DNA from: Nitrosopumilus sp.
GTDB taxonomy: Archaea > Thermoproteota > Nitrososphaeria > Nitrososphaerales > Nitrosopumilaceae
Direction of reading: 5' to 3'
Length of the DNA stretch: 64,000 nt
Assembly (NCBI GenBank): GCA_965249555.1
Contig: OZ252243.1
Location: 832,001 to 896,000 of the forward strand
Part shown: positions 1 to 64,000 of the stretch, piece by piece
How the letters are laid out: each line of letters opens with the position of its first letter
How positions within the stretch are numbered: position 1 is the stretch's first letter
The notes under the pieces: generated by a model
Told to the model about the DNA's origin: nothing
What the model saw: the letters and a program-made list of their open reading frames with translations, nothing else
The model's database searches: none
Made by a program: the position numbers and the translations under genes

Positions 1-178
1 TATCAAGAATCATCCACCCTGCAACATTAGCAAATGCACTAAATGCTGCTGAAATTACAATTCCTACAAAAAAGAACGGAATTGCAAAAAGGAACATGTA
101 AAGTGGAAGGTAAAGAACTTGAGAAGAAAGAGAATGCATCACATAAAGTATCAGTGGTAAAACAACAACAATACCAAT
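1..178 (-). pseudogene. Fragment of a membrane protein, possibly the TM region of a spermidine-synthase-like fusion; runs off the window
   Basis: Manual translation IGIVVVLPLILYVMHSLSSQVLYLPLYMFLFAIPFFFVGIVISAAFSAFANVAG, with an in-frame stop just upstream. Confidence 0.3.
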
Positions 179-478
179 TTATGATACAATGGTAAGATCA
201 CCAAGAGATGTCGCATACCAAAGCCAATAATTGAGATGTTAGGTGATCCAGATAGTTTGAAATTGATTGTTCGTGGAAAAGAGATTATCATGACTGGTAA
301 TTGATCACAAACATTAAAAATAGAATAGGGGTTGATTTTGTATGGCACAGAAAAAATGCCCAAAATGTGGAGAATACTATGATGAACACACAAACCATCA
401 ATGTGGTACATTAGGTGGAAGTGGAGACATAACAAAACAAGGTTCAGAAGAATCTGGACCTGGAATAGGTGGACAGGA

Positions 479-949
479 TTAATCTATATTGTGATTTATT
501 TTTGTAAATAAATTATTCAAATTTGTGTAATTGTATCCTGGATTTTCTTTTCTTGATTTATCAAATACTTGTTTTATTTTAGAATCATCATATAACATCT
601 TGATATTTCTTCCATGTTGATGCAATACATGATCAAAATTCAACAGTTTATCTTTTTCAAACTCTGCCAAATATTCATAATGGTTGAGAACCTTGTATAT
701 CTTATTATCATCTAATTCATTGGATTTTCCATCACTGATTTTGCACAATATTTCTCTAAAATCCTCACGTCTTACAGTATCAATCATTCTCAGACTAAGA
801 TCAGCAGATGCTATCTTTGCACGTTGTATGTTTTGCCAAGCCAAAAAAAAGATAGTTCCAGCAGCCATGACCATACCAATGATTCCCCAGAAATCAGGAT
901 ATTCCATTATCGTCATGCCAAATATGGGATTAATTTGGGTTTCTAACAC
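479..949 (-). CDS. Membrane-anchored DUF4760-like protein
   Basis: N-terminal TM helix followed by VLNHYEYLA, resembling the DUF4760 LNxxExxA motif. Confidence 0.5.
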   Translation of the reverse strand: MLETQINPIFGMTIMEYPDFWGIIGMVMAAGTIFFLAWQNIQRAKIASADLSLRMIDTVRREDFREILCKISDGKSNELDDNKIYKVLNHYEYLAEFEKDKLLNFDHVLHQHGRNIKMLYDDSKIKQVFDKSRKENPGYNYTNLNNLFTKINHNID

Positions 950-966
950 ACCAAAGAACAGTTAGT

Positions 967-989
967 TGAGACATGGGCATAATCCATTC
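967..989 (+). mobile_element. Orphan terminal end of the DDE IS found at 19447-21843
   Basis: TGAGACATGGGCATAATCCATTC is the exact reverse complement of 21821-21843. Confidence 0.75.
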
Positions 990-1139
990 GTATGTATCAA
1001 CCTTTACGCACAAATCAATAAGCCTCGTATGGATACATGTCCGTCATCTTTTGTTTGAAAGCATTCCCTAGCGAAGGCTATGCCTTGGGATGCAAAAAAG
1101 TGGGAAATGTTTAAAAACAATTCACATGGATACATACGA
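988..1139. mobile_element. Possible 152-bp MITE-like element
   Basis: Perfect 11-bp inverted repeats TCGTATGTATC (988-998) and GATACATACGA (1129-1139); abuts the orphan IS end. Confidence 0.4.
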
Positions 1140-1261
1140 GAATATATGTTCATGCTTATTCATAATTATAAACATTCAGAAAATAACGATCATTATTTTT
1201 TGAATTGTGATCATAATTTTGTTGATAGACTTTTTATAGGTCATTTTTGTAAAGTGTCTAG

Positions 1262-1738
1262 TTGACCGCTTCATCTCTTGCAGGTTTTTTCAATGGAATC
1301 AACAGAACCCTTTCCATGGATCAATTTGATGATAAACTAGAAGTTCAAAAAATAACTTACCTTGCTCAAGAATCTGGGATTGACCTAGGGTATGAATTTG
1401 AATGGTACATACGAGGTCCATATTGTAAACAAGTTTCTGAAGATGCACATACAGCTATAGATAATAAACTAACTGAACACCCAAATGATGTTGATTTAAA
1501 TCAAGAACAAGTTGAAGAGTTTGGAGAAATGTTAAGACCACATCTTGACAACACAGATTGGTTAGAAATTGCAGCTTCAATATTATATCTAAAAAATGAA
1601 AATTATGGAGATAAAGAATTATACGATATTATTGGCTACCTATTAGAAGACCTTACTTATGGTTACAAAAATTTTGAAGAAACTTTAGTTCGTAGGGTTT
1701 TAGCTGATATGCTAAAATTAAACATAATAACAGCATAA
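1262..1738 (+). CDS. YwgA / Panacea (SocA, DUF4065) / DarG-C-terminal-like winged-helix protein, putative antitoxin
   Basis: Motif QKITYLAQ..G..LGYEFEWY..GPY and downstream LEIAASILYL. Confidence 0.65.
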   Translation: MTASSLAGFFNGINRTLSMDQFDDKLEVQKITYLAQESGIDLGYEFEWYIRGPYCKQVSEDAHTAIDNKLTEHPNDVDLNQEQVEEFGEMLRPHLDNTDWLEIAASILYLKNENYGDKELYDIIGYLLEDLTYGYKNFEETLVRRVLADMLKLNIITA

Positions 1739-1782
1739 CAGAATATTTAAAACTATATTCTCTATCGTTAAATAGTATTAAT

Positions 1783-2787
1783 TTGTTTGATCAAAAATGG
1801 AAAGAAATTCTTCAAGATGTAAAAGATAATGGTATTACAGTTAAACGAGGTGAAAAAAGAGCATTCAGAGAGAAAATTTCATATCAATTTCAAATAGATG
1901 ACCCAAGAGATAGGATACTTTTTAACAAAAATTTTGGTTTGAATATATTTCAATGTATAGGACAGTTTTTGTGGATTACACAAGGTAGTTTCAATGCTGA
2001 AACAATCAAATATTATGCTCCATTTTCGTCAAAGTATTCTTCTGATGGATTCAAGATGATTGGTGCTTATGGACCAAGATTATTTGGAATACATCATTTA
2101 GAACAAATCAAACACGTTATCAATGTACTAGATGAAGACACATCCAGAAGAAGGGCAGTCGCATCAATTTATCTTCCACAATTTGATCAACACAAAACAG
2201 CCGATGAAGTACCTTGTACACTAAATTTACAGTATTTAGTACGAGAGCAAAAAGTTCAATCAGTCACATACATGCGAAGTCAAAATGCCTTTAGGCTTTT
2301 GCCTTATGATGTATTTTTATTTACAATGTTACAAGAGTACGTCAATGCAGTTTTGACTACTGCACACAATACAAAACTAGGAAAATACAATCATTATAGT
2401 GGTAGTTTTCATATTTACATGGATGAATTAAATGTAATTGAAAATGTTTTAGAAGATAATACAAATGAAACTTTCCAAATGGAACCCATGCCATCAAAAA
2501 ATATCATTTTAAAATTACAAAAATTAAATAGATTTGAATCAATAGTTAGAACTATCATCTCTTCACATGAAAAAAGAAATAATTCCATTGATTTTGATTT
2601 TCTGTTTGAAATTTGTGAAGAATGGTTTGATGATTCTTATTGGAAACAATTTGCTTTATTATTGATTTGTTATGGTGCAATAATAATGAAAAATGATGAA
2701 AACAGAGATCGTGTCATATCATCATTAGAGCCAATTTACAAGTACATGGTACAAATGTATATTAATAAAAAAGCAAATTCAAGTTAA
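1783..2787 (+). CDS. Thymidylate synthase superfamily protein, (d)CMP hydroxymethylase-like
   Basis: GAYGPRL, RRRAV, catalytic VPCT, MRSQN...PYD and SFHIY motifs; Asp at the E. coli ThyA Asn177 position. Confidence 0.85.
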   Translation: MFDQKWKEILQDVKDNGITVKRGEKRAFREKISYQFQIDDPRDRILFNKNFGLNIFQCIGQFLWITQGSFNAETIKYYAPFSSKYSSDGFKMIGAYGPRLFGIHHLEQIKHVINVLDEDTSRRRAVASIYLPQFDQHKTADEVPCTLNLQYLVREQKVQSVTYMRSQNAFRLLPYDVFLFTMLQEYVNAVLTTAHNTKLGKYNHYSGSFHIYMDELNVIENVLEDNTNETFQMEPMPSKNIILKLQKLNRFESIVRTIISSHEKRNNSIDFDFLFEICEEWFDDSYWKQFALLLICYGAIIMKNDENRDRVISSLEPIYKYMVQMYINKKANSS

Positions 2788-3315
2788 AATTGAATTAGAA
2801 TATTTACGAAGTGAACGATACCAATCTAATTTCTCATTATACTTTGTATCAGCATAACTCTGTCCACTTGTTGAAGGTACAAGATAAATTCGTATGTCCT
2901 CATACTTGTATTGAAACCCATATTCTAAGTTGGAATATTGATTCTGTGAATATATCCTAAAACCCATTTTACCAACAAATGCAACTATTTTAGGCTTGAA
3001 TAAATTCAGAGTTCGATTGAGTCTTCTGGTACTTTTAATCGTGTATCTCTGTTTAATATCAGAAACTGTTCTAGTAGGTATTTTAACAATATCTGTTAGA
3101 CCATAACCAAACTTTAACATTTCTCTGTCATCTTCAGTTTTTAGTAATATGTTAGTTAGGCTTGATTCATACATTAATTTCCAAAATACATTAGAGTGTC
3201 CTGCAAAATAATGGCCAATTTGTGATGAACGTACACCGGGACTAGTACCTACAAAAAAAATTTTTAATTTTTTTTTCAAAATATCAGGTAAGGGCTTTAG
3301 TTTTGCATTCAACAA
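2779..3315 (-). CDS. mug: Mug/TDG-family (UDG family 2) mismatch DNA glycosylase, variant motif 1
   Basis: VGTSPG..S...GHYFAG.SN.FW, GLTDIVK.PT and VPSTSG motifs. Confidence 0.8.
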   Translation of the reverse strand: MLNAKLKPLPDILKKKLKIFFVGTSPGVRSSQIGHYFAGHSNVFWKLMYESSLTNILLKTEDDREMLKFGYGLTDIVKIPTRTVSDIKQRYTIKSTRRLNRTLNLFKPKIVAFVGKMGFRIYSQNQYSNLEYGFQYKYEDIRIYLVPSTSGQSYADTKYNEKLDWYRSLRKYSNSILT

Positions 3316-3568
3316 CTATTTGTAAAAAGACTCATAAAAAAAGATATGATAGTACGTAAAATGAATCCTTTTACCAAGTATAGATTACCCAATTTGGAAC
3401 AATTAAGATTTGATCATTAAATCTCTCATAGAGATTCACCATTATAGTTCAAACCATTAATATGACTAAACAAATCTTTGAACGAGATTTACAATATTAG
3501 TTTGACACTTTAAAATCAATTTCCATAATACTTGAGACTACAGGGTTTGGTTACTATAGTTTAAATCT

Positions 3569-3814
3569 CTAAACTTTTCTTCCGCTTTTCTTAACTTTAG
3601 CAACAGTTCGGCCATAGGATTTTCCAACCGGATTAACATCCACAGTTTTTCCGCCAATTTTTTTATTTAAATTATTTTTTGCTGTCACAAATCCTCGTTG
3701 TCCTTTTTCTGGAGCGTCTTTATCAGCTATTCTGATGTAATTACTGCCTCTAACTGGTCTATCTATTTTGAATGTGTCCCCATCAATTACTTTAGTAACT
3801 TTTCTTTTAACCAT
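3569..3814 (-). CDS. Short staphylococcal-nuclease (thermonuclease)-like protein
   Basis: VIDGDT, IR..DAPE and YGRTVA motifs; only 81 aa. Confidence 0.75.
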   Translation of the reverse strand: MVKRKVTKVIDGDTFKIDRPVRGSNYIRIADKDAPEKGQRGFVTAKNNLNKKIGGKTVDVNPVGKSYGRTVAKVKKSGRKV

Positions 3815-4080
3815 ACTTGTGCTAAATTCACTATAATCATACTTAACTTACATGAATATCACAATAACCCGATCAGGCAAATTCTTTATAAAATAAATTC
3901 TAAAATTATTTCCAAAAGTAAAAAATAAAGTCATAACTTGCTACAACAATAACTGTAAAAACTATCAGTCCTTTTACCTCAAATTTTCGAAATACAATTA
4001 CATAAGATAGCCAAGGTTGAATATTTGTTCTTTTTTTGTAGATTATATTTTTTTATACATCTAATTACACTCAAACCATA

Positions 4081-5556
4081 TTGGACTTAAAACAATGGTA
4101 TCTAAAATATATCAATTACTTTAGAGAAGAGTATGAAAAATTATCTGTTGATGAAAAGAAAGGTATCAACAACACAAACAATTTTTTAAACCCATGCCAG
4201 ATTGAAATTTTTTGGGTTACTGATCCAGATTACCAATTAATAATACAATCTAATTTTAATGACAGACCAGATAAAGAAATCATTGTAAATGGACCATACA
4301 AACCACATGAATTTCATTCCAAGGTAATTGCAATATTAAACGACAAAAGATGGATACGTAACTTTAAGCAAAATTTGCCATACAGATATGAACAATTTGA
4401 CACTATAGGGGAGAAAATGGCCACAGAGGTTTGGAAGTTTATCGAGATGAGCAAGAATTATCCCTATACATCACAAAGAAGAGATCCTCATCCATTAACT
4501 GGGATGGCACTTGATGATACTTGGACTAGTACTCGTGTTGGTAATATTGGAGATCTTGATCATATACAAGAAATTAACAATATAATTCAAAAAATCAAAC
4601 AGCAAGCCAAATTCAAACAAGAAATAATACATACATCACAACAACCAACATCACTTGCAAATGACACATTTGATGGGTTTGGAGTTCATTTGTTTCCTCC
4701 AATTGTGATAGGTTCATTACACAAACGCAGTATAGAGGAATTAGTCTATAATACATCAAATTATCAGATACGTAATAATAAAGCATTTGATATGAAGATT
4801 TGTAATAAACAAATCATCGTCAACAAAGATGGGTTTATCTTTGTTGAAAGTAATAGTAAAGAAAATGCATTAAAAATTCTAAATCTAATCATGGCATTAG
4901 GTGTATTTTATAAATTTCCTCTGCATGCTGTTCGTGAGTATGAGTTGGTTATGGCTAACTATGACAAACAAAATTTAACTGTGACTAACATGCAATGGAA
5001 TACTGAAACGAGACGAGCACATCTAATGGATGATTTCTTTAATCCTATGTATAGTGGTAGCAATGTAAAAACCAATGTAAAATCAGATACCATAAAGGAA
5101 ATTCTCTCAAACACTGAAAAATTACTTGTACACGAAAAATTATCAGAAGACATGAGATTGCTCAATGAGGGCTTGACTCATTTTATTAACTCAGAATTTG
5201 CTCCATCTTTTATCATGGGTTGGAGTGTAATAGAGAGACATTACTCTGATCTCTGGAACACGTTCCTCTATCAGAAAAATATTGATCATGAACGTTTATC
5301 CAAACTAAACAATTTAGGTCAATGGACAATTGACTATATTTTGGAAGTTCTTAGCCTTCAAGACAAAATTGATGAGAATTCTTTTGATCTTTTAATGGAA
5401 CTAAAAAGAAAGCGTAACAAGTTCTATCATAATGGAAAGCAAGTAACAAAAGAGGATGCTGATCGCTGTCTTAAATGTGCTATGAAACTAGTTGTTGAGA
5501 AAATTAATCTGTACATTAAATTATCAGATAATCTAATGCTTACAAATATATCCTGA
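4081..5556 (+). CDS. HEPN-domain protein (ApeA-like), putative RNase effector
   Basis: C-terminal W.VIE and RNKFYH (R-X4-H) motifs. Confidence 0.65.
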   Translation: MDLKQWYLKYINYFREEYEKLSVDEKKGINNTNNFLNPCQIEIFWVTDPDYQLIIQSNFNDRPDKEIIVNGPYKPHEFHSKVIAILNDKRWIRNFKQNLPYRYEQFDTIGEKMATEVWKFIEMSKNYPYTSQRRDPHPLTGMALDDTWTSTRVGNIGDLDHIQEINNIIQKIKQQAKFKQEIIHTSQQPTSLANDTFDGFGVHLFPPIVIGSLHKRSIEELVYNTSNYQIRNNKAFDMKICNKQIIVNKDGFIFVESNSKENALKILNLIMALGVFYKFPLHAVREYELVMANYDKQNLTVTNMQWNTETRRAHLMDDFFNPMYSGSNVKTNVKSDTIKEILSNTEKLLVHEKLSEDMRLLNEGLTHFINSEFAPSFIMGWSVIERHYSDLWNTFLYQKNIDHERLSKLNNLGQWTIDYILEVLSLQDKIDENSFDLLMELKRKRNKFYHNGKQVTKEDADRCLKCAMKLVVEKINLYIKLSDNLMLTNIS

Positions 5557-5944
5557 TGTGATAAAACAATATCCCTTAAGATCAGATTGGCAGAGTAATG
5601 TGAAGAGAAATTAATGACATTCTAAGATTGTATGAGTTTAGCTGGTTATCTAATGAGAAAAATAGTTGCTGGCTAAAAACGTTTTTTGCCAAAATCAGAA
5701 GCATTTTTCATAAGGTAATTTTATGATTGGATTTCTCCATGTAATCGTAAATTATCACAAGGGATTTGAAAAGGATATCTCTGATGTGGAATACATTTTT
5801 CTATATCCATTATTTCTAATTTAGGAATCAAGTCATATCCATAAGAAGTATAATAAAAAAAATATTCTTTTTTAATAGAGTTAAAAATACCATGACCGAA
5901 AAGTTGTGGAGGATCTGTTTCATTGGCACCGCCAATTGTAACTA

Positions 5945-7035
5945 TAGCGACGATCAAAAGTTCGTGAACATCTTTGCAGGATTTCTAAAAATATAATTAA
6001 CAACATCAAGTTTGAATTTTTTTTGTTCCAAAGTATTGTGACACTGCATTATTCATTATTGTAAACATTGCATAATATTCTGATACCAACAACACATGCC
6101 TGCTTATCTTCCAACACTGCTCTATCATGTTTAGATATGGTGATCCTTTTGGTAGCCAAATCAGTTTAACATCTGGATTATCTGTCAAAAAGTCCTTGAC
6201 CTTCTTTGATTTGTGCACTGATGCCCTGTCAAGTATCAACGCAATTTTACCATATTTGTAGTGTAACTCTTTTAGATATTCTACAAATGTTATGCCGTTG
6301 AATTTTTTATAAATTCTAAACAGTTGGTCTCCATTGATTGTAATTGTTCCATACACTGCCAAACTTTCATGGTTTCCCACATATGGGAGAAATATTCTTT
6401 TGGCAACTGGTGACCAATATTTTCGTCCTGCTTTTACATCCCTAACAAAGAATGCCTCATCAAGCATTGCAATGGTGAATCCACTCTTTTTTAGGTGTGG
6501 AATTCTCTTTTTCATGCGTTGCTGCCAGCTGCGCACAGCTGTTACACTTGCATGATTGACGTGATATTTTTGTGCAGTTTTAGCAGACATTCCATACTGG
6601 CGCATTATTTTTCTGACATGTGTTATGTGAAATTTTATTCCAGTAGAATCAAATATTGTCTGCTGCAGCATTACAGGTGTAAATAGTGTCAACATAATTT
6701 TGAACATAATAGAATCCATTTGCTTCTTTGGGATTACACATGGTCTTCCACTCCTTGGGTGATCGTAGAGGCCGTCAAGGCCATCTACTTTAAAACGATC
6801 AACCCATTTGCGTACCCAGTTTGTACAGCGGTATAGTGTTTGTGCGGTGTACTCTAATTCCTTACCCTCTTTGAGAACCATTAGTACTGCAAGCATCCTG
6901 ACTGCCGCTTTGGAGTTTTCCTTTTTGTATGCTACTTCAAGCTGTTCTAACTTGTTCATGTGTTTCATTGTGTGTGGTGATCAAAAAGTCTTTCGTTTTG
7001 ATGATTTTTAGTTCACGAACTTTGGCTCTTCGCTA
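5945..7035 (-). mobile_element. IS630-family insertion sequence
   Basis: Terminal inverted repeats 5943-5969 and 7011-7037 (24/27 match including flanking TA); TA duplication at 5943-44 and 7036-37. Confidence 0.9.
6006..6968 (-). CDS. IS630-family transposase
   Basis: HTH with PRSGRP; DDE triad LDEA, LDRASVH, PYLNMIEQCW. Confidence 0.92.
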   Translation of the reverse strand: MKHMNKLEQLEVAYKKENSKAAVRMLAVLMVLKEGKELEYTAQTLYRCTNWVRKWVDRFKVDGLDGLYDHPRSGRPCVIPKKQMDSIMFKIMLTLFTPVMLQQTIFDSTGIKFHITHVRKIMRQYGMSAKTAQKYHVNHASVTAVRSWQQRMKKRIPHLKKSGFTIAMLDEAFFVRDVKAGRKYWSPVAKRIFLPYVGNHESLAVYGTITINGDQLFRIYKKFNGITFVEYLKELHYKYGKIALILDRASVHKSKKVKDFLTDNPDVKLIWLPKGSPYLNMIEQCWKISRHVLLVSEYYAMFTIMNNAVSQYFGTKKIQT

Positions 7036-7164
7036 TACAAACTATTGTTTTACCACTAATATTATTTCAATCCATAATTTAAAAAATAAAAAATAAGATA
7101 AAATAATTGCGATCAAAGAAAAACAACTCAAAACTTATAATGGCATATTAGATCGATCCGTTAC

Positions 7165-7935
7165 TTGTGGAATAATAAACCAATCAACATCAAAACAGCA
7201 ATAAAACCTCTTGGAGGATGTCAGGATCAACCTTGGTTGATGGAAGATGATGATAAAAAACAATATGTAGTAAAATTCAGAAGAAATGACAATATTCCAA
7301 CTATCATGAATGAGATTTTTGCAAACAAATTAGCAGTACAATTGAATCTGCCAGTTCCAAAAATGTTTCTTGTAAATGTAGATGAACAATTAATTAACAA
7401 AGTTCCAGAATTAACACAACGTAAAATCAAAGGAGGGAGACATATAGCTACAGAATTTATAAAAAACTCTATCACAATGAATGATTTACTTGGTTTCCCT
7501 ACACAAAACCGTAATATTTTAAATATGGATCAAGTTCCAAAGTTTGTTATTTTTGATATGATGTTATACAACAATGACAGACATAATAAAAATATATTAC
7601 TTGCAAAAAATTACGATGGTAATTACAAATATTACTTGATAGATCATGGAACTATCTTTTGTGGGAAATTTTGGGGAAAATCTATTTATAATTTACGATA
7701 TAAAAAAATACGTAATAATTGGCAAACAAATGGATCTAACTATATCGATGCTTATCAGGATTTTGCAGAAACAGTAAATGATTTAAAAAAATCAGATTAT
7801 TGGAATTCTGCGAATTATATTATAGATGAGTTTTTATTACATTCTCAAACCCCAAAATTCATAGTGAATAAACTCGTTCAGGATAATCAAAAGACAATAC
7901 TTAATTTTATCAATGATTCAATAAAGAGTAGATAA
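7165..7935 (+). CDS. HipA-like (HipA_2, PI3/4-kinase fold) kinase
   Basis: YVVKF, NEIFA, NNDRHNKNIL and LIDHG motifs. Confidence 0.85.
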   Translation: MWNNKPINIKTAIKPLGGCQDQPWLMEDDDKKQYVVKFRRNDNIPTIMNEIFANKLAVQLNLPVPKMFLVNVDEQLINKVPELTQRKIKGGRHIATEFIKNSITMNDLLGFPTQNRNILNMDQVPKFVIFDMMLYNNDRHNKNILLAKNYDGNYKYYLIDHGTIFCGKFWGKSIYNLRYKKIRNNWQTNGSNYIDAYQDFAETVNDLKKSDYWNSANYIIDEFLLHSQTPKFIVNKLVQDNQKTILNFINDSIKSR

Positions 7936-7938
7936 AAA

Positions 7939-8727
7939 ATGACGTGGTTTTCGTATACAGTAGTAAAATTTATTCCAGATCCAGTAAAAGATGAACGAGT
8001 TAATATTGGGGTTATTGTACTTGGTGATGATGGTTCTTGCAAATCTAAATTCGTTAAAAATTTTAATTTCATAAAAAAAATATATTCTATAAGTGATGTT
8101 GATTTATTAGAATTTGTTTTATCAAATTATGATTATAATAAATCCAAACAAGATGTAAATCTTCTTCAGAAGTTATATGAGAATTCTATTCGTGATCATA
8201 GAATAAAGGTAGAATCTCCTCGTGCTATTAATTCAAACTCTATCCTTGTAGCTGTTGATGAATTATTTTTACAAATGATTAGTATTCCTGAAAAACAACA
8301 TATCTCTAATGCTTTGACTGATTTGGATAATAAAATTACAAAAATTTTATACAAAAAAATAAAAATGCAAAGACGATTTGTAAAGCGACATCATTGTGTA
8401 TCGGGTAAAAAAACAAATAGTAAATATGATTATGTGTTTATGAATGGACATGTAACTAACATCCTACAGAGAATATCTTTTGATATTTTAAACAAAGATC
8501 ATGCATTACAAAAAGTAAAATCATTTGTGTATGATTCTATAGATATTCATGAAAAATTAGATAATATAACTTGTGTTGCATATGTACCAACGCCCAAAAA
8601 GATTTGCGAACAACATGTTGAAGCTGTAGAGGTTTTAAAATCATCTAAATATTGTACATTGGTAGATGATAATTCCTTAGAGACATGTTTAGTACGAATT
8701 CATGAAAAGCATACACAAACAAGTTAG
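7939..8727 (+). CDS. DUF3037-domain protein, partner of the HipA-like kinase
   Basis: YTVVKFIPDPVKDERVNIGVI N-terminal signature; starts 3 bp after the kinase. Confidence 0.8.
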   Translation: MTWFSYTVVKFIPDPVKDERVNIGVIVLGDDGSCKSKFVKNFNFIKKIYSISDVDLLEFVLSNYDYNKSKQDVNLLQKLYENSIRDHRIKVESPRAINSNSILVAVDELFLQMISIPEKQHISNALTDLDNKITKILYKKIKMQRRFVKRHHCVSGKKTNSKYDYVFMNGHVTNILQRISFDILNKDHALQKVKSFVYDSIDIHEKLDNITCVAYVPTPKKICEQHVEAVEVLKSSKYCTLVDDNSLETCLVRIHEKHTQTS

Positions 8728-8885
8728 TATTAAAAAAATATTTATTTACAACAATTAAACAACCAAATCCACACAAAGAAACTTTGTCTTATCTCACTAA
8801 TTAATTTCAGAGTCTAAAACAAAAACAGGTATAATTCTGATCGCCATTCTTTTATTCTGACATATATTTTATATCTACAATTACA

Positions 8886-9500
8886 TTGAAAACAACAATA
8901 CTATTGTTGGCAGCAATATTGTTTATTCCAGTAGGAATTAACGGTATATCTGCACAGACAATACTAGGTGGAGATAATACAGATGTAGGGTCTACTGGTC
9001 ATATATTGCTGGATATTACAACATTAGAATCATACAAGTTACATCCTGAAATAACAAGAGAAATGTTAGAGGTTCTGCCAGGTGAACAACCATTAACAGT
9101 AGAATTTGGACAAGCTTATGATGAGATTAATCTTATCGGATTTGGTATAGAGGATCATATCAGATCAGAGTATGTGGAGTTTTTGGAGGATTTACCGATA
9201 ACAACTTTTGGAAAAATGGGTAATGCTTTGAGTGTTGGAATTGATCCATCTTATAAAGATCAATTAGATAATATCAAAGAACAGTTAGAAATTATGTATC
9301 CTAATGTAGATACTGATGTTGTAATTGCATCAACGCTTACATATCACGATACATTTTCTAAAACCTCTACAGTAAATACTGCAATTCCAAATGGTGATAG
9401 AACATCATTAGTTAATACCATACAAGTAACAAATCATGCAACTCTAAACTCTATGACAATAAGCATTACAGTTGATCAGCATCAAACCTGTGACAATTAG
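8886..9500 (+). pseudogene. Secreted/surface protein, truncated, ending in a partial proprotein-convertase P-domain-like segment
   Basis: Signal peptide MKTTILLLAAILFIPVG; C-terminal AIPNG...TIQV...ISITVDQH stops abruptly. Confidence 0.4.
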
Positions 9501-9825
9501 CTGGACTGGTGGATCTTGGGAGATGTTGACTTGGTCTATTGCTGACTTTGATAATCGCCACCATGGTTCTTTTAGAACTCCTGGTGGATTGGCTTACTTT
9601 ATTGTTGGATGGGAATACATTGATGTTGAACAAAACACATTCCACTTGATAGGATTTGTTGATAATGAACGTAATCTATGTAATTCTGAAAACCATGAAC
9701 AAATGTTTACTTTTGATATGTATTGTGATTGTAACGGTACTAATTTTGATATGATTTCAAGACATCCAAATGGATATAATTTCACTGCTAATGATATGCA
9801 GGTTAGTGCTGCTTGTATGTATTGA
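9472..9825 (+). CDS. Hypothetical beta-rich fragment, possibly a frameshifted continuation of 8886-9500
   Basis: Overlaps the end of the previous ORF in another frame. Confidence 0.35.
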   Translation: MISIKPVTISWTGGSWEMLTWSIADFDNRHHGSFRTPGGLAYFIVGWEYIDVEQNTFHLIGFVDNERNLCNSENHEQMFTFDMYCDCNGTNFDMISRHPNGYNFTANDMQVSAACMY

Positions 9826-9872
9826 ATTCTCCAATAAATTAAGTATCTAAAATAGTAGGTAGAAAAAAGTAC

Positions 9873-9946
9873 CGGGTCTAGAGGGATTCGGACCCTCGAC
9901 AACCGGATTAAGAGTCCGGTGCGCTACCTGGCTGCGCCATAGACCC
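9873..9946 (-). tRNA. tRNA-Lys(CTT)
   Basis: Cloverleaf GGGTCTA/TAGACCC; anticodon arm CCGGA-CT-CTT-AA-TCCGG; T arm GAGGG-TCCGAAT-CCCTC. Confidence 0.93.
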
Positions 9947-10005
9947 ACCAAAATGAATTAGCCCAGAGTTGTTATTAATCTTAAGATTGTAAAATAAAGG
10001 AAAAT

Positions 10006-10626
10006 CTAGTTTTGTGCTTTTGCTTCAATTTCATTGTACTTTTCAAGAATTGCTGTCAGTACAGTTGAAACTGGAACATCGTTCATCTTTTTCTTTTCGA
10101 CAAGGATCTTTTGGTATGCATCCAGTGTGATGTATACAGGAATTGAACCATTTCCTTCAAGTAAGCCTCTGACGTTGTAAAGAGCAGTCTCCATGCCTTT
10201 CTCAGCAGATTTTGCAAACTTTGCTTTATCCAAAATTGCCCCTAGTGGACCAAATGGCATCACATAATCTACTGACATTGTTATTCTAGTGAGATTATCA
10301 CCTAATGCTTTGAATTCATTGGTAATTTGCCATCTTTTAAAAGGACCTTCAATTTGCTTTGCAGAGATCCTTTCGTTTTTAATAAATTCAGTTGTTTCAC
10401 AATCCCACTCTAGACGTTTACCGCCAAAGTCACCAATAACTCTAAAAGTTGTACCCACGCCCATTCCTTCTTTGATATCCATAGGAACGACTGTCATGCC
10501 TACTACATCAGTTTTAATCTGGTCAGAGATGTGTTCAGGTCTTGCAAAATAGGTAAAAACATTCTCTACTGGTGTTTTGATATCAATAGACTTTGTAACT
10601 AAGGTCACGACTAAATTTCTCGTCAT
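10006..10626 (-). CDS. SRPBCC (polyketide cyclase/dehydrase) family protein
   Basis: SIDIKTPVENVF..F start, START-fold pattern, GPLG motif. Confidence 0.8.
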   Translation of the reverse strand: MTRNLVVTLVTKSIDIKTPVENVFTYFARPEHISDQIKTDVVGMTVVPMDIKEGMGVGTTFRVIGDFGGKRLEWDCETTEFIKNERISAKQIEGPFKRWQITNEFKALGDNLTRITMSVDYVMPFGPLGAILDKAKFAKSAEKGMETALYNVRGLLEGNGSIPVYITLDAYQKILVEKKKMNDVPVSTVLTAILEKYNEIEAKAQN

Positions 10627-10704
10627 TTAGGATTTAAAGGTTTTGAAGATTTTCGTATAGAAATTGATTTACAATATATTTATCCGTTTTCCATGACAAT
10701 CTAA

Positions 10705-11226
10705 ATGTCTAAAAAGCGATCAGTTTTTTTGATCTTTGTTTTACTATCATCTGTCCCAATATTTGATTATGCTTATGCTCATTCAATGTTTAATTCTGCC
10801 GAGAAGTTTGAATCTGGATATAGAGTACAAGTAGCTACAGCACCAGAGTTTCCACAGATTGGAGAACCTTCTCAATTCAGAGTAAAGGTAACTGAAGGGT
10901 TTGGCTATGAGGAAGTAGATAGATTTACAATGGGAGTACGAATTTTCTTTAATGACCAACAAGTAGATACAATACCTGTAACACACATAGAAGGATCTCA
11001 TTGGGATTTTGATTACGTATGGAGAACCCAAGGAAATCATATTGTACTGATTGATTTGTACAATATTGGAGAAAACCAAAGAATTGTAACTTATACATTT
11101 AACATGGGAACACAAAACCCGTTTGGATACATCTTCTTTACTGCAATAACTGTAGGTGCCATGGGTCTAGTAATAGTTGTTGGAATTGTCTACTTGCCAA
11201 AAAAATTTAAAAGATTTAGATTTTAG
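10705..11226 (+). CDS. Membrane-anchored exported protein
   Basis: Signal peptide ending AYAH and a C-terminal TM helix. Confidence 0.7.
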   Translation: MSKKRSVFLIFVLLSSVPIFDYAYAHSMFNSAEKFESGYRVQVATAPEFPQIGEPSQFRVKVTEGFGYEEVDRFTMGVRIFFNDQQVDTIPVTHIEGSHWDFDYVWRTQGNHIVLIDLYNIGENQRIVTYTFNMGTQNPFGYIFFTAITVGAMGLVIVVGIVYLPKKFKRFRF

Positions 11227-11659
11227 ACTCTATAGGAATTCTAGAGATTCTAAATGCAAACAAAGTAGTTAACAGCACCATTGCAAATAACAGTATTCCA
11301 ATTCCCAAATGAACTGCAACTAAAACAGCATGTAGTTTCAGATCAATTACCAAAGCACCAAGAGTGATTTGGGTAATGACAAATACAGTTGCAAGCGAGC
11401 TTGTTACCTTGATCTTCAGGTCAGCATTCTTGTTAATTAGACAGGCAACCATAGTTGCAATTACTAATGCTCCAGTCGTTGCTGCAACTAACCTATGAGT
11501 CCATTCAATCAGATATTCCTCAGCAGGCAGCACCCCGCTTGGGCACAGTGGCCACTCAGGGCAAGTCAGGCCAAGTCCAGCTGCCGAGATATATCCCCCA
11601 ATAAACATTAGAGAGTACAAAACAATCATTGTTACTAGTGCAAGATATTGAATTGCCAA
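11216..11659 (-). CDS. ctaA: Heme A synthase (short COX15/CtaA type)
   Basis: GLTCPEWPLC, IEWTHR and VAVHL motifs; 4 TM helices; in the oxidase operon. Confidence 0.85.
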   Translation of the reverse strand: MAIQYLALVTMIVLYSLMFIGGYISAAGLGLTCPEWPLCPSGVLPAEEYLIEWTHRLVAATTGALVIATMVACLINKNADLKIKVTSSLATVFVITQITLGALVIDLKLHAVLVAVHLGIGILLFAMVLLTTLFAFRISRIPIESKI

Positions 11660-11661
11660 AG

Positions 11662-12648
11662 CTATTCTATGATAAAGCTACCTTGCATGCCTTGTAATGC
11701 ATGTCCCGGAACAGTACAGATGTAGTAGTAAGCCCCCGGGGCACCAGCAGTGAAAGTAATACTGTCGCCTTCACCGGGTTTTAATGCATCTGACATTGAA
11801 CCAATTGCAGAGTCCATAATTACACTGTTAAAGTCTTCAGGGTTTGAAACAACCCCGAATGAATGAAATGATTTACCCATGTTAGTTGCAGTAATGGTTA
11901 CCTCATCGCCAGAATTTACACGGATTTCTGGATTGTGACCATCCTCACCAGGTAATGCATTAAATGCCAAAGTCCTAAAGTCATCAGATTCAACAAAGTC
12001 CAAAGTAAATTCATGAGATACGCCTGTTGGAGCCGCTGCAATTCCAGAAGAACCGCCGCCTTGTGCAGGACCTATAATGATTTCCCCAACCATTCCCTGT
12101 TCTCTGTGACCGGGAACTGTACAGATGTAATAGTAAGTTCCCTCCTCACCTGCAATAAATTCAGAAGAACCATCCTCTCCGGGTTTTAATGGATTTGATG
12201 CAGCGCCAATTTCACTACCAGAAATAATTCCTGCAAGTCCTTCATCAGCTTTTGTAACACCAAATGAATGGAATGATATTCCTCCATTATCTACATTAAA
12301 GACAACTGTATCTCCAACATTCATCTGAATCGTTGGATTATTACCATCCTCACTCGGCAATGCATTAAATGCCAAAGTCCTAAAGTCATCAGATTCAATA
12401 AATGTAAGATCTTGTGTGATGGTCTTGCCAGTTGCTGTTGCAGGAGCCGCATGATCTGTTTCTCCGGCCATCATTGCCACAACTGGAGCAGGTTCTGAAA
12501 TCCAATAGTCCCACATTGCAAAGAAAATTATTCCACCAACAATACAAATGCCCAGCATAATGATCATCATCTTTCCAGTTCTTTCTGCAGTTGTTCGGTA
12601 TACCGGATGTGCTGCTTCGCCAATTGGGTGTTCTGTTTCGTTACTCAT
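11662..12648 (-). CDS. Membrane-anchored two-domain blue copper (cupredoxin) protein
   Basis: Two repeats, each with HSF and YYYICTVPGH...GM type-1 copper ligands. Confidence 0.9.
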   Translation of the reverse strand: MSNETEHPIGEAAHPVYRTTAERTGKMMIIMLGICIVGGIIFFAMWDYWISEPAPVVAMMAGETDHAAPATATGKTITQDLTFIESDDFRTLAFNALPSEDGNNPTIQMNVGDTVVFNVDNGGISFHSFGVTKADEGLAGIISGSEIGAASNPLKPGEDGSSEFIAGEEGTYYYICTVPGHREQGMVGEIIIGPAQGGGSSGIAAAPTGVSHEFTLDFVESDDFRTLAFNALPGEDGHNPEIRVNSGDEVTITATNMGKSFHSFGVVSNPEDFNSVIMDSAIGSMSDALKPGEGDSITFTAGAPGAYYYICTVPGHALQGMQGSFIIE

Positions 12649-12657
12649 TTCTTTCTC

Positions 12658-14196
12658 CTAATGGTGTGGGTTCTTTGCCTCAAATGGATAGTAATACTTG
12701 CCACCAAGACCAAATGGGTCATAAATGTCCGCAAGTCTTCCTTTAGCTGAACTATAAATCATATTTACCAAGAAGATTGCCATGCTAATACCAATAATCA
12801 TTGCACCAACAGATGCAATCTGGTTCATTGCAATCCATTCTGGGATTGGCGGATAATCATAAACTCTCCTTGGCATGCCATACAAACCAAGTACGTGTTG
12901 TGTAAAGAATACCAATATTGTACCTACAAATGACAAGAAGAAGTGTATCTTACCTGCAGTTTCATTGTACATTCTGCCTGTGACATATGGGAACATGTAG
13001 TAAAGATAGCCAATTGAACCAAACGCAATAGTACCCATTACAAAGAGATGAAAGTGACCAACTACCCAGTATGAATCATGTGTTGAAAAGTCTAATGGCA
13101 TTGCGCTGTTAACTACGCCACCTGCACCTGCAGCAAAGAACAGTGCAATTCCTCCAACTGCCCACATCATTGGTGTTGCAAATTTGATTCTGCCATTCCA
13201 CATTGTCGCAATAAAGTTGAACACGTGCATTGCAGATGCTGGAACAGCTGCAAGAGTTCCCACCATAAAGACTGTTTTTTCAGTAAATGACATTCCTGTT
13301 GCAAACATGTGATGTGCCCATGATGAAAAAGCCACAAGAGATAACATTACAAACGCAAAGACTCCAGAGTTGTAGCTGTAGATTGGTTTTCTTGAGAATC
13401 TTGGAATGATTTCATACATCATGCCAATTGCCGGAATTACCAAAACGTATACTTCTGGATGGAATGTAAACCAGAACAAGTGTGAATATGCAATTGGATC
13501 ACCACCCATTGCAGGATTGAAGAATCCACTAACACCTAGTCTGTCAGTTAAAAGCATCAAAAGTGCTGCAGCAAATGTTGGAATTGCAACAATGATAATC
13601 AAGGATGTTGCCAAAAATGACCAAGCTAAAAGCGGAACTTGGCCAATTGACATGTCTGGATGTTTACATTTGAGAATTGTAACTACAAAGTTGACGGCAC
13701 CAAGCACTGATGAAACACCTAAAATCTTTAGTCCAAATATCCACATGTCAGCTGCTGGGCCTGGAGCACTAATGATGGAGTATGGTGGCTGTGCGTACCA
13801 AGTAAAGTCTGCAAAGCCTAACCAGACTAGTGCAGCAGCAGGTGGAATCATCCAAAATGCAATTGCATTGAGTTTTGGATATGCCATATCTTTGTATCTG
13901 ACCATTATTGGAACAAAGTAATTACCAACTGCAGATGCAAAGGGGATGATAAACAAAAAGATCAGTGTCGTGCCATGAACAGTGAAGATTCTGTTAAAGG
14001 TCATCGAGTCTGCAATAATTTGTCCAGCTCCTTCAACATTAGGCAAGAACAGTTCTATTCTGATTGCAAGTGCTAATGAACCACCTAAGAACAGGAATGC
14101 CAGTGAGGAAATAAGATAGAGCAAGCCGATATCAGTGTGATGTGTTGAGAACATTATTTGCCAAATTGGACGTGGCTTTTCTAATTCTAGAACCAT
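12658..14196 (-). CDS. coxA: Heme-copper oxidase subunit I
   Basis: FTVHG, WFTFHPEVY, WAHH and VGHFH heme/Cu ligands. Confidence 0.97.
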   Translation of the reverse strand: MVLELEKPRPIWQIMFSTHHTDIGLLYLISSLAFLFLGGSLALAIRIELFLPNVEGAGQIIADSMTFNRIFTVHGTTLIFLFIIPFASAVGNYFVPIMVRYKDMAYPKLNAIAFWMIPPAAALVWLGFADFTWYAQPPYSIISAPGPAADMWIFGLKILGVSSVLGAVNFVVTILKCKHPDMSIGQVPLLAWSFLATSLIIIVAIPTFAAALLMLLTDRLGVSGFFNPAMGGDPIAYSHLFWFTFHPEVYVLVIPAIGMMYEIIPRFSRKPIYSYNSGVFAFVMLSLVAFSSWAHHMFATGMSFTEKTVFMVGTLAAVPASAMHVFNFIATMWNGRIKFATPMMWAVGGIALFFAAGAGGVVNSAMPLDFSTHDSYWVVGHFHLFVMGTIAFGSIGYLYYMFPYVTGRMYNETAGKIHFFLSFVGTILVFFTQHVLGLYGMPRRVYDYPPIPEWIAMNQIASVGAMIIGISMAIFLVNMIYSSAKGRLADIYDPFGLGGKYYYPFEAKNPHH

Positions 14197-14245
14197 TGGT
14201 TAATCTCCTCGCTTGAAACAATAGAAAGTTGTGATAATAATGTTA

Positions 14246-14677
14246 TCAAGTTGATGGTTCCTCCACGTATAGAGTTCCGCGCATGTTATAGTGAATCAAG
14301 CCACAGTATTCTCTGCATTGAATATCATGTTCTCCCACTGCATCTGGAGCAAACCATACAACATTAACTCTTCCTGGAACTGCGTCAAGTAAAACAACAT
14401 AATCATGGATATTAAAAGAGTGAATTACATCCTTTGACATTATCTCAAATTTGTATGCCTTTCCAACTTCAACATGCAGTTCACCAATTTCTTTTGTTCC
14501 ATCTTCATGCTCAAAAGTCCAGAACCACTGTTGTCCGGTTACTTTGATTACTTTGGCATCCGCAGGAACATGTTCCACAAGCCTCTCTGCTTCCCATGCT
14601 TCTGCTCCAACCCACGCCATTAGTGCAATTACAACTGCAACGTAAATCCATTCAGGCCAATTAGAGTGTCCACTCAT
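14246..14677 (-). CDS. coxB: Heme-copper oxidase subunit II (CuA domain)
   Basis: QQWFW, DVIHSF and CREYCGLIHYNM motifs. Confidence 0.95.
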   Translation of the reverse strand: MSGHSNWPEWIYVAVVIALMAWVGAEAWEAERLVEHVPADAKVIKVTGQQWFWTFEHEDGTKEIGELHVEVGKAYKFEIMSKDVIHSFNIHDYVVLLDAVPGRVNVVWFAPDAVGEHDIQCREYCGLIHYNMRGTLYVEEPST

Positions 14678-14679
14678 CT

Positions 14680-14940
14680 CTACCAGTCAGTTCCCTCATA
14701 TGCAGTTGGTTTTGCTTTTGGGTGAGATTCTCTGAATCTCCAAACTAACCAAACCATTGTTCCTGCTACTACTGCACCAACTGTAAAGGCAACAGTCATC
14801 ATTCTAAAGAACAAGTTCCAAATAATCACTCTACGATCAAGATATTCTCCAGGCTCGTCACCTGCAGCAAATGCTAAATCTATAGCAGGAATCATTACTA
14901 AAACTGCCAATACTAAGAATAATCCAACAATCCTTTCCAT
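14680..14940 (-). CDS. Small membrane subunit of the oxidase operon (resembles the subunit II N-terminal TM part)
   Basis: Two hydrophobic helices, ending WRFRES; directly upstream of coxB. Confidence 0.7.
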   Translation of the reverse strand: MERIVGLFLVLAVLVMIPAIDLAFAAGDEPGEYLDRRVIIWNLFFRMMTVAFTVGAVVAGTMVWLVWRFRESHPKAKPTAYEGTDW

Positions 14941-14996
14941 TAGCGATTGACTGACGAAACCTATTTTTTCTATTTAAGGGTTTTCAAGATTACTAG

Positions 14997-15620
14997 CTAC
15001 CAACCTTGATCGAAACGTGATGTATCCATTACGTTAAGTCCTGAAAGTGAAAATTTCCTATCCTTTTCTCTAAAGATGGCAAGAGATGCATTGGGCAGAA
15101 TTAATTCGTAAAGATTGATAGAAGATAAATCAATAACAGTTGACAGCATTGCTTTGATTGGGTCCATATGAGTTACAAGTAGTACATTCTCATCAGGATG
15201 TTTTTCAATTATGTGATCAACTATTCCTAGAATTCGTTTTTTGACATCAGAGAAAGTTTCTACTCCATTATGGGCAATTTCAAGATCACCATCATAGAAT
15301 TTCATAAAGACATTACCATGACTGTTAAGAATTTCATCATATGGCATGCCAGTAAATTTTCCCATATCAAGTTCAATTAGACGATCATCAGTTGTAACAT
15401 CAAGTGAATTATATTTTCCAACAATTTCTGCAGTATGTTTTGCTCTTTCGATTGGACTTGAGTATACTGCAGAGACATCCATGTGTTCAAGTAATTGAGC
15501 AGTATGTTCAGCTTGTTTTATTCCAGTATCAGTTAATGGGACACCTTCGGTCCTACCAGCCAAAATTCTCTCAGTATTATTTTTTGCCTGACCATGTCTA
15601 AGGAAAATTATTTGTCCCAA
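14997..15620 (-). CDS. Histidine phosphatase / phosphoglycerate mutase family
   Basis: LRHGQ, SSP..RA..TA and LLVTH motifs. Confidence 0.92.
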   Translation of the reverse strand: MGQIIFLRHGQAKNNTERILAGRTEGVPLTDTGIKQAEHTAQLLEHMDVSAVYSSPIERAKHTAEIVGKYNSLDVTTDDRLIELDMGKFTGMPYDEILNSHGNVFMKFYDGDLEIAHNGVETFSDVKKRILGIVDHIIEKHPDENVLLVTHMDPIKAMLSTVIDLSSINLYELILPNASLAIFREKDRKFSLSGLNVMDTSRFDQGW

Positions 15621-15671
15621 TTTGATCGAAATTCAAATAGAGATAATAATAACATTATCAGGTAGATTGTC

Positions 15672-16340
15672 ATGAAAGTAGGAATTATTGGAGGAACCGG
15701 TGGAATGGGCAAAGGTTTTGCTTTAAGATGGTCACAAAACCATGATGTAATTATTGGCTCTAGAGATGCTTCAAGAGCATCTGAATCGGCAGTGGAATAT
15801 ACTAATCTTGCAAAAGAGGCATTTGGAGAGATAAAGGGAACAATTTCGGGAAATGATAATGTTTCAGTTGCAAAAGAGAGTGATGTTTTGATTTTATCAA
15901 TTCCATATGATAATATTGATTCTGCATGTTCTGGAATGTTATCTGAAATCAAAGATAGCTGTGTTGTTGTATCTCCAATTGTTCCAATGACTAAAACAGA
16001 TGTGGGATTTGAATGTGTAGCAATTAAAGAAAACAAACCATTTTCATATCAACTAGTATCAAAGCACATGAAGAACAAATCAAAATTGGTTTCAGCATTC
16101 CATGTAATTTCTGAAAAGAAACTTGTCAATCCAGCATTGGAACTTGATTATGACATCTTTGTATGTGGTGATGGTGAATCAGTTCAGGTGGTAAATGGGC
16201 TGATAAATGAAATCAAAGGGTTAAGGCCAATATACTTGGGACCAGTAGAGTTGTCTTATTTTGCAGAAATGTCAACGCCACTTTTGCTAAATGCAATGAT
16301 AAAAAATAAGATTAAAAATCCCGGCATTAAAATTGTCTAG
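15672..16340 (+). CDS. npdG: F420-dependent NADP oxidoreductase
   Basis: IIGGTGGMG, IGSRD and VSAFH motifs. Confidence 0.88.
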   Translation: MKVGIIGGTGGMGKGFALRWSQNHDVIIGSRDASRASESAVEYTNLAKEAFGEIKGTISGNDNVSVAKESDVLILSIPYDNIDSACSGMLSEIKDSCVVVSPIVPMTKTDVGFECVAIKENKPFSYQLVSKHMKNKSKLVSAFHVISEKKLVNPALELDYDIFVCGDGESVQVVNGLINEIKGLRPIYLGPVELSYFAEMSTPLLLNAMIKNKIKNPGIKIV

Positions 16341-16360
16341 GTCTGTTTTTTTCATTAATC

Positions 16361-16594
16361 ATGAGTCACGAATACTATAGACGAGGCAGAAATTGGTTTA
16401 CAGCAATTGGAACGCTTTTTTCTGTAATGGCAGGAATTGTTCTGATCAGACAGTTGTTTATTTGGGGACCAGAGTTTGTTGAAGATTTTTTGTTCAATGC
16501 AGAAATTACAAATGAAAAGGTTTCAATGGCAACGCTTGCCTTTGGTATTTTTATGATAGCATTAGGATTTAGAAAACATGAACAGAAGGGATAA
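16361..16594 (+). CDS. Small membrane protein
   Basis: Two TM helices; co-oriented with neighbours. Confidence 0.65.
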   Translation: MSHEYYRRGRNWFTAIGTLFSVMAGIVLIRQLFIWGPEFVEDFLFNAEITNEKVSMATLAFGIFMIALGFRKHEQKG

Positions 16595-16979
16595 ATTTTT
16601 AAAATCACAAAAAGTATTACGACTTGCAACAATTGATAAAAGCAAAACTCCACATATTGCTCCTGTTTGGTATTTGTTTAGTGGAAAAAAGATCTACATA
16701 GGAACAAACACCAAGACAAAAAAGGCAAAAAATGTAAAAACAAACAAACGAGCCTCATTTTGTGTGGATGTAGGAGTTAATGCCCCAAATATTTACGGAG
16801 TGATGGGGCAAGGAGACGCTAATTTAATTTTAGAGAATAAAAAAGTAAAAACAATTGCAAAAAAAATTCTTTTACGATACTTTAAGACACTAAAAAGCAA
16901 ATCCGCAAAAGAACTACTAGAAGATACTGACTGTATTATAGAAATAATTCCTGAAAAATTTTCAGTGTGGATCTACTGA
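16578..16979 (+). CDS. Pyridoxamine 5'-phosphate oxidase-like (split-barrel flavin/F420) protein
   Basis: LATI....PHIAPVWY and K.KN...N..ASFCVD motifs. Confidence 0.85.
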   Translation: MNRRDKFLKSQKVLRLATIDKSKTPHIAPVWYLFSGKKIYIGTNTKTKKAKNVKTNKRASFCVDVGVNAPNIYGVMGQGDANLILENKKVKTIAKKILLRYFKTLKSKSAKELLEDTDCIIEIIPEKFSVWIY

Positions 16980-18148
16980 CTAGCAAATTCTTCGATTTTG
17001 TTCATCGCAGAATCCAGTATTTCAAGACTGGGAAGATAGACTAGTCTGAAATGTCCGCTTCCATACTGTTTGCCAAATCCAGAACCATGAACAGTAAGTA
17101 CGCCCTTTGTTTCTAGCAATTTTGTAACAAATTCTTTATCTGTACTGAATCTATTGTCTTCGATCTTTGGAAATGCATAAAACGAACCTTTTGGATTGGA
17201 ACAAGAGATACCAGGCATTTCATTGAGACGTTTTACAACCAAGTCTCTGCGTTTTTTGATTTCAGTAACAAAGTGACTAATGTAGTCTTGTGGTCCTCTG
17301 AGAGATTCCAAAGCTGCATGCTGTACCGGAAGACTGGTTGCAATCCTAACTCTTGCCAGTTTTGGAAGATGTTCTCTGATTGCTTCAAGTTGTGGTGATT
17401 GATTAAATGCAATATATCCAATTCGCCAACCAGACATGAGATGAACTTTGGAAAAACCATTAAGAATTATTACTGGTGAATCTTTTGCAACTTTGCCGAT
17501 TCCCACAAATTTTTCATCAAAAACAATTTGATCATAAATTTCATCACATATTATGTAGAGATTATTTTGATTTGCAATGTCTACCAATTCTTTTAGTGAG
17601 TTTTCATTAAACACCACACCGGTTGGATTATTGGGGCTAATCAAACAGATAGCAACAGTCTTTGAGGTAATTTTTGATTTAATATCATCAATGTCAGGTG
17701 TAGAGTTATTCATGTCTACTGCAAACTCTACGGGAATACCGCCGTGCAGTCTTACATATGATGCATATGGCGGGTAGTATGGTCCCGGTAAAAGTACCTC
17801 ATCGCCTTCCTCTACAATTGATGAAATTACCATATCAAGTCCTTCAGAAACGCCATTAGTGACTAGAATTTCATCAGACGAGATGGATAGTCCTTTGGCA
17901 TTTTCTTTTTTGGCAATCTCTTCTCTTAATTCCAAGAGACCTTCAGATGCAGAGTAATAGTTTTCTCCTTTGTTAATTGCATCAATCAATGCTTGCTTAA
18001 CATTGTCTGGTGGTTGAAAACCAAACTGTACAGGATCACCGATGTTGAGATAATCAACTTTGATTCCTTTTTGTTCCACTTTTCTTGCAGCAAGAACTAT
18101 ATCCCGAATTGCATATTCAACGCCAGTTACTTTTTTTGATACCTTCAA
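16973..18148 (-). CDS. PLP-dependent aminotransferase class I/II
   Basis: LNIGDP, NNPTG, DEIY and FSKVHLMSGWRIG motifs; start reassigned to TTG at 18148 because the longer ORF overlaps tRNA-Arg. Confidence 0.92.
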   Translation of the reverse strand: MKVSKKVTGVEYAIRDIVLAARKVEQKGIKVDYLNIGDPVQFGFQPPDNVKQALIDAINKGENYYSASEGLLELREEIAKKENAKGLSISSDEILVTNGVSEGLDMVISSIVEEGDEVLLPGPYYPPYASYVRLHGGIPVEFAVDMNNSTPDIDDIKSKITSKTVAICLISPNNPTGVVFNENSLKELVDIANQNNLYIICDEIYDQIVFDEKFVGIGKVAKDSPVIILNGFSKVHLMSGWRIGYIAFNQSPQLEAIREHLPKLARVRIATSLPVQHAALESLRGPQDYISHFVTEIKKRRDLVVKRLNEMPGISCSNPKGSFYAFPKIEDNRFSTDKEFVTKLLETKGVLTVHGSGFGKQYGSGHFRLVYLPSLEILDSAMNKIEEFASQ

Positions 18149-18192
18149 AGTATCTAGACAGATATTTAGGCCTGTTAAAATCTTACTTCTTT

Positions 18193-18267
18193 GGACTCGT
18201 TGCACAGTCTGGATAGTGCGAGCGGCTTCGAACCGCTAGGTCGAGGGATCGAAGCCCTCCGAGCCCT
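18193..18267 (+). tRNA. tRNA-Arg(TCG)
   Basis: Anticodon arm AGCGG-CT-TCG-AA-CCGCT; T arm GAGGG-ATCGAAG-CCCTC; acceptor GGACTCG/CGAGCCC with one mismatch. Confidence 0.9.
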
Positions 18268-18309
18268 TTAGATTATCTTATTAGGCAAATAATTTTCCAC
18301 TAGGATGAA

Positions 18310-18801
18310 GTGAAAGTATCACTATTGAAACTGGGATTAGGACTAACAATTATAGGAATTATTTGGATTTCGTTTATTTTTGCAGAGACAGAAAAAATAC
18401 AGGATACAATTTTACTGAAACAATCAAACTCTTTTGAATTAAAATTAGAATTTTCAGGTGCAGATATTGGATTTTACAGAGTCTATATGCCTGAATTTTC
18501 AGGAGAAGAGGTATTTGTCCAAATACTTGACACTAAAGACAATGTAATCCAAGAACAGAAGATTCAAACAAAAATGTCAGTAGGATATTTTGATTTTACT
18601 GAGGATGGCACACATACTGTAAAAGTTACAAATATTTCAAAAAATCAAATCAATTTACAAGTAGAATTGGGTAATACAAATTCTCTACAAATGATTCCAG
18701 CAGGAGTTTTGATACTAGTAGGTTCTTTAATTATGATAGTAATGTCATATCTAAAAATAAAAAATTACAAGATGGCACAGCCTGATGAGAATATCTCATA
18801 G
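18310..18801 (+). CDS. Membrane protein, N- and C-terminal TM helices around a beta domain
   Basis: Hydrophobicity pattern. Confidence 0.7.
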   Translation: MKVSLLKLGLGLTIIGIIWISFIFAETEKIQDTILLKQSNSFELKLEFSGADIGFYRVYMPEFSGEEVFVQILDTKDNVIQEQKIQTKMSVGYFDFTEDGTHTVKVTNISKNQINLQVELGNTNSLQMIPAGVLILVGSLIMIVMSYLKIKNYKMAQPDENIS

Positions 18802-19358
18802 ACTGGAATGCATTGGATGGTATGTCCAAATATCAGAACCAAATTAAAGATTAGCCAAGTTGTTAGAAACAAGAATGTTACAATTGAGAATGGAAGAAGT
18901 GCTTTGAGTTTTGTGTGTTCTCTGTTTTTTATAATCAAAACACCTCCTAATGATACAAGAACTAGTCCCAACTCAAGTGGTTGATGAGACCAAGATATCA
19001 ATCCATCAATTCCAAAGAGATCATGAGATAAAGAATCAGCAAAGCCTGAAATTAATTGAATTATAGAACCAACAATAACTAGTATGATTCCAGTCTTAAG
19101 GGATCTGTGAACTGATTTTCCAAATAAAAGAATGCAACCCATGAATGCAGCACAGCTAGTCATAGATACTCCTGTGTACACCATGATATGCTGAATGCTC
19201 CAGAAAAATTCTGGTTCCTTTTGAAGGTGAGATATGGCATCCCAGAGTCCTGCGGAGACTACTACAACAGAACCAGTTACTGCTAAAATTGAAATAAAGA
19301 ATACAAGAGTTGCAGGTTTTGCAAGTGTGGAATTTGTAATTCTTTGAATTAATTTCAT
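18765..19358 (-). CDS. Polytopic membrane protein
   Basis: About 5 TM helices with WD..SH, QH and D..SH...G.D....SH motifs. Confidence 0.72.
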   Translation of the reverse strand: MKLIQRITNSTLAKPATLVFFISILAVTGSVVVVSAGLWDAISHLQKEPEFFWSIQHIMVYTGVSMTSCAAFMGCILLFGKSVHRSLKTGIILVIVGSIIQLISGFADSLSHDLFGIDGLISWSHQPLELGLVLVSLGGVLIIKNREHTKLKALLPFSIVTFLFLTTWLIFNLVLIFGHTIQCIPVYEIFSSGCAIL

Positions 19359-19586
19359 TTTATTTCTACCATATCATTTTAGTAGGAAATATTGAAAGGT
19401 TATCAATTAGGAAAACTCAACTTTGTGGGTAATTTTGTCAATTAACTGAGACTTGAGCATAATGATTTACAAAAATAAAACCAAAACTTTTCTCTAACAA
19501 CAAAGCATTCTTTTCACAATCCTTGGATTCTCACTTCCAATTACACAGACGTTATACAAAATCTTTTTCATATCTTGTGATGTATA

Positions 19587-19722
19587 CCTACTGTTGGGCC
19601 TGAGAGTTGAATTATTACTGCCATGTACAAGGGCGTTACACAGACTAACTCAAAGTGAGCGGAAAACAAAATACCACATAGATGGCAAATGGGAGCATTC
19701 CGCTAGATCAGGCAATTTGATC
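19587..19722 (+). ncRNA. Candidate IS110 bridge RNA
   Basis: Two stem-enclosed internal loops. ATTATTACT (19611-19) and TTACACAG (19636-43) match the target flanks plus core; ATGGGAG (19689-95) matches the element end plus core. Confidence 0.7.
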
Positions 19723-19725
19723 AAA

Positions 19726-19735
19726 AAGGAGGTGA
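19726..19735 (+). promoter_or_regulatory. Shine-Dalgarno sequence of the IS110 recombinase
   Basis: AAGGAGGTGA 4 nt before ATG at 19740. Confidence 0.7.
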
Positions 19736-19739
19736 TGGT

Positions 19740-20641
19740 ATGATCAGCATAGGAATTAATATTCACAAGAAGAAATGTGTTGCAACAAAATAGGAATCCA
19801 GAAAGAAGCTAGAGCAGACAAGCTTTGATAATACCACAAATGGAATAATGGGTTTTATCAAACACGTCAAAAAGACATATGGCAATGACATACAGGCAGT
19901 GTGTGAGTCAACTGCAAACTATTGGATCAGACTACATGACACACTAGAGGACCATGGAATTGATACAATTCTTGCACATCCTGCAAAGACCAAGATAATT
20001 GCACAGGCAAAGCTAAAAAACGACAAACTTGATTCAGACGTATTGGCAGGACTTGCTAAGAGCAGACATGGTGTACAGCTCATTCGTACCAGAAAAATAC
20101 TATAGAGACTATACAGTCTGGTAAGAACCAGACTGAATCGCGTGCGAAATGTATCAAAACACAAAAACATGATTTATGCAATACTTGCAAAATATGATTA
20201 CACCCACAAAGACATTCTCGCAGAAAGGAGTACGATGGTTGCATGAAATTAATCTGATAGAATGGCAATGGATGCATATCTTGATACCATAGATATGACA
20301 CAAAAACAGATCAACACAATTGAGATAAAGATTGCAGTAATGAGGATGAGAAAACAAGACTACTAATGACCATTCCTGGAATAAACTATGTCACGGCATT
20401 GACAATAATTTCAGAGATAGTTGACATCAGCAGATTTGCATCAGCAGAAAAACTAGTCTCATATGCAGGACTTGCACCATCGCACAGGAATGCAGATGTG
20501 CACCGAGGAGGCGGAATAACAAAGAGGGGTTCTGCATGGTTACGTAACGCAATGGTAGAGGCTGCAAATACTACAGTACGATTTGATGAAAGAATGGGAT
20601 CATTCTATTTCAGAATTGCAAAGAGAAGAAAACAAAGGTGA
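19740..20641 (+). pseudogene. IS110 DEDD recombinase pseudogene
   Basis: MISIGINIH (first Asp mutated to Asn), TAG at 19791, CESTANYW, KNDKLDS, later frameshifts, TIPGI..SYAGLAP..ITKRG with the catalytic Ser region lost. Confidence 0.9.
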
Positions 20642-22118
20642 CAGCTGCAAGACCGGATGCTTGCAATAATCCGGGTATATGCTAACAAATTCTGAAAGTG
20701 TATCGTACACAAAATCATGAACTGACACAACGAAAGTATAAGATGCAAGGCATATCTGAGATGTCCTGATTCAGCAAAGCATGCTAGGAAGTGTCCTCAG
20801 TAGGGTTGGAGACGATTTCGTATGGGAGTTATAATACACTGCCAACTGATACACCAACACGCAAATCAGCACGAATGATTGTACGTTCTCAAATCCTTTC
20901 ACTGGAACTGTTCTAATGCTAAACGTATCCTTGATTATTTCAAATAGTGCTTCAATTGATATTTTTCTCTGAGAATGTAATTTCCGACCAACTGCTGAAT
21001 TGTAAAACTCTATCAACTTTATTCTGTCTGGTGGCGTAGAATAGTATTTTTTGACTGGACAGATCAATCTCATGGCATTATTCTTAGTTGACTCGTATAG
21101 TTTAGAATCATCATATGCCGGATCACACCATATACTATTCATCAATCCAGAAAGTGACCCAATCAATTTCTCATATGGCTTACTGTCATGAACATTTGCA
21201 GCAGTTACACATGCAGATAATGGAACTAGCCTTTCCTGTACTACAACTCATGTGTAGTTTGTATCCATACATCCAACCCTTTGATTTGGAGAATCCCCAC
21301 AATTGGTAAATGATTCTTTTTGATGTCTGATTTGTGCCATACTGGACCTGAAGCTTTTAGCATTGAACTATCAACTGATGCTGATTCACTATTCACCAAT
21401 CCTTCTGAGACAAACAAATCTCCTACAGTGTTAACAATTTCATTGATTGGCAAGCATTGAAATCTTCTGTCAATTGTCCTTCTGTCAGGGATTTAGTCTG
21501 CAAACCTTGAGTAATTTGTCATTGGTACATTTGATTGAGAGAAAATAATGCAGTGTGTTGTCACTTGGAATTCGCATCCATGACTTTATGATGAATAACT
21601 GAACCATTAGAACAGTCGAATGGACATATGGTAATCCTCGTCTCACTGCATTCTCATACAGAGACAGTGTTCCAACCAGATACAAAACACCAATAAGAAA
21701 TGACTCACATAGAATCTTGCTAGGGATTTTTATTTGTTTTGTAATCATTTCAATGAACAAAACATAATGAGATCTTTGGCTTTTTCTATTTGAATAATTT
21801 GAGAAATCGGTTAAAAATGAGAATGGATTATGCCCATGTCTCAAGTAATATGTCAGAACTGGATAAATAGTGCAATTACTGTTTGACTAAATTAACGAAT
21901 TGCGGATCAAAAGCTAAAAAAATATATTTTATTTAATAATTTTTAGGCGATCAATTTTTTTATGTTGTAATTTTTAGTCAATATAAAAAAGGTTCTGGTG
22001 CAAAATGTGATCAGATCATCAAAATCCACTACATCTGTTTCATTCAATAAGAAAAATCTGATCGCTTTCACTATTTTATTATGATTACATTTAAAAAATC
22101 AACTTTTTAAAATACTAC

Positions 22119-23651
22119 ATGGAAAATACCGGCGATGATCTTCACCAATTACTTGAAGAAAATGAAGAAGTTGGAGAGTTAATTTCAGATAGTGAAACTC
22201 CATCATTCCAAAAATTTCGATTTAAAGCATTTTCAAATAAATTTTTTTCACCAGCCAGTATCGTAGCTGTAAAAGTTAATGATCATGATTTTCTTGTAGG
22301 CCAAATTACCACGTCTCATGAAATCAATCCTAATTTCACACCAGAAAAAGTCACACTAAGACATTCTATGAATATTCCATCGGATCATCCTGAAGAAGGT
22401 CAATCATTAACTATATTTCGTATTTATGAAGTTGAAATTGTGAATCAAGTATCTATTAATGGGAAAAACCTATCAATTTTTCCTCACGAGATATTACCAC
22501 GTGCAGGATCAAGAGTTATCATTCCTGAACAAAACATGATCAGTCAAGTTCTAGGTATAAAAAATAACAAAGAGGATGGTTTGTATGTTGGAAATTTATC
22601 CACAACAATTTCAGTAGAAAATAAAATTCCTGTAATACTAAAGCGAGAGATAATACAAAGACATATTTTTATTGGCGGTACTACAGGTGGTGGAAAATCA
22701 TATACTGCAAAAGTAATAGCTGAAGAAATTCATAAACACAATTTACCTGTGATTTTTTTTGATACTCAAGAAGAGTTTACTGCATTAACTCAAAAACTTG
22801 ATGGGGTGGTACTGCGTCCTGGAGATGATTATACCATTAAATTATCTTCTCTAACTGAAGATGAAGTATTAAATCTTGTACCATCTGTAAGTCATAGACT
22901 CCATTTAGAGATTTTATCTAGTGCATTTCTTAGACTTAGAGAAACTAAAAACAATTTTGGAACAAATGATCTGATAACAAAAATTATAGATGTTTGTAAT
23001 GATCAAAACACTCAACAAAAAACTATTGATATTATTACTCAAAGAGTCAAAATATATCTTAATTCATATAATTTCATAGGTAATGATTTTGATTGGAGTG
23101 ATATATTCAAGAAAACTAATATGATCAATATTGATTGTCATGGATTTACACGCAATCAATTACAGCTTATCCTTGCATCTACTATGAGAGAACTACAAAA
23201 ACTTCGACAAGATAAAACTGTGCCTCCATACATGATGTTCATTGATGAAGCCCATCTATTCGTTCCTGATGGTGAAACCAGTGCATGTAAACAAATTATC
23301 AGAGAAAATGTTCGGATGGGGCGTCACATTGGAATTTGCCTTGCTTTAATTACTCAAAGTCCAATTGACATAGACAAAAAAGTTATTCGACAATGTAATA
23401 CTCGATTTCTTTTTGCGTTAGAACCAGATCAATTATCTGCTCTTCAAGGTGTACGTTCTGATGCTACTAAAGAAATGATTGAAAAATTACCCAAGTCCCC
23501 AGTTGGTTCTTGTTTATTATCAGGTACTTATGAAACTATAAAACATGCAATACCTCTAGCAATACGAGAATTAGAAACTAAAGATGTAGATTCAGGAAAG
23601 GCGCCTGCTATTTTTGATGAAGTAAAAACATTGTATAAAATTGGTGAATAA
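22119..23651 (+). CDS. herA: HerA/FtsK-family ATPase (HAS barrel + DUF87)
   Basis: RHIFIGGTTGGGKS (Walker A), FIDEAH (Walker B), RMGRHIG and ITQSP motifs. Confidence 0.9.
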   Translation: MENTGDDLHQLLEENEEVGELISDSETPSFQKFRFKAFSNKFFSPASIVAVKVNDHDFLVGQITTSHEINPNFTPEKVTLRHSMNIPSDHPEEGQSLTIFRIYEVEIVNQVSINGKNLSIFPHEILPRAGSRVIIPEQNMISQVLGIKNNKEDGLYVGNLSTTISVENKIPVILKREIIQRHIFIGGTTGGGKSYTAKVIAEEIHKHNLPVIFFDTQEEFTALTQKLDGVVLRPGDDYTIKLSSLTEDEVLNLVPSVSHRLHLEILSSAFLRLRETKNNFGTNDLITKIIDVCNDQNTQQKTIDIITQRVKIYLNSYNFIGNDFDWSDIFKKTNMINIDCHGFTRNQLQLILASTMRELQKLRQDKTVPPYMMFIDEAHLFVPDGETSACKQIIRENVRMGRHIGICLALITQSPIDIDKKVIRQCNTRFLFALEPDQLSALQGVRSDATKEMIEKLPKSPVGSCLLSGTYETIKHAIPLAIRELETKDVDSGKAPAIFDEVKTLYKIGE

Positions 23652-23653
23652 TA

Positions 23654-25249
23654 ATAACTGATACTGATGAAAATTATGCTATTTCTATTCAAGAGATTTT
23701 AAATAAAGCTCAAGTTGAACGTGCTTTTGATCCTTCTGTAACTCAAACAGCCAAATTTTTAATTAGTGCAAGTTATTTTGAAGAACATGAAGATACGATC
23801 AAAAAAGTAAAAGAAAGATTATTGCACGAAGATCCAAGAAAATTATTTTTTGATTGTTTACAATTTTTGGTAAAACAAATTCAAACTTCAAATGAATCGA
23901 AAAAATTTCTTTGGGTTGATCAACTAGTAAATCTTGGTGTTCGCGGTCTCGGAATAAAGATTGATGATCTTGAATTTATTGGAAGTGATTCAAAAAATAT
24001 TTTTCGAGCAACGCCCAAATGGGATAAAATTAGAGAACATATCAACAAATATGTTTTAGGAGATACATTTTTGATATGTGTTTCTTTGGAAGATGATGAT
24101 AAAATTTGGGGTGGAGATATCCCATTAAGAATAAGTTCTAGTGATGCAACTCAACATAAATTCAAATTAACATTACCCTTTTACAACAAAACTTTTTCAA
24201 CACCAATTGTAGTTAATAATGCTGCAGGAATCATCAAAGAAAAAAATAGTTCTAAATCTAATTGGATTAAAGTTGCAGTTCCAAAAAGTACACAAGATTT
24301 TGAAGATTGGGTAATTATTGGTCCTAATGAATATCGAGATTTAGATGAAAATGATTATGATTGGGCAACAAAGTCTGCCATGGATATTGGACAATTTTTT
24401 GTGGAAGAAAGTTATATTTTCTCTCATGGCGGTACTTCAAAACGTCCGGATGTTCATTTACGTGATGGAACAATTTTTCCTCAAGATCATGCAATGAATT
24501 CTAAATCCAATAATCGTCGTGGAGAATTAACACGTGAATCTATTCTTAGAATGACTACTACATTGAAACGTGCAAAAGATCTAGGTATTCTTTATTGTGG
24601 TGTTTCAAAAAATGTTGAATTGAAAATGTATAGTATTGTGATTGATTACTATATCCGAGAAATTTTGAAAGATGAGAAATGGAATATAACTCAAAGTCTT
24701 CTGTCTGATTCTGATATTATGAGATATTTGTTACCTTCTGAAAATTTTAATGCATCTACTTTTGGTGAGATTTACATTACTTGTCCTATTATACGATCAT
24801 TTTATGTAAAAACTAATTTGAATTCTAGAACCGATAGACAGGTTCAAAATGATCTGTCATCGTTAGGTGGTATTAAACACAATAGAACAAAAACTGCTAG
24901 AAATATAGTTGAAGATGCATTAGACACAAAAATAACTATGTTTTTTGTAGGGCACACAAATTCTGACAATTACTATGTTCCTAGATATGAATTTGTATAC
25001 TATGATAATTATGCTGAAAAAATTAATGAAAAATTATCTCAGGTTTTATCAGCTATAAGGTTTGCAGTAATTGAATTAGATAATGATCATATGAGAAAAT
25101 TAGATGAACCCATACTTGTTCCACTTCCCATCATGTTTGCACATGAACTTAGTAAAACAATGGGTAAGGAATTAGTTGAAAATTGGACTTCTAGAACATG
25201 GGCTGAATACATGCGATTAAAACATGAACATTTTGATAATACCAATTAA
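23654..25249 (+). CDS. nurA: NurA-family 5'-3' nuclease with an N-terminal extension
   Basis: SSDAT, VEE, LRDGTIFP, GVSK and PLPIMFAHELSK motifs; frame open back to 23648, probable ATA start after GGTGA (track start is 23822). Confidence 0.75.
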   Translation: MTDTDENYAISIQEILNKAQVERAFDPSVTQTAKFLISASYFEEHEDTIKKVKERLLHEDPRKLFFDCLQFLVKQIQTSNESKKFLWVDQLVNLGVRGLGIKIDDLEFIGSDSKNIFRATPKWDKIREHINKYVLGDTFLICVSLEDDDKIWGGDIPLRISSSDATQHKFKLTLPFYNKTFSTPIVVNNAAGIIKEKNSSKSNWIKVAVPKSTQDFEDWVIIGPNEYRDLDENDYDWATKSAMDIGQFFVEESYIFSHGGTSKRPDVHLRDGTIFPQDHAMNSKSNNRRGELTRESILRMTTTLKRAKDLGILYCGVSKNVELKMYSIVIDYYIREILKDEKWNITQSLLSDSDIMRYLLPSENFNASTFGEIYITCPIIRSFYVKTNLNSRTDRQVQNDLSSLGGIKHNRTKTARNIVEDALDTKITMFFVGHTNSDNYYVPRYEFVYYDNYAEKINEKLSQVLSAIRFAVIELDNDHMRKLDEPILVPLPIMFAHELSKTMGKELVENWTSRTWAEYMRLKHEHFDNTN

Positions 25250-26286
25250 CTTGCTATGAATAATAATTCTCTATTAGAATGACTACTTAAAGCATAACGA
25301 TGATTTTTTCGTTTAATGGTAATTTTTTTCTTATATTTTTTTAATAATTTCACCATTTCCAGTTCATTTGGCATTCCATTACTATTGTAAGAAATTATCA
25401 ATGTACTATGTTGAAATTTTTTAATTAATTTTTCAAATAGATTATAGATTTCTAATTTATTCATCCAGGGATTATTTTCTGAACATAATTGTTTTGTACG
25501 TGTTGAATAATCTATCATTTTATTCCATTTAGTATGATTTGCCAATCCTTCAAGAAAATGATAATACGCTCTATAATTGACAGGTTTTTTATGAGACATG
25601 TATGGAGAATCAATATATACTAAATCATGATTTCGTGGAAGTGAAAAAACATCTAAGTTATATGCTTTATTTTTTTTATTATTATCAAAAACTTTAGAAT
25701 TAATTTCATTTACAAATTTTTTGAAATGTGTTTCAAATGGAGTATCCCAAGTTGTTTTATTTCCATGATATCTATCAACATCAGCTAATCTCATGTATAG
25801 ATTTGTCCTATGAAATAAATTATATGGTCTTTTACTAATACATGATTGAAATAATGCATTGTATGCCAATGGCCTTTTTCGATAATTTAAATGCTTTATG
25901 TTTGTGATTACTTTATCTAACCAATGATTTTCTTTGGTAGTATAATACATTGATTTGAATGTGTGTTGTATAAACTTGGTATATTTTATATCTGTATGAT
26001 AAGTTAAGATAAAATCTACATCTTTTTTGGATAGTTTATGATTATTATTTTCAATGATAGATTTTCCTATTAAATAATTGAATCTTAAATTATCATTATA
26101 AGTAATTCGTTTACCTTTGAGTTTTAACAAATATCCAATTGTCCCTGTTCCTCCAAAACATTCTAGAACGGAATTATATTCTATATCTTCCAAATTCTTC
26201 AGTATCCAATTAGATATACTCAATTTACTACCTAGATATCTTGTAGATGGGGCTAGAGTTCTTTTTTGCATATTTTTTCTTATCAT
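25246..26286 (-). CDS. D12-class N6-adenine DNA methyltransferase (M.FokI-domain-like)
   Basis: RYLGSK, ECFGGTG, ND and motif IV YIDSPY; ISYNS. Confidence 0.88.
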   Translation of the reverse strand: MIRKNMQKRTLAPSTRYLGSKLSISNWILKNLEDIEYNSVLECFGGTGTIGYLLKLKGKRITYNDNLRFNYLIGKSIIENNNHKLSKKDVDFILTYHTDIKYTKFIQHTFKSMYYTTKENHWLDKVITNIKHLNYRKRPLAYNALFQSCISKRPYNLFHRTNLYMRLADVDRYHGNKTTWDTPFETHFKKFVNEINSKVFDNNKKNKAYNLDVFSLPRNHDLVYIDSPYMSHKKPVNYRAYYHFLEGLANHTKWNKMIDYSTRTKQLCSENNPWMNKLEIYNLFEKLIKKFQHSTLIISYNSNGMPNELEMVKLLKKYKKKITIKRKNHRYALSSHSNRELLFIAS

Positions 26287-26380
26287 GTTGAAAGATATCT
26301 GTTTCGGTTTTGGATTAGAAAATTTAAAAATTACATTATTTTTGAAAAAAAGATAAGTGTGTGATTAAATTAGCAGTTTT

Positions 26381-27118
26381 ATGAGCGCCATCTCTGAAAC
26401 TACTCAGACATATACTTTTGTAGAAAGAAAAGAAGAGGGTATTCTAGTTCTTATGGATAGACTAGGTACAAAAGGAATTTGGAAACAAAATGATCCAAAT
26501 GTTATAATAAATGATTGGTCAATATTTATCAAATTAATCAAAAAACATTTTGTTGAAGAATTAAAGAAAAAATATTATGATGTGAAATTTACTGTGTTTT
26601 CTGACACCATTTTCATTACTGTTTATGGAGGAGAAAAAGAAGAATCTATTCTTGATGTCGGTGCTGCGTTAGTTTGGATTATGGCTTCAAGTATAGGAGC
26701 TGGTTTTCATTTTAGAGGTTGTTTAAGCTATGGTTTGATTGTAGAATCTACAAATTCGATCATTGGATCTGCTATTGATGAAGCGGCAGAATATCACACA
26801 TTACAACAATGGATTGGACTTTCTGCTGCACCAAGTGTTCATAATATTCTTGAAAGAATAGATCCATCTAGATTAAAATCAAAAAATAAAGGACCAACAT
26901 ATGTTCAATATGATATTCCTCTAAAAAATTCCACAGAAAAAAATGGATGGGTTATTAATTGGCCCATGCTCAATTCTGATATTAATACTGAACATGATGG
27001 TAAAACATTTTCTTCAATTGAACAATATGTGGAATATAAATTGGAAACAGTAACAGCAATTCCTTATGTCTTTAAATGGAGAAATACTTTAGATTTTCTT
27101 AGACAATTTAAACAATAA
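26381..27118 (+). CDS. Class III nucleotidyl-cyclase-like protein
   Basis: MDRLGTK, FSDT, FRG.LSYG and IG.AIDEA motifs. Confidence 0.65.
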   Translation: MSAISETTQTYTFVERKEEGILVLMDRLGTKGIWKQNDPNVIINDWSIFIKLIKKHFVEELKKKYYDVKFTVFSDTIFITVYGGEKEESILDVGAALVWIMASSIGAGFHFRGCLSYGLIVESTNSIIGSAIDEAAEYHTLQQWIGLSAAPSVHNILERIDPSRLKSKNKGPTYVQYDIPLKNSTEKNGWVINWPMLNSDINTEHDGKTFSSIEQYVEYKLETVTAIPYVFKWRNTLDFLRQFKQ

Positions 27119-27328
27119 CCAGAAGATTAATGCTTGCTAACAAAACATCGTATACCTAGATCCAAAGGACTTAGATCCATCTAAATCATGGAATAGGATC
27201 ATTTTTAAACAATATTTGAATAATACATCGATCAGACTCTAATCAGACCAAACTAAATTAACAGCTTGTTGAAATCAAACTCACAAGAGCGGATAAAGGA
27301 ATATGTGCTATAATAAAATTGATAATAC

Positions 27329-27508
27329 ATGCAAGCAATACTATAGTCCAACAAGATAGTTTTTACAAAAGAACAAGTCTTAGAAATTACAAAGTTTGAA
27401 AATGAGTTAGAAGCAGAAAACGTAGAGTTCGCCTTTGAGGGTTCAAATCTAGAAGGCAAAGCATACTTGGAAGGAATTATCAACATTGTGGAAACTGTCA
27501 ATCACTAA
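27329..27508 (+). pseudogene. Putative small acidic antitoxin with a nonsense codon
   Basis: MQAIL*SNKIVFTKEQVLEITKFENELEAE...; TAG at 27344; overlaps the next start. Confidence 0.4.
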
Positions 27509-27631
27509 AAAATTTGTGATTCAGTTAATCAAACTTAGTAGTGAGAATCAAAAATTTGTAATGGATAATGTCAGATATATAATTAAAGTGGCTGATATTA
27601 ACAGTCCATTTGATATTGATGTTATAGATGA
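27486..27631 (+). pseudogene. RelE/ParE-like toxin, truncated by IS110
   Basis: MWKLSITKKFVIQLIKLS..NQK N-terminus typical of RelE; reads into the IS110 end. Confidence 0.45.
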
Positions 27632-28911
27632 CTCCCATACGAAATCGTCTCCAACCCTACTGAGGACACTTCCTAGCATGCTTTGCTGAATCAGGACATC
27701 TCAGATATGCCTTGCATCTTATACTTTCGTTGTGTCAGTTCATGATTTTGTGTACGATACACTTTCAGAATTTGTTAGCATATACCCGGATTATTGCAAG
27801 CATCCGGTCTTGCAGCTGTCACCTTTGTTTTCTTCTCTTTGCAATTCTGAAATAGAATGATCCCATTCTTTCATCAAATCGTACTGTAGTATTTGCAGCC
27901 TCTACCATTGCGTTACGTAACCATGCAGAACCCCTCTTTGTTATTCCGCCTCCTCGGTGCACATCTGCATTCCTGTGCGATGGTGCAAGTCCTGCATATG
28001 AGACTAGTTTTTCTGCTGATGCAAATCTGCTGATGTCAACTATCTCTGAAATTATTGTCAATGCCGTGACATAGTTTATTCCAGGAATGGTCATTAGTAG
28101 TCTTGTTTTCTCATCCTCATTACTGCAATCTTTATCTCAATTGTGTTGATCTGTTTTTGTGTCATATCTATGGTATCAAGATATGCATCCATTGCCATTC
28201 TATCAGATTAATTTCATGCAACCATCGTACTCCTTTCTGCGAGAATGTCTTTGTGGGTGTAATCATATTTTGCAAGTATTGCATAAATCATGTTTTTGTG
28301 TTTTGATACATTTCGCACGCGATTCAGTCTGGTTCTTACCAGACTGTATAGTCTCTATAGTATTTTTCTGGTACGAATGAGCTGTACACCATGTCTGCTC
28401 TTAGCAAGTCCTGCCAATACGTCTGAATCAAGTTTGTCGTTTTTTAGCTTTGCCTGTGCAATTATCTTGGTCTTTGCAGGATGTGCAAGAATTGTATCAA
28501 TTCCATGGTCCTCTAGTGTGTCATGTAGTCTGATCCAATAGTTTGCAGTTGACTCACACACTGCCTGTATGTCATTGCCATATGTCTTTTTGACGTGTTT
28601 GATAAAACCCATTATTCCATTTGTGGTATTATCAAAGCTTGTCTGCTCTAGCTTCTTTCTGGATTCCTATTTTGTTGCAACACATTTCTTCTTGTGAATA
28701 TTAATTCCTATGCTGATCATACCATCACCTCCTTTTTGATCAAATTGCCTGATCTAGCGGAATGCTCCCATTTGCCATCTATGTGGTATTTTGTTTTCCG
28801 CTCACTTTGAGTTAGTCTGTGTAACGCCCTTGTACATGGCAGTAATAATTCAACTCTCAGGCCCAACAGTAGGTATACATCACAAGATATGAAAAAGATT
28901 TTGTATAACGT
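27632..28911 (-). mobile_element. IS110-family element, copy 2 (same lesions as copy 1; bridge-RNA region about 28738-28873)
   Basis: CT cores at 27632-33 and 28912-13; identical ORF fragments. Confidence 0.9.
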
Positions 28912-29013
28912 CTGTGTAATTGGAAGTGAGAATCCAAGGATTGTGAAAAGAATGCTTTGTTGTTAGAGAAAAGTTTTGGTTTTATTTTTGTAAATCATTA
29001 TGCTCAAGTCTCA
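28912..29013 (+). mobile_element. Isolated 3' tail and TIR of the DDE IS
   Basis: Encodes CVIGSENPRIVKRMLCC-stop, then TTATGCTCAAGTCTCA. Confidence 0.85.
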
Positions 29014-29030
29014 GTTAACTATATTAGAAC

Positions 29031-29288
29031 ATGAAAGATAGGAAAATTATGAGTCCAGGAATCGGTCTGATGAAAAGAAGACTGGAAAAGGAAAAAGAAG
29101 CAATCGTACTTGCAGTATCTGGAATTGCAAAAAAATACGATGTAAAACCAGATGATATCAAAACGCTAGAAACAAAGTATCATGATGATGCAGGAGATTG
29201 GTATGTTGCATTAGGCTGGGATGAGAAAAAGGCAATTATTCAGATGGATTCTGTTCAGGGAACAATTACTGAAATTAAAGAAATTTAA
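29031..29288 (+). CDS. Small hypothetical protein
   Basis: Plausible ORF co-oriented with the SDR gene. Confidence 0.7.
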   Translation: MKDRKIMSPGIGLMKRRLEKEKEAIVLAVSGIAKKYDVKPDDIKTLETKYHDDAGDWYVALGWDEKKAIIQMDSVQGTITEIKEI

Positions 29289-29314
29289 TTATCAAGCAAT
29301 ATTTTAAAAATAAC

Positions 29315-29962
29315 ATGACTAGAGCAATTGTTCTTGGCGGCTCAAGAGGAATAGGAAAAGCAATTTCAGAATCACTAAAATCCATAGAAATTGATGTTTT
29401 TGCAGCTTCCAAAGATGATATTGATACATCAGACTTGAATAGTGTAAAAAAATTTCTAGAAACACACAATCAAACAGACATTCTAGTTCTAAACACAGGA
29501 GGTCCTGCTCCAAAGCAATTCTCAACTATTACTGAAGATGATTGGAAACTGTATCACAATCAGTTATTTTTGGGATTTTGTACTATTTTGCAGAATATCA
29601 AAATTAATGATGGAGGTTACATCTTTTTGATTAGCTCAAACGTAATTAAAGAACCAAATCCAAAACTGATAATTTCTTCTGCATATCGTGCTGCATTTAG
29701 TGAGGTTTTTAAAATTTTAAGCAAAGAGTATGCTGGAAAAGATATCAGCTGTATCAATATTGCACCAGGCCCAATCAATACAGACAGAACTAGAGAATTA
29801 GTTGAAAATGTTGAAGAGTTCAAAAAATCTCTACCTATGAAAAGGTTGGGAGAACCAGAAGAGATTGGAAACTTTGTAAAAGCAATAATTGAGAATAAAA
29901 TAAAGTATCTTTCAGGGGTTGTGATTAATTTTGATGGTGCCAATTCTAATTACATATTCTAA
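29315..29962 (+). CDS. Short-chain dehydrogenase/reductase
   Basis: GGSRGIG, NTGG, IAPG.I.T and R.GEPEE motifs. Confidence 0.9.
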   Translation: MTRAIVLGGSRGIGKAISESLKSIEIDVFAASKDDIDTSDLNSVKKFLETHNQTDILVLNTGGPAPKQFSTITEDDWKLYHNQLFLGFCTILQNIKINDGGYIFLISSNVIKEPNPKLIISSAYRAAFSEVFKILSKEYAGKDISCINIAPGPINTDRTRELVENVEEFKKSLPMKRLGEPEEIGNFVKAIIENKIKYLSGVVINFDGANSNYIF

Positions 29963-30008
29963 AAGCAACAATCTAAGAAGTTATTAGGACTGATAACATT
30001 TGTAAAAT

Positions 30009-30407
30009 ATGACAGAATGGAGTACGCTTCGAGCTAGATTTCCTGATGATGAATACGATGAAATTGAGAGAATTAAGGAAAAGTATGGATTAAGTTTTAA
30101 TGAAATTATTCGTTCGGGGGTAAAATTCTATGTAGGTTTAACTTTGGCAAAAGAGTTAGTCGCAGATGCATTAGAGGAAAAAGATATCAAAATTGGTGGA
30201 AAGAATATTGGTGAAATTTTGAACAGTCCTGATTATCAACGAAATATTGAACAGAAAATTTCAAAGTTGGTAAAAATTTTGATTTGGGAATTTTTTGAAA
30301 AAGGGATGGACTTTAGAGAAAAAACAAAATCAATTAGAAAACAACGTAAGGTAGGTAGACCTAAACAAGAAAAAAAAGTTGGCAGGCCTAAACAAGGATT
30401 AGATTAA
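30009..30407 (+). CDS. Ribbon-helix-helix-like DNA-binding protein with two GRP (AT-hook-like) tails
   Basis: TLRARFPDDEY..IERI..KYGLSFNEIIR; C-terminal KVGRPKQ twice. Confidence 0.55.
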   Translation: MTEWSTLRARFPDDEYDEIERIKEKYGLSFNEIIRSGVKFYVGLTLAKELVADALEEKDIKIGGKNIGEILNSPDYQRNIEQKISKLVKILIWEFFEKGMDFREKTKSIRKQRKVGRPKQEKKVGRPKQGLD

Positions 30408-30409
30408 AA

Positions 30410-31048
30410 TTATTTTTTAAATTCAACATTTGGTATATCAGGTTGTCCTGCAATGGCAATTAATCCACCCTCACGTAGTTGTTGGAGTAATTGCATTACC
30501 TCTTTTTCTACTTGGTTTCTTTGTAATCCTGTTTGTTTGGCAAACACTTCAACTAGTTCGGTGACTTTACGTTGACCGTTACAAGACTTCCAAAAGTCTA
30601 CAATTGCTTGGTTTACCATAAAGCCTTGTTCATGTTCATTTGCCAAGACCATAGAACCGTCTTCTTGCTGAACCAGTTTTCCAACACCTTGAGGTAATGC
30701 AGTTTCATAGTTAATTGGGGCAGGAGTATTCAGTCCAGCACCCATGTTTTTGATTTTGATTTTAGCCTCTTCTGACATTTTATCCATTGACCATGGAGGA
30801 TCCCATACAATGTCTACATTGACATTGTTAACTCCCGGAACTTTTTTGACATATCTTGTTGCATCTTGAACCAAAGTTTCATGTAGTGGGCAACCTTGTG
30901 TGGTCATTGTCATTTTGATATTAACGTCATTGTTTTCTGCAACATCAATTCCATAGATTAATCCCATTTCTACAATATTTAGTGGAACTTCAGGATCCAT
31001 GCATTGTTTTAGAGAATCTTCAATTGCTTGTGCAGAAACTGTACTCAT
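30410..31048 (-). CDS. DUF59 (SufT/MIP18) Fe-S assembly protein fused to a PqqD-like domain
   Basis: DPE...NIVEMGLIY, TT.GCP and WDPPW motifs; C-terminal PqqD-like wHTH. Confidence 0.88.
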   Translation of the reverse strand: MSTVSAQAIEDSLKQCMDPEVPLNIVEMGLIYGIDVAENNDVNIKMTMTTQGCPLHETLVQDATRYVKKVPGVNNVNVDIVWDPPWSMDKMSEEAKIKIKNMGAGLNTPAPINYETALPQGVGKLVQQEDGSMVLANEHEQGFMVNQAIVDFWKSCNGQRKVTELVEVFAKQTGLQRNQVEKEVMQLLQQLREGGLIAIAGQPDIPNVEFKK

Positions 31049-31087
31049 ATTGTAAATTGCAGTTTAAAAAACAATAAAAACTTTCTA

Positions 31088-32146
31088 TTAGTTAGCTTCG
31101 AATAATTTTTTTATAGATTCTTCATATGGTGCCTTTGCAATACCTTTCTCAGTAATTATACCTGAAATTAGTTCAGGAGGAGTCATATCAAACGCTGGAT
31201 TTATCACATTAATATCATCAGGAGCGGTCTTTTTATCACCTATTCCTGTGACTTCGGTTCCTTTTCTCATCTCAATAATTACATCCTCTGCTTTGCTTTC
31301 CATATCAATGGTAGATAGTGGGGCTGCAACATAAAATGGAATCCCGTGTTGTTTTGCCATGGTTGCTACTTGATATGTTCCAATTTTGTTAAAGACATGA
31401 CCTGTTTTTACAATTCTATCAGCGCCAACAACTACTTTGTTGACCAATCCATTTGCCATGCTATAACCTACGGCAGTATCAGGAATTAGACTGACATCAA
31501 AGCCATCATGTTTTAATTCAAAAGCAGTTAATCTTGAACCCTGTTGAATTGGTCTAGTTTCAGTAGCTATTACTTTGATGTTTTTTCCACTCTCTCTGGT
31601 TGCACGAATGACACCCAAAGCTGTACCATAAGCAACAGTAGCTAATGCACCTGCATTACAGTGAGTCATTATTGTATCATTGTCATCAAAAAGAACTGAT
31701 CCATTTTTTCCCATGGTTTTGTTTATTTCAATATCATCATCAGCCATTTTTTTGGCTTTAGAAATAACCAATTCTCTAATTTGTTCAACTGAATCTCCTG
31801 ATTTTGCAACATTCATGATTTTTTTTAATCCCCATCCTAAATTTACTGCAGTAGGTCTTGTCTCAAAGAGAATTTTCTTTGCTTTTTCTAAATCAGATAA
31901 TAATTCTTCTTTTGTAGTTGCATTACTCTGTAAAACTGCCAATGCTAATCCAAAAGCTCCTGATACACCAATTGCAGGTGCTCCTCGAACCACTAAAGTA
32001 CGAATTGCATCTGCAACCTGATTAAAATCATCATATTCTACAAAAACCAATTCATTTGGCAATTTGGTTTGGTCAATCATTATGACTTTGTTGTCTTTCC
32101 ATTCAACTGTTCTCAAAGATGAATAGTTTTCTGATGCCTGTCCCAA
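31088..32146 (-). CDS. mtnA: Methylthioribose-1-phosphate isomerase
   Basis: VRGAPAIG, RPTAVNL, THCNAG, ETRP..QG and NPAFD motifs. Confidence 0.95.
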   Translation of the reverse strand: MGQASENYSSLRTVEWKDNKVIMIDQTKLPNELVFVEYDDFNQVADAIRTLVVRGAPAIGVSGAFGLALAVLQSNATTKEELLSDLEKAKKILFETRPTAVNLGWGLKKIMNVAKSGDSVEQIRELVISKAKKMADDDIEINKTMGKNGSVLFDDNDTIMTHCNAGALATVAYGTALGVIRATRESGKNIKVIATETRPIQQGSRLTAFELKHDGFDVSLIPDTAVGYSMANGLVNKVVVGADRIVKTGHVFNKIGTYQVATMAKQHGIPFYVAAPLSTIDMESKAEDVIIEMRKGTEVTGIGDKKTAPDDINVINPAFDMTPPELISGIITEKGIAKAPYEESIKKLFEAN

Positions 32147-32217
32147 GATGTCATAAGAGATTTCACACTGTATTAAAAATCAAGTGTTATATGGAAAATA
32201 ATCCTCAATTTAGTTGA

Positions 32218-33228
32218 TTGATTAACTTTCAAACTTTGCAAAAAATTGATTCACAGAAAATATATAAAATTTATGATATGTGGCCAGAGATTGCTTTACA
32301 ATCATACCAAGATGGAATTGATCAAATAGATTATCCAAAAACATCACACTTTGTTTTTGCTGGAATGGGAGGCTCGGGTACAATAAGTGATGTCTTTGCT
32401 GCCATATTATCAAAAACAGATACTCATGTAACAGTTGTAAAAGGATATCATCTTCCTAAAACTGTAAATTCTGAATCAATTGTGGTTGTCACTAGTGTTT
32501 CAGGAGATACATCAGAATCATTGTCGGTTCTAGAAAATGCCAAGAAAATAGGTGCGAAGACCATAGCGTTTTCTGATGGTGGTAAGATGAAACAATTTTG
32601 CGTGAAAAATAATATTCCTCATAGAAACATTCCTAGATTTCATTCGCCACGAGCATCAGTTACTTCCTTTCTTTATTCTATGTTGCATGTTCTAAAACCT
32701 ATTTTGCCGATAAAAGAATCAGATGTTTCAGAATCAATTAATAATTTAAATTCAATTCATGCTAAGATAAATTCTGAAAATATGACAGGGTTAAATCCTG
32801 CTATCAAGATTGCTGAGTGGATAAATCAGACTCCTGTAATATACTATCCTTGGGGACTTCAATCTGTAGCCATTAGATTTAAAAACTCTCTTCAGGAAAA
32901 CTGCAAGATTCATGTAATGGCAGAAGATGTTATTGAGGCATGTCACAATGGTGTAGTCGCATGGGACAACGATAGTAACTTTCAACCTCTATTAATAAGA
33001 GGAAAAGATGATTATGAAAAAACGGTACAACGATGGGATATCTTAAAGGAATTTTTTGATGGGAGAAAAATTGAGTACAAAGAGATCATAAGTGAGGAAG
33101 GGAATATCCTAACAAAATTGATTTGTATGATTTATCTTCTCGATTATTCTAGTATCTATCTTTCTGTAAAGCTTGGTAGGAATCCAACGCCAGTTGATGC
33201 AATTAACTATATCAAGAATAATCTTTAA
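32218..33228 (+). CDS. Bifunctional phosphoglucose/phosphomannose isomerase (SIS)
   Basis: GMGGSG, SVSGDT.E, RFK...EN.K and EACHN motifs. Confidence 0.88.
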   Translation: MINFQTLQKIDSQKIYKIYDMWPEIALQSYQDGIDQIDYPKTSHFVFAGMGGSGTISDVFAAILSKTDTHVTVVKGYHLPKTVNSESIVVVTSVSGDTSESLSVLENAKKIGAKTIAFSDGGKMKQFCVKNNIPHRNIPRFHSPRASVTSFLYSMLHVLKPILPIKESDVSESINNLNSIHAKINSENMTGLNPAIKIAEWINQTPVIYYPWGLQSVAIRFKNSLQENCKIHVMAEDVIEACHNGVVAWDNDSNFQPLLIRGKDDYEKTVQRWDILKEFFDGRKIEYKEIISEEGNILTKLICMIYLLDYSSIYLSVKLGRNPTPVDAINYIKNNL

Positions 33229-33438
33229 TGAATCTAGACAGACCTTTTTCTAAAGATATTTGTGATTCAAATTCAGGTTTTTTTCTAATTAATGAATGGT
33301 GGATTATTGTACAAGGTTGTTGTAATTATCTTAATAGATTTAAAAGAATTAGAATCATTGTTGTCGGATTGTTTTTTTTTAAAATATTTTTTGTTAGGAA
33401 TTTTGTGTTCTTGACATTCTTTACATAAATATTATTAA

Positions 33439-34089
33439 TTAATTTTTAATCACACCTGGAACTCCAACATAGGTCTTCTTCGAATCAGCATTATCTATCA
33501 AAATAGTTCCAGCACCAATTTTTGTCCATTCACCAATTTTAATTTCATCTTTAATAACAGAACCTGAACCCAGAAATGAACCCTCGCCAATTGAACACAT
33601 TCCATTAATATGTACACCAGGTGAAATTGTAACAAAGTTTTCTATTTTAGTATCATGTGCAATTGTACATGACATATTAATATGAACATGATTACCAATT
33701 TCTACATCTGGCACAATATATGAAAAACCTTGAATAATTACCCCATCGCCAATTTTAGAAAATTTTGAAAGTATTACTGTAGGATGAATGATTGATGGAA
33801 AAAATAGATTCAGTTTTGATAGTTTTTTGACTAATTTTTTTCGGATTTTGCCATCTCCAATACAAATTACACAGCCAACACCAGAATTATTTTCAATCCA
33901 ATCTATTCCTCCTAAAACCTTTAAGTTGCAAATAGTTTTTCCCCACAATTCTTTATTTTCATCAATAAATCCAACAAGCTCAAAAATCCTAGATTTCTTT
34001 TGACAGTCAATTATAGTTTGTAAAACCTCTTTTCCAAATCCACCTGCACCAATCAATACAATTTTCTTAAGTTTAGTTTTTTGTACCAT
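33439..34089 (-). CDS. NeuD/PglD-type sugar acetyltransferase
   Basis: GAGGFG, hexapeptide repeats, AHD and GVPG motifs. Confidence 0.9.
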   Translation of the reverse strand: MVQKTKLKKIVLIGAGGFGKEVLQTIIDCQKKSRIFELVGFIDENKELWGKTICNLKVLGGIDWIENNSGVGCVICIGDGKIRKKLVKKLSKLNLFFPSIIHPTVILSKFSKIGDGVIIQGFSYIVPDVEIGNHVHINMSCTIAHDTKIENFVTISPGVHINGMCSIGEGSFLGSGSVIKDEIKIGEWTKIGAGTILIDNADSKKTYVGVPGVIKN

Positions 34090-34172
34090 TGGTTAAAACA
34101 AGAATTGTCTAATTGATAAAGAATACTAAAGTAGGTTCTGTCGGGTTATCGAGGGATAAATCCCGTCCCGAT

Positions 34173-34655
34173 TTATAATTCGTTATTACTAGATTTAAAT
34201 TTTAGCCATTCTAATTTTTCAAATCGATCAAAAATCTCCATTATCAGTTTAAAAAAACCCATATTATTCTCTCTAAGTATTTGCTCATATAGAGATTTAC
34301 ACTCTCCTAATATTTTTGCAAATTCAAATAATTTATCACTATCTATATTTTTACATTTAAACTCAATAGTGAAAGTTAAAGCATTTAGTAATCCACTGTA
34401 ACACGCAAACTGGGAATTTTCTTTAGGAATAACTTTGCCGTTCAAAGGTATATCTTGGATTGAATGTATTTCTCGTTCAAGTTTACTAACACTATCACGT
34501 AGATTTTTAATTTGCTTTTTTTCATTTCTTTTGTTTTTGATTGACTGAAGTACGCTAAAGCCAATTCCCACCATAACACTAACAATAACTGGATATATCC
34601 ACATACCAAAAATTGGAACAAAATTAGAAATTAATTCATTCAGCAAGATAAACAA
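34173..34655 (-). CDS. Membrane-anchored hypothetical passenger protein
   Basis: TM helix followed by a helical domain; lies inside the TIRs. Confidence 0.55.
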   Translation of the reverse strand: MFILLNELISNFVPIFGMWIYPVIVSVMVGIGFSVLQSIKNKRNEKKQIKNLRDSVSKLEREIHSIQDIPLNGKVIPKENSQFACYSGLLNALTFTIEFKCKNIDSDKLFEFAKILGECKSLYEQILRENNMGFFKLIMEIFDRFEKLEWLKFKSSNNEL

Positions 34656-34690
34656 ATATTGGATGGGTTATTTAAATTGGCATTGTTAAG

Positions 34691-34956
34691 GGTCTGTTGG
34701 ATTATCGAGGAATAAACTCTATTCCGAATTTCCCTTATGAATGGATGCATTTTGGATTAGTGTGATCCATTTGTTCCTGCCATCGACCTCTATCAAGGCC
34801 TGTTCTGCATTCCTGGAACATTCAATACCCATGATGTTAGAGGTAATTACAATTTTACCAATGATCGTGTAGATTTGAATATCTCATTACTCAGACAAAA
34901 TTCTTAAAAATAATTTATTATAAATTATGATTTATTCCTCGATAACTAGACAGACC
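34691..34956 (-). mobile_element. Nested internally deleted IS6-like remnant
   Basis: Inverted repeats 34691-716 and 34931-956 (22/26); minus strand encodes AEQALIEVDGRNKWITLIQNAS, resembling archaeal IS6 transposase C-termini. Confidence 0.7.
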
Positions 34957-35009
34957 GAATCTTAAGAATTTATAATTTCGTGCCTATATCACGATAACCC
35001 GACAGAACC

Positions 35010-35778
35010 TGAATTAGCACCATTTCTTGCATCCCAGTAATTCACACCAACTCTTTCGCAATAGTCTGCCAACTCATTTGCTAAGGCAATATTAACATCT
35101 CTGTACACACCTTCAAATAATTTTTCAGCTTCTGCATTAGCAAGGGATGACATTTTCAGAGTTCCTTTTTTTGAGATGATTTTTAACAAGTTATCTGCAA
35201 ATTCTAGACTTTTTGGGCCATAACCTGAGACTATTGCAGGATAATTTTCTTCAATATTAGCTAGTGCTCTTCCTTCAAAAATTCTTTCAGGATTATAAAT
35301 TAAGTAAAATTCTTTTTCAGCTTTTAATTTGCTATTTTTTTCTAAGATTTGTTTTACTATATTTTCAGTAGTGCCAGATGGGAGTGATGGACAGACTATT
35401 ACTGCGTCACCTTTTTTGAGTCCTTTAGAAATAGCTGTTGTAGCAGAGAATAGTGCATTTAATTCTATTTTATTTTTCTTGAGACCAACAGGTACTGCTA
35501 TAAATTTAATATCTGAAATTTTGGATGCCTGAACACCATCAGGAGTAATAGTCAATTTTTTTTCTTTAATGCATTAGAAAAGATTTTTGAAATATGTGGT
35601 TCTTTTCTGTGAGAGGTTCCTTTTTTAATATTAGAAAGAAGTTTTTTGGAAATATCTACACCTATTACTTTAGCACCTTTTCGTAACCAAGCTGCCGCAA
35701 TAGGACCTCCAACATTTCCTAATCCATAAATTGCAATGGTTTTTTTTCATTTTTTAATTGTGATTTGATATTAGACAA
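35010..35778 (-). pseudogene. Nucleotide-sugar dehydrogenase pseudogene
   Basis: YGLGNVG, NPER and EK..EGVYRDVNIALANE motifs; two frameshifts in A8 tracts; 3' end replaced by the IS6 TIR. Confidence 0.85.
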
Positions 35779-35842
35779 CTAAACAAAAGTATTTTTGCAA
35801 GTAATTTAATCTAGTGTTAAAATTTTCTTCCTAAAGAAATTT

Positions 35843-36724
35843 TTACTTAGTTTTAAGCCAGTCTACGGTTTGTTTAAGTCCATTTTCAACACTAGTTGAT
35901 GGAATGCTTCCAAAAGTTGATGATAATAATTTTGGATCAGCTACAAAATTTCCAATCTCGCCAGGTCTTGGATCTTTGAATTCAATCTCGGGCTTAATAT
36001 TCATAGTTTCAGATAGAATTTTAATTATATCTGAAATTGATGTTCCTTTTCCGGTTCCCATGTTGAATATTTTATTATCAGCAATATCTTCAGTTATTGC
36101 TTTTTCAAAGAATGGTACGATATCTTGGATAAAGACATAATCTCGTATCTGATCTCCTTTGCCAAAAACCGTTAGAGGTTGATTTTGAGTTATACGTGAA
36201 TAAAGAGAAGGAATTAGTCCATTTTTTTGATGAGGTCCGTAAATGTTGAAAAATCGGAAAACAACATAATTGAGATTGTTGAGTTCACGATATAGTCTCA
36301 AATAGTGTTCTGATGCTAGTTTTGAAATTCCATAAGCAGTTTTAGGTGTTGCTAGATGATTCTCAGAAACTTGCAATGTTTTTGGTTCGCCAACTAAAGA
36401 GGAAGCAGAAGTAAAAATTATTTTTTTAATGTTGTTTTTTGTACAAGCTTCAAGTATGTTTAGTAACCCTATGATATTTACTTGTGCATTTTTTGCGGGT
36501 CCCTCAATAGAGGAAACCAAAGAGTGTGCTACTAAATCAATTACCACATCTACATCCTTTACTGTATCTTGTACACTAGAAAAATTTGTAACATCAAACT
36601 TTGTATAATTTTGATGACTAGATTTATCAATTAAATCAGCACACAAAATTTCATGATTTTTGGATAGTCCATATACTAAATTATGTCCAACAAAACCTTC
36701 AGAACCTAGAATTAGAATTTTCAA
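35843..36724 (-). CDS. NAD-dependent epimerase/dehydratase
   Basis: GSEGFVG, YGISK, RFFNIYGP and RDYV motifs. Confidence 0.92.
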   Translation of the reverse strand: MKILILGSEGFVGHNLVYGLSKNHEILCADLIDKSSHQNYTKFDVTNFSSVQDTVKDVDVVIDLVAHSLVSSIEGPAKNAQVNIIGLLNILEACTKNNIKKIIFTSASSLVGEPKTLQVSENHLATPKTAYGISKLASEHYLRLYRELNNLNYVVFRFFNIYGPHQKNGLIPSLYSRITQNQPLTVFGKGDQIRDYVFIQDIVPFFEKAITEDIADNKIFNMGTGKGTSISDIIKILSETMNIKPEIEFKDPRPGEIGNFVADPKLLSSTFGSIPSTSVENGLKQTVDWLKTK

Positions 36725-36798
36725 TAATCAAGACACTATACTTGTTTTAAAAAATCTATCTCATAGCTTTATTATACAGCAAAATTGTTGAAAAATAA

Positions 36799-37890
36799 TT
36801 GTCAGAGAGAGAAACTATACCATTAGCTGTTCCTGAAGTTGGAGAAGATGAAATCAGTAAAATAAGAGAAGTTATGAAAACAGGTTTTCTCACAGAAGGT
36901 ATAACCACAAAAGAATTTGAACAAAATGTAGCTGATTATCTAGGTGTCAAACATGCTATTGCAGTTACATCATGCACAACAGGATTACATACCGTTTTTG
37001 AATGTCTAGATATTAAAGGAAAAGAAGTCATCATACCTGATTATACGTACCCAGCAACTGCAGAAGCTGTAATTTTAGCAGGGGGTAAACCAGTACTTGT
37101 GGATGTAGATATTCATAGTATGAATATGACTAGCAGAATTCTTGAGGAAGCATATGATGAATCAATGACAGTATTTTGCCCCGTATCTTGGGCAGGAGTG
37201 CCATTAGAGAGAGAAATTTATCATACTGCAAAAAAATTAAATTTGAAAGTTTTAGAGGATGCGGCTTGTAGTCTTGGTGCAAAAATAGATTCAGATTATG
37301 TTGGTAAAATTGCTGATTATTCATGTTTTAGTTTTCACCCTAGAAAAGTAATAACAACTGGAGAAGGAGGAATGATCACAACAGACGACGATGATATAGC
37401 AGAGAGATGTTATTCTTTCAAACATTTTGGGGCTAAGGGGACTGCTTTTGAAATTATTGGTACAAACTACAAGTTATCAAATATCCTAAGTGCAATTGGT
37501 TTAGTACAAATGAAAAAGATAGAAAGTATAATTCAAACAAGAATAGAAAAGGCAGCAATTTACCGTGAAATGTTATCAAAGATAGAAGGAATTATTCCTG
37601 CATATGAAGGAGAAGGAACAAGACAAACTTTTCAATCATATACTTGTTTTGTGGAAAAAGATGGATACCGAGATAAAATTAGAAACGCTTTGGGTGATGA
37701 AAATATTCAAAGTCAAATAGGAACTTATGCATTACATTTAGAACCAGCATATAAAAATATGAAGAGAGTGGGAAATTTAGAAAATTCAGAATCATTATAC
37801 AAAAATGCTTTAACATTACCATTACATGGTAAACTTACTCAAGAAGATCAAGAAAGAATTTGTCAAATAATATCTAGAACTATACAGTAA
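36799..37890 (+). CDS. DegT/DnrJ sugar aminotransferase
   Basis: EDAA and SFHPRKVITTGEGG motifs. Confidence 0.95.
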   Translation: MSERETIPLAVPEVGEDEISKIREVMKTGFLTEGITTKEFEQNVADYLGVKHAIAVTSCTTGLHTVFECLDIKGKEVIIPDYTYPATAEAVILAGGKPVLVDVDIHSMNMTSRILEEAYDESMTVFCPVSWAGVPLEREIYHTAKKLNLKVLEDAACSLGAKIDSDYVGKIADYSCFSFHPRKVITTGEGGMITTDDDDIAERCYSFKHFGAKGTAFEIIGTNYKLSNILSAIGLVQMKKIESIIQTRIEKAAIYREMLSKIEGIIPAYEGEGTRQTFQSYTCFVEKDGYRDKIRNALGDENIQSQIGTYALHLEPAYKNMKRVGNLENSESLYKNALTLPLHGKLTQEDQERICQIISRTIQ

Positions 37891-37972
37891 ATTAAATATA
37901 ATAATATTATTAAAAAAATATATCAAATTCAAATAGATAGTATTTTTATAAAGTAAAATAAAAAGAGAATCA

Positions 37973-39139
37973 TTGAAATGTCCAGTTTGTAACAATTCCA
38001 AAACAGAAATAATTTTTAAAAAAATTTTCAAAAGTATAACTTCAGATTTTTATATGATTAATGAGCAAGTATGTAATAAAATATGTCATTCATGTGGTCA
38101 TGTTTTTAATGAAAGTGGTGCCCGAAATAAAATACAGGAATTTTATCGAGAATCTTATAAGTTGATGGATTCGTCATCAGAAGCAGAATTCAAGTACTAT
38201 TCAGGTGGAAAAAGTTTCACATATTCAGATTGGAGATTAAATTGTTTACTTGAAAGAGTTAAACTTCCAAATAACGGTAATGTTTTGGATATAGGTTGTG
38301 GAAAAGGAAATTTTCTTCTACAATTCTCATATAAAAATCCAAAGTGGCATCTACATGGAATTGAAGTCAGTCAAAATGCACTAAATTTTGCAAAAGAAAA
38401 ATTATCAAAAGCCGAATTTAAAGAAGGAGTATTTAACAAAAAATCATATGATAAAGAATTTGATCTTATCACATCATTAGGGGTGGTCGAACATTTAGAA
38501 AATCCTAATTTATTTTTCCAAGCTGTAACATCTTGTTTAAAGGAAGATGGGATTTTATTTTTGGACGTTCCAAATTTTAAATTAAACCCAGCTGATTTGT
38601 TTGTATATGATCATCTTAATCACTTTACAATAGAAACTTTAGAAAATTTACTAAATATTAACAATCTAAAGATAATCAAAGTAATAGAATCATCAGAAAA
38701 AGTTCCTCTTTTTGTAATTTGTAAAAAAACTTCTAAAAATAAAGAAATCAAAAATCATTTTTTGTTTTTAAAGAATATCATTACAGAACATATAAAATTC
38801 AATAATTTAGTTTTTGGCACATTTAGAGAAGTCAATAATAAAAATAAAGAATTAGGAATTTTTGGTTTAGGCATAATAGCATTGGTAGGTATACAACATG
38901 GTTTCATTGATAAAGAAAAAATAATTGGTTTTTTTGATGAAAACAATCTTTTAGTAGGTAAAGAAAGATTTGGAATTGAAATACGTTCATTAGAAGAAAT
39001 TAAAAATTTTCAAAATATTCCAATAATTTTTTCTGTGAGTCCATGTTATTTCAATGACATTATTCCAAAATTAAAAAACATTAAAGCAAATTATTTACTT
39101 CCTAATGGATATAATTATCACAAGAAATTTTTTAGTTAG
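37973..39139 (+). CDS. Zn-ribbon SAM-dependent methyltransferase (sugar C-methyltransferase-like)
   Basis: CPVC, CHSCG, LDIGCGKG, VVEH and H..HFT motifs; C-terminal Rossmann-like domain. Confidence 0.85.
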   Translation: MKCPVCNNSKTEIIFKKIFKSITSDFYMINEQVCNKICHSCGHVFNESGARNKIQEFYRESYKLMDSSSEAEFKYYSGGKSFTYSDWRLNCLLERVKLPNNGNVLDIGCGKGNFLLQFSYKNPKWHLHGIEVSQNALNFAKEKLSKAEFKEGVFNKKSYDKEFDLITSLGVVEHLENPNLFFQAVTSCLKEDGILFLDVPNFKLNPADLFVYDHLNHFTIETLENLLNINNLKIIKVIESSEKVPLFVICKKTSKNKEIKNHFLFLKNIITEHIKFNNLVFGTFREVNNKNKELGIFGLGIIALVGIQHGFIDKEKIIGFFDENNLLVGKERFGIEIRSLEEIKNFQNIPIIFSVSPCYFNDIIPKLKNIKANYLLPNGYNYHKKFFS

Positions 39140-39146
39140 ATAATAA

Positions 39147-39863
39147 TTAATATTTAAAACTCTTATTTTTTCTAAGCATATTCTTATTTATTTTAATTAG
39201 CACTTGAAAAAATTCATTGAACGACAGTATAAATTTAGATTTTGGTTTTGGAAGATAATTGTGGTTAAAAAATATAGTATAGTGTTTAATTTCACATTTT
39301 TTTGCAGATCTATAGTCAGAAATTGAATTCCCAAGAGATAATACTTCTGATGATTTTAATCTATATTTTTTTAAAATTTTTTCAATCATTTTAATTTTTA
39401 CCATTAAACTATTTTTGGCATTACGAGTATCAAGATTTCCTTTTTCATCATTCATTATAAAATTAATATACAAATATGTATTATTGGCATTAAAAAAATT
39501 TTTAATTATGGATTTATGTTTACGTAATGAACAAATAACAATTGGAATATTATAAGAATATAATTTTTTAAAAAAAAGTTTAGCATATGGTTGAAATTTA
39601 AGGTATTGGATAGAATCAGTACTTTCTAGAAAGTCTTTTCTATAATTTATAAATTCATGTTCATTAAATTTTTGTTTAGATTTTTTTTGGATTATCTTAA
39701 TAATTTCTGATGCTACAAAACCCATTTTTCTGAATTTTCTAATTTCTGTTTTAGTAGGACGATATGATTTAAAAAAAATTGACGTATTTTTGAAACTTTC
39801 ATAATCAAGAGATTCATTGTTAATTAGAGTGTCATCAAAATCAAGAATAACAAGTTTTATCAT
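39147..39863 (-). CDS. HAD-family hydrolase
   Basis: LDFDDTL motif I; GNS..D. Confidence 0.85.
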   Translation of the reverse strand: MIKLVILDFDDTLINNESLDYESFKNTSIFFKSYRPTKTEIRKFRKMGFVASEIIKIIQKKSKQKFNEHEFINYRKDFLESTDSIQYLKFQPYAKLFFKKLYSYNIPIVICSLRKHKSIIKNFFNANNTYLYINFIMNDEKGNLDTRNAKNSLMVKIKMIEKILKKYRLKSSEVLSLGNSISDYRSAKKCEIKHYTIFFNHNYLPKPKSKFILSFNEFFQVLIKINKNMLRKNKSFKY

Positions 39864-40924
39864 AACTTTGGAACCTTATTAATTTCATCAAACGATATGT
39901 ATTTTTCAATTAATTCCCTTACCACGTAACCAAACTTATGATCTATTTTTTCTGGAATATCTCCAAATAGACGATATCTACAAAAAATATCTGGTTCATT
40001 ATAACCAACTAGACTTCTTGGTCCAGTAGTACCAGAAAATCTTGGATTGATTTCAAATGGTATAATGCCATCATCAGTTTTTCTACATTGTATATTTACA
40101 GGTCCATTTGCACCTAGAGCTTTAACGATTTTTTCGGCAGAAGCTCGTATATCCTTAAAATCATCAATAAGCCCTTGAGAAATGCCAGATGAGATAACAT
40201 ATTTTTTGCCACTTTTAGGATCTACAATTGTTTGTCTTGTTGATAAACCACTTCCTAACATTCTTTTCATTGCTATTGATGTCATTAATTTTCCATTATC
40301 CGCGTATAGAACACCAATAGTAAATTCATCCTCAGAAGTACCAACATAATTTTGAATGAGGGGTTCCATACCATATTTTTTTAAATATTTTGTAAAAAAT
40401 AGTGCTTCTTCTAGATCCAATGCTAAAAATACATTTTGAGATCCACCTCCAATTCTTGGTTTAATGATTATTGGAAAATCTGGAAATATCTTTAGATCAT
40501 CTTCATTCTCATATAGGACATAATTAGGATGTTCAAATCCATTTTTTTTAAGAAAATTCATTAATTCTAATTTATCGGTGCATTTCTCAATAACTTCCCA
40601 AGGATTAAGAAGTACTTTGATTCCTTGCTCTTCAAAAAGAGTAGCATTTTGTGAAATTTTTCTTAATTCAGGTTCAGAACCTGAGACGATTGCCTGAATA
40701 TTTTCTTTTTTACAAATTTTCAAAAGACTATCCAAATAACTTTCAGAATGTACAGATTGAATTAAATATTTTGAGGATGTTTCATATAATCCAAAACTTG
40801 TAGGTGAAATATCTGTCGCAGTAATATTATAATCGTTGTCAGATAATTTGAAGGCCTTCATTAGTTCTCTCCCTGTTCCTCCACCTCCAGTTCCAGTGAT
40901 TAGTACATTAATTGATTCAGACAT
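39860..40924 (-). CDS. ATP-grasp protein
   Basis: DKL, IIKPR.GGGS and FEINPRFSG motifs. Confidence 0.9.
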   Translation of the reverse strand: MSESINVLITGTGGGGTGRELMKAFKLSDNDYNITATDISPTSFGLYETSSKYLIQSVHSESYLDSLLKICKKENIQAIVSGSEPELRKISQNATLFEEQGIKVLLNPWEVIEKCTDKLELMNFLKKNGFEHPNYVLYENEDDLKIFPDFPIIIKPRIGGGSQNVFLALDLEEALFFTKYLKKYGMEPLIQNYVGTSEDEFTIGVLYADNGKLMTSIAMKRMLGSGLSTRQTIVDPKSGKKYVISSGISQGLIDDFKDIRASAEKIVKALGANGPVNIQCRKTDDGIIPFEINPRFSGTTGPRSLVGYNEPDIFCRYRLFGDIPEKIDHKFGYVVRELIEKYISFDEINKVPKL

Positions 40925-40954
40925 TTCTTAGTAAATTGAGATAAATCTCTAATA

Positions 40955-42163
40955 TTATATGAGTTTCTCAGTTGATTTTAATTCTTTTGTTTGTAACCTA
41001 AACCATATTTCAACAGCTAAAATAGAAATTGCTTTGTTGAGATAACGAATATCACCATCATTTTCAATTTTTTCAAAAATCCGATTTATCCAATCAAAAT
41101 TGATTATTTTATTTGTATAAATATGACTTTTTTTATCTAAAAGAAAAGTTTCACAGATTTGTTTTCCATTGATTTGCCAATCAAGAATTAAATCTGGGGA
41201 AAATCCTTTTTTTTCATCTATATGTTTAATTTTTAATCGTTTAGTAATTTTTCGAAGAATCAATTTACCTTTATTTTGTTGAAGATCATATTTTTCATTA
41301 ATTGGAATATGTCTAGCAAATGAGATAATTTTACTATCAAGAAAAATTGGTACACCTTTGATTTTATAATGTTTATAAATTGAATGACTAGTTGGAATAA
41401 AATCAAACATAAGTTTCCCGTTAAAATCTGCTAACATTAATTGATTGATAGGTTCTAAACTATTTTGAAAATATTTTTTAAAAATTGTGTAAATATTTGA
41501 CCAGTTAAAGTTTATTTTCTTATTAAAAATATATTCTTGATCAGGAACCCAGTCTCTATTATGACACTCTAAATATTTTTTAGTTTTATTTAACCAGTTG
41601 TCGTTTGATGATAAATTTCCAAGGAATTTTTTATATCTAAAAGTATATCCTGAAAAAATCTCATCAGCCCCATCTCCAGTTATTAGAATGGAACTAAATT
41701 TTTTTGCTTCTTCTGCAATTAAATGATTATAAGTATTCCATCTAGGTTTTTTTGTAATAGAAATAATTTTAGACATATTTTCAAAAGTTGATTGCATATG
41801 AACAATTTTAAAATCTGCATTGAATTGTTCTGAAATTTGTTTTGCAATTTTAGATTCTTCATAGTTTTCACCAAATACACCACAAAGTGCAGTTATTTTT
41901 CTTCCAGGAAATATTTTACGTGTTAATGCCAAACAAAGTGTGGAATCAATGCCTGCACTAAGAGATATTGCAATTGGTTTATCATTATCAGGTATTTTAG
42001 TTCTTATTGATTGTTCTAATAGTTGTTCTGAAATTTTTCCATTATTATCAGAGTTTGTTGGAAGAAAATCTCTGTATGAAGCTAAATTCATTAAAGAATA
42101 ATTAGATGGATCATAACGTAAAGTAAGAAAATTTTGTAAGAAAATAGGATTAATTTTTTTCAT
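40955..42163 (-). CDS. Asparagine-synthase synthetase domain (no glutaminase domain)
   Basis: LSAGIDS, TGDGADEIFSGY, K.ILR and KKGF motifs. Confidence 0.85.
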   Translation of the reverse strand: MKKINPIFLQNFLTLRYDPSNYSLMNLASYRDFLPTNSDNNGKISEQLLEQSIRTKIPDNDKPIAISLSAGIDSTLCLALTRKIFPGRKITALCGVFGENYEESKIAKQISEQFNADFKIVHMQSTFENMSKIISITKKPRWNTYNHLIAEEAKKFSSILITGDGADEIFSGYTFRYKKFLGNLSSNDNWLNKTKKYLECHNRDWVPDQEYIFNKKINFNWSNIYTIFKKYFQNSLEPINQLMLADFNGKLMFDFIPTSHSIYKHYKIKGVPIFLDSKIISFARHIPINEKYDLQQNKGKLILRKITKRLKIKHIDEKKGFSPDLILDWQINGKQICETFLLDKKSHIYTNKIINFDWINRIFEKIENDGDIRYLNKAISILAVEIWFRLQTKELKSTEKLI

Positions 42164-42206
42164 TAGAAAAGAAATTTGTTATCAACTAATTATTTGTTGA
42201 TGTTAA

Positions 42207-43238
42207 TTAATTATTTTTTTCTACACAACAGGCAAATCCACTTTGTAGTTCTTTAAGAAATATTATTTTTAGATTTAAATCATTACACCAATCCCTTATT
42301 TCATTTTCTGTGTGTCGCCAACAATATTTTGGATGATACCAATCAAAATTACATGAATTAGAGTAATCATAACCCCAGGATTCATTCCAAAAACATTTAA
42401 ATATAAAATCATAAACAAAACGTTGTAAATCATATTCACCTTTTTTTAATCCCAATAAGTCAATATTTTCAGATAAATCAATTTTGAGGTTTTGTTCAGA
42501 TAAGGATTTACCAAAATTTGTAATTTGTTTGATTTTTTCCCATGCTTCATCATAGCTTAAATCACTTATTTGTGAACGAATATAGTCATCAGAAAATTCT
42601 CTAAGAGGTGATTTTTTTTTGTAAATATAAAAAATACACTTTCCCTTAGTTTTTAACTTTTTTATAGAATTTTGTAATGCTGTTTTTGTATCTGGTGTAT
42701 GATGAAAAACTCCATTACTTACAATAATATCAAAACTTTCATCTTTGTATGGAAGACAGTTTAAATCTGCTTGAGCTAAAATTGGACTAGGAGAAATACC
42801 TAAAAGTGTTTTTTTTGCAGCATGTATCGCTTTGGATATATCAATACCATGAAATTCTTGAGCTCTTGAAGCACATAATTTTGCAAAAGCACCATTACCT
42901 ACTCCTATATCAAGAATCAATTTATTATCAAATAACGTAAGATCTTTATCATTTAATCCCATCATTTCAAGATATATCGGTTTAATTTTTTCCTCATATT
43001 CTTTATTATTTTGTGCAAAATTTGTGTTAGTCCATTTGTCACCAAATGAATCTTGGACCTGCTTTTGAATAGGATCATCAACATTGTTAACAAAATTTGG
43101 TATGCCATCATGGATTTTATATTTAATATTTTTATTTTTTAGATAACCATCATTATATTCCAAAGATTCAAGATTAATAGGATCAACCCAATGAATTATT
43201 TGCTTATCAAATTGTTTATTGAAATTTATGTTATTCAT
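42207..43238 (-). CDS. SAM-dependent methyltransferase with Trm112-like N-terminus
   Basis: Y.I.DGIP.F, LDIGVGNG and GVFHHTPD motifs. Confidence 0.85.
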   Translation of the reverse strand: MNNINFNKQFDKQIIHWVDPINLESLEYNDGYLKNKNIKYKIHDGIPNFVNNVDDPIQKQVQDSFGDKWTNTNFAQNNKEYEEKIKPIYLEMMGLNDKDLTLFDNKLILDIGVGNGAFAKLCASRAQEFHGIDISKAIHAAKKTLLGISPSPILAQADLNCLPYKDESFDIIVSNGVFHHTPDTKTALQNSIKKLKTKGKCIFYIYKKKSPLREFSDDYIRSQISDLSYDEAWEKIKQITNFGKSLSEQNLKIDLSENIDLLGLKKGEYDLQRFVYDFIFKCFWNESWGYDYSNSCNFDWYHPKYCWRHTENEIRDWCNDLNLKIIFLKELQSGFACCVEKNN

Positions 43239-43328
43239 TCAGAAATAATTAATAAAAACAATATCTAAAGTTTGTGTTTGAATTAATTGGTAATACATAA
43301 TTAAAAATTTAATTTTTTATTATTTAAT

Positions 43329-44486
43329 TCATGTTTTATGATAAAACATTTTTTGTTCTAAAGAAAAATCAAGAGAAAATTCTCCTAATCCTTTAGATAA
43401 TGAAGAATCATAATCTAGTCCACTTTTTCTATATTTAGCTAATTTTTCTACTGCTTTAAATCCTAAAACAGTTAATTCTATGACTGGATTTGGTCCAAGT
43501 AGTTCCAATGTCCAATTTAATTGGCTATTTATTTTAGGTTTGGATGGAATACAATTAATTCCAGATTTTAGAGATTGTTTATAATCTATAGAGCCAAAAT
43601 ATACCAATATCATAACCTTAGGAGAAATATTTTTTAATTCTGATGGCTTGATACCATTTTTCCCTCCAATTATTTCATTTTTTAAGGGTGCTGAATTTAT
43701 TATTATTAAGTCACAATTTTTTAAATATGGTTTAACATGTGAATCTTGAAGATCAGAACCAATAACTGTTGCTCCATATTGAGATAATTCTTTACTCATT
43801 GTTTTACTAATACAAAATAATGAAGCACCTGTTAATTTAATAGAGTCAAGCATGTAAAATACGGATTTATTTTCTGCCACTAGTATTACTTTTTTATTTT
43901 TTAGATCAATGTTATTTTGCTTAAGAAGCACAGTTATCATATCGCCATTGTATTTCATCAAGTTCATGATGTTATTATCTTCATTAACACCTAAAACACA
44001 TATTTTATTTTTCCAACATGAAGATAAATCTAAATCATCTTTTCTATATTCCCAAGGTTCCCACATTAATGATATTACACATGTAGGTTTCAAGGATTCA
44101 ATAAATTTTTTATTAATTGGTCTTACATGCCCACTATTAGTAACAATATCAATATTTTGTAAAATTTGTGATGTTAATTTTTTGTGAATTTGTATATTAT
44201 CTAAGTTAAGATAATTTAATAAATTATTAAAATTTGACATAATTTGATCAGCAGTTCCATATTTTGAGTTTTTTGTAATGCAGACTATTGATGCAGATTT
44301 AGAATATGCAGCTATAAGTGGGGCAAACATCCAATTTCCTGATGCTGCTTCTGTTAAAACTGTTAGATTCGATAAATCAAGATTTGTTTTTTTAATTGAT
44401 TTTTTAATAATTTTAATTATATTGTTAATACTCTCTATATCTTTTTGATCATTTTGATTAAAAAAATCTAAGTTTCCATTAGTCAT
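43329..44486 (-). CDS. Hypothetical Rossmann-like protein of glycan loci
   Basis: LTEAASG, DIVTNSGHVRP and LMWEPWE.R..DLD motifs. Confidence 0.6.
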   Translation of the reverse strand: MTNGNLDFFNQNDQKDIESINNIIKIIKKSIKKTNLDLSNLTVLTEAASGNWMFAPLIAAYSKSASIVCITKNSKYGTADQIMSNFNNLLNYLNLDNIQIHKKLTSQILQNIDIVTNSGHVRPINKKFIESLKPTCVISLMWEPWEYRKDDLDLSSCWKNKICVLGVNEDNNIMNLMKYNGDMITVLLKQNNIDLKNKKVILVAENKSVFYMLDSIKLTGASLFCISKTMSKELSQYGATVIGSDLQDSHVKPYLKNCDLIIINSAPLKNEIIGGKNGIKPSELKNISPKVMILVYFGSIDYKQSLKSGINCIPSKPKINSQLNWTLELLGPNPVIELTVLGFKAVEKLAKYRKSGLDYDSSLSKGLGEFSLDFSLEQKMFYHKT

Positions 44487-45187
44487 TTTTGTGAATTCTT
44501 CATCCGATAAATTTTATTTATTTGATCCATTCTAAATGATTCTAGGTGATTTTTTTCTAGATGTTCTAATAATTGTATAAATAAAGTACGTGTACCGTTT
44601 GTAGATAATTTTCTATTTGAAAAAAGATATTCTTCATCATTGAAAAAAGGTCTAAGTTTTTCATAATGTTCATTACTAGAAGTATTCATAAAGATATGAA
44701 ATGGATGGAAAAGAAATATCTTAACACCTACATCAGATAGATCGAATTTATCAAGATTGAATTTAGTATTTTTATAGAAATAACCTATATCACTAGCATA
44801 TATGGGAATTTCTAATACATCTGTCCATTCAAAAAGGAAAGGTTGAATATTTTTTTCATATGGCATATAATAATTTGAATCATATTCAATTCCAAGTTTT
44901 TCATAGCTTTTCATCAGTGAACTATTATGAAAAAGTCTGTGACATCTACACCCTTTAGTCTCTTTTGAAGGTAAAATTTGAATTGATTCTTCAAGAATTT
45001 TTTCTTGATCTATGATTGAATTTAGATTTGGATGAATTGCCAATTCATGATTTTTTAATTTATTAAAGTTGATTTTGTTAGTAATAAAAAATGTAGATTT
45101 AACATTATATTCATTAAGTAAATTTAAAGTATCATCTATCATAGAATCCATAGCCCAATCAGTATCAAAAGATAATCCAAACATCAT
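44483..45187 (-). CDS. WbmS-like polysaccharide deacetylase
   Basis: FDTDWA, TFFIT, HELAIHPN, R.H, YDSN and FHPFH motifs. Confidence 0.8.
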   Translation of the reverse strand: MMFGLSFDTDWAMDSMIDDTLNLLNEYNVKSTFFITNKINFNKLKNHELAIHPNLNSIIDQEKILEESIQILPSKETKGCRCHRLFHNSSLMKSYEKLGIEYDSNYYMPYEKNIQPFLFEWTDVLEIPIYASDIGYFYKNTKFNLDKFDLSDVGVKIFLFHPFHIFMNTSSNEHYEKLRPFFNDEEYLFSNRKLSTNGTRTLFIQLLEHLEKNHLESFRMDQINKIYRMKNSQK

Positions 45188-45295
45188 TGCTTTGATTTTT
45201 TTGAGATATAAAAATGAAATTTGTCTACAAAAAAGGGTTCACATTAATTTTTTTAAAGAGAAGGTTTTTTGCAGATATTGATTTAATCAGTTATA

Positions 45296-46342
45296 ATGGA
45301 AAAAGGAGATACATTTGTCGTTATGGGTGGTACTCATCGTGCCGTTCTTACTCTTAATGAGATTCTCAAAATAGATGGAATCAATATCCCATTTGCAATT
45401 TTTCAAGAAGATTATTCATGGGATAAGCAATGGTTACCAGATTTAGAAAAAATAGCAAAGGAAAATTCTATTCCTTTTCATGTTTACAAATCAGGTGAGA
45501 AGCTAAGTTTAGAAACAATTAAAAAAGTTAATGAGATTACACCAAAAGCTATTATTGGTATAGGAATTTGGAGATCATTTCTTCCCTTAGAATTTTGGAG
45601 AAAATCTGAATACGGGTATATTGGTTTACATGGAACACTTTTACCAGAATATCGTGGATTTGCAGGAATTAATTGGTATGTCATAAATGGTGAAAAAGAA
45701 GCAGGCATGCAAATGCTTCAGCTTGATGAAAAAATTGATGGTGGAAAATTGGTTTCAAAAAAAGACGGTACACCGTTTAAGAAAAAAATTTCATTAAGAT
45801 TAGAAAGAACAATGAAAGAGATTATGAATGATGTGGAAAAAATACATGTAGAATTACTAATTGATTTAATTCAAAGTATAAAGGATAACAATATCATGTT
45901 TACAGAGCAAGATGAAAGTAAATCTACATGGACATGCCATAGGGGTCCTGATGATGGAGAGATAGATTGGAACAAAACTTCCCTTGAAATATATAATTTC
46001 ATTAGAGGTCAATCTGAACCCTTTCCAGGGGGATTTTCATTTTATGAAAATAAAAAATTTGTTATCACAAAAGCTTCAATTCCTCTTAAACCAAAGAAAT
46101 ATGTTGGTAGAATTATAGGAAAAGTAGTAGAAAGATCTTCTGACGGTACGGTAAACATTATTACAAGAGATGAGATTCTTAAGATTGAAGAAATTAAAGT
46201 TGATGGAATTGAAATAAAACCTACAAAATTTATTAAATCAGTGAAACAGACATTGGGGTATAACTCAAGAATGGAAATAAAAATATTGAAAGAGAAAATT
46301 TTTGAATTAGAAAATGTTATTAAAAAATTGGAAAAAATATAA
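45296..46342 (+). CDS. Sugar formyltransferase (Fmt/ArnA fold)
   Basis: HGTLLPEYRGFA..NW, D.G, DGEIDW and R....PFPG motifs. Confidence 0.88.
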   Translation: MEKGDTFVVMGGTHRAVLTLNEILKIDGINIPFAIFQEDYSWDKQWLPDLEKIAKENSIPFHVYKSGEKLSLETIKKVNEITPKAIIGIGIWRSFLPLEFWRKSEYGYIGLHGTLLPEYRGFAGINWYVINGEKEAGMQMLQLDEKIDGGKLVSKKDGTPFKKKISLRLERTMKEIMNDVEKIHVELLIDLIQSIKDNNIMFTEQDESKSTWTCHRGPDDGEIDWNKTSLEIYNFIRGQSEPFPGGFSFYENKKFVITKASIPLKPKKYVGRIIGKVVERSSDGTVNIITRDEILKIEEIKVDGIEIKPTKFIKSVKQTLGYNSRMEIKILKEKIFELENVIKKLEKI

Positions 46343-46343
46343 T

Positions 46344-47456
46344 TTAGTTTAATATTTTTTTAATTTTCTTACTGATTTCATATACATCTTCACCATTTAA
46401 AATAGATTCATAAATAATTACTAATTGTTTATGAATTGTGTCTGGTGATTGATATTTCTCTAGCCAATTTCTTCCACGCATAGAATATTTTTTTCGAATA
46501 TTAGGATCTTTAAGTAATTCTAATTGATCACAAATTTCATCTACTGTTTTAGCGTTTACAGCAGGTGGAGGTTCTGGATGCATGTTTAGATAACAGTCAG
46601 GTGAACATGAGGTAAGTAAAGGCTTAGCACAACAAAAAGTCTCCATACCAATTCCCCCTATTCCATTTAGAATAAATTGATCTGCTACAACATCTGCTAA
46701 ATTATAATAATTTAATAATTCGGAAGAATTTAGTCGCTCTAAAAAATAGACATTATTTTCAATTCCTAATGATTTTACCAACTCCTTACTTTTTTGAGAA
46801 TCACGGCCTATGTTGACGGTTATAAGTAATGCTTTAGGATTATTCTTCAAAAATTTATTAAATCCTCTAATGAGAATATCATTTCCTTTAACATCCCATA
46901 TGTGGCTAGGTGGATGAAAGAGTATAAAATCAGATGTAAATTTTGTAATTGTAGTTTTTTGAGATTTAAAAAAATCAAAAATATCAAAAAGTATTGGAAG
47001 AAATATTTTACGCTCTACTTTTAATTTTGATAATCGTTCAAAATCCCCAGGAATGGAGTATAGAACCAATTTTGATTTTCTATATGCTCTTCGCAATAGA
47101 ACACCACGTAAAGAATTAGTAAATGCCATTTCTCTTAAATCACTACCCATTATTTGAGAAATGAAGGGTCGTCTTGATGCATATGCAAAAATTGGAAATT
47201 CCACATGAGCATGAATAAGATCATATTTTTTGTCACGCATTATTTTTAGTAGTTCAAATTTCCATGATGATGAGTTTTTATCATAAAATTTTATCCAATT
47301 AGGATACTCTGTTAATTCTTTATTTCGTAAAAAAGGATCACTTGCAGGAGGAGGATTTTTTTCCATCACTAAATCTATTTGAAAATTATGTCTTCTAAAA
47401 TTACGTACATGGTAATATCCAACATTTGCAAGATTACCAGCATATAGAATTTTCAT
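46344..47456 (-). CDS. Glycosyltransferase family 4
   Basis: KGND, ADVVADQF and E....KP motifs. Confidence 0.88.
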   Translation of the reverse strand: MKILYAGNLANVGYYHVRNFRRHNFQIDLVMEKNPPPASDPFLRNKELTEYPNWIKFYDKNSSSWKFELLKIMRDKKYDLIHAHVEFPIFAYASRRPFISQIMGSDLREMAFTNSLRGVLLRRAYRKSKLVLYSIPGDFERLSKLKVERKIFLPILFDIFDFFKSQKTTITKFTSDFILFHPPSHIWDVKGNDILIRGFNKFLKNNPKALLITVNIGRDSQKSKELVKSLGIENNVYFLERLNSSELLNYYNLADVVADQFILNGIGGIGMETFCCAKPLLTSCSPDCYLNMHPEPPPAVNAKTVDEICDQLELLKDPNIRKKYSMRGRNWLEKYQSPDTIHKQLVIIYESILNGEDVYEISKKIKKILN

Positions 47457-47645
47457 AGAATCGCCTCAAGAATCAACAAATCAAACATGCTCGCCATCTT
47501 TATCCAAAGGGTATTAACAAAAGTTACTATATTTACTACTAAACAGGAATTGTAGGTCTTATGAAAGTTATCAGAAACAAAATATATGAAAAATTACGAG
47601 GGAAAATTTTTCTACAAATTAATTATAAAGTAGGTTATTGTTAAT

Positions 47646-47690
47646 AAAAATACATAATGTTAAATCTAAATTAAATTATTTAATTTGTAA
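47646..47690 (+). repeat. Duplicated upstream/promoter block, copy 1
   Basis: Near-identical to 52262-52307 and directly before a start codon. Confidence 0.7.
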
Positions 47691-48413
47691 ATGCATAAAG
47701 AAGTTTTCGAAAAATTTAAAATTGTAGGATTAACCCATTTTTATGGAGATCATTTTGATTCTAGAATATATGCATCATACATATTGTCAAAAACTAAAAC
47801 CAATAATATTTTAGATGTTGGTTGTGGCGCAGGAATTCTTTTAAGTTGTGCACCTCCATGTTTTAAGGTTGGCATAGATATGAATTTTGATACTTTAAAA
47901 CAAGTAAAAAAATTAGACGAAAATATTGAAACAGTTTTTTGTGATGCTCAGTTTTTGCCTTTCAAAAATAATATTTTTGAAACAATAACTGCAATGCACT
48001 TATTTCCAGTAATAAATAATCTTAAAGGAGATTGGAAAAAAGCAATGGAAGAAGTTCATCGAGTTTCAAAGAAGAAGAACATGCTCATGATCACAGGAGC
48101 AAATAGAACAAGTCGTCATTTTAAGAAAACACATCCTATAGATCATAGAAAAAAATATTTGAATTATAAACAACAAATTGAGATTCTTGAAAAAAATTAT
48201 GAAATAATTGTAGAAGGATATGGTCCACATTCAAATTGGATTATGTATGCCTTAAAAACTATTTATAAAATTCCTGAGATAATATTAAAATTATTTAATA
48301 TTGAAAAATTTATTTTTTGGTTTTTAAAATCAAAAAATTATTTGAAAAATGGGAGATCATATATAATTATTTGTAAATTAAAGGAACCGTATCCAAATGA
48401 AAAAAATAATTGA
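47691..48413 (+). CDS. Class I SAM-dependent methyltransferase
   Basis: LDVGCGAG, GID and DAQFLPF motifs. Confidence 0.88.
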   Translation: MHKEVFEKFKIVGLTHFYGDHFDSRIYASYILSKTKTNNILDVGCGAGILLSCAPPCFKVGIDMNFDTLKQVKKLDENIETVFCDAQFLPFKNNIFETITAMHLFPVINNLKGDWKKAMEEVHRVSKKKNMLMITGANRTSRHFKKTHPIDHRKKYLNYKQQIEILEKNYEIIVEGYGPHSNWIMYALKTIYKIPEIILKLFNIEKFIFWFLKSKNYLKNGRSYIIICKLKEPYPNEKNN

Positions 48414-48466
48414 AAGTAAGACTGGGATTTGAAAAAAGCAATAATCGAGGTTGATGAAAATTAGAA

Positions 48467-49870
48467 ATTAAAGAAAAATCCATCGTAATAATAGGAGCAG
48501 GCATGTCAGGATTATCAATTGGTTTAGAATTTTCTAAACATGGTCAACAGGTAACTATACTAGAAAAAAATCCTTTTGTGGGAGGTATTGCAACAAGTAT
48601 ACAAAATAATGGATACATTATGGATATCGGTCCCCATTATGTAACCTTACCGAATGATTCTGAAATTACAAAAAATATAATCAATATTATTGGTACAGAA
48701 AATTTTGAAGAATTACCACATAATATTAGACATTTAAGAAAAGTGTTTTTTCATGGAAAAATGTGGAATGAATTTCCAACAATAAATCAATTCTTAACCA
48801 AACTAAATTCAAAAAAATTATTGCAATTAGTAATAGATTTGATCAAGATGAAGACAAAAAATTATTTGAAATTATATCATCAAAATACTACAAAAGAATA
48901 TCTTGTATCAAATTATGGAAATTATCTATACGAAAATTGGTTCAGACCATATTTTCATAACTTGTATTTTGACATAGAACCAGAAAAGAAGATGGTAGAA
49001 AAGAAATTTCCTCCTGTTACTATAAAAAAAATGTTCAATTCAGTTAGTTCAAAAAATTCATTAACAAAAATTAATGATGATAAGTCCAATTATTTTAATT
49101 GTTATTTTAAAGGAGGCATGATAACGCTGATCAATGGATTGAAAAATGAAATTGAAAAATATGGTGGAAAAATTGAAACAAATGTGGATATAAAATCCAT
49201 AGAACATCAAAATAATAAAAAAATAACATATGTAAAAAAGAATGAAAATTTTGAAATAGAATCAGATGTAATAATTTATGCACTTCCTTTAAATTTAGTT
49301 CAAAAATGGTTTGAAATCAAATCACAATTAAAAGAAAATGGTGAAAAAGATGCCTTAAATTCAATAATGGCTTTTCTTTTTGTTGATTCTCCTAGAGTGT
49401 TAGATAAATGGATAGTAGATATTTATGATACTGATGTTATTTTTTGGAGAGTTTCGCAGCAAAGTTTCTTAAGTAGTACAATTGCTCCAACTAACAAAAC
49501 TTTACTTAATATAGAAATTAGAGTTAAAGATGAATCATCAACTTGGATGTTAAATGATGAATTACTTGTTGATAAAATCAAATCAGATTTGAAAAAAATA
49601 GGAATTCTTAAAGAAGGAAAAATTGAAAATTATAAAATTCTTAGATTAAAAAATCTCTACCCATTAAATCAAGATAAAACTAATAACAATACTCTAAAAA
49701 ATTTGATTAATTCATTTGATAATGAATATGCGGTAGGAACTGAATTAGACACAGGTACACTAATTTCAGAAGTAGATGAAGCACGAACAAAAACATTCAG
49801 AATGGGAGGAGTTTTAATAGCAATGCAGAATGCAAAAACCTTGGTTGATAATATTATTCAAAAGTCATAA
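48467..49870 (+). CDS. FAD-dependent oxidoreductase (protoporphyrinogen/amine oxidase-like); start uncertain
   Basis: IIGAGMSG spans the track start at 48503; EK...VGG, DIGPH and GGM..L motifs. Confidence 0.8.
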   Translation: MKEKSIVIIGAGMSGLSIGLEFSKHGQQVTILEKNPFVGGIATSIQNNGYIMDIGPHYVTLPNDSEITKNIINIIGTENFEELPHNIRHLRKVFFHGKMWNEFPTINQFLTKLNSKKLLQLVIDLIKMKTKNYLKLYHQNTTKEYLVSNYGNYLYENWFRPYFHNLYFDIEPEKKMVEKKFPPVTIKKMFNSVSSKNSLTKINDDKSNYFNCYFKGGMITLINGLKNEIEKYGGKIETNVDIKSIEHQNNKKITYVKKNENFEIESDVIIYALPLNLVQKWFEIKSQLKENGEKDALNSIMAFLFVDSPRVLDKWIVDIYDTDVIFWRVSQQSFLSSTIAPTNKTLLNIEIRVKDESSTWMLNDELLVDKIKSDLKKIGILKEGKIENYKILRLKNLYPLNQDKTNNNTLKNLINSFDNEYAVGTELDTGTLISEVDEARTKTFRMGGVLIAMQNAKTLVDNIIQKS

Positions 49871-49924
49871 TATTCAACAATATTAATTCAAATTATTATG
49901 ATCAAACTCTTGAATAGAAAATGA

Positions 49925-51001
49925 TTAAGTAGTTCTAAAAAATTTTTCAAATAATAAGTTAGGATTTTTTAAAGCTTTAGAAATTTTCCATTTTGTTTTA
50001 TTTTGAATTTTATTATACAAATCAAATTGTATTTCTTTACCATTCCATTTGGATTTATAATGTCTAATACCTTTTTCTTTTTCTGAATTAGGATGAGGAT
50101 TTGCACCACCCACATCATAAGTCAGGAAATTATGTTCTTTAGACCATTTAATTGTATTCCATGTAAGAAAACTTCCACCTTGAAATGTTTTTTGAGAATT
50201 GATTACACTATGTTGAACAACATTGTTGTTAAATAATTTATTAGCTATTCCACTAATTAATTCTCCATCTAATCTTGCAACATACATTTTTTCATATCCA
50301 GGTTTATTCAATAATTCCCATGAATAATCATTAAATTCTTCAGTATTTTTTATGATTTTATCTTTTTGTTTATTATCACTGTGTTTGATTTCCATCCATT
50401 CATCTAAAACTGTTCGATCATTAACAACTTCAAAACTCAAGTTATTTTTTTCACCTTTTCTAATATCATATCTAGTTTTGTTATGTAATGATTTGTATAA
50501 AGAATCAAGATCAGATTTTAAGTCAGTTATCCAAGTATCCCATTTAATGTCATTGTAATCCATTTGTTTAAATTGTTCATCGTGTACATTATCAGAAATT
50601 GGTGTAGATGAACCAGTAATCATTAAAACATTATTTTCTTTTGAAAATTTTTCCAATACTTCTAAAATATTTGAAAAAATTTCTTTACTTCTTTCTTTGT
50701 TATGAATTATTGGCCCATAATGCCAATAAATTCTAGAACCATTATTAATTTTAGATGTAATCGATTGAAAAAGACTATCTTGTAGTTTGTTATTTATAAA
50801 ATGTTGAACTGCCAAAAGTTGGGCTAAAATGTTTCCTTTAGAATCTTCAACTGTAATATAGAGAGGTTTGGAACCAAAAGCCTTTTCATATGGTTCATAA
50901 TTTTTGCTCATCTGAAATGCAGTAGATGTAGGTACTTTCATTAACAAATTATCCCAATCTGTATTGTCAACTTCAGTTACAATCTCAGTTTTTAATATCA
51001 T
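49925..51001 (-). CDS. FemAB/GNAT-family aminoacyl or acyl transferase
   Basis: YGPI, DL.....L.K.TR..IRK, YDVGG and YKSKW motifs. Confidence 0.8.
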   Translation of the reverse strand: MILKTEIVTEVDNTDWDNLLMKVPTSTAFQMSKNYEPYEKAFGSKPLYITVEDSKGNILAQLLAVQHFINNKLQDSLFQSITSKINNGSRIYWHYGPIIHNKERSKEIFSNILEVLEKFSKENNVLMITGSSTPISDNVHDEQFKQMDYNDIKWDTWITDLKSDLDSLYKSLHNKTRYDIRKGEKNNLSFEVVNDRTVLDEWMEIKHSDNKQKDKIIKNTEEFNDYSWELLNKPGYEKMYVARLDGELISGIANKLFNNNVVQHSVINSQKTFQGGSFLTWNTIKWSKEHNFLTYDVGGANPHPNSEKEKGIRHYKSKWNGKEIQFDLYNKIQNKTKWKISKALKNPNLLFEKFFRTT

Positions 51002-51076
51002 GTCAAAATAAATTATATCACGTATTTATGGATTCATGAACAAATATTTCATAAGTAAAAAAAATAGTGATTTGAT

Positions 51077-52240
51077 ATGAAAGAAGAAATTCATGATTTT
51101 ATAATTTGGGACAAGGCCAGGCACAGATATGATTTTTTATTAAATGAGCTCAAAAAGAAATTCTGGATAGTAGATGTTTATGAAGTGACATGGACTGAAG
51201 AAAATTTTGAAAAGAATTTACGTAGATTTTATGGTCCTACACTTTCTAATCCTCAAAAGAAGATGAAACAGTGCGGAACAGGATCATTTTTAGTAATAAT
51301 TTTTCTCGATCCAAAACCAGTTTATCAATTCAGAAAAACTTCTCTGGGAATGCAGATGACAGATGTAAATGTATATGATACAAAAAGAGGTTTACGAAAA
51401 TTTTTGGAAGGAGAATTTCCTATTCATGGTTCAATTCATGAGAAAGAGGCAAATCATGATCTCACATTAATTTTAGGTAAAAATACAGATGACTTACTAA
51501 AACAAGCTGATGAGAAATGGAATGGTAAGATTAAGGAGTTTAAAGGAGATTTATTTGGAACAAAAGGTTGGAAAAATCTTCAAGACGTTTTTTATCTTTT
51601 GAATTCTACAACAAATTATGTTATTCTAAGAAATTTTGAGAAATACCCAGAAGGTATAATTTCTGATGAACATCCAGATATAGACATACTAGTAGATGAT
51701 CTAGTACATCTACCGTACATGTTAAATCAACTAAATGTTGTAGCAAAAAAAGAAAATTCACCATATGTAATTATCGAAAATAAAAATGTAAAATTTGATT
51801 TTAGATATGTAGGAGATACTTATTATGATGAAAAATGGTCAAAAAATATCTTAAAACAAAAGATCTTATTCAAAAATAGTATTTATGTTCCAAATAATGA
51901 AGATTGTTTCTATACATTACTTTATCATTGCTTAATACATGGTGCTTCACTAGCAAATTATAAATCAAAACTTGTTAATTTAGCACAAAAACTTGAAATC
52001 AACAATTCAATTACAGAACAATCAGAAATTAAATTAAAAGAATTATTGTGTAAATTTATGGAAAAAAACAGATACACTTACACAAATTCTTTCAAGTATA
52101 AAATTCATCATAATGAAATAACAAGATTATTCAAAGTTGCGATGTTTACTATTAAACATGATGGTTTTGTGGGTCTTATGAGAGTAATAAGAGGTAAGAT
52201 AAGACGAAAAATTAGTAACAAAAATGTTTCTATAAATTAA
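51077..52240 (+). CDS. Putative NDK-like domain + nucleotidyltransferase fusion
   Basis: RRFYG...IHGS....EA.HD in the N half; YVILRN..DIDILV..D.R in the C half. Confidence 0.55.
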   Translation: MKEEIHDFIIWDKARHRYDFLLNELKKKFWIVDVYEVTWTEENFEKNLRRFYGPTLSNPQKKMKQCGTGSFLVIIFLDPKPVYQFRKTSLGMQMTDVNVYDTKRGLRKFLEGEFPIHGSIHEKEANHDLTLILGKNTDDLLKQADEKWNGKIKEFKGDLFGTKGWKNLQDVFYLLNSTTNYVILRNFEKYPEGIISDEHPDIDILVDDLVHLPYMLNQLNVVAKKENSPYVIIENKNVKFDFRYVGDTYYDEKWSKNILKQKILFKNSIYVPNNEDCFYTLLYHCLIHGASLANYKSKLVNLAQKLEINNSITEQSEIKLKELLCKFMEKNRYTYTNSFKYKIHHNEITRLFKVAMFTIKHDGFVGLMRVIRGKIRRKISNKNVSIN

Positions 52241-52261
52241 TTACAAAGAACATTTTTTTGC

Positions 52262-52307
52262 AAAAATACATAATGTTAAATTTAAATTAAATTATTTGAG
52301 TTTGTAA
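52262..52307 (+). repeat. Duplicated upstream/promoter block, copy 2
   Basis: See 47646-47690. Confidence 0.7.
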
Positions 52308-54170
52308 TTGATTCCCATATTTTATTGTCCTCAATGTAAAACAGAATTAGTTTTAATTAAAAATAGTCTATCGTGTAAAGACTGTCAGGAAAGTTATGTG
52401 TATGAAAATGAAATTAGTTTATTTCCAATATCAATAAAACATAAAGAAATTGATACTAAAATAAAAAATTTAATTGATGAAATTAACAAAATTAGCTATG
52501 GTTTAGCTATTGAAAATTTTATTAATAAAAATCCAGAATTGAAAAGTAGTTTAATAAATACTAAATATGATCAAAGTGTAGATTCAATTTTTCATTGTAT
52601 AGGTAATAACAATAATCATGTTTTAGAAATTAAAAGTGGATTAGGTAATAAGATAGAAAGCCTTTCAAATATTTTCAAACAGGTTTATTCAATTGAATTT
52701 AATGATAATTTATTAGAATTTCAGAAAATTAGATTTAATCAAAGAAAATGTGAAAATATATCAATTGCTAAATGTGAACTATTCAAACTTCCTTTTCCAG
52801 ATAATTTTTTTGATTTAATTTTGTGTAATGACTTGTTAGATACAATTACAGAACTTTATGATGGAGATGTTTTACAGAATCAGAATCGGTTAATAAAAGA
52901 ATTAAAACGAGTAATAAATTCAGATGGAAAAATAATTTTTGGAATTGGAAACAAATATGGTATAAAATCATCAATAAAGGAAAATCATTTTACACAACAA
53001 GAAAATGTTTCAAAACAAAGTTATTCAAATTTTAAAGAATTGTTTGAAACAAATGAATTATATATAAAATCTTATTGGGTTTTTCCTACTTATGATAAAC
53101 CATATTTTTCAGGCAAATTAGAAGATGAATTATCTTTAAAATGGTTTTTTAATAATTTGGATAATCTTATAGGAAAACAAACTCTACCTATAAAGAAGAA
53201 ATTATTGTTATCAGTAATTAAAAAATTAAATTATCCATTCATACAAAAACTATTAGAAATTTTTTCACCATCATTTGTTTTTTGTTGTGGAAAAATTCCT
53301 TTAACAGAAACATTAGAAGATTGGATAAAACAAGATACCAATTATGAAAATTATTTAATGTTAAGCAGAAGAATGAAAGTATTATTTGTATTATTAAATA
53401 AAAAAGGTATTCCAGAAAAAATTGTTTCAGTAAAAAGATATGGAAATAAATTTCCTACAAAGTTGGAACAATTAGAACGAAAGTTTCCTATTATGAAAGA
53501 TCCTGAAAAGAAAGCATGGGTAGAAGAATGGTTTGCGGGTCGTTCATTAAATCCATTGGATCTTGATGAAGTTACTTTAGCTATCAATTGGTTGATTCAT
53601 TTTCAAAATAATTCAAAAAAAGAATTAATTGATAAAAATGATGTAAGTAAAGAAATTGAATTAATAAAAAAAGGATTACAACAAGTTAGTCATGGTGATC
53701 TTAATCAATATTATGAATGGTTAAATCAATACAAAAATTACATTAACCAAAATAAAATTTTTAAAACTGCAGTACATGGAGATTTTTGGGTTACCAATAT
53801 ATTGTTTAATCCAAAAACACAAAGAACTCATGTTTTAGATTGGGAGCTGTTTAGAGAAAAAGGAAATCCCCTACTAGATTTTTTGTTATTCTTGTATGAT
53901 ATTATGGCAATGACAGGAGATGAACCATTAGAAACTTTTAAGAAAAATCTTGCAGGAAATGGAGCAGCAAGTAAAATTGTTGATAAAATTAAGTTAATGA
54001 TGGAAGAACATTTTGGTTTCAAATTAGATATTATTTTGCTTTTGAGGTTTTATTTAATGAGAAAAATGGTTCCAAAAGAAGAAGAGATGAGAGAAGGGAT
54101 TCCGAAGGATAATCCTACCAAAAATGAATCTACATTATATGTAAAAATGTTAGATATGCTATCAAAATAA
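52308..54170 (+). CDS. Zn-ribbon + methyltransferase + APH/choline-kinase-like fusion
   Basis: CPQC/CKDC, LEIKSGLG, LPFPDNFFDL, HGDFWVTNIL and LDWE motifs. Confidence 0.8.
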   Translation: MIPIFYCPQCKTELVLIKNSLSCKDCQESYVYENEISLFPISIKHKEIDTKIKNLIDEINKISYGLAIENFINKNPELKSSLINTKYDQSVDSIFHCIGNNNNHVLEIKSGLGNKIESLSNIFKQVYSIEFNDNLLEFQKIRFNQRKCENISIAKCELFKLPFPDNFFDLILCNDLLDTITELYDGDVLQNQNRLIKELKRVINSDGKIIFGIGNKYGIKSSIKENHFTQQENVSKQSYSNFKELFETNELYIKSYWVFPTYDKPYFSGKLEDELSLKWFFNNLDNLIGKQTLPIKKKLLLSVIKKLNYPFIQKLLEIFSPSFVFCCGKIPLTETLEDWIKQDTNYENYLMLSRRMKVLFVLLNKKGIPEKIVSVKRYGNKFPTKLEQLERKFPIMKDPEKKAWVEEWFAGRSLNPLDLDEVTLAINWLIHFQNNSKKELIDKNDVSKEIELIKKGLQQVSHGDLNQYYEWLNQYKNYINQNKIFKTAVHGDFWVTNILFNPKTQRTHVLDWELFREKGNPLLDFLLFLYDIMAMTGDEPLETFKKNLAGNGAASKIVDKIKLMMEEHFGFKLDIILLLRFYLMRKMVPKEEEMREGIPKDNPTKNESTLYVKMLDMLSK

Positions 54171-54222
54171 TGTCTACAAGAATGTTTAACAAAAAAATAC
54201 CTTTTTTCTAATCTAAGGAAGC

Positions 54223-55725
54223 ATGTCAAACATAAGAGTCACGTATGCAGGATTAATTTCGTTATCAATAAGATTATCGAGTATTATTACAGGATTAGTC
54301 TTTGTTCTAATAACAACTAGAGAATTAACTCAGAATGAGTTTGGAACATGGGGATTGATTAGTGGGATTTTTGTTTATGCTATTGCTATTCATCCAATTG
54401 TAACTTATTGGGCAACAAGAGAGATTGCTAGAGGAGAAAAAACAGGTAAAACTGTTTTTCTTTCAAGTAGTATGTTTTCCATCATAGGACTTGCAATCTA
54501 TATTGGAGTTGCAGCATTTGTATCATTTCAATCAGATGCAGAAACAGAAATGTTATTTTTTGCAGCAATTTTAATTCCAGTAATATTCATAAATGATTCT
54601 TTATCTGCTACAGCTTTAGGTTCAAAACCACAAGTAGTAAGTTACGGTTTTTTAGCTTTTGAAATTTCAAAAATTCCACTTGCCATATTGTTTGTCTATT
54701 TTATGCAAATGGGATTAGAAGGAGCTATTATTGCAACATTTGGCGCATATATTCCAAGCATAATTATCATGTGGATAAAGATAAGATTTGCTTTAAAAAA
54801 TTCAATTAAAAAAGAATACATAAAAAAATGGATAAAACTTTTCTGGGTTCCATCATATAGAAATATTCCATCATTGATTTCAATGTCAGATGTAATTGTA
54901 TTTTCGGCAATAACTGGATCTGTTTCTGGAGTTGCATATTATACTGCAGCAAGAACCATAGGTTTCTTAGTAAATCATACACGATCTTTTTCTGAAGCAT
55001 TATATCCCAAGTTGTTAGAAACTGGAGAACGTAATTTTCTTGGAGAAAATTTAATTAAATTATTTTATTTTGCATTTCCACTTTTAGGATTATCAATTGT
55101 TTTAGCAAAACCAGGATTATATGCTCTTAATCCAATATATGAAATTGCAGAATTAGTTGTAATAATTATAGCAATAAGATCTTTTTTTACCACACTTGGT
55201 AAAATTTTATTTCAAGCGTTGCAAGGAATTGAAAAAGTTGATACGAACAAAAATTCTACTTTCAAAGACTATGCATCTAGTAAGTTAATATTGTATCCTA
55301 CCTTTCAGTTAATAAGAAATGGTATTTATTTTGCTAGTTTAGCCATAATTTTGTTTTTGCTACATTCAGAAAAAGCTGAAATTGAATTAGTAATATACTG
55401 GGCAATGATAGGCCTAATTATTGAGATTCCTTTGACGATATACATCTACAAATTAGTCAAAAAAAGTTTCAAACTTAAAATTGATCATTCAAGTTTAATC
55501 AAATACCTAACTGCGACATTTGTCGTTTTTAGTTTGCTATATTTACTAATTACAGTATTTCTAGAATATAGAATTTCAATTTTTGAGTTCTTACCACAAG
55601 TAATAGGTTTTGCTGCTATTGGTATTATTGGATATTTAGCCCTCACTTATGCTATTGATAATAGAACACGAATACTTGTAAAAGCAATAATAAATGAAAT
55701 AAAACCACAAAAAGAGAAAAATTGA
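54223..55725 (+). CDS. Wzx/MOP-family oligosaccharide flippase
   Basis: About 12-14 TM helices; R.L...EFG.W pattern. Confidence 0.82.
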   Translation: MSNIRVTYAGLISLSIRLSSIITGLVFVLITTRELTQNEFGTWGLISGIFVYAIAIHPIVTYWATREIARGEKTGKTVFLSSSMFSIIGLAIYIGVAAFVSFQSDAETEMLFFAAILIPVIFINDSLSATALGSKPQVVSYGFLAFEISKIPLAILFVYFMQMGLEGAIIATFGAYIPSIIIMWIKIRFALKNSIKKEYIKKWIKLFWVPSYRNIPSLISMSDVIVFSAITGSVSGVAYYTAARTIGFLVNHTRSFSEALYPKLLETGERNFLGENLIKLFYFAFPLLGLSIVLAKPGLYALNPIYEIAELVVIIIAIRSFFTTLGKILFQALQGIEKVDTNKNSTFKDYASSKLILYPTFQLIRNGIYFASLAIILFLLHSEKAEIELVIYWAMIGLIIEIPLTIYIYKLVKKSFKLKIDHSSLIKYLTATFVVFSLLYLLITVFLEYRISIFEFLPQVIGFAAIGIIGYLALTYAIDNRTRILVKAIINEIKPQKEKN

Positions 55726-56846
55726 AGAAAAAAATTTGTGTTTTTCCAAATGATGCTTTAAAGGATTATTTTAAAAAAGGGGAAATTAAGTACGGGTATT
55801 TTAATCCGTGTAATTTTTTTGATGAAATACATGTTATTTCTCTTTTTGATAATGAGATAGGAGCAGAAAAAGTATCAAAGCTTGCAGGAAGAGGGGAATT
55901 AATTATTCATAAAATTGGAAAAGTAAATCTTACAAATTATCATTCATTTGAAGAAAAGATTGAAAAGATCATATTAGAAATCAATCCACAAATAATTAGG
56001 GCTTTTAATCCACTAGTTCAAGGGTGGTTAGCAACAAAGATTGCTAAAAAAAATAAAATTCCTATTGTGATTTCAGTACATACGAATTATAGTCAACAAA
56101 GAGAATTACTAAAGAAAGAAAGAAAATATTTGAAATTCATAAAACTCTTATACACATCAAAAAAAATTGAAAGTTATTGTTTGAAAAATGCTGATGTTAT
56201 AATTTGTGTTTATGAATTCATTGTACCATACGTTGAAAAAATGCATGGACAGAACATTCAAATAATTTACAATAAAGTTGACTTGCAAAATTTTTCTCCT
56301 GAAAAACCCCCTAAATTCAAAAACAAAATTCCTACAATCATATCCGTAGGCCGTCTAATTGATCAAAAAAATCACATGTATTTACTACAAGCAGTCAAAG
56401 ATTTGGATATGAAGTTATTAATCATAGGTGATGGTCCAAATCTTCAAAAATTAACTAATTTTATCGAAAATGAAGGGATTTCAAGCAAAGTAGAAATTAT
56501 CAAGTCAGTTGCAAATGAAGATTTGGCTAGTTATTACATATCTGCAGATATTTACGCCCAACCAATGGAAAATCTAGACGGAATTCCTATTCCAGTTTTA
56601 GAAGCCATGGCATGTGGCCTTCCCATAGTGATGTCAAAACATAAAGATGATTATTCAGAAATAATTGATGACACGGTGTATTTTGTAGATAACAAATCAG
56701 ATAGTTTCAAAATTGCATTTGAAAAAATTCTTACAGATAGTGAATTGAAAAATAATTTGAGAGAAAAATCTCTAGAAACTATCAAAAAAATAAGTGGGAA
56801 AAAGATGGAGAACGCAGAATTACAGGTTTATAAAAAATTGTTCTAG
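55722..56846 (+). CDS. Glycosyltransferase family 4
   Basis: VGRL..QKN and LEAMACGLPIV motifs. Confidence 0.92.
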   Translation: MKKKICVFPNDALKDYFKKGEIKYGYFNPCNFFDEIHVISLFDNEIGAEKVSKLAGRGELIIHKIGKVNLTNYHSFEEKIEKIILEINPQIIRAFNPLVQGWLATKIAKKNKIPIVISVHTNYSQQRELLKKERKYLKFIKLLYTSKKIESYCLKNADVIICVYEFIVPYVEKMHGQNIQIIYNKVDLQNFSPEKPPKFKNKIPTIISVGRLIDQKNHMYLLQAVKDLDMKLLIIGDGPNLQKLTNFIENEGISSKVEIIKSVANEDLASYYISADIYAQPMENLDGIPIPVLEAMACGLPIVMSKHKDDYSEIIDDTVYFVDNKSDSFKIAFEKILTDSELKNNLREKSLETIKKISGKKMENAELQVYKKLF

Positions 56847-57985
56847 TACAAAAAGTGTTCCGTATTAGAGGATACAATTTTTTCAGAATTATTTATCCAA
56901 TAAAATGCTTGTAAGGCAAACATAGAGCCCCAAGAATTAAGGCGAGTATTTTTTTTCCATCCAAATAGTGTTTTAAAATTTTCTTCATAAAATCCACCAT
57001 TAATTTTTGGATCATTACTTTTAGCTTGTAATGTTAACAAAAATGATTTTAGTGACTGTACATATTTTGAATATTTTTTAGAGTTTTCTATTTTATCAAC
57101 TAAAATCATCAAGCGAATTAACTGAGCTGTGTGATAGGAAGTTTTTGCTTGTTTGTAACTAGAATTAAACCATAAATTTACACTCCCATCTTTTTGAATT
57201 TGCGATATTACCCAGTCTAAGGCTTTTTTACATACCTCAAAAAATTGTTTATTCTTTGTAACCAAAAATGCATGTAATAATCCTTCAAGTGAGTAACATA
57301 AAGTATGTAAATGAATTATATCACTATTTTTATGAATAGAAAGACTTCCATCATCTTTTTGAAATTTTGGATAAACATTACAAATTTTATTTATTGTTTC
57401 TAATAATTTAGAATCGTTTGTAATCTTGTAAAGAGTACAAAATGGAATCACATTTTTAATATGTAAACATCCTTTCTGTTTATACCATAAAGAGTCATCT
57501 TCTTCAAATTTTTGTGTAGATAAATTATAAATTGGTTTTATAGAACCGTCTGATTCAATTGCCTCATCTGTTAACCATTTTAATAACATCTGTGCAAAAT
57601 CAAGATATTTTTCTTTCTTTGTTAACAGATAGCAATCAAGAATTCCTTGTGCACAAATTCCAGTATCAAATGAATAGATGAGTTTTTGTTTTGCTTCTTT
57701 TGTGTATATACCTTGAATAATTCCTCCGTATTTATCATGAATCTTCATCAACCAGTCTGCAGATTGTTTGCTTTTTTCAATTAGTTGAGCATGTGGTTCT
57801 ATTTCATGTAAAAATCGTAAGGTACTAAGAAAATATCCAGTTATTTCAGGATAAACAAATCCATATTCACTTTTGGAGGTATCAAAATAAGAATAAACTC
57901 CTCCCAAATTTTCATTATTTGTATCAGAAATGGTTAGACCCGATGTTAGTAACCAATTTTTTAATTGATTAAACTCGTCATTCAA
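56843..57985 (-). CDS. (alpha/alpha)6-barrel protein (epimerase/hydrolase-like)
   Basis: YPEITGY, FDTG, Q..DGS repeats and H...Y.LEGL motif. Confidence 0.65.
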   Translation of the reverse strand: MNDEFNQLKNWLLTSGLTISDTNNENLGGVYSYFDTSKSEYGFVYPEITGYFLSTLRFLHEIEPHAQLIEKSKQSADWLMKIHDKYGGIIQGIYTKEAKQKLIYSFDTGICAQGILDCYLLTKKEKYLDFAQMLLKWLTDEAIESDGSIKPIYNLSTQKFEEDDSLWYKQKGCLHIKNVIPFCTLYKITNDSKLLETINKICNVYPKFQKDDGSLSIHKNSDIIHLHTLCYSLEGLLHAFLVTKNKQFFEVCKKALDWVISQIQKDGSVNLWFNSSYKQAKTSYHTAQLIRLMILVDKIENSKKYSKYVQSLKSFLLTLQAKSNDPKINGGFYEENFKTLFGWKKNTRLNSWGSMFALQAFYWINNSEKIVSSNTEHFLY

Positions 57986-58027
57986 TTTAACATAACACTT
58001 TAGTTATTCCTTTAAAAGGTAAACTAG

Positions 58028-59158
58028 ATGAAGGTACTCGCAGTTATTTTTCATTTTCCGCCTATTAGTGGAGGAGGAGTAATAGTCGCAGTAGAAATCA
58101 TAAACAATCTAGCAAAATCAGGACACAAAATTACTGTTATAACACCAGAATTAAAATGGGATGGACCAACTTATGATCCAAAAATGGAATCAAATGTAGA
58201 GATTATTAGAGTAAAGATTCCCTCAAGCGATAAAATTAAGATAGCAGCTAGAAGATGTAGAAATTATCTTAAAAAAGAAGCTGAGAAAGCTGGAAAACAG
58301 TCTCATTATGATTTTATTTTTACAATATTTCATCCATTTCACATGGCACCACATGCCGCTGTAGATTGTGGAAAAAATTTGGGACTACCAGTAATTGTCA
58401 AGATTGATGATGCAATATATCAAAAATCAAGCGGACTAAAATCTATACAAAGAATGATCGAAAAAGTCTATAATTCTAAAGCACTAAACAAAGCAAGCAC
58501 TGTTCTAGTGTCAAATGAAGAAACAAAAAATATTGTGAATAAATTTTACAAAGTTGATAAAAATAAGATTAAGATAATTCCAAACGGAGTAAATATTTCA
58601 AAGTTTAAACATATACAGACAAATTCAAAGAAGATAATTTTTTCTGGTGTAATGTATCATCATAGAGGACTAGATGTATTAATTGACGCCGCACCACTAG
58701 TCATAAAAGAGATTCCAGATGTTGAAATTGAGTTATATGGTGAAGGTCCAGAATTAGCAAAATTAAAAGCATTAGTCAAAGAAAAGAAATTAGAATCTAA
58801 TGTAAAATTTATGGGATGGATTTCAAATGATAAGATTCCAGATGTGTTATCTAAGGCATCAATCGGTTTAGGCCCATTAAGAAAAACAGAGGTTACAAGC
58901 AACGCTCTTCCAATCAAAGTCTTAGAATACATGGCAAGCTCTCTCCCCATTATTGCCATATCTGGTACTTTACCAAAGGATGTACTAATAGATGGAGAAA
59001 ATGGATATTTTGTTAAAAATCACACAGAGTTGGCATTGAAAATTATAGAAATCTTATCCAACGAGGATAAACAATATGTGATGGGTAAAAAGTCTTCAGA
59101 AATTGTAGAAAATTTTGATTGGAAAACTATTATTGAGAAGATCATTAAATTAGCATAG
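58028..59158 (+). CDS. Glycosyltransferase family 4
   Basis: FPP..GG, IPNGV and PIKVLEYMAS.LPI motifs. Confidence 0.92.
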   Translation: MKVLAVIFHFPPISGGGVIVAVEIINNLAKSGHKITVITPELKWDGPTYDPKMESNVEIIRVKIPSSDKIKIAARRCRNYLKKEAEKAGKQSHYDFIFTIFHPFHMAPHAAVDCGKNLGLPVIVKIDDAIYQKSSGLKSIQRMIEKVYNSKALNKASTVLVSNEETKNIVNKFYKVDKNKIKIIPNGVNISKFKHIQTNSKKIIFSGVMYHHRGLDVLIDAAPLVIKEIPDVEIELYGEGPELAKLKALVKEKKLESNVKFMGWISNDKIPDVLSKASIGLGPLRKTEVTSNALPIKVLEYMASSLPIIAISGTLPKDVLIDGENGYFVKNHTELALKIIEILSNEDKQYVMGKKSSEIVENFDWKTIIEKIIKLA

Positions 59159-59824
59159 TCAATTTTTAGTCATAATAAAAGAAGTATCTTTCATTTTTCT
59201 ATTAGAGTAATCATATGCAACTTTTTTAATAATATTTTGAATTGGTTTTGGGAATTTATAAAATTGATATTTTCTCAACTTACCTTTTAGTGCCATCATT
59301 TCATGAGGACTAAATTCATTTACATTAAAACCAAAATTGCCAAAAATTTTTTTCCATTCATTAAAAGTATTTGTAAAAACATCAGTTTCGTTTCTCCCCT
59401 CAACTCCTTCATTTGGAGTTAAAAACCAGATTTTCCCATCATTCTGTAAGGTTCTCTTTAGTTCATTGGAAAAAAATTCAATGTTATGAACATGTTCTAC
59501 AGAATAAAATCCTCCAATGAAATCAAATTTTTTGTCATCAAATGGAAATTTGTCAGAATTAAAATTTACTTTGAATAATTTGTCTTTTACTGAAGGATGT
59601 GCCTGTGAAATTGCATAATCTGAGCCATCAATTCCATATGCTTCAACTCCTAATTCACTAAGAGATTTGACTAATTCTCCATAAGAACATCCTACATCCA
59701 AGGCAGTTTTTGGCTTAAATTTTTCAACGATAAATTCTGCTCTTCTTTGCCACATTGGAGGCCTAGAACGAGTAGAGAAGTAGGTTTCATCATAAAGACG
59801 TTGAAGATCATCATCTTGATACAT
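59159..59824 (-). CDS. Class I SAM-dependent methyltransferase
   Basis: LDVGCSYG, GID.S, VEH and TPN motifs. Confidence 0.9.
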   Translation of the reverse strand: MYQDDDLQRLYDETYFSTRSRPPMWQRRAEFIVEKFKPKTALDVGCSYGELVKSLSELGVEAYGIDGSDYAISQAHPSVKDKLFKVNFNSDKFPFDDKKFDFIGGFYSVEHVHNIEFFSNELKRTLQNDGKIWFLTPNEGVEGRNETDVFTNTFNEWKKIFGNFGFNVNEFSPHEMMALKGKLRKYQFYKFPKPIQNIIKKVAYDYSNRKMKDTSFIMTKN

Positions 59825-59893
59825 ACTTGCTGATTATACAATAGAAGATTTCTTTATTATTGTTCACAAAATATGCCTATATTGTATACAAAT

Positions 59894-60964
59894 TCATAAA
59901 TTTTTTTTCAGAATTTTAATTATTTTTTCAGAAGCATTACCAATTCCATAAGGCGATTTTTTATTTTTTATTTGAGGGTTTTTTGAGGTTTTTTTAATTG
60001 ATGATAAAATTTTAGAATAAGATGTACCAACAAGTTCTGCAAACCCGGATTTGACTGATTCTGGTCTATCTGTAGTTTTACGTACAATTATTGCTTTTTT
60101 CATAATTCTAGGTGATGTAATCTCTTCTTGAATTCCACCAGAATCAGTTAAAATAAACTTAGATTTTTTCATCAATTCTAATATTTCAAAATAACCTACA
60201 GAATTTATCAGGAGAATATTTTCAGAATTTTTAATTTTATCATACAAATTAAATTCTTTTAATTGTTTTATGGTACGTGGATGAACAGGAAAAACAACAT
60301 CTTGTTTAGAATGTAAAACAGCTTTAATTATTGCAGATAATGAATTTTTATTATCAACATTCTCTGCTCTATGCAAAGTCATTAGTATATAATCATCAAT
60401 ATCAACATCTACAGAAGATTTTTTGGTGGAAATTTTAGAGTATTGATTTATTGAATCAATGATTGTATTTCCTGTGATAAAGGATTTACCATGAACTTTT
60501 TCAGCTATAAGATTTTTGTATGCATGTTTTGTTGGTGCAAATAAATATTCAGACAAGTGATCTGTCGCAATTCGATTATGTTCTTCAGGCATTCTCCAAT
60601 CATAACTTCTAAGTCCTGCTTCAACATGACTAACTGGAAATCCTGACTTTAATGATGAAAGAGTTGCAGATAAAACAGTATTAGTATCACCTTGAACTAT
60701 AATTGTATCTGGTTTTATCTCCTGTAAAATTTTTGAAAGTTTTAAAATAATTTGACTCATTTGAATAGAAGGATTAGATTTAGAAATTTGTAATGAATAA
60801 TCAGGTTTTCTTAAACCAAGTTGATCAATAAACTTCAGACCCATAGAATAGTCATAATGCTGTCCAGTGAATATAACAGAAGAATTTTTTGTAGACAGTT
60901 TGTTGATTATAGGTGCAAGTTTGATTATTTCAGGTCTGGTACCCATAATTATTGCAGTTTTCAT
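59894..60964 (-). CDS. wecB: UDP-N-acetylglucosamine 2-epimerase (non-hydrolysing)
   Basis: GTRPEIIK, TGQH, HVEAGLRS, PEE.NR and TDSGGIQEE motifs. Confidence 0.95.
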   Translation of the reverse strand: MKTAIIMGTRPEIIKLAPIINKLSTKNSSVIFTGQHYDYSMGLKFIDQLGLRKPDYSLQISKSNPSIQMSQIILKLSKILQEIKPDTIIVQGDTNTVLSATLSSLKSGFPVSHVEAGLRSYDWRMPEEHNRIATDHLSEYLFAPTKHAYKNLIAEKVHGKSFITGNTIIDSINQYSKISTKKSSVDVDIDDYILMTLHRAENVDNKNSLSAIIKAVLHSKQDVVFPVHPRTIKQLKEFNLYDKIKNSENILLINSVGYFEILELMKKSKFILTDSGGIQEEITSPRIMKKAIIVRKTTDRPESVKSGFAELVGTSYSKILSSIKKTSKNPQIKNKKSPYGIGNASEKIIKILKKNL

Positions 60965-61075
60965 GCTATACAGGCACGTATATTATCTAACTTATTATTG
61001 ATTATTGTAGACGAAATTTATCATATACTAGGAAATCTAATCAAATTTGTTAGGAATTAGAGGTATGAAATTTAC

Positions 61076-62026
61076 ATGAAAATTTTATTTATTGCACCTA
61101 GATTCGAAGGGGGGATTGGAGGACATGCATCTAGGGTTGCAGAGAAATTAAGAGAAAACGGTTTTGAAATAAAATTGATGCAAGTTTCGAGTATTCCAAT
61201 TAAAAAATTAAAAAATCCTAGTTTTGCGTTATTTAGTACAATCAAATCAATTGTTAGTAGAGAAAAATATGATATAGTTCATGCATTCAATGTTCCATCA
61301 GCTTTTGCAATGCGATATGTTAAAGCAAAGAAACGAGTTCTTTCAGTGCACGGAATGTATTCTGATCAAGTAAATGCATTACATTCTAGAACTACAGCTA
61401 ATGTGGCAAAGCTGGCTGAAGTAAAGGTGTTGAAATGGGCAGATAAATTAACTACAGATTCAATGATGGTTAAAAAACAATATAAAGAAAAACTAGGAGT
61501 TGATTTTGATTGTATCTATGCTCCATTAGATATAAAAAAATTCAAAGATATACCAGATATTCCAAAAAAAGAAAAACAAATTGTATACATAGGGAGAGAT
61601 AGTTATGAAAAAGGAATTGATGTATTAAGAAAAATAGAAAATAAAATTGATGCTGATATTGTTTATTGTACAGATGTAGAATGGAAAGAAGCAATGATTA
61701 AACTCAAAGAATCAAATATTCTGGTTATTCCTTCAAGAATGGAAAGTATTCCACAAGTAATTAAAGAAGCATTTTTTCTAAAAATACCTATTATTGCAAC
61801 AAATGTAGGAGGAATTCCAGAGTTGGTTACTCACAAAGAAACAGGAATGTTAGTACCTCCAGATGATCCAAAAAAATTGGAAGAAACCATCACGGAATTA
61901 TTATCAAACAAAGAATTAGCAGAAAAGATTGCAAGTAATGGATTTGATTTTGTCATGAATAATCTTACTTGGGAAGTATTATTACCAAAATACATTAAAT
62001 TTTACGAAAAATTGTTAAATTCTTAA
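61076..62026 (+). CDS. Glycosyltransferase family 4
   Basis: KGID, PSR.ES.P....EA and TNVGGIPE motifs. Confidence 0.92.
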   Translation: MKILFIAPRFEGGIGGHASRVAEKLRENGFEIKLMQVSSIPIKKLKNPSFALFSTIKSIVSREKYDIVHAFNVPSAFAMRYVKAKKRVLSVHGMYSDQVNALHSRTTANVAKLAEVKVLKWADKLTTDSMMVKKQYKEKLGVDFDCIYAPLDIKKFKDIPDIPKKEKQIVYIGRDSYEKGIDVLRKIENKIDADIVYCTDVEWKEAMIKLKESNILVIPSRMESIPQVIKEAFFLKIPIIATNVGGIPELVTHKETGMLVPPDDPKKLEETITELLSNKELAEKIASNGFDFVMNNLTWEVLLPKYIKFYEKLLNS

Positions 62027-62029
62027 ATT

Positions 62030-62926
62030 TTAAAACAGCGTACTAAGCCCTTCTTCTAACTTCGTAACAGATTCCCAATCCAGTGTCTTTTTTGTTAATG
62101 TTACATCAGCTTGACTATTTTTAACATCACCATCTGGAAGTTTATCAAAAACAGGTTCAATTTCTTTTCCAGATATTTTAATCATCAAATATGCAAGATC
62201 TTTAATTGAAATTACAATTCCCGTTCCAATATTAAAAAAATCATGATCAATAGAACTATTCATTGCAGCAAGATTAGCTCTTGCAACATCTTTAACAAAA
62301 ATGAAATCTCTAATTTGAGAACCATCACCAAAAATTATTGGTGGTTTGCCGACAGAAATATTTTCTAAAAATTTAGTTATTACACCTGCATAATCCAAAG
62401 TTTGTCCTAATCCATACACATTGAAATAGCGTAATCCAATAATTTGTACACCTAATTTAGAATATTTTTCAGCTAAATATTCATCTTCAAGTTTTGTTAA
62501 TCCATATGGATTAATTGGTTTGCGTTCAAAATCTTCTGTAATTGGAATTTTGTCAATATTACCATAAACACTAGAGCTGCTAGCATAAACAACTTTAATT
62601 TTGAATTCTTTTGCGATTTTGAAAATATTTTCTGTTCCAGTGATGTTTACCTTTTTGTATTCATCTTCTTTTTCATAAGACTCTGGTACTGAAGTTAGAG
62701 CTGCTTGATGAAAAATTCCATCAACATTTTGGAGAGCACTCCTTATCTTTTCATAATCCAAAATATCTAGTTTGACAAGATGAATTTTATCCTGTATTCC
62801 TTCTAAATTTGACATTCTTCCTCTAAACAGATTATCAATTACTGTAACATCATGTCCCTCAGTTACAAGATGTCTCACAAGATGACTTCCAATAAACCCA
62901 GTACCACCTGTAACAGCAAAATTCAT
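62030..62926 (-). CDS. NAD-dependent epimerase/dehydratase
   Basis: TGGTGFIGS, HQAA, YGLTK and RYFNVYG motifs. Confidence 0.93.
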   Translation of the reverse strand: MNFAVTGGTGFIGSHLVRHLVTEGHDVTVIDNLFRGRMSNLEGIQDKIHLVKLDILDYEKIRSALQNVDGIFHQAALTSVPESYEKEDEYKKVNITGTENIFKIAKEFKIKVVYASSSSVYGNIDKIPITEDFERKPINPYGLTKLEDEYLAEKYSKLGVQIIGLRYFNVYGLGQTLDYAGVITKFLENISVGKPPIIFGDGSQIRDFIFVKDVARANLAAMNSSIDHDFFNIGTGIVISIKDLAYLMIKISGKEIEPVFDKLPDGDVKNSQADVTLTKKTLDWESVTKLEEGLSTLF

Positions 62927-63032
62927 GAGAAATTATGATATTTAGACATGTTTAAGCCTTCAGAAATACTCGAAATGAACAAATTAATAAACTGAAATAA
63001 ATGCAACAAATCAAAAATAGAGTGTAAGATAG

Positions 63033-64000
63033 ATGAATCAAGAAAAGATTTTTTCATTAGAACTTAATGAAATTAAAAAATTAATCGATAAAAATGAAAC
63101 ATCCGTTTGTGTAATTGGAATTGGGAGAATAGGTTTACCAACAGCATTATCATTTGCAAAATCAGGTTTTAGAACGGTAGGTGTAGATATTAATGAAGAA
63201 TTAATAAATAAAATCAAAAATAAAGATTTTCCATTAAAAGATGAACCTGGATATCAAGAGATTTTTGAAAAGGTAATTAGTAATGGAAAGTTTACAGTCA
63301 CTACAAAAATTGAAGATGTGATACCTAATTCTCAGATAATTCTTTTATCACTTCCCACACCAATGGACAAAAATAATGTTCCAGATTATACTGCATTAAG
63401 AACAGTTGCAAAACAGTTAAAAAATTTAGTTGTTTCTGGTTCGATAATAATTGTTGAAAGTACAATTGAACCAGGTTTTATTGAAAATGAGTTTATTGAT
63501 CTAATAGAAAATAAAGAACAAGAAATTAAAGCTGGTGAGGATGTTGGGATTGGCGTATGTCCTGAAACTGCTAATCCTGGTGAAATCATGAAAGATTTTG
63601 AAAAACTTCCTAGACTAGTAGGAGCTACGGATGTAAAAACTACAGAAATAATTACAGAAATTTACAAACATGTTTTCCCAGTAGAGTTGATAAAGATGCC
63701 AAACTGTAAAACTGCAAATGCAGTAAAACTTACAACAAATATTTTTCGTGATGTGAATATAGCATTTGTAAATGAATTAGCAATACTGTTTGAGAAACTA
63801 GGTATAGATATTAAGACAGTTCTAGAAGCAGCAGATAAAAAATATAATTTTCAAATTCATTTTCCAGGAGCTGGAGTTGGAGGCCCATGTTTACCAGTAA
63901 ATTCATATCAAATGCTAAATTCCGCAAAAGAAATTAGTGAAGATTTGCTAAAAATGGTGAAACTAGGCAGAGAAATCAACGAGTCTATGCCATATCATGT
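63033..64000 (+). CDS. Nucleotide-sugar (UDP-hexNAc) dehydrogenase, partial; runs off the window
   Basis: Manual translation: IGIGRIGLP, ESTIEPG, CPE, K...NIFRDVNIAF.NE and GVGGPCLP motifs; missing from the ORF track because it has no stop. Confidence 0.92.
   Translation, partial: MNQEKIFSLELNEIKKLIDKNETSVCVIGIGRIGLPTALSFAKSGFRTVGVDINEELINKIKNKDFPLKDEPGYQEIFEKVISNGKFTVTTKIEDVIPNSQIILLSLPTPMDKNNVPDYTALRTVAKQLKNLVVSGSIIIVESTIEPGFIENEFIDLIENKEQEIKAGEDVGIGVCPETANPGEIMKDFEKLPRLVGATDVKTTEIITEIYKHVFPVELIKMPNCKTANAVKLTTNIFRDVNIAFVNELAILFEKLGIDIKTVLEAADKKYNFQIHFPGAGVGGPCLPVNSYQMLNSAKEISEDLLKMVKLGREINESMPYH

Follow-up and report, generated by a model that had tools for sequence, protein, structure and literature searches.

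The three genes at positions 1262 to 3315 of the DNA analysed here (a 64 000 nt stretch of a Nitrosopumilus sp. genome, hereafter the window) belong together as the core, here truncated, of a small mobile cassette found in Nitrosopumilaceae, and are not chance neighbours. They encode an acidic protein with an antitoxin fold (ORF1), a thymidylate-synthase homologue (TS-like) and a glycosylase of the Mug/TDG type (Mug-m). The same gene order is found in 25 distinct loci with differing flanks and TS identities of 47–93 %, and the cassette is present twice in this genome, the second, complete copy being 0.95 Mb away from that in the window.

Few microbes of the ocean and soil are as abundant as the ammonia-oxidising archaea, yet little is known of their resistance to viruses. 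Every domain encoded by the cassette has precedents in conflict or repair systems elsewhere, and the combination is not one that we found described: the literature on TS, Panacea, YwgA, glycosylase defence and Thaumarchaeota mobile elements yielded no published account of the cassette. It has the look of an antiviral or selfish module of a novel type.

The window copy and its mobile relatives

In the window, ORF1 (1262–1738, plus strand; 158 aa), whose product folds like the C-terminal domain of DarG, is followed after 44 bp by the TS-like gene (1783–2787, plus strand; 334 aa), whose product has the MilA fold. Mug-m (2779–3315, minus strand; 178 aa), a cassette-specific member of the UDG superfamily, converges on the TS-like gene and overlaps it by 9 bp. 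The ORF list thereby bears out the geometry reported in the first-pass annotation, and the island setting proposed there is also upheld, by low GC content, an IS630-type transposase, a HipA-like/DUF3037 pair and a multicopy repeat. GC content is 0.26–0.32 in most 1 kb intervals of the first 9 kb of the window, 0.35–0.38 over the transposase at approximately 6–7.5 kb, and 0.33–0.43 over 9–20 kb. Both the transposase and the HipA-like/DUF3037 pair lie inside the island, the pair 4 kb from the trio; in the part of the source available, this domain pair is given as a validated defence system (PMC13092281).

The point at which the cassette is truncated is marked by a repeat of approximately 120 bp (1017–1139, unstranded) that resembles a MITE or an IS end and has at least 28 further copies in this genome, at 91–98 % identity. 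Homology to a 90 %-identical cassette at another locus, L007, starts exactly at 1139 (equivalent to L007 position 5356). The L007 gene for Mug-c, the canonical Mug paralogue of the cassette, is the ORF at 4834–5382 on the plus strand, and by this alignment its final 27 nt or so survive in the window at 1139–1165 (plus strand). Upstream of 1139, tblastn at E≤10 recovered no coding remnant of Mug-c or of the N-hydrolase described below. Genes had been suspected to be missing upstream of the trio at an IS scar, and Mug-c was indeed lost there, at the repeat ending at 1139.

The full cassette reads Mug-c (leftwards), a DNPH1-like N-hydrolase (NDT) where present, ORF1 and the TS-like gene (all three rightwards) and Mug-m (leftwards). 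ORF1 lies directly 5′ of the TS-like gene in each of the 20 distinct loci of the close clade for which the upstream sequence is available, at a distance that ranges from 28 to 55 bp across loci. Mug-m is convergent 3′ of the TS-like gene in 20 of the 21 loci with at least 500 nt downstream, and in 12 of 13 loci the two gene ends stand between a 29 bp overlap and a 9 bp gap. Mug-c is found upstream in 15 of the 16 assessable loci and NDT in approximately 10 of 16, being absent from six. The cassette has a size of four or five genes. The convergent TS–Mug pair also occurs in three high-GC contigs (L039, L041 and L042); a contig scan that used a single TS-like protein as query returned two loci, and an alignment query would reach further. 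The first reading of the window was to fail if the three families never co-occurred elsewhere; the check was run and the ORF1, TS-like and Mug families recur as a conserved unit, so that ground for refutation falls away.

The cassette is rare and its position is variable. The TS-like gene is present in six of 301 Nitrosopumilaceae genomes, each insertion lies between different housekeeping genes, and IS elements or integrases are found near the cassette flanks. Close homologues of the Mug proteins (E<1e-50) are confined to those six genomes and one remnant. Copies of the cassette are degraded in four of seven carrier genomes. In one of these genomes (G259), an IS splits ORF1 and the TS-like gene is intact, a state that speaks against a simple pair of TS toxin and ORF1 antitoxin, though Mug-m is absent there as well. 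The core cassette contains no dCTPase and no dedicated kinase that would take modified dCMP to the triphosphate, and no conserved tailoring or export genes stand beside its loci. A single sub-clade (L027, L028 and L029) carries an additional gene of 338–366 aa with a weak MazG-like lead (PDB 1vmg, E 0.6; Pfam MazG, E 0.12). We rejected a provirus replication module as the source of these genes, as the islands are just 4–9 kb long and viral hallmark genes are absent beside the cassette.

Predicted properties of the cassette proteins

The TS-like protein matches the Pfam family Thymidylat_synt (PF00303; E 4.4e-15; 56 bits, cut-off 24.3) and fails the ThyA equivalog, its best NCBIfam score being 66.8 against a cut-off of 174.55. 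Among solved structures, its best match is the CMP 5-hydroxymethylase MilA (3.6e-28), to which the structural model aligns over the full length with a TM score of 0.83–0.88, as against 0.5–0.6 for ThyA. Cys145, the equivalent of the E. coli nucleophile Cys146, is present in all 108 family members. The protein had been assigned to the cytosine type by an Asp at ThyA position 177, and the alignment agrees: Asp176 occupies the position of ThyA Asn177 and is Asp in 108 of 108 members. Arg165 is likewise universal (108/108), Arg123 and Ser166 are each present in 107 of 108, and the same 108 sequences show little or no variation at the phosphate-binding Arg residues, at His210/Tyr212 and at Asp176. 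In MilA and BcmA, preference for ribose is attributed to Lys133 and Ala176 in the available part of the published account (PMC5175136). Arg123 and Ser166 of the TS-like protein align with these two residues, placing it with the deoxyribose type and outside the ribose-preferring MilA/BcmA pattern. Because the nucleophilic Cys occurs together with an Asp of the cytosine type and a Ser and an Arg of the deoxyribose type, the substrate is likely to be dCMP, and we predict from these residues that the protein is a dCMP C5 one-carbon transferase of the hydroxymethylase type.

One catalytic residue departs from this picture. In the window protein, Gln61 replaces the catalytic Glu (Glu58 in E. coli, Glu68 in MilA), and the 65 TS proteins of the cassette clade have Gln (42), His (22) or Thr (1) at this position and never Glu (0/65); the Glu is retained in 26 of 39 distant relatives. 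Its absence from the cassette clade means that the TS-like protein may be slow, inactive or of another chemistry. Distant members of the TS subfamily have an aGPT-Pplase3/ADDT gene no more than two ORFs downstream in 20 of the 31 loci examined, and viral copies of this distant subfamily adjoin DNA polymerase genes. Housekeeping synthesis of dTMP was rejected as a role on account of Asp176, the presence of the TS-like gene in only six of 301 genomes, and ThyX, which is encoded elsewhere in this genome, in keeping with the earlier expectation that these archaea use ThyX for dTMP.

ORF1 had been called a Panacea-like antitoxin, and this claim holds in part. Both its sequence and its fold resemble the toxin-binding C-terminal portion of DarG, the one family hit in PADLOC (2.6e-6) and NCBIfam (2e-5), so the antitoxin fold stands. 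The NCBIfam DarG score is 24 against a cut-off of 250, as only the C-terminal-like part is present and the macrodomain is absent. The ORF1 model (pLDDT 95) aligns with DarG (PDB 7yk3) over 136 residues at Z 10.4 and an r.m.s.d. of 3.5, the next match having Z 5.1, and Foldseek gives a probability of 1.00 and TM scores of 0.56–0.59 for the same structure. The Panacea label was not sustained: ORF1 has no match to Pfam Panacea at E≤10, PF13274 is found in none of 32 representatives of the ORF1 family, and the lone lead comes from an Atlas cluster with a score of 0.82, where PF13274 is present in 13 % of the members. Searches assigned ORF1 to no Pfam family at E≤10 and to no PHROG family, and the model had no match in the viral structure library at E≤0.001. 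The protein has a pI of 4.3 and belongs to a YwgA-named family that lacks a Pfam model. Its database version (P0121) is 140 aa long and starts at an internal ATG; the longer TTG start is plausible because relatives share the N-terminal helix and its modelled confidence is high. The family is expanded in the class, with up to 12 copies per genome, and its paralogues adjoin small ORFs, including ParE and PIN, most of these neighbours having no known family. Fused forms of ORF1 were not found among proteins of 278–2000 aa, which is weak evidence.

Mug-m matches the Pfam UDG family (PF03167) at 1.6e-15, with 57.8 bits against a cut-off of 24.3. Its best relatives are human TDG (1.3e-20) and E. coli MUG (3.8e-15), and its score of 80.3 is under the NCBIfam Mug equivalog cut-off of 144. 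PADLOC returned no match for either Mug-m or the TS-like protein. Motif 1 of the window Mug-m is GTSPG, with Ser at the catalytic Asn of G-I-N-P-G. This Ser is found in 17 of 19 distinct Mug-m copies, and the Asn is kept in all 15 Mug-c copies; in the tree, the Mug-m copies form a single long-stemmed branch with support of 100/100. NDT is closest to Rcl/DNPH1 (2.7e-6 to 3.5e-5), which PDB entries call ‘5-hydroxymethyl-dUMP N-hydrolase’, and its PDB matches include the CMP N-glycosidase MilB (E 0.016).

Candidate roles of the cassette

Our best explanation, on which we regard the balance as even, is that the cassette is a defence (antiviral or abortive) or addiction module that would act through 5-substituted dC nucleotides and base excision; we infer the chemistry, the targets and the means of neutralisation from the features above. 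In this scheme, Cys145 of the TS-like dimer would attack C6 of dCMP and the methylene of methylene-folate would be moved to C5, and, judged by the MilA architecture, the product would most likely be 5-hydroxymethyl-dCMP. Two fates can be envisaged for it. The DNPH1-like enzyme might hydrolyse it to the free base and deoxyribose-5-phosphate, thereby draining or sanitising the dC pool, or host kinases might phosphorylate it, upon which it would enter replicating DNA. The Mug paralogues could then act on DNA in which the modified base, the product of its deamination or a similar viral base is present, with Mug-c as the canonical glycosylase and Mug-m, by its altered active site, as a candidate for a new specificity or for tight binding. 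The acidic ORF1 may restrain one of the enzymes until a trigger arrives: its target could be the TS-like protein, co-transcribed with it, or else a Mug, being basic and DNA-binding.

A more specific form of this scheme, ‘poison-and-excise’ immunity, is speculative and, as it stands, rather unlikely. Infection would free the TS-like protein, the 5-hydroxymethyl-dC nucleotide would flood the pool, fast-replicating viral DNA would take the base up, and excision by the specialised Mug paralogues would leave it riddled with abasic sites; in uninfected cells, the DNPH1-like hydrolase and a DNA-mimicking, acidic ORF1 would keep the system silent. If true, microbes would have in it their own version of the human DNPH1–SMUG1 axis, turned into a weapon. 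If the broader explanation is true, cells use base modification at the nucleotide level, together with base excision, as an immunity or addiction device, and the cassette holds new enzymes, namely a dCMP C5-transferase without the Glu and an Asn-to-Ser Mug of possibly new base specificity. Such enzymes would be of interest to modified-cytosine research.

Self-modification with dedicated repair is a doubtful alternative. Here, the TS-like protein would supply 5-hydroxymethyl-dC (or 5-methyl-dC) for host or element DNA, the Mug proteins would repair the deaminated hmU:G or T:G, and ORF1 would be a regulator. The distant TS relatives in DNA-hypermodification operons and the viral copies beside DNA polymerase genes are consistent with such a role, as are the ancestry of Mug/TDG proteins, which are repair glycosylases, and the canonical Asn kept in Mug-c. 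However, the core cassette lacks the dCTPase or kinase that would force replacement of dC, the weak MazG-like lead of one sub-clade being the only candidate, and frequent decay of the cassette is unexpected if repair depends on genome-wide modification. An antitoxin-fold partner and a hydrolase that destroys the product fit poorly with this role, and the presence of the cassette in so few of the 301 genomes also argues against it.

The absence of the catalytic Glu from the whole cassette clade gives weight to a second alternative, in which the Mug proteins alone defend, in the manner of the Brig glycosylases, by excising modified viral bases; a Glu-less TS-like protein would then serve, without catalysis, to sense nucleotides or as a decoy, with ORF1 in a regulatory role. 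Although defence glycosylases of the UDG superfamily are established and the surroundings of the cassette are those of a defence island, we consider this distinctly unlikely, since the near-invariant Cys, phosphate-binding Arg, His210/Tyr212 and Asp176 point to retained nucleotide chemistry, and the His that 22 of 65 proteins have in place of the Glu could act as an acid/base.

A third alternative takes its cue from the standing of MilA as the best solved relative and from the Ndt-family N-hydrolase that is adjacent in 10 of 16 loci and has MilB among its PDB matches. The cassette would then serve metabolism of the MilA/MilB or BcmA/BcmB kind, making free 5-hydroxymethylcytosine for a small molecule or sanitising the pool, with the glycosylases as passengers. 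This is improbable: the ribose-preference residues Lys133 and Ala176 are Arg and Ser in the TS-like protein, six of 16 loci lack NDT but very few lack the Mug genes, conserved tailoring and export genes are lacking, and both Mug paralogues are cassette-specific. Lastly, that the genes are chance neighbours without a common function can be dismissed, being contradicted by the same order and spacing in 25 distinct loci of 47–93 % TS identity and by strict co-occurrence at the genome level.

Comparison with known systems

The TS-like protein shares the TS fold and an extra C-terminal helical domain with MilA of Streptomyces rimofaciens (PDB 5b6d, 5jnh), and the nucleophilic Cys and the cytosine-selecting Asp with both MilA and T4 gp42. 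T4 gp42 and ThyA carry the same Ser and Arg as the TS-like protein, a point at which MilA differs, and Glu68 of MilA is replaced by Gln or His. The settings are also distinct, as MilA belongs to an antibiotic cluster and T4 gp42 to a phage replication module, whereas the TS-like gene shares a mobile cassette on the chromosome with glycosylase genes.

According to the available text of the reports, Brig1, Brig2 and Brig3 are proteins of the UDG superfamily that defend by excising modified bases (bioRxiv 10.64898/2026.02.25.707755; 10.1101/2025.10.29.685425). As far as these texts go, they share with the cassette Mug proteins the superfamily, a mobile, AT-rich defence context and the pairing of a glycosylase with a base-modifying enzyme. 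Unlike Brig, the cassette glycosylases are plainly of the Mug/TDG type (TDG, 1e-20) and form a canonical and an Asn-to-Ser pair, and their defence role is putative. The helper of Brig3, BapA, is described in that text as a DNA deglucosylase, whereas the partner in the cassette is a nucleotide-level TS homologue; a term search of the accessible part of the Brig3/BapA paper (bioRxiv 10.64898/2026.02.25.707755) did not find ‘thymidylate’.

A TS-containing system, NTTI, is anti-phage and was validated in E. coli, and aGPT-Pplase, MazG and UDG domains are predicted to be defensive, in the available part of the DefensePredictor study (PMC13092281). Like the cassette, NTTI has a host-encoded thymidylate-synthase homologue, there inside a defence unit. 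As given in that part of the study, NTTI is bacterial and consists of TS, a kinase, a DNA base-hypermodification protein and a TIR protein, whereas the cassette is archaeal; the partners listed there include no Mug glycosylase, no protein like the DarG C-terminal domain and no DNPH1-like hydrolase.

ORF1 has its fold and an LEhQKhxYxAxE...GPY motif in common with the DarG C-terminal domain (PDB 7yk3). Deep et al. reportedly found in 2023 that this domain neutralises the DNA-modifying toxin DarT by mimicry of ssDNA. DarTG comprises a macrodomain and DarT, whereas ORF1 has no macrodomain and no adjacent DarT gene, and its neighbours are the TS-like protein and glycosylases. Human DNPH1 is said, from work by Fugger et al. 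in 2021, to clear 5-hydroxymethyl-dUMP, excision of the incorporated base by SMUG1 being cytotoxic. The DNPH1–SMUG1 axis and the cassette each join an Ndt-family dNMP N-hydrolase with a UDG-superfamily glycosylase; the cassette differs in having a dedicated generator of the modified nucleotide alongside, in a base that is predicted to derive from cytosine, and in uniting these functions in one mobile cassette.

The cassette and its surroundings

ORF1 (1262–1738, +, 158 aa), the thymidylate synthase (TS)-like gene (1783–2787, +, 334 aa) and the glycosylase gene Mug-m (2779–3315, −, 178 aa) were found just as the first-pass annotation had described them, with 44 bp between ORF1 and the TS-like gene and a convergent 9 bp overlap between the latter and Mug-m, and the observation could be extended: the trio belongs to a conserved cassette with more genes. 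In the same genome (G000), a second cassette at ~1,781,500–1,784,660 of contig C1 (locus L005) has five genes, namely Mug-m with the motif GTRPG, a TS-like protein 52% identical and an ORF1 57% identical to those of the window, the 115 aa Nuc_deoxyrib_tr protein NDT (PF05014, 7e-13), and Mug-c, a divergent Mug paralogue whose motif is the canonical GTNPG. Counting L032 and L034 once with L017 and L018, which score the same, we recognized 25 distinct cassette loci in genomes and metagenomes at a TS identity of at least 47%. All 20 loci whose sequence reaches upstream of TS have ORF1 directly there, interrupted by an IS in L019; the sequence of the remaining five begins inside TS. Mug-m is convergent downstream in 20 of the 21 loci with at least 500 nt downstream (truncated in L017, absent from L019), Mug-c is upstream in 15/16 assessable loci, the exception being the window, and NDT lies between Mug-c and ORF1 in 10/16 covered intervals. 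The distance from ORF1 to TS is 28–55 bp, and the ends of TS and Mug-m range from a 29 bp overlap to a 9 bp gap in 12 of 13 loci.

Homology between the window and L007, which has a 90% identical cassette, is confined to 1139–3351, and in that alignment position 1139 marks the start of the final ~27 nt of Mug-c. Positions 1017–1139 form a repeat of ~120 bp that looks like a MITE or solo IS end and recurs at 28 or more other places in G000 at 91–98% identity; a ~30 bp piece just upstream of it (about 987–1020) recurs about 15 more times. The window copy of the cassette is truncated at the end of this repeat. The earlier suspicion of gene loss at an 'IS scar' was therefore right, the homology starting within Mug-c exactly where the multicopy repeat ends.

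The window covers 832001–896000 of C1, a single contig of 2.23 Mb, and the trio sits where GC is low: the GC content is 0.26–0.32 in most 1 kb windows over the first 9 kb, 0.35–0.38 across the transposase and 0.33–0.43 for 9–20 kb; relatives bearing names are Nitrosarchaeum and Nitrosopumilus. That transposase is of the IS630 type (DDE_3, 6006–6968, −), and a frameshifted copy (L005 5655–6576) adjoins the second cassette. Four kilobases downstream of the trio, a HipA_2-type kinase (7165–7935, +) is followed by a DUF3037 protein (7939–8727, +; PADLOC PDC-M66A/B), a domain pair reported as the validated anti-phage system DS-6, HipAD (DefensePredictor, PMC13092281). Another possible defence gene of the island encodes a 491 aa protein (4081–5556, +) whose C-terminus shows a weak likeness to HEPN (Swt1-like; E 1.2e-4), short of the Pfam cut-off. 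An 81 aa ORF (3569–3814, −), similar to one part of an endonuclease of the thermonuclease type (phrog_452, 7.9e-8), probably represents a fragmentary gene.

The TS-like protein, the Mug paralogues and accessory genes

The TS-like protein matches Pfam Thymidylat_synt (4.4e-15) but falls short of every ThyA equivalog cut-off in NCBIfam (66.8 at best, with 174.55 required). Its closest solved relative is MilA (3.6e-28), the CMP 5-hydroxymethylase of mildiomycin synthesis, with ThyA proteins at 5.5e-8 or worse, and an AlphaFold2 model (pLDDT 93) matches MilA over the full length, C-terminal helical domain included, at a TM of 0.83–0.88, versus only 0.5–0.6 for ThyA. Across 108 aligned sequences of the family, made up of the two from G000 and those 106 of 120 listed proteins that measure 300–380 aa, Cys145 and Asp176 never vary, and Ser166 and Arg123 each occur in 107. 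The MilA structure paper (PMC5175136) associates Asp at the selecting position with substrates based on cytosine and Asn there with uracil; for the sugar, it associates Ala176/Lys133 with ribose and Ser/Arg with deoxyribose. Because Asp176 and Ser166/Arg123 agree with the cytosine and deoxyribose residues, dCMP is the predicted substrate. G000 encodes ThyX (C1:1816663–1818006, L003/L004) as a 546 aa open frame in which two Thy1 domains follow each other in tandem, so the TS-like protein is not needed for dTMP. One feature sets it apart from every characterized relative: the catalytic Glu (Glu58 in E. coli, Glu68 in MilA) is Gln in the window protein. Among 65 TS sequences at ≥45% identity the position is occupied by Gln (42), His (22) or Thr (1) and never by Glu; Glu is kept in 26 of 39 distant relatives.

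Mug-m of the window matches Pfam UDG (1.6e-15), human TDG (1.3e-20) and E. coli MUG (3.8e-15), and in the TDG alignment the GINPG motif reads GTSPG, so that the catalytic Asn is Ser. In motif 1, all 15 distinct Mug-c copies have Asn, and 17 of the 19 distinct Mug-m copies have Ser, the other two having Arg (L005) and Asn (L027). In a maximum-likelihood tree Mug-m forms a single branch, supported at 100/100 and set off by a long stem (0.79), the pattern to be expected of a duplicate that changed function. The other UDG-superfamily gene of G000 (C1:260068) is a different family member.

NDT is closest to the 2'-deoxynucleoside 5'-phosphate N-hydrolase Rcl/DNPH1 (2.7e-6), whose GVGxE catalytic motif it contains; it matches the PDB '5-hydroxymethyl-dUMP N-hydrolase', as recent entries name Rcl/DNPH1, at 3.5e-5, and MilB far more weakly (0.016). 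A sub-clade of three loci has an extra gene of 338–366 aa between NDT and ORF1 (L028 3319–4419, L029 2703–3719, L027 3–686; all +), with a C-terminal Cys cluster and the motifs EEVGE and DEIADVFSW. These motifs are similar to the two that bind metal in MazG-type NTP pyrophosphohydrolases; the scores fall short of significance (E 0.6 for 1vmg and 0.12 for Pfam MazG). Should this likeness to MazG be genuine, members of the sub-clade would possess a route that starts at dCTP and leads by way of dCMP and a modified dCMP to the free base.

Three loci on high-GC contigs (L039, L041 and L042; GC 0.55–0.60) have a TS of 34–39% identity that is convergent on and overlaps a Mug with the canonical Asn, and lack ORF1, which makes the TS–Mug link older than the archaeal cassette; a profile of ORF1 found nothing beside the more distant TS relatives. 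In 20 of 31 more distant TS loci examined (L043–L103), TS is followed by an unknown ~265 aa gene and aGPT-Pplase3/ADDT, often with DUF4031 upstream and a Peptidase_M78 gene downstream, in a bacterial and prophage operon, and several of these loci adjoin Shedu, SIR2, TIR, Mrr or HNH genes. The TS-like proteins of this operon all have the cytosine-type Asp, and the operon suggests hypermodification of a cytosine-derived base, not of thymidine. On viral contigs, TS stands beside DNA polymerase III alpha and dUTPase-like genes; together with the hypermodification operons, these replication neighbours tie the TS subfamily to base modification ending in DNA.

ORF1 and its family

The scans did not bear out, as Pfam membership, the Panacea likeness that the first-pass annotation gave ORF1: the protein hits nothing in Pfam at thresholds up to E≤10, none of 32 scanned representatives of its family matches a Pfam model, and the sole Panacea lead is an Atlas cluster (score 0.82) with PF13274 in 13% of members. 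ORF1 matches the C-terminal part of DarG (PADLOC, 2.6e-6; NCBIfam, 2e-5, far below the cut-off), which is reported to be the toxin-neutralizing part of DarTG (Deep et al. 2023), and a profile from 36 relatives reached the DarG chain of PDB 7yk3 (E 0.022), with which the family has the motif LEhQKhxYxAxE...GPY in common. That chain is the only convincing structural match of the ORF1 model (pLDDT 95), at a Foldseek probability of 1.00 and TM of 0.56–0.59 (probability ≤0.11 in all other rows) and a VIA-align Z of 10.4 (rmsd 3.5, 136 residues; next row Z 5.1). ORF1 has an acidic pI of 4.3 and the Mug proteins a basic one of 9.7–9.9; the TS-like protein is neutral.

The family is large (1126 representatives at E≤1e-3), includes members that JGI names 'YwgA', and is expanded in this archaeal class, with matches in 56/301 genomes and up to 12 per genome. 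The 37 scanned genes adjoining ORF1 paralogues comprise two ParE toxins, one PIN protein, four winged-helix regulators and two restriction-modification parts, most of the remainder having no known family, and this mix fits a promiscuous antitoxin-like module. Two more paralogues of G000 resembling the DarG C-terminal domain lie outside the cassettes (C1:171707–172165 and 418318–418692).

Readings of the cassette and known systems

The TS-like protein occurs in 6 of 301 sampled Nitrosopumilaceae genomes (E≤1e-20), and Mug relatives at E<1e-50 occur only in those six and in G080, which has a Mug-c pseudogene and an orphan ORF1; the other 12 Mug matches are weak (32–40% identity), and four of them lie in genomes flagged as unpublished (G258, G228, G206 and G077), on which no other result here rests. 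Cassette flanks vary by locus (UbiA/UbiD; PLP enzyme and thioredoxin reductase; thioredoxin and DsbA; ADH and TruD), integrase, ParB and IS630 pieces lie at L005, and several copies are decaying, with TS frameshifted in G287 and stops in Mug-m of G219. Patchy occurrence in small islands that vary, with copies that often decay, is a usual mark of defence and addiction genes.

The cassette is best explained, with about an even chance of our being right, as a conflict module in which a dCMP-directed C5 transferase is coupled to DNA base excision and a DarG-type neutralizer. The TS-like protein would act on C5 of dCMP, and the product would then be destroyed by NDT or built into DNA; we infer this chemistry and product fate, as we do the base targets of the two Mug paralogues and the partner of ORF1. 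Against a simple toxin–antitoxin reading stand the missing catalytic Glu, a cassette without a kinase, the lack of a PADLOC match for the TS-like protein or Mug-m, and G259, where TS is intact while an IS630-type element splits ORF1 and Mug-m is missing too. Self-modification with dedicated repair, to be read beside the distant hypermodification operons, is somewhat unlikely. Defence by the glycosylases only, with a non-catalytic TS, is to be weighed with both the lost Glu and the invariant Cys145, and we think it doubtful; MilA/MilB-like base production or pool sanitation is improbable. That the genes are chance neighbours is scarcely credible. The first-pass proposal of a base-modification defence or toxin–antitoxin module survives in part: cassette co-occurrence, the cytosine-type TS and the antitoxin fold speak for it, and Pfam Panacea membership is not borne out.

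No description of the cassette was found in the searched literature, against which it stands as a new combination of known kinds of parts. The available text on Brig1, Brig2 and Brig3 did not yield a pairing of glycosylase and TS homologue. Defence by UDG-superfamily glycosylases through excision of modified bases is established, the cases being Brig1, Brig2 (bioRxiv 10.1101/2025.10.29.685425) and Brig3 with its helper BapA (bioRxiv 10.64898/2026.02.25.707755). The thymidylate synthase domain, for its part, is among the newly validated defence domains (DefensePredictor, PMC13092281), in a unit that the supplement gives as TS together with an adenylate kinase, a DNA base-hypermodification protein and a TIR protein.

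Follow-up and report, generated by a model that had tools for sequence, protein, structure and literature searches.

The window, a stretch of 64,000 nucleotides that corresponds to G000:C1:832001-896000 of a complete 2.23-Mb genome, contains two nearly identical copies of an IS110-family element, the first of which carries a 193-nt element end upstream of the remains of its recombinase gene. The host is an ammonia-oxidising archaeon as read from genome content, which includes an archaeal AmoA gene (PF12942, 390 bits) detected with a profile that matched none of 14 control genomes. An archaeal SSU rRNA model reaches 1455.8 bits in the same genome; bacterial control genomes matched this model too and it is therefore non-discriminating. 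The element comprises the following features, given in window coordinates.

19547-20828, plus strand: IS110-family element, copy 1; 1282 bp with AG at both ends, junctions read directly
19547-19548, plus strand: core dinucleotide AG, left copy (CT on the opposite strand)
19554-19563, plus strand: subterminal inverted repeat of the left end, lying 5 nt in from the core, with one mismatch in the window copy
19740-20695, plus strand: recombinase gene remains (DEDD_Tnp_IS110 and Transposase_20), disrupted by several frameshifts and by a codon-18 stop
20696-20826, plus strand: non-coding right end of about 130 nt between the gene remains and the right core
20814-20823, plus strand: right subterminal inverted repeat, located with the geometry of homologues
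20827-20828, plus strand: core dinucleotide AG, right copy, from junction comparison among copies and empty sites
27632-28913, minus strand: copy 2 of the element (99.9% identity to copy 1); its RNA module occupies 28736-28870

The left junction reads ..TTACAC-AG-ACGTTATA at 19547 and the right junction reads ..GTATGGG-AG-TTATAAT at 20827. Genome-wide, there are eight full-length copies at 94-100% identity together with dozens of fragments, and the copies all start AG-ACGTTATAC and finish GTATGGG-AG, with AA at the end of one copy. The geometry of the subterminal repeats is common to homologues of the element (core, 5 nt and repeat on the left; repeat, 3 nt and core on the right), with repeats of 10 bp in the studied genome; in the homologues, 8-14 bases match.

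The initial annotation had proposed that the core is present at both junctions and that removal of the element restores its target. For the empty-site comparison, 150 bases from each side of the window copy were joined through one AG by script, and 18 further genomic sites carry this query without interruption, at 93-97% identity; they are copies of a DDE-transposase element. Not one of them matches the reconstructed site exactly: twelve have an AA core, five have AG with TTACAAT on the right and one is gapped. A second target class, ..CTTGAT-AG-TATTCAAG.., is occupied by the copies at genome positions 1798472 and 2207468 and also exists as uninterrupted paralogues, three of which are identical at the site. 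Insertion is thus seamless, with AG (CT on the opposite strand) at both junctions and an identifiable empty site, and the proposal holds by way of paralogous sites, none of them identical to the restored target of the window copy.

The sequence surrounding the window copy (window 20829-21900 and 19440-19546) is itself the DDE-transposase element (PF01609 on frame 20771-21166), of which there are at least 18 uninterrupted paralogous copies and within which the IS110 element is inserted. The two window copies are inverted and lie about 6.8 kb apart; they have at least 107 identical left-flank bases in common and their right flanks diverge from the first base past the core, a pattern that indicates a rearrangement or a one-sided event rather than two clean insertions. 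Among the contigs of four sequencing runs, joints that skip 1280-1283 bases occur, and such a joint was considered as an empty site of the window copy. The contig we inspected differs from the window at 19 of 229 right-side bases and most likely represents a paralogous, never-occupied copy of the host element, which adds nothing to the empty-site comparison. Two other contig joints, 19603 to 20608 and 19611 to 20656, correspond to short deletion derivatives of the element.

Fragments of the window gene match the Pfam families DEDD_Tnp_IS110 (PF01548) as well as Transposase_20 (PF02371), both of which are also matched by P0001 and by intact homologues. The best local frame and two homologues score 216-224 bits against NCBIfam NF033542 (cut-off 140), a model named 'IS110 family RNA-guided transposase' that already labels the protein as RNA-guided. 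Missing from the window copy is the serine codon at the position aligned with the family's conserved serine, described as the nucleophile in the IS621 literature (PMC11208158). An open recombinase frame is absent from all eight full-length copies, the longest being a frame of 309 aa in the copy at 2207468, and a genome-wide search for the family returned no intact member. Seven of the eight full-length copies share three frameshifting deletions, 1, 10 and 7 bases long, when compared with the copy at 2207468 (at about columns 566, 721-730 and 812-818 of the alignment of the eight), which indicates that a defective lineage was amplified. The recombinase gene is broken in all full-length copies of this genome; the window copy is therefore a relic, and no present activity is expected of the family here. 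Intact homologues occur in related archaeal genomes; that at L016, for example, has a 376-aa frame with both Pfam domains and 224 bits against NF033542, in a genome that has three open frames of 343-376 aa. Searches of the PDB matched IS621 and ISCro4 over the C-terminal domain only (IS621, E 7e-12, residues 158-292), and a tblastn search against plasmids gave matches of at most 35% identity, generically named 'IS110 family transposase' and carrying no subgroup information.

Several short, MITE-like deletion derivatives are also present in the genome, in which roughly 64-130 left-end bases are joined to roughly 180-220 right-end bases. Those at G000:C1:2219372-2219669, 672482-672707 and 1498947-1499269 lack the gene and all or part of the first loop of the RNA module described below. 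The genome also harbors a second IS110 family, 35% identical to the first, with three open frames of 371-373 aa; one member is L054:957-2072, equivalent to G000:C1:709356-710471. One target class of the first family, ..ATATTGAC-AG-ATTCAAC.., falls in the recombinase gene of this second family, within the conserved Transposase_20 region (L054:1766-1768).

A conserved fold in the non-coding left end

The initial annotation had read the non-coding end as two stem-closed loops, with GAGTTG at 19604-09, GCC/GGC at 19620-22/19632-34, TAACTC at 19646-51, AGCGGAA at 19658-64 and TTCCGCT at 19698-19704, and had placed guides in them at 19611-19 (ATTATTACT), 19636-43 (TTACACAG) and 19689-95 (ATGGGAG). 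All of these lie where it put them, and the predicted module can be laid out as follows.

19590-19724, plus strand: candidate bridge/seekRNA module; covariance-model match, 108.4 bits, E 1.2e-31
19598-19603, plus strand: outer closing helix P0, 5' half, pairing with 19708-19713; in MFE and centroid folds
19604-19609, plus strand: stem P1, 5' half, closing the predicted target-binding loop and pairing with 19646-19651 (helix 1)
19611-19619, plus strand: putative guide G1, loop 1 5' side (ATTATTACT); 8/9 against the reverse complement of core plus right flank
19620-19635, plus strand: inner hairpin P1b of the target-binding arm (helix 2 of the comparative fold)
19636-19643, plus strand: putative guide G2, loop 1 3' side (TTACACAG); 8/8 against left flank plus core
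19644-19645, plus strand: dinucleotide following G2, identical to the first two left-end bases, handshake-guide-like
19659-19663, plus strand: stem P2, 5' half, closing the predicted donor-binding loop and pairing with 19700-19704 (helix 3)
19663-19668, plus strand: putative fourth guide, loop 2 5' side; 4/6 against the reverse complement of left-end bases 2-7
19672-19687, plus strand: inner hairpin P2b of the donor-binding arm (helix 4 of the comparative fold)
19689-19695, plus strand: putative right-end guide, loop 2 3' side; ATGGGAG, the last five right-end bases plus core

The folding energy of the single sequence is no better than that of shuffled sequences (z = +1.39 and +0.41), although both arms still appear in the centroid alone, together with the outer helix, and because single-sequence energies matched shuffles we relied on comparative folding. 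Across 401 genomes of the same order, a search at the protein level identified homologues in 72 at E <= 1e-20, and the upstream regions of 20 homologues with 35-78% protein identity were aligned with the window region. RNAalifold, applied to 20 sequences from different genomes, returned four helices with 19 pairs, 15 of which exhibit compensatory changes. With the proviso that such counts somewhat favour a structure derived from those very sequences, 92.4% of cells pair, compared to 35-44% when partners are slid by 1-3 columns, and the covariation score is 0.62, compared to at most 0.10 when slid and 0.23 when shuffled, with none of 500 shuffles as high. Helix 1 (P1) has changes on both sides at all four of its pairs and helix 3 (P2) is paired in 99% of cells, while an outer helix equivalent to P0, built from differing sequences, was seen by eye and without a formal count in nearly all homologues. 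At two of the closing pairs, 17 and 16 of the 20 sequences, respectively, have U-G; these would become C-A mismatches on the opposite strand, which places the structure on the recombinase-sense strand. The conserved two-loop fold, which the initial annotation had named as a test of its reading, is thus found in the homologues, and the long non-coding end would encode an RNA structured around two internal loops.

A covariance model built from this alignment finds the module at 46 places across 49 sources, at 22 places in the whole of the studied genome and, in a phylum-wide sample, in 8 of 151 genomes at E <= 1e-5. At E <= 0.01 the model gave no match in L018, L033, L034, L037, L043 or L044; with filters off, its only match is a weak one in L034 (E 0.0065), downstream of the gene, and it has none at the second IS110 family of the studied genome (L054, L055). 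Rfam contains no relevant match at gathering score in the window, nor a relevant one at E <= 10 in 19400-20900. One homologous locus (L046, G235:C1:1676500-1685500) has three element copies within 7 kb, the two adjacent ones in tandem orientation, and these copies carry a GC-rich insertion of about 36 nt in the loop-1 hairpin.

Matches of four guides to flanks and element ends

To keep the guide tests non-circular, element borders were fixed by geometry alone, under a rule that requires core plus 5 nt on the left, 3 nt plus an identical core on the right and a repeat that starts with AT. This rule gave unique borders for most elements, including 34 of the 46 covariance-model matches; an inverted-repeat search without the geometric constraint was too noisy in AT-rich DNA. 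Among the elements left without borders, L015, L026, L041, L009 and L011 are truncated or rearranged, and the others are L027 (an indel in the repeat), L040, L051, L007 (right core AA) and L029 (contig end).

Guide/flank pairings were compared with shuffled pairings across 28 non-redundant elements that remained once identical rows were merged and after L031 (which is without loop 1), L020 and two L046 rows (in which a long insertion misaligned loop 1) had been left out. G1 matches its own right flank at 5.18 of 7 positions on average (3.57 +/- 0.20 when shuffled) and G2 matches its own left flank at 4.43 of 6 (1.98 +/- 0.25 when shuffled), and in neither case did any of 20,000 shuffles reach the observed value; these tests overstate independence, since relatives inherit guides and targets together and by our own count about a dozen distinct combinations are represented. 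Guide/target covariation across genomes, another test named in advance, is therefore present for both G1 and G2, with matches beyond those of every shuffled pairing. On sequence complementarity, G1 would pair with the plus strand and G2 with the minus strand, such that the two sides of loop 1 appear complementary to opposite target strands and overlap at the 2-nt core.

Loop 2 appears complementary to the two ends of the element itself. Its match to the downstream end had been anticipated by the initial annotation, and covariation between guide and end now accompanies it: the right-end guide is an exact 7-mer match in 33 of 34 rows, across the end types ATGGGAG, ATGGATG, ATGAGTG and ATAGATG. 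The fourth guide would adjoin stem 2, lying just after it, and seems to be degenerate in the window copy. Among 16 distinct pairs, this left-end guide matches its own element at 4.5 of 6 positions versus 2.5 of 6 with other elements, and the match is complete (6/6) in L017, L019 and the L046/L047 group versus only 4/6 in the studied genome. All four guides therefore covary with the flanks or ends that they match. Additionally, both of the handshake-like bases that follow G2 match in 23 of 33 rows.

The CT core that had been ascribed to the family holds for part of the clade; in another large part (the L021-L035, L025-L028 and L030-L038 groups) the core is TG/CA, and the right-end guide changes to match. 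The position of the core within the 5' guide varies by 0-2 bases between subfamilies.

Guide variation and targets among co-resident copies

Copies within the studied genome differ most at their guides. Over the 17 distinct left ends, variation affects 9 of the 17 guide positions compared to 17 of 103 positions elsewhere (Fisher p = 0.002), some of the latter 17 stemming from one deletion derivative. The target guides comprise six 5' and six 3' alleles, which occur in 11 combinations. A direct comparison of the window copy with the copy at 2207468 illustrates this variation, as the two have differing guides and differing targets, each matched on both sides, and all five guide differences track the flanks.

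Many copies nevertheless fit their own left flank poorly: the 3' guide is an exact match in 6 of 23 copies and has at most one mismatch in 10 of 23. When every 3'-guide allele present in the genome is considered, by contrast, 13 of 15 distinct left flanks have a counterpart with at most one mismatch, versus 3.7% of random AG sites. We infer from this pattern that the RNAs of co-resident copies may act in trans. Supplying the RNA in trans is reported to work experimentally for IS621 and ISEc11 (PMC11208160, PMC11187229), and half-match insertion, which a preprint reports for IS621, could add to the poor fit of own guides.

On the right side, 2 of 24 distinct flanks fit in the 5'-guide register of the window copy with at most one mismatch (control 1.2%), while 12 of 24 fit the 5' guide when its seventh base is skipped (control 4.8%). 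Eleven different right flanks start AACC and fit 5' guides of the form A[A/T]GGTTACT only with one guide base skipped. Two 5' alleles (ATGAATACT and ATGGTTACT) and two 3' alleles (TTACACAG and TTTGATAG) are present in all four combinations, with the guides 17 nt apart, which implies that copies have exchanged sequence by recombination or gene conversion, or that parallel changes arose repeatedly.

These observations allow a tentative extension, which we consider possible though on balance doubtful, whereby the target-binding loop serves as a combinatorial, trans-acting guide library, a defective lineage and its deletion derivatives have been amplified, and half of the right flanks pair with a one-base bulge. 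If true, co-resident copies would routinely share and recombine bridge RNAs and the 5' guide would tolerate a register shift, and this mesophilic archaeal clade, with its RNA either upstream or downstream of the gene, would be material for new programmable recombinases.

Relation to known RNA-guided recombinases

The IS621 bridge RNA has been described by Durrant et al. 2024 (PMC11208160) and Hiraizumi et al. 2024 (PMC11208158), and the studied element resembles the system reported there in several respects. Both place the RNA gene upstream of a recombinase gene with DEDD and Tnp domains, within the non-coding end, and two internal loops are assigned to the target and to the element ends, in that order (PMC11208160). 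Each loop would likewise read both strands with the 2-nt core at the 3' end of each guide, and the two bases past the 3' target guide match the donor in the manner of handshake guides (PMC11208158). The differences are that the 5' guide of the studied element would pair with the recombinase-sense strand and read the flank adjoining the right end, that an outer helix closes both arms of the predicted RNA, that resemblance between the recombinases is confined to the C-terminal domain (E 7e-12, residues 158-292) and that the repeats are 10 bp, whereas 2-3 bp is reported for the IS110 group (PMC11208160). As judged by its guides, the element does not follow the order that defines the IS110 group in the narrow, IS621-like sense; that order is reversed. 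A similar comparison holds for ISEc21, an element of IS110 type for which an RNA encoded in the upstream non-coding region and targeting of conserved codons in IS3 transposase genes are described (PMC11187229); here a target class lies in the recombinase gene of the second IS110 family. The guide order given for ISEc21 is that of IS621, opposite to that of the studied element (PMC11187229).

Reversal of the guide order is a published difference between IS1111-type and IS110-type seekRNAs (Siddiquee et al. 2024, PMC11187229). In the IS1111-type seekRNAs of ISEc11, ISKpn4 and ISPa11 the top-strand match is 5' of the bottom-strand match (PMC11187229), an order that the studied element appears to share provided that the top strand of that work is the transposase-sense strand, and its subterminal repeats fall within the 7-17 bp range given for the IS1111 group (PMC11208160). 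The mirrored polarity relative to IS621 that the initial annotation pointed out is therefore real, but it is not a new feature. From their sequences, the guide order and 10-bp subterminal repeats are of IS1111 type even though the RNA gene is predicted upstream of the recombinase gene. That position, found here and in most relatives that we examined, differs from the downstream position of the IS1111 group, for which exceptions are described in the form of an upstream RNA region in ISMtsp17 and long non-coding regions on both sides in ISHvo10 and ISAcp5 (PMC11187229). In L039 and L042, whose homologues are 39-40% identical, the module lies directly downstream of the gene, as in the IS1111 group. 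These modules (L039:1304-1453, minus strand; L042:2348-2473, plus strand) accompany a left end of only about 50 nt, and by eye their 3' guides, GGAACAG and TTGACAG, track their left flanks. The C-terminal motif reported for the IS1111 group is GL-P----S(T)G (PMC11187229); the best local frame of the studied element reads G-L-A-P-S-H-R-D-S-A, with A rather than G as its last residue, and homologues are similar.

We consider it very probable (roughly 0.88) that the region represents an IS110-family element's 5' non-coding end and encodes a bridge RNA (seekRNA) that reads target and element ends through two loops, and the original proposal of an archaeal IS110 bridge RNA is in this form supported by the fold and by covariation of guides with both targets and ends. 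The RNA would form a three-way junction. In its target-binding arm, the 5' and 3' sides of loop 1 would read the right and left flanks, respectively, and in its donor-binding arm the sides of the internal loop would read both ends of the element itself, right and left. If IS621 and ISEc11 are taken as analogues, the RNA would be made and bound by the recombinase, the element would form a circle, the RNA-bound recombinase would bring this circle into contact with the target, and strand exchange would take place at the core.

An alternative is that the non-coding end matches the flanks by coincidence and that the region is a mere leader or promoter of the recombinase gene. The unremarkable single-sequence folding energy and the lack of a matching Rfam family are what such a region would present, but the fold is conserved with compensatory changes, the guides covary with flanks and ends across genomes and variation between copies is concentrated in the guides, and we regard coincidence as extremely improbable. 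The loops might instead have been copied from the target after insertion, as a record of the site rather than a guide to it, and guides are indeed the most variable part of copies that are otherwise 94-100% identical. Copying predicts that every copy matches its own flank, however, and this match is exact in only 6 of 23, while the fit of 13 of 15 distinct flanks to some allele in the genome suits guides that act in trans; we also know of no mechanism that would copy a target into the loop, and we hold this explanation to be as implausible as coincidence.

The ends of IS200/IS605 elements read their cleavage sites as single-stranded DNA. Guides that worked in this way would be compatible with the present data insofar as the transcript of the module is deduced and G-T wobble is possible in DNA too. 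The protein of the studied element is an IS110-family DEDD recombinase, however, and RNA binding and RNA dependence are reported as proven for IS621 and for ISEc11 and ISEc21, which have the same architecture (PMC11208160, PMC11187229), making single-stranded DNA guides very unlikely. A bridge RNA that reads target and element ends accordingly remains our preferred explanation of the locus.

There is good support that the element follows a known scheme of RNA-guided recombination, and it represents no new kind of system or mechanism. Large catalogues of bridge RNAs and of archaeal IS110 recombinases exist already: 662 archaeal IS110 recombinases have been counted (10.1101/2024.06.21.599552), bridge RNAs are predicted for most ISfinder members (PMC11208160) and a 2026 preprint reports clustering of 181,180 IS110-adjacent intergenic sequences from bacteria and archaea. 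Among the papers listed on IS110 and bridge RNA in archaea, none concerned the present clade as judged by title or abstract; relatives of the element may be listed in ISfinder-wide supplementary tables.

This clade now comes with defined borders, identified empty sites, the complete set of four guides and a covariance model. A large set of repeats in the studied genome is thereby explained for annotation purposes, and intact homologues with AG or TG cores, such as that with the 376-aa frame at L016, are candidates for those who build tools. With regard to the biology of the family, the element would offer a clean case from nature, in ammonia-oxidising archaea, of an IS110-family member whose choice of target is guided by RNA, and its clade would link, within a single group, the RNA-gene position of the IS110 type with the guide order and repeats of the IS1111 type.
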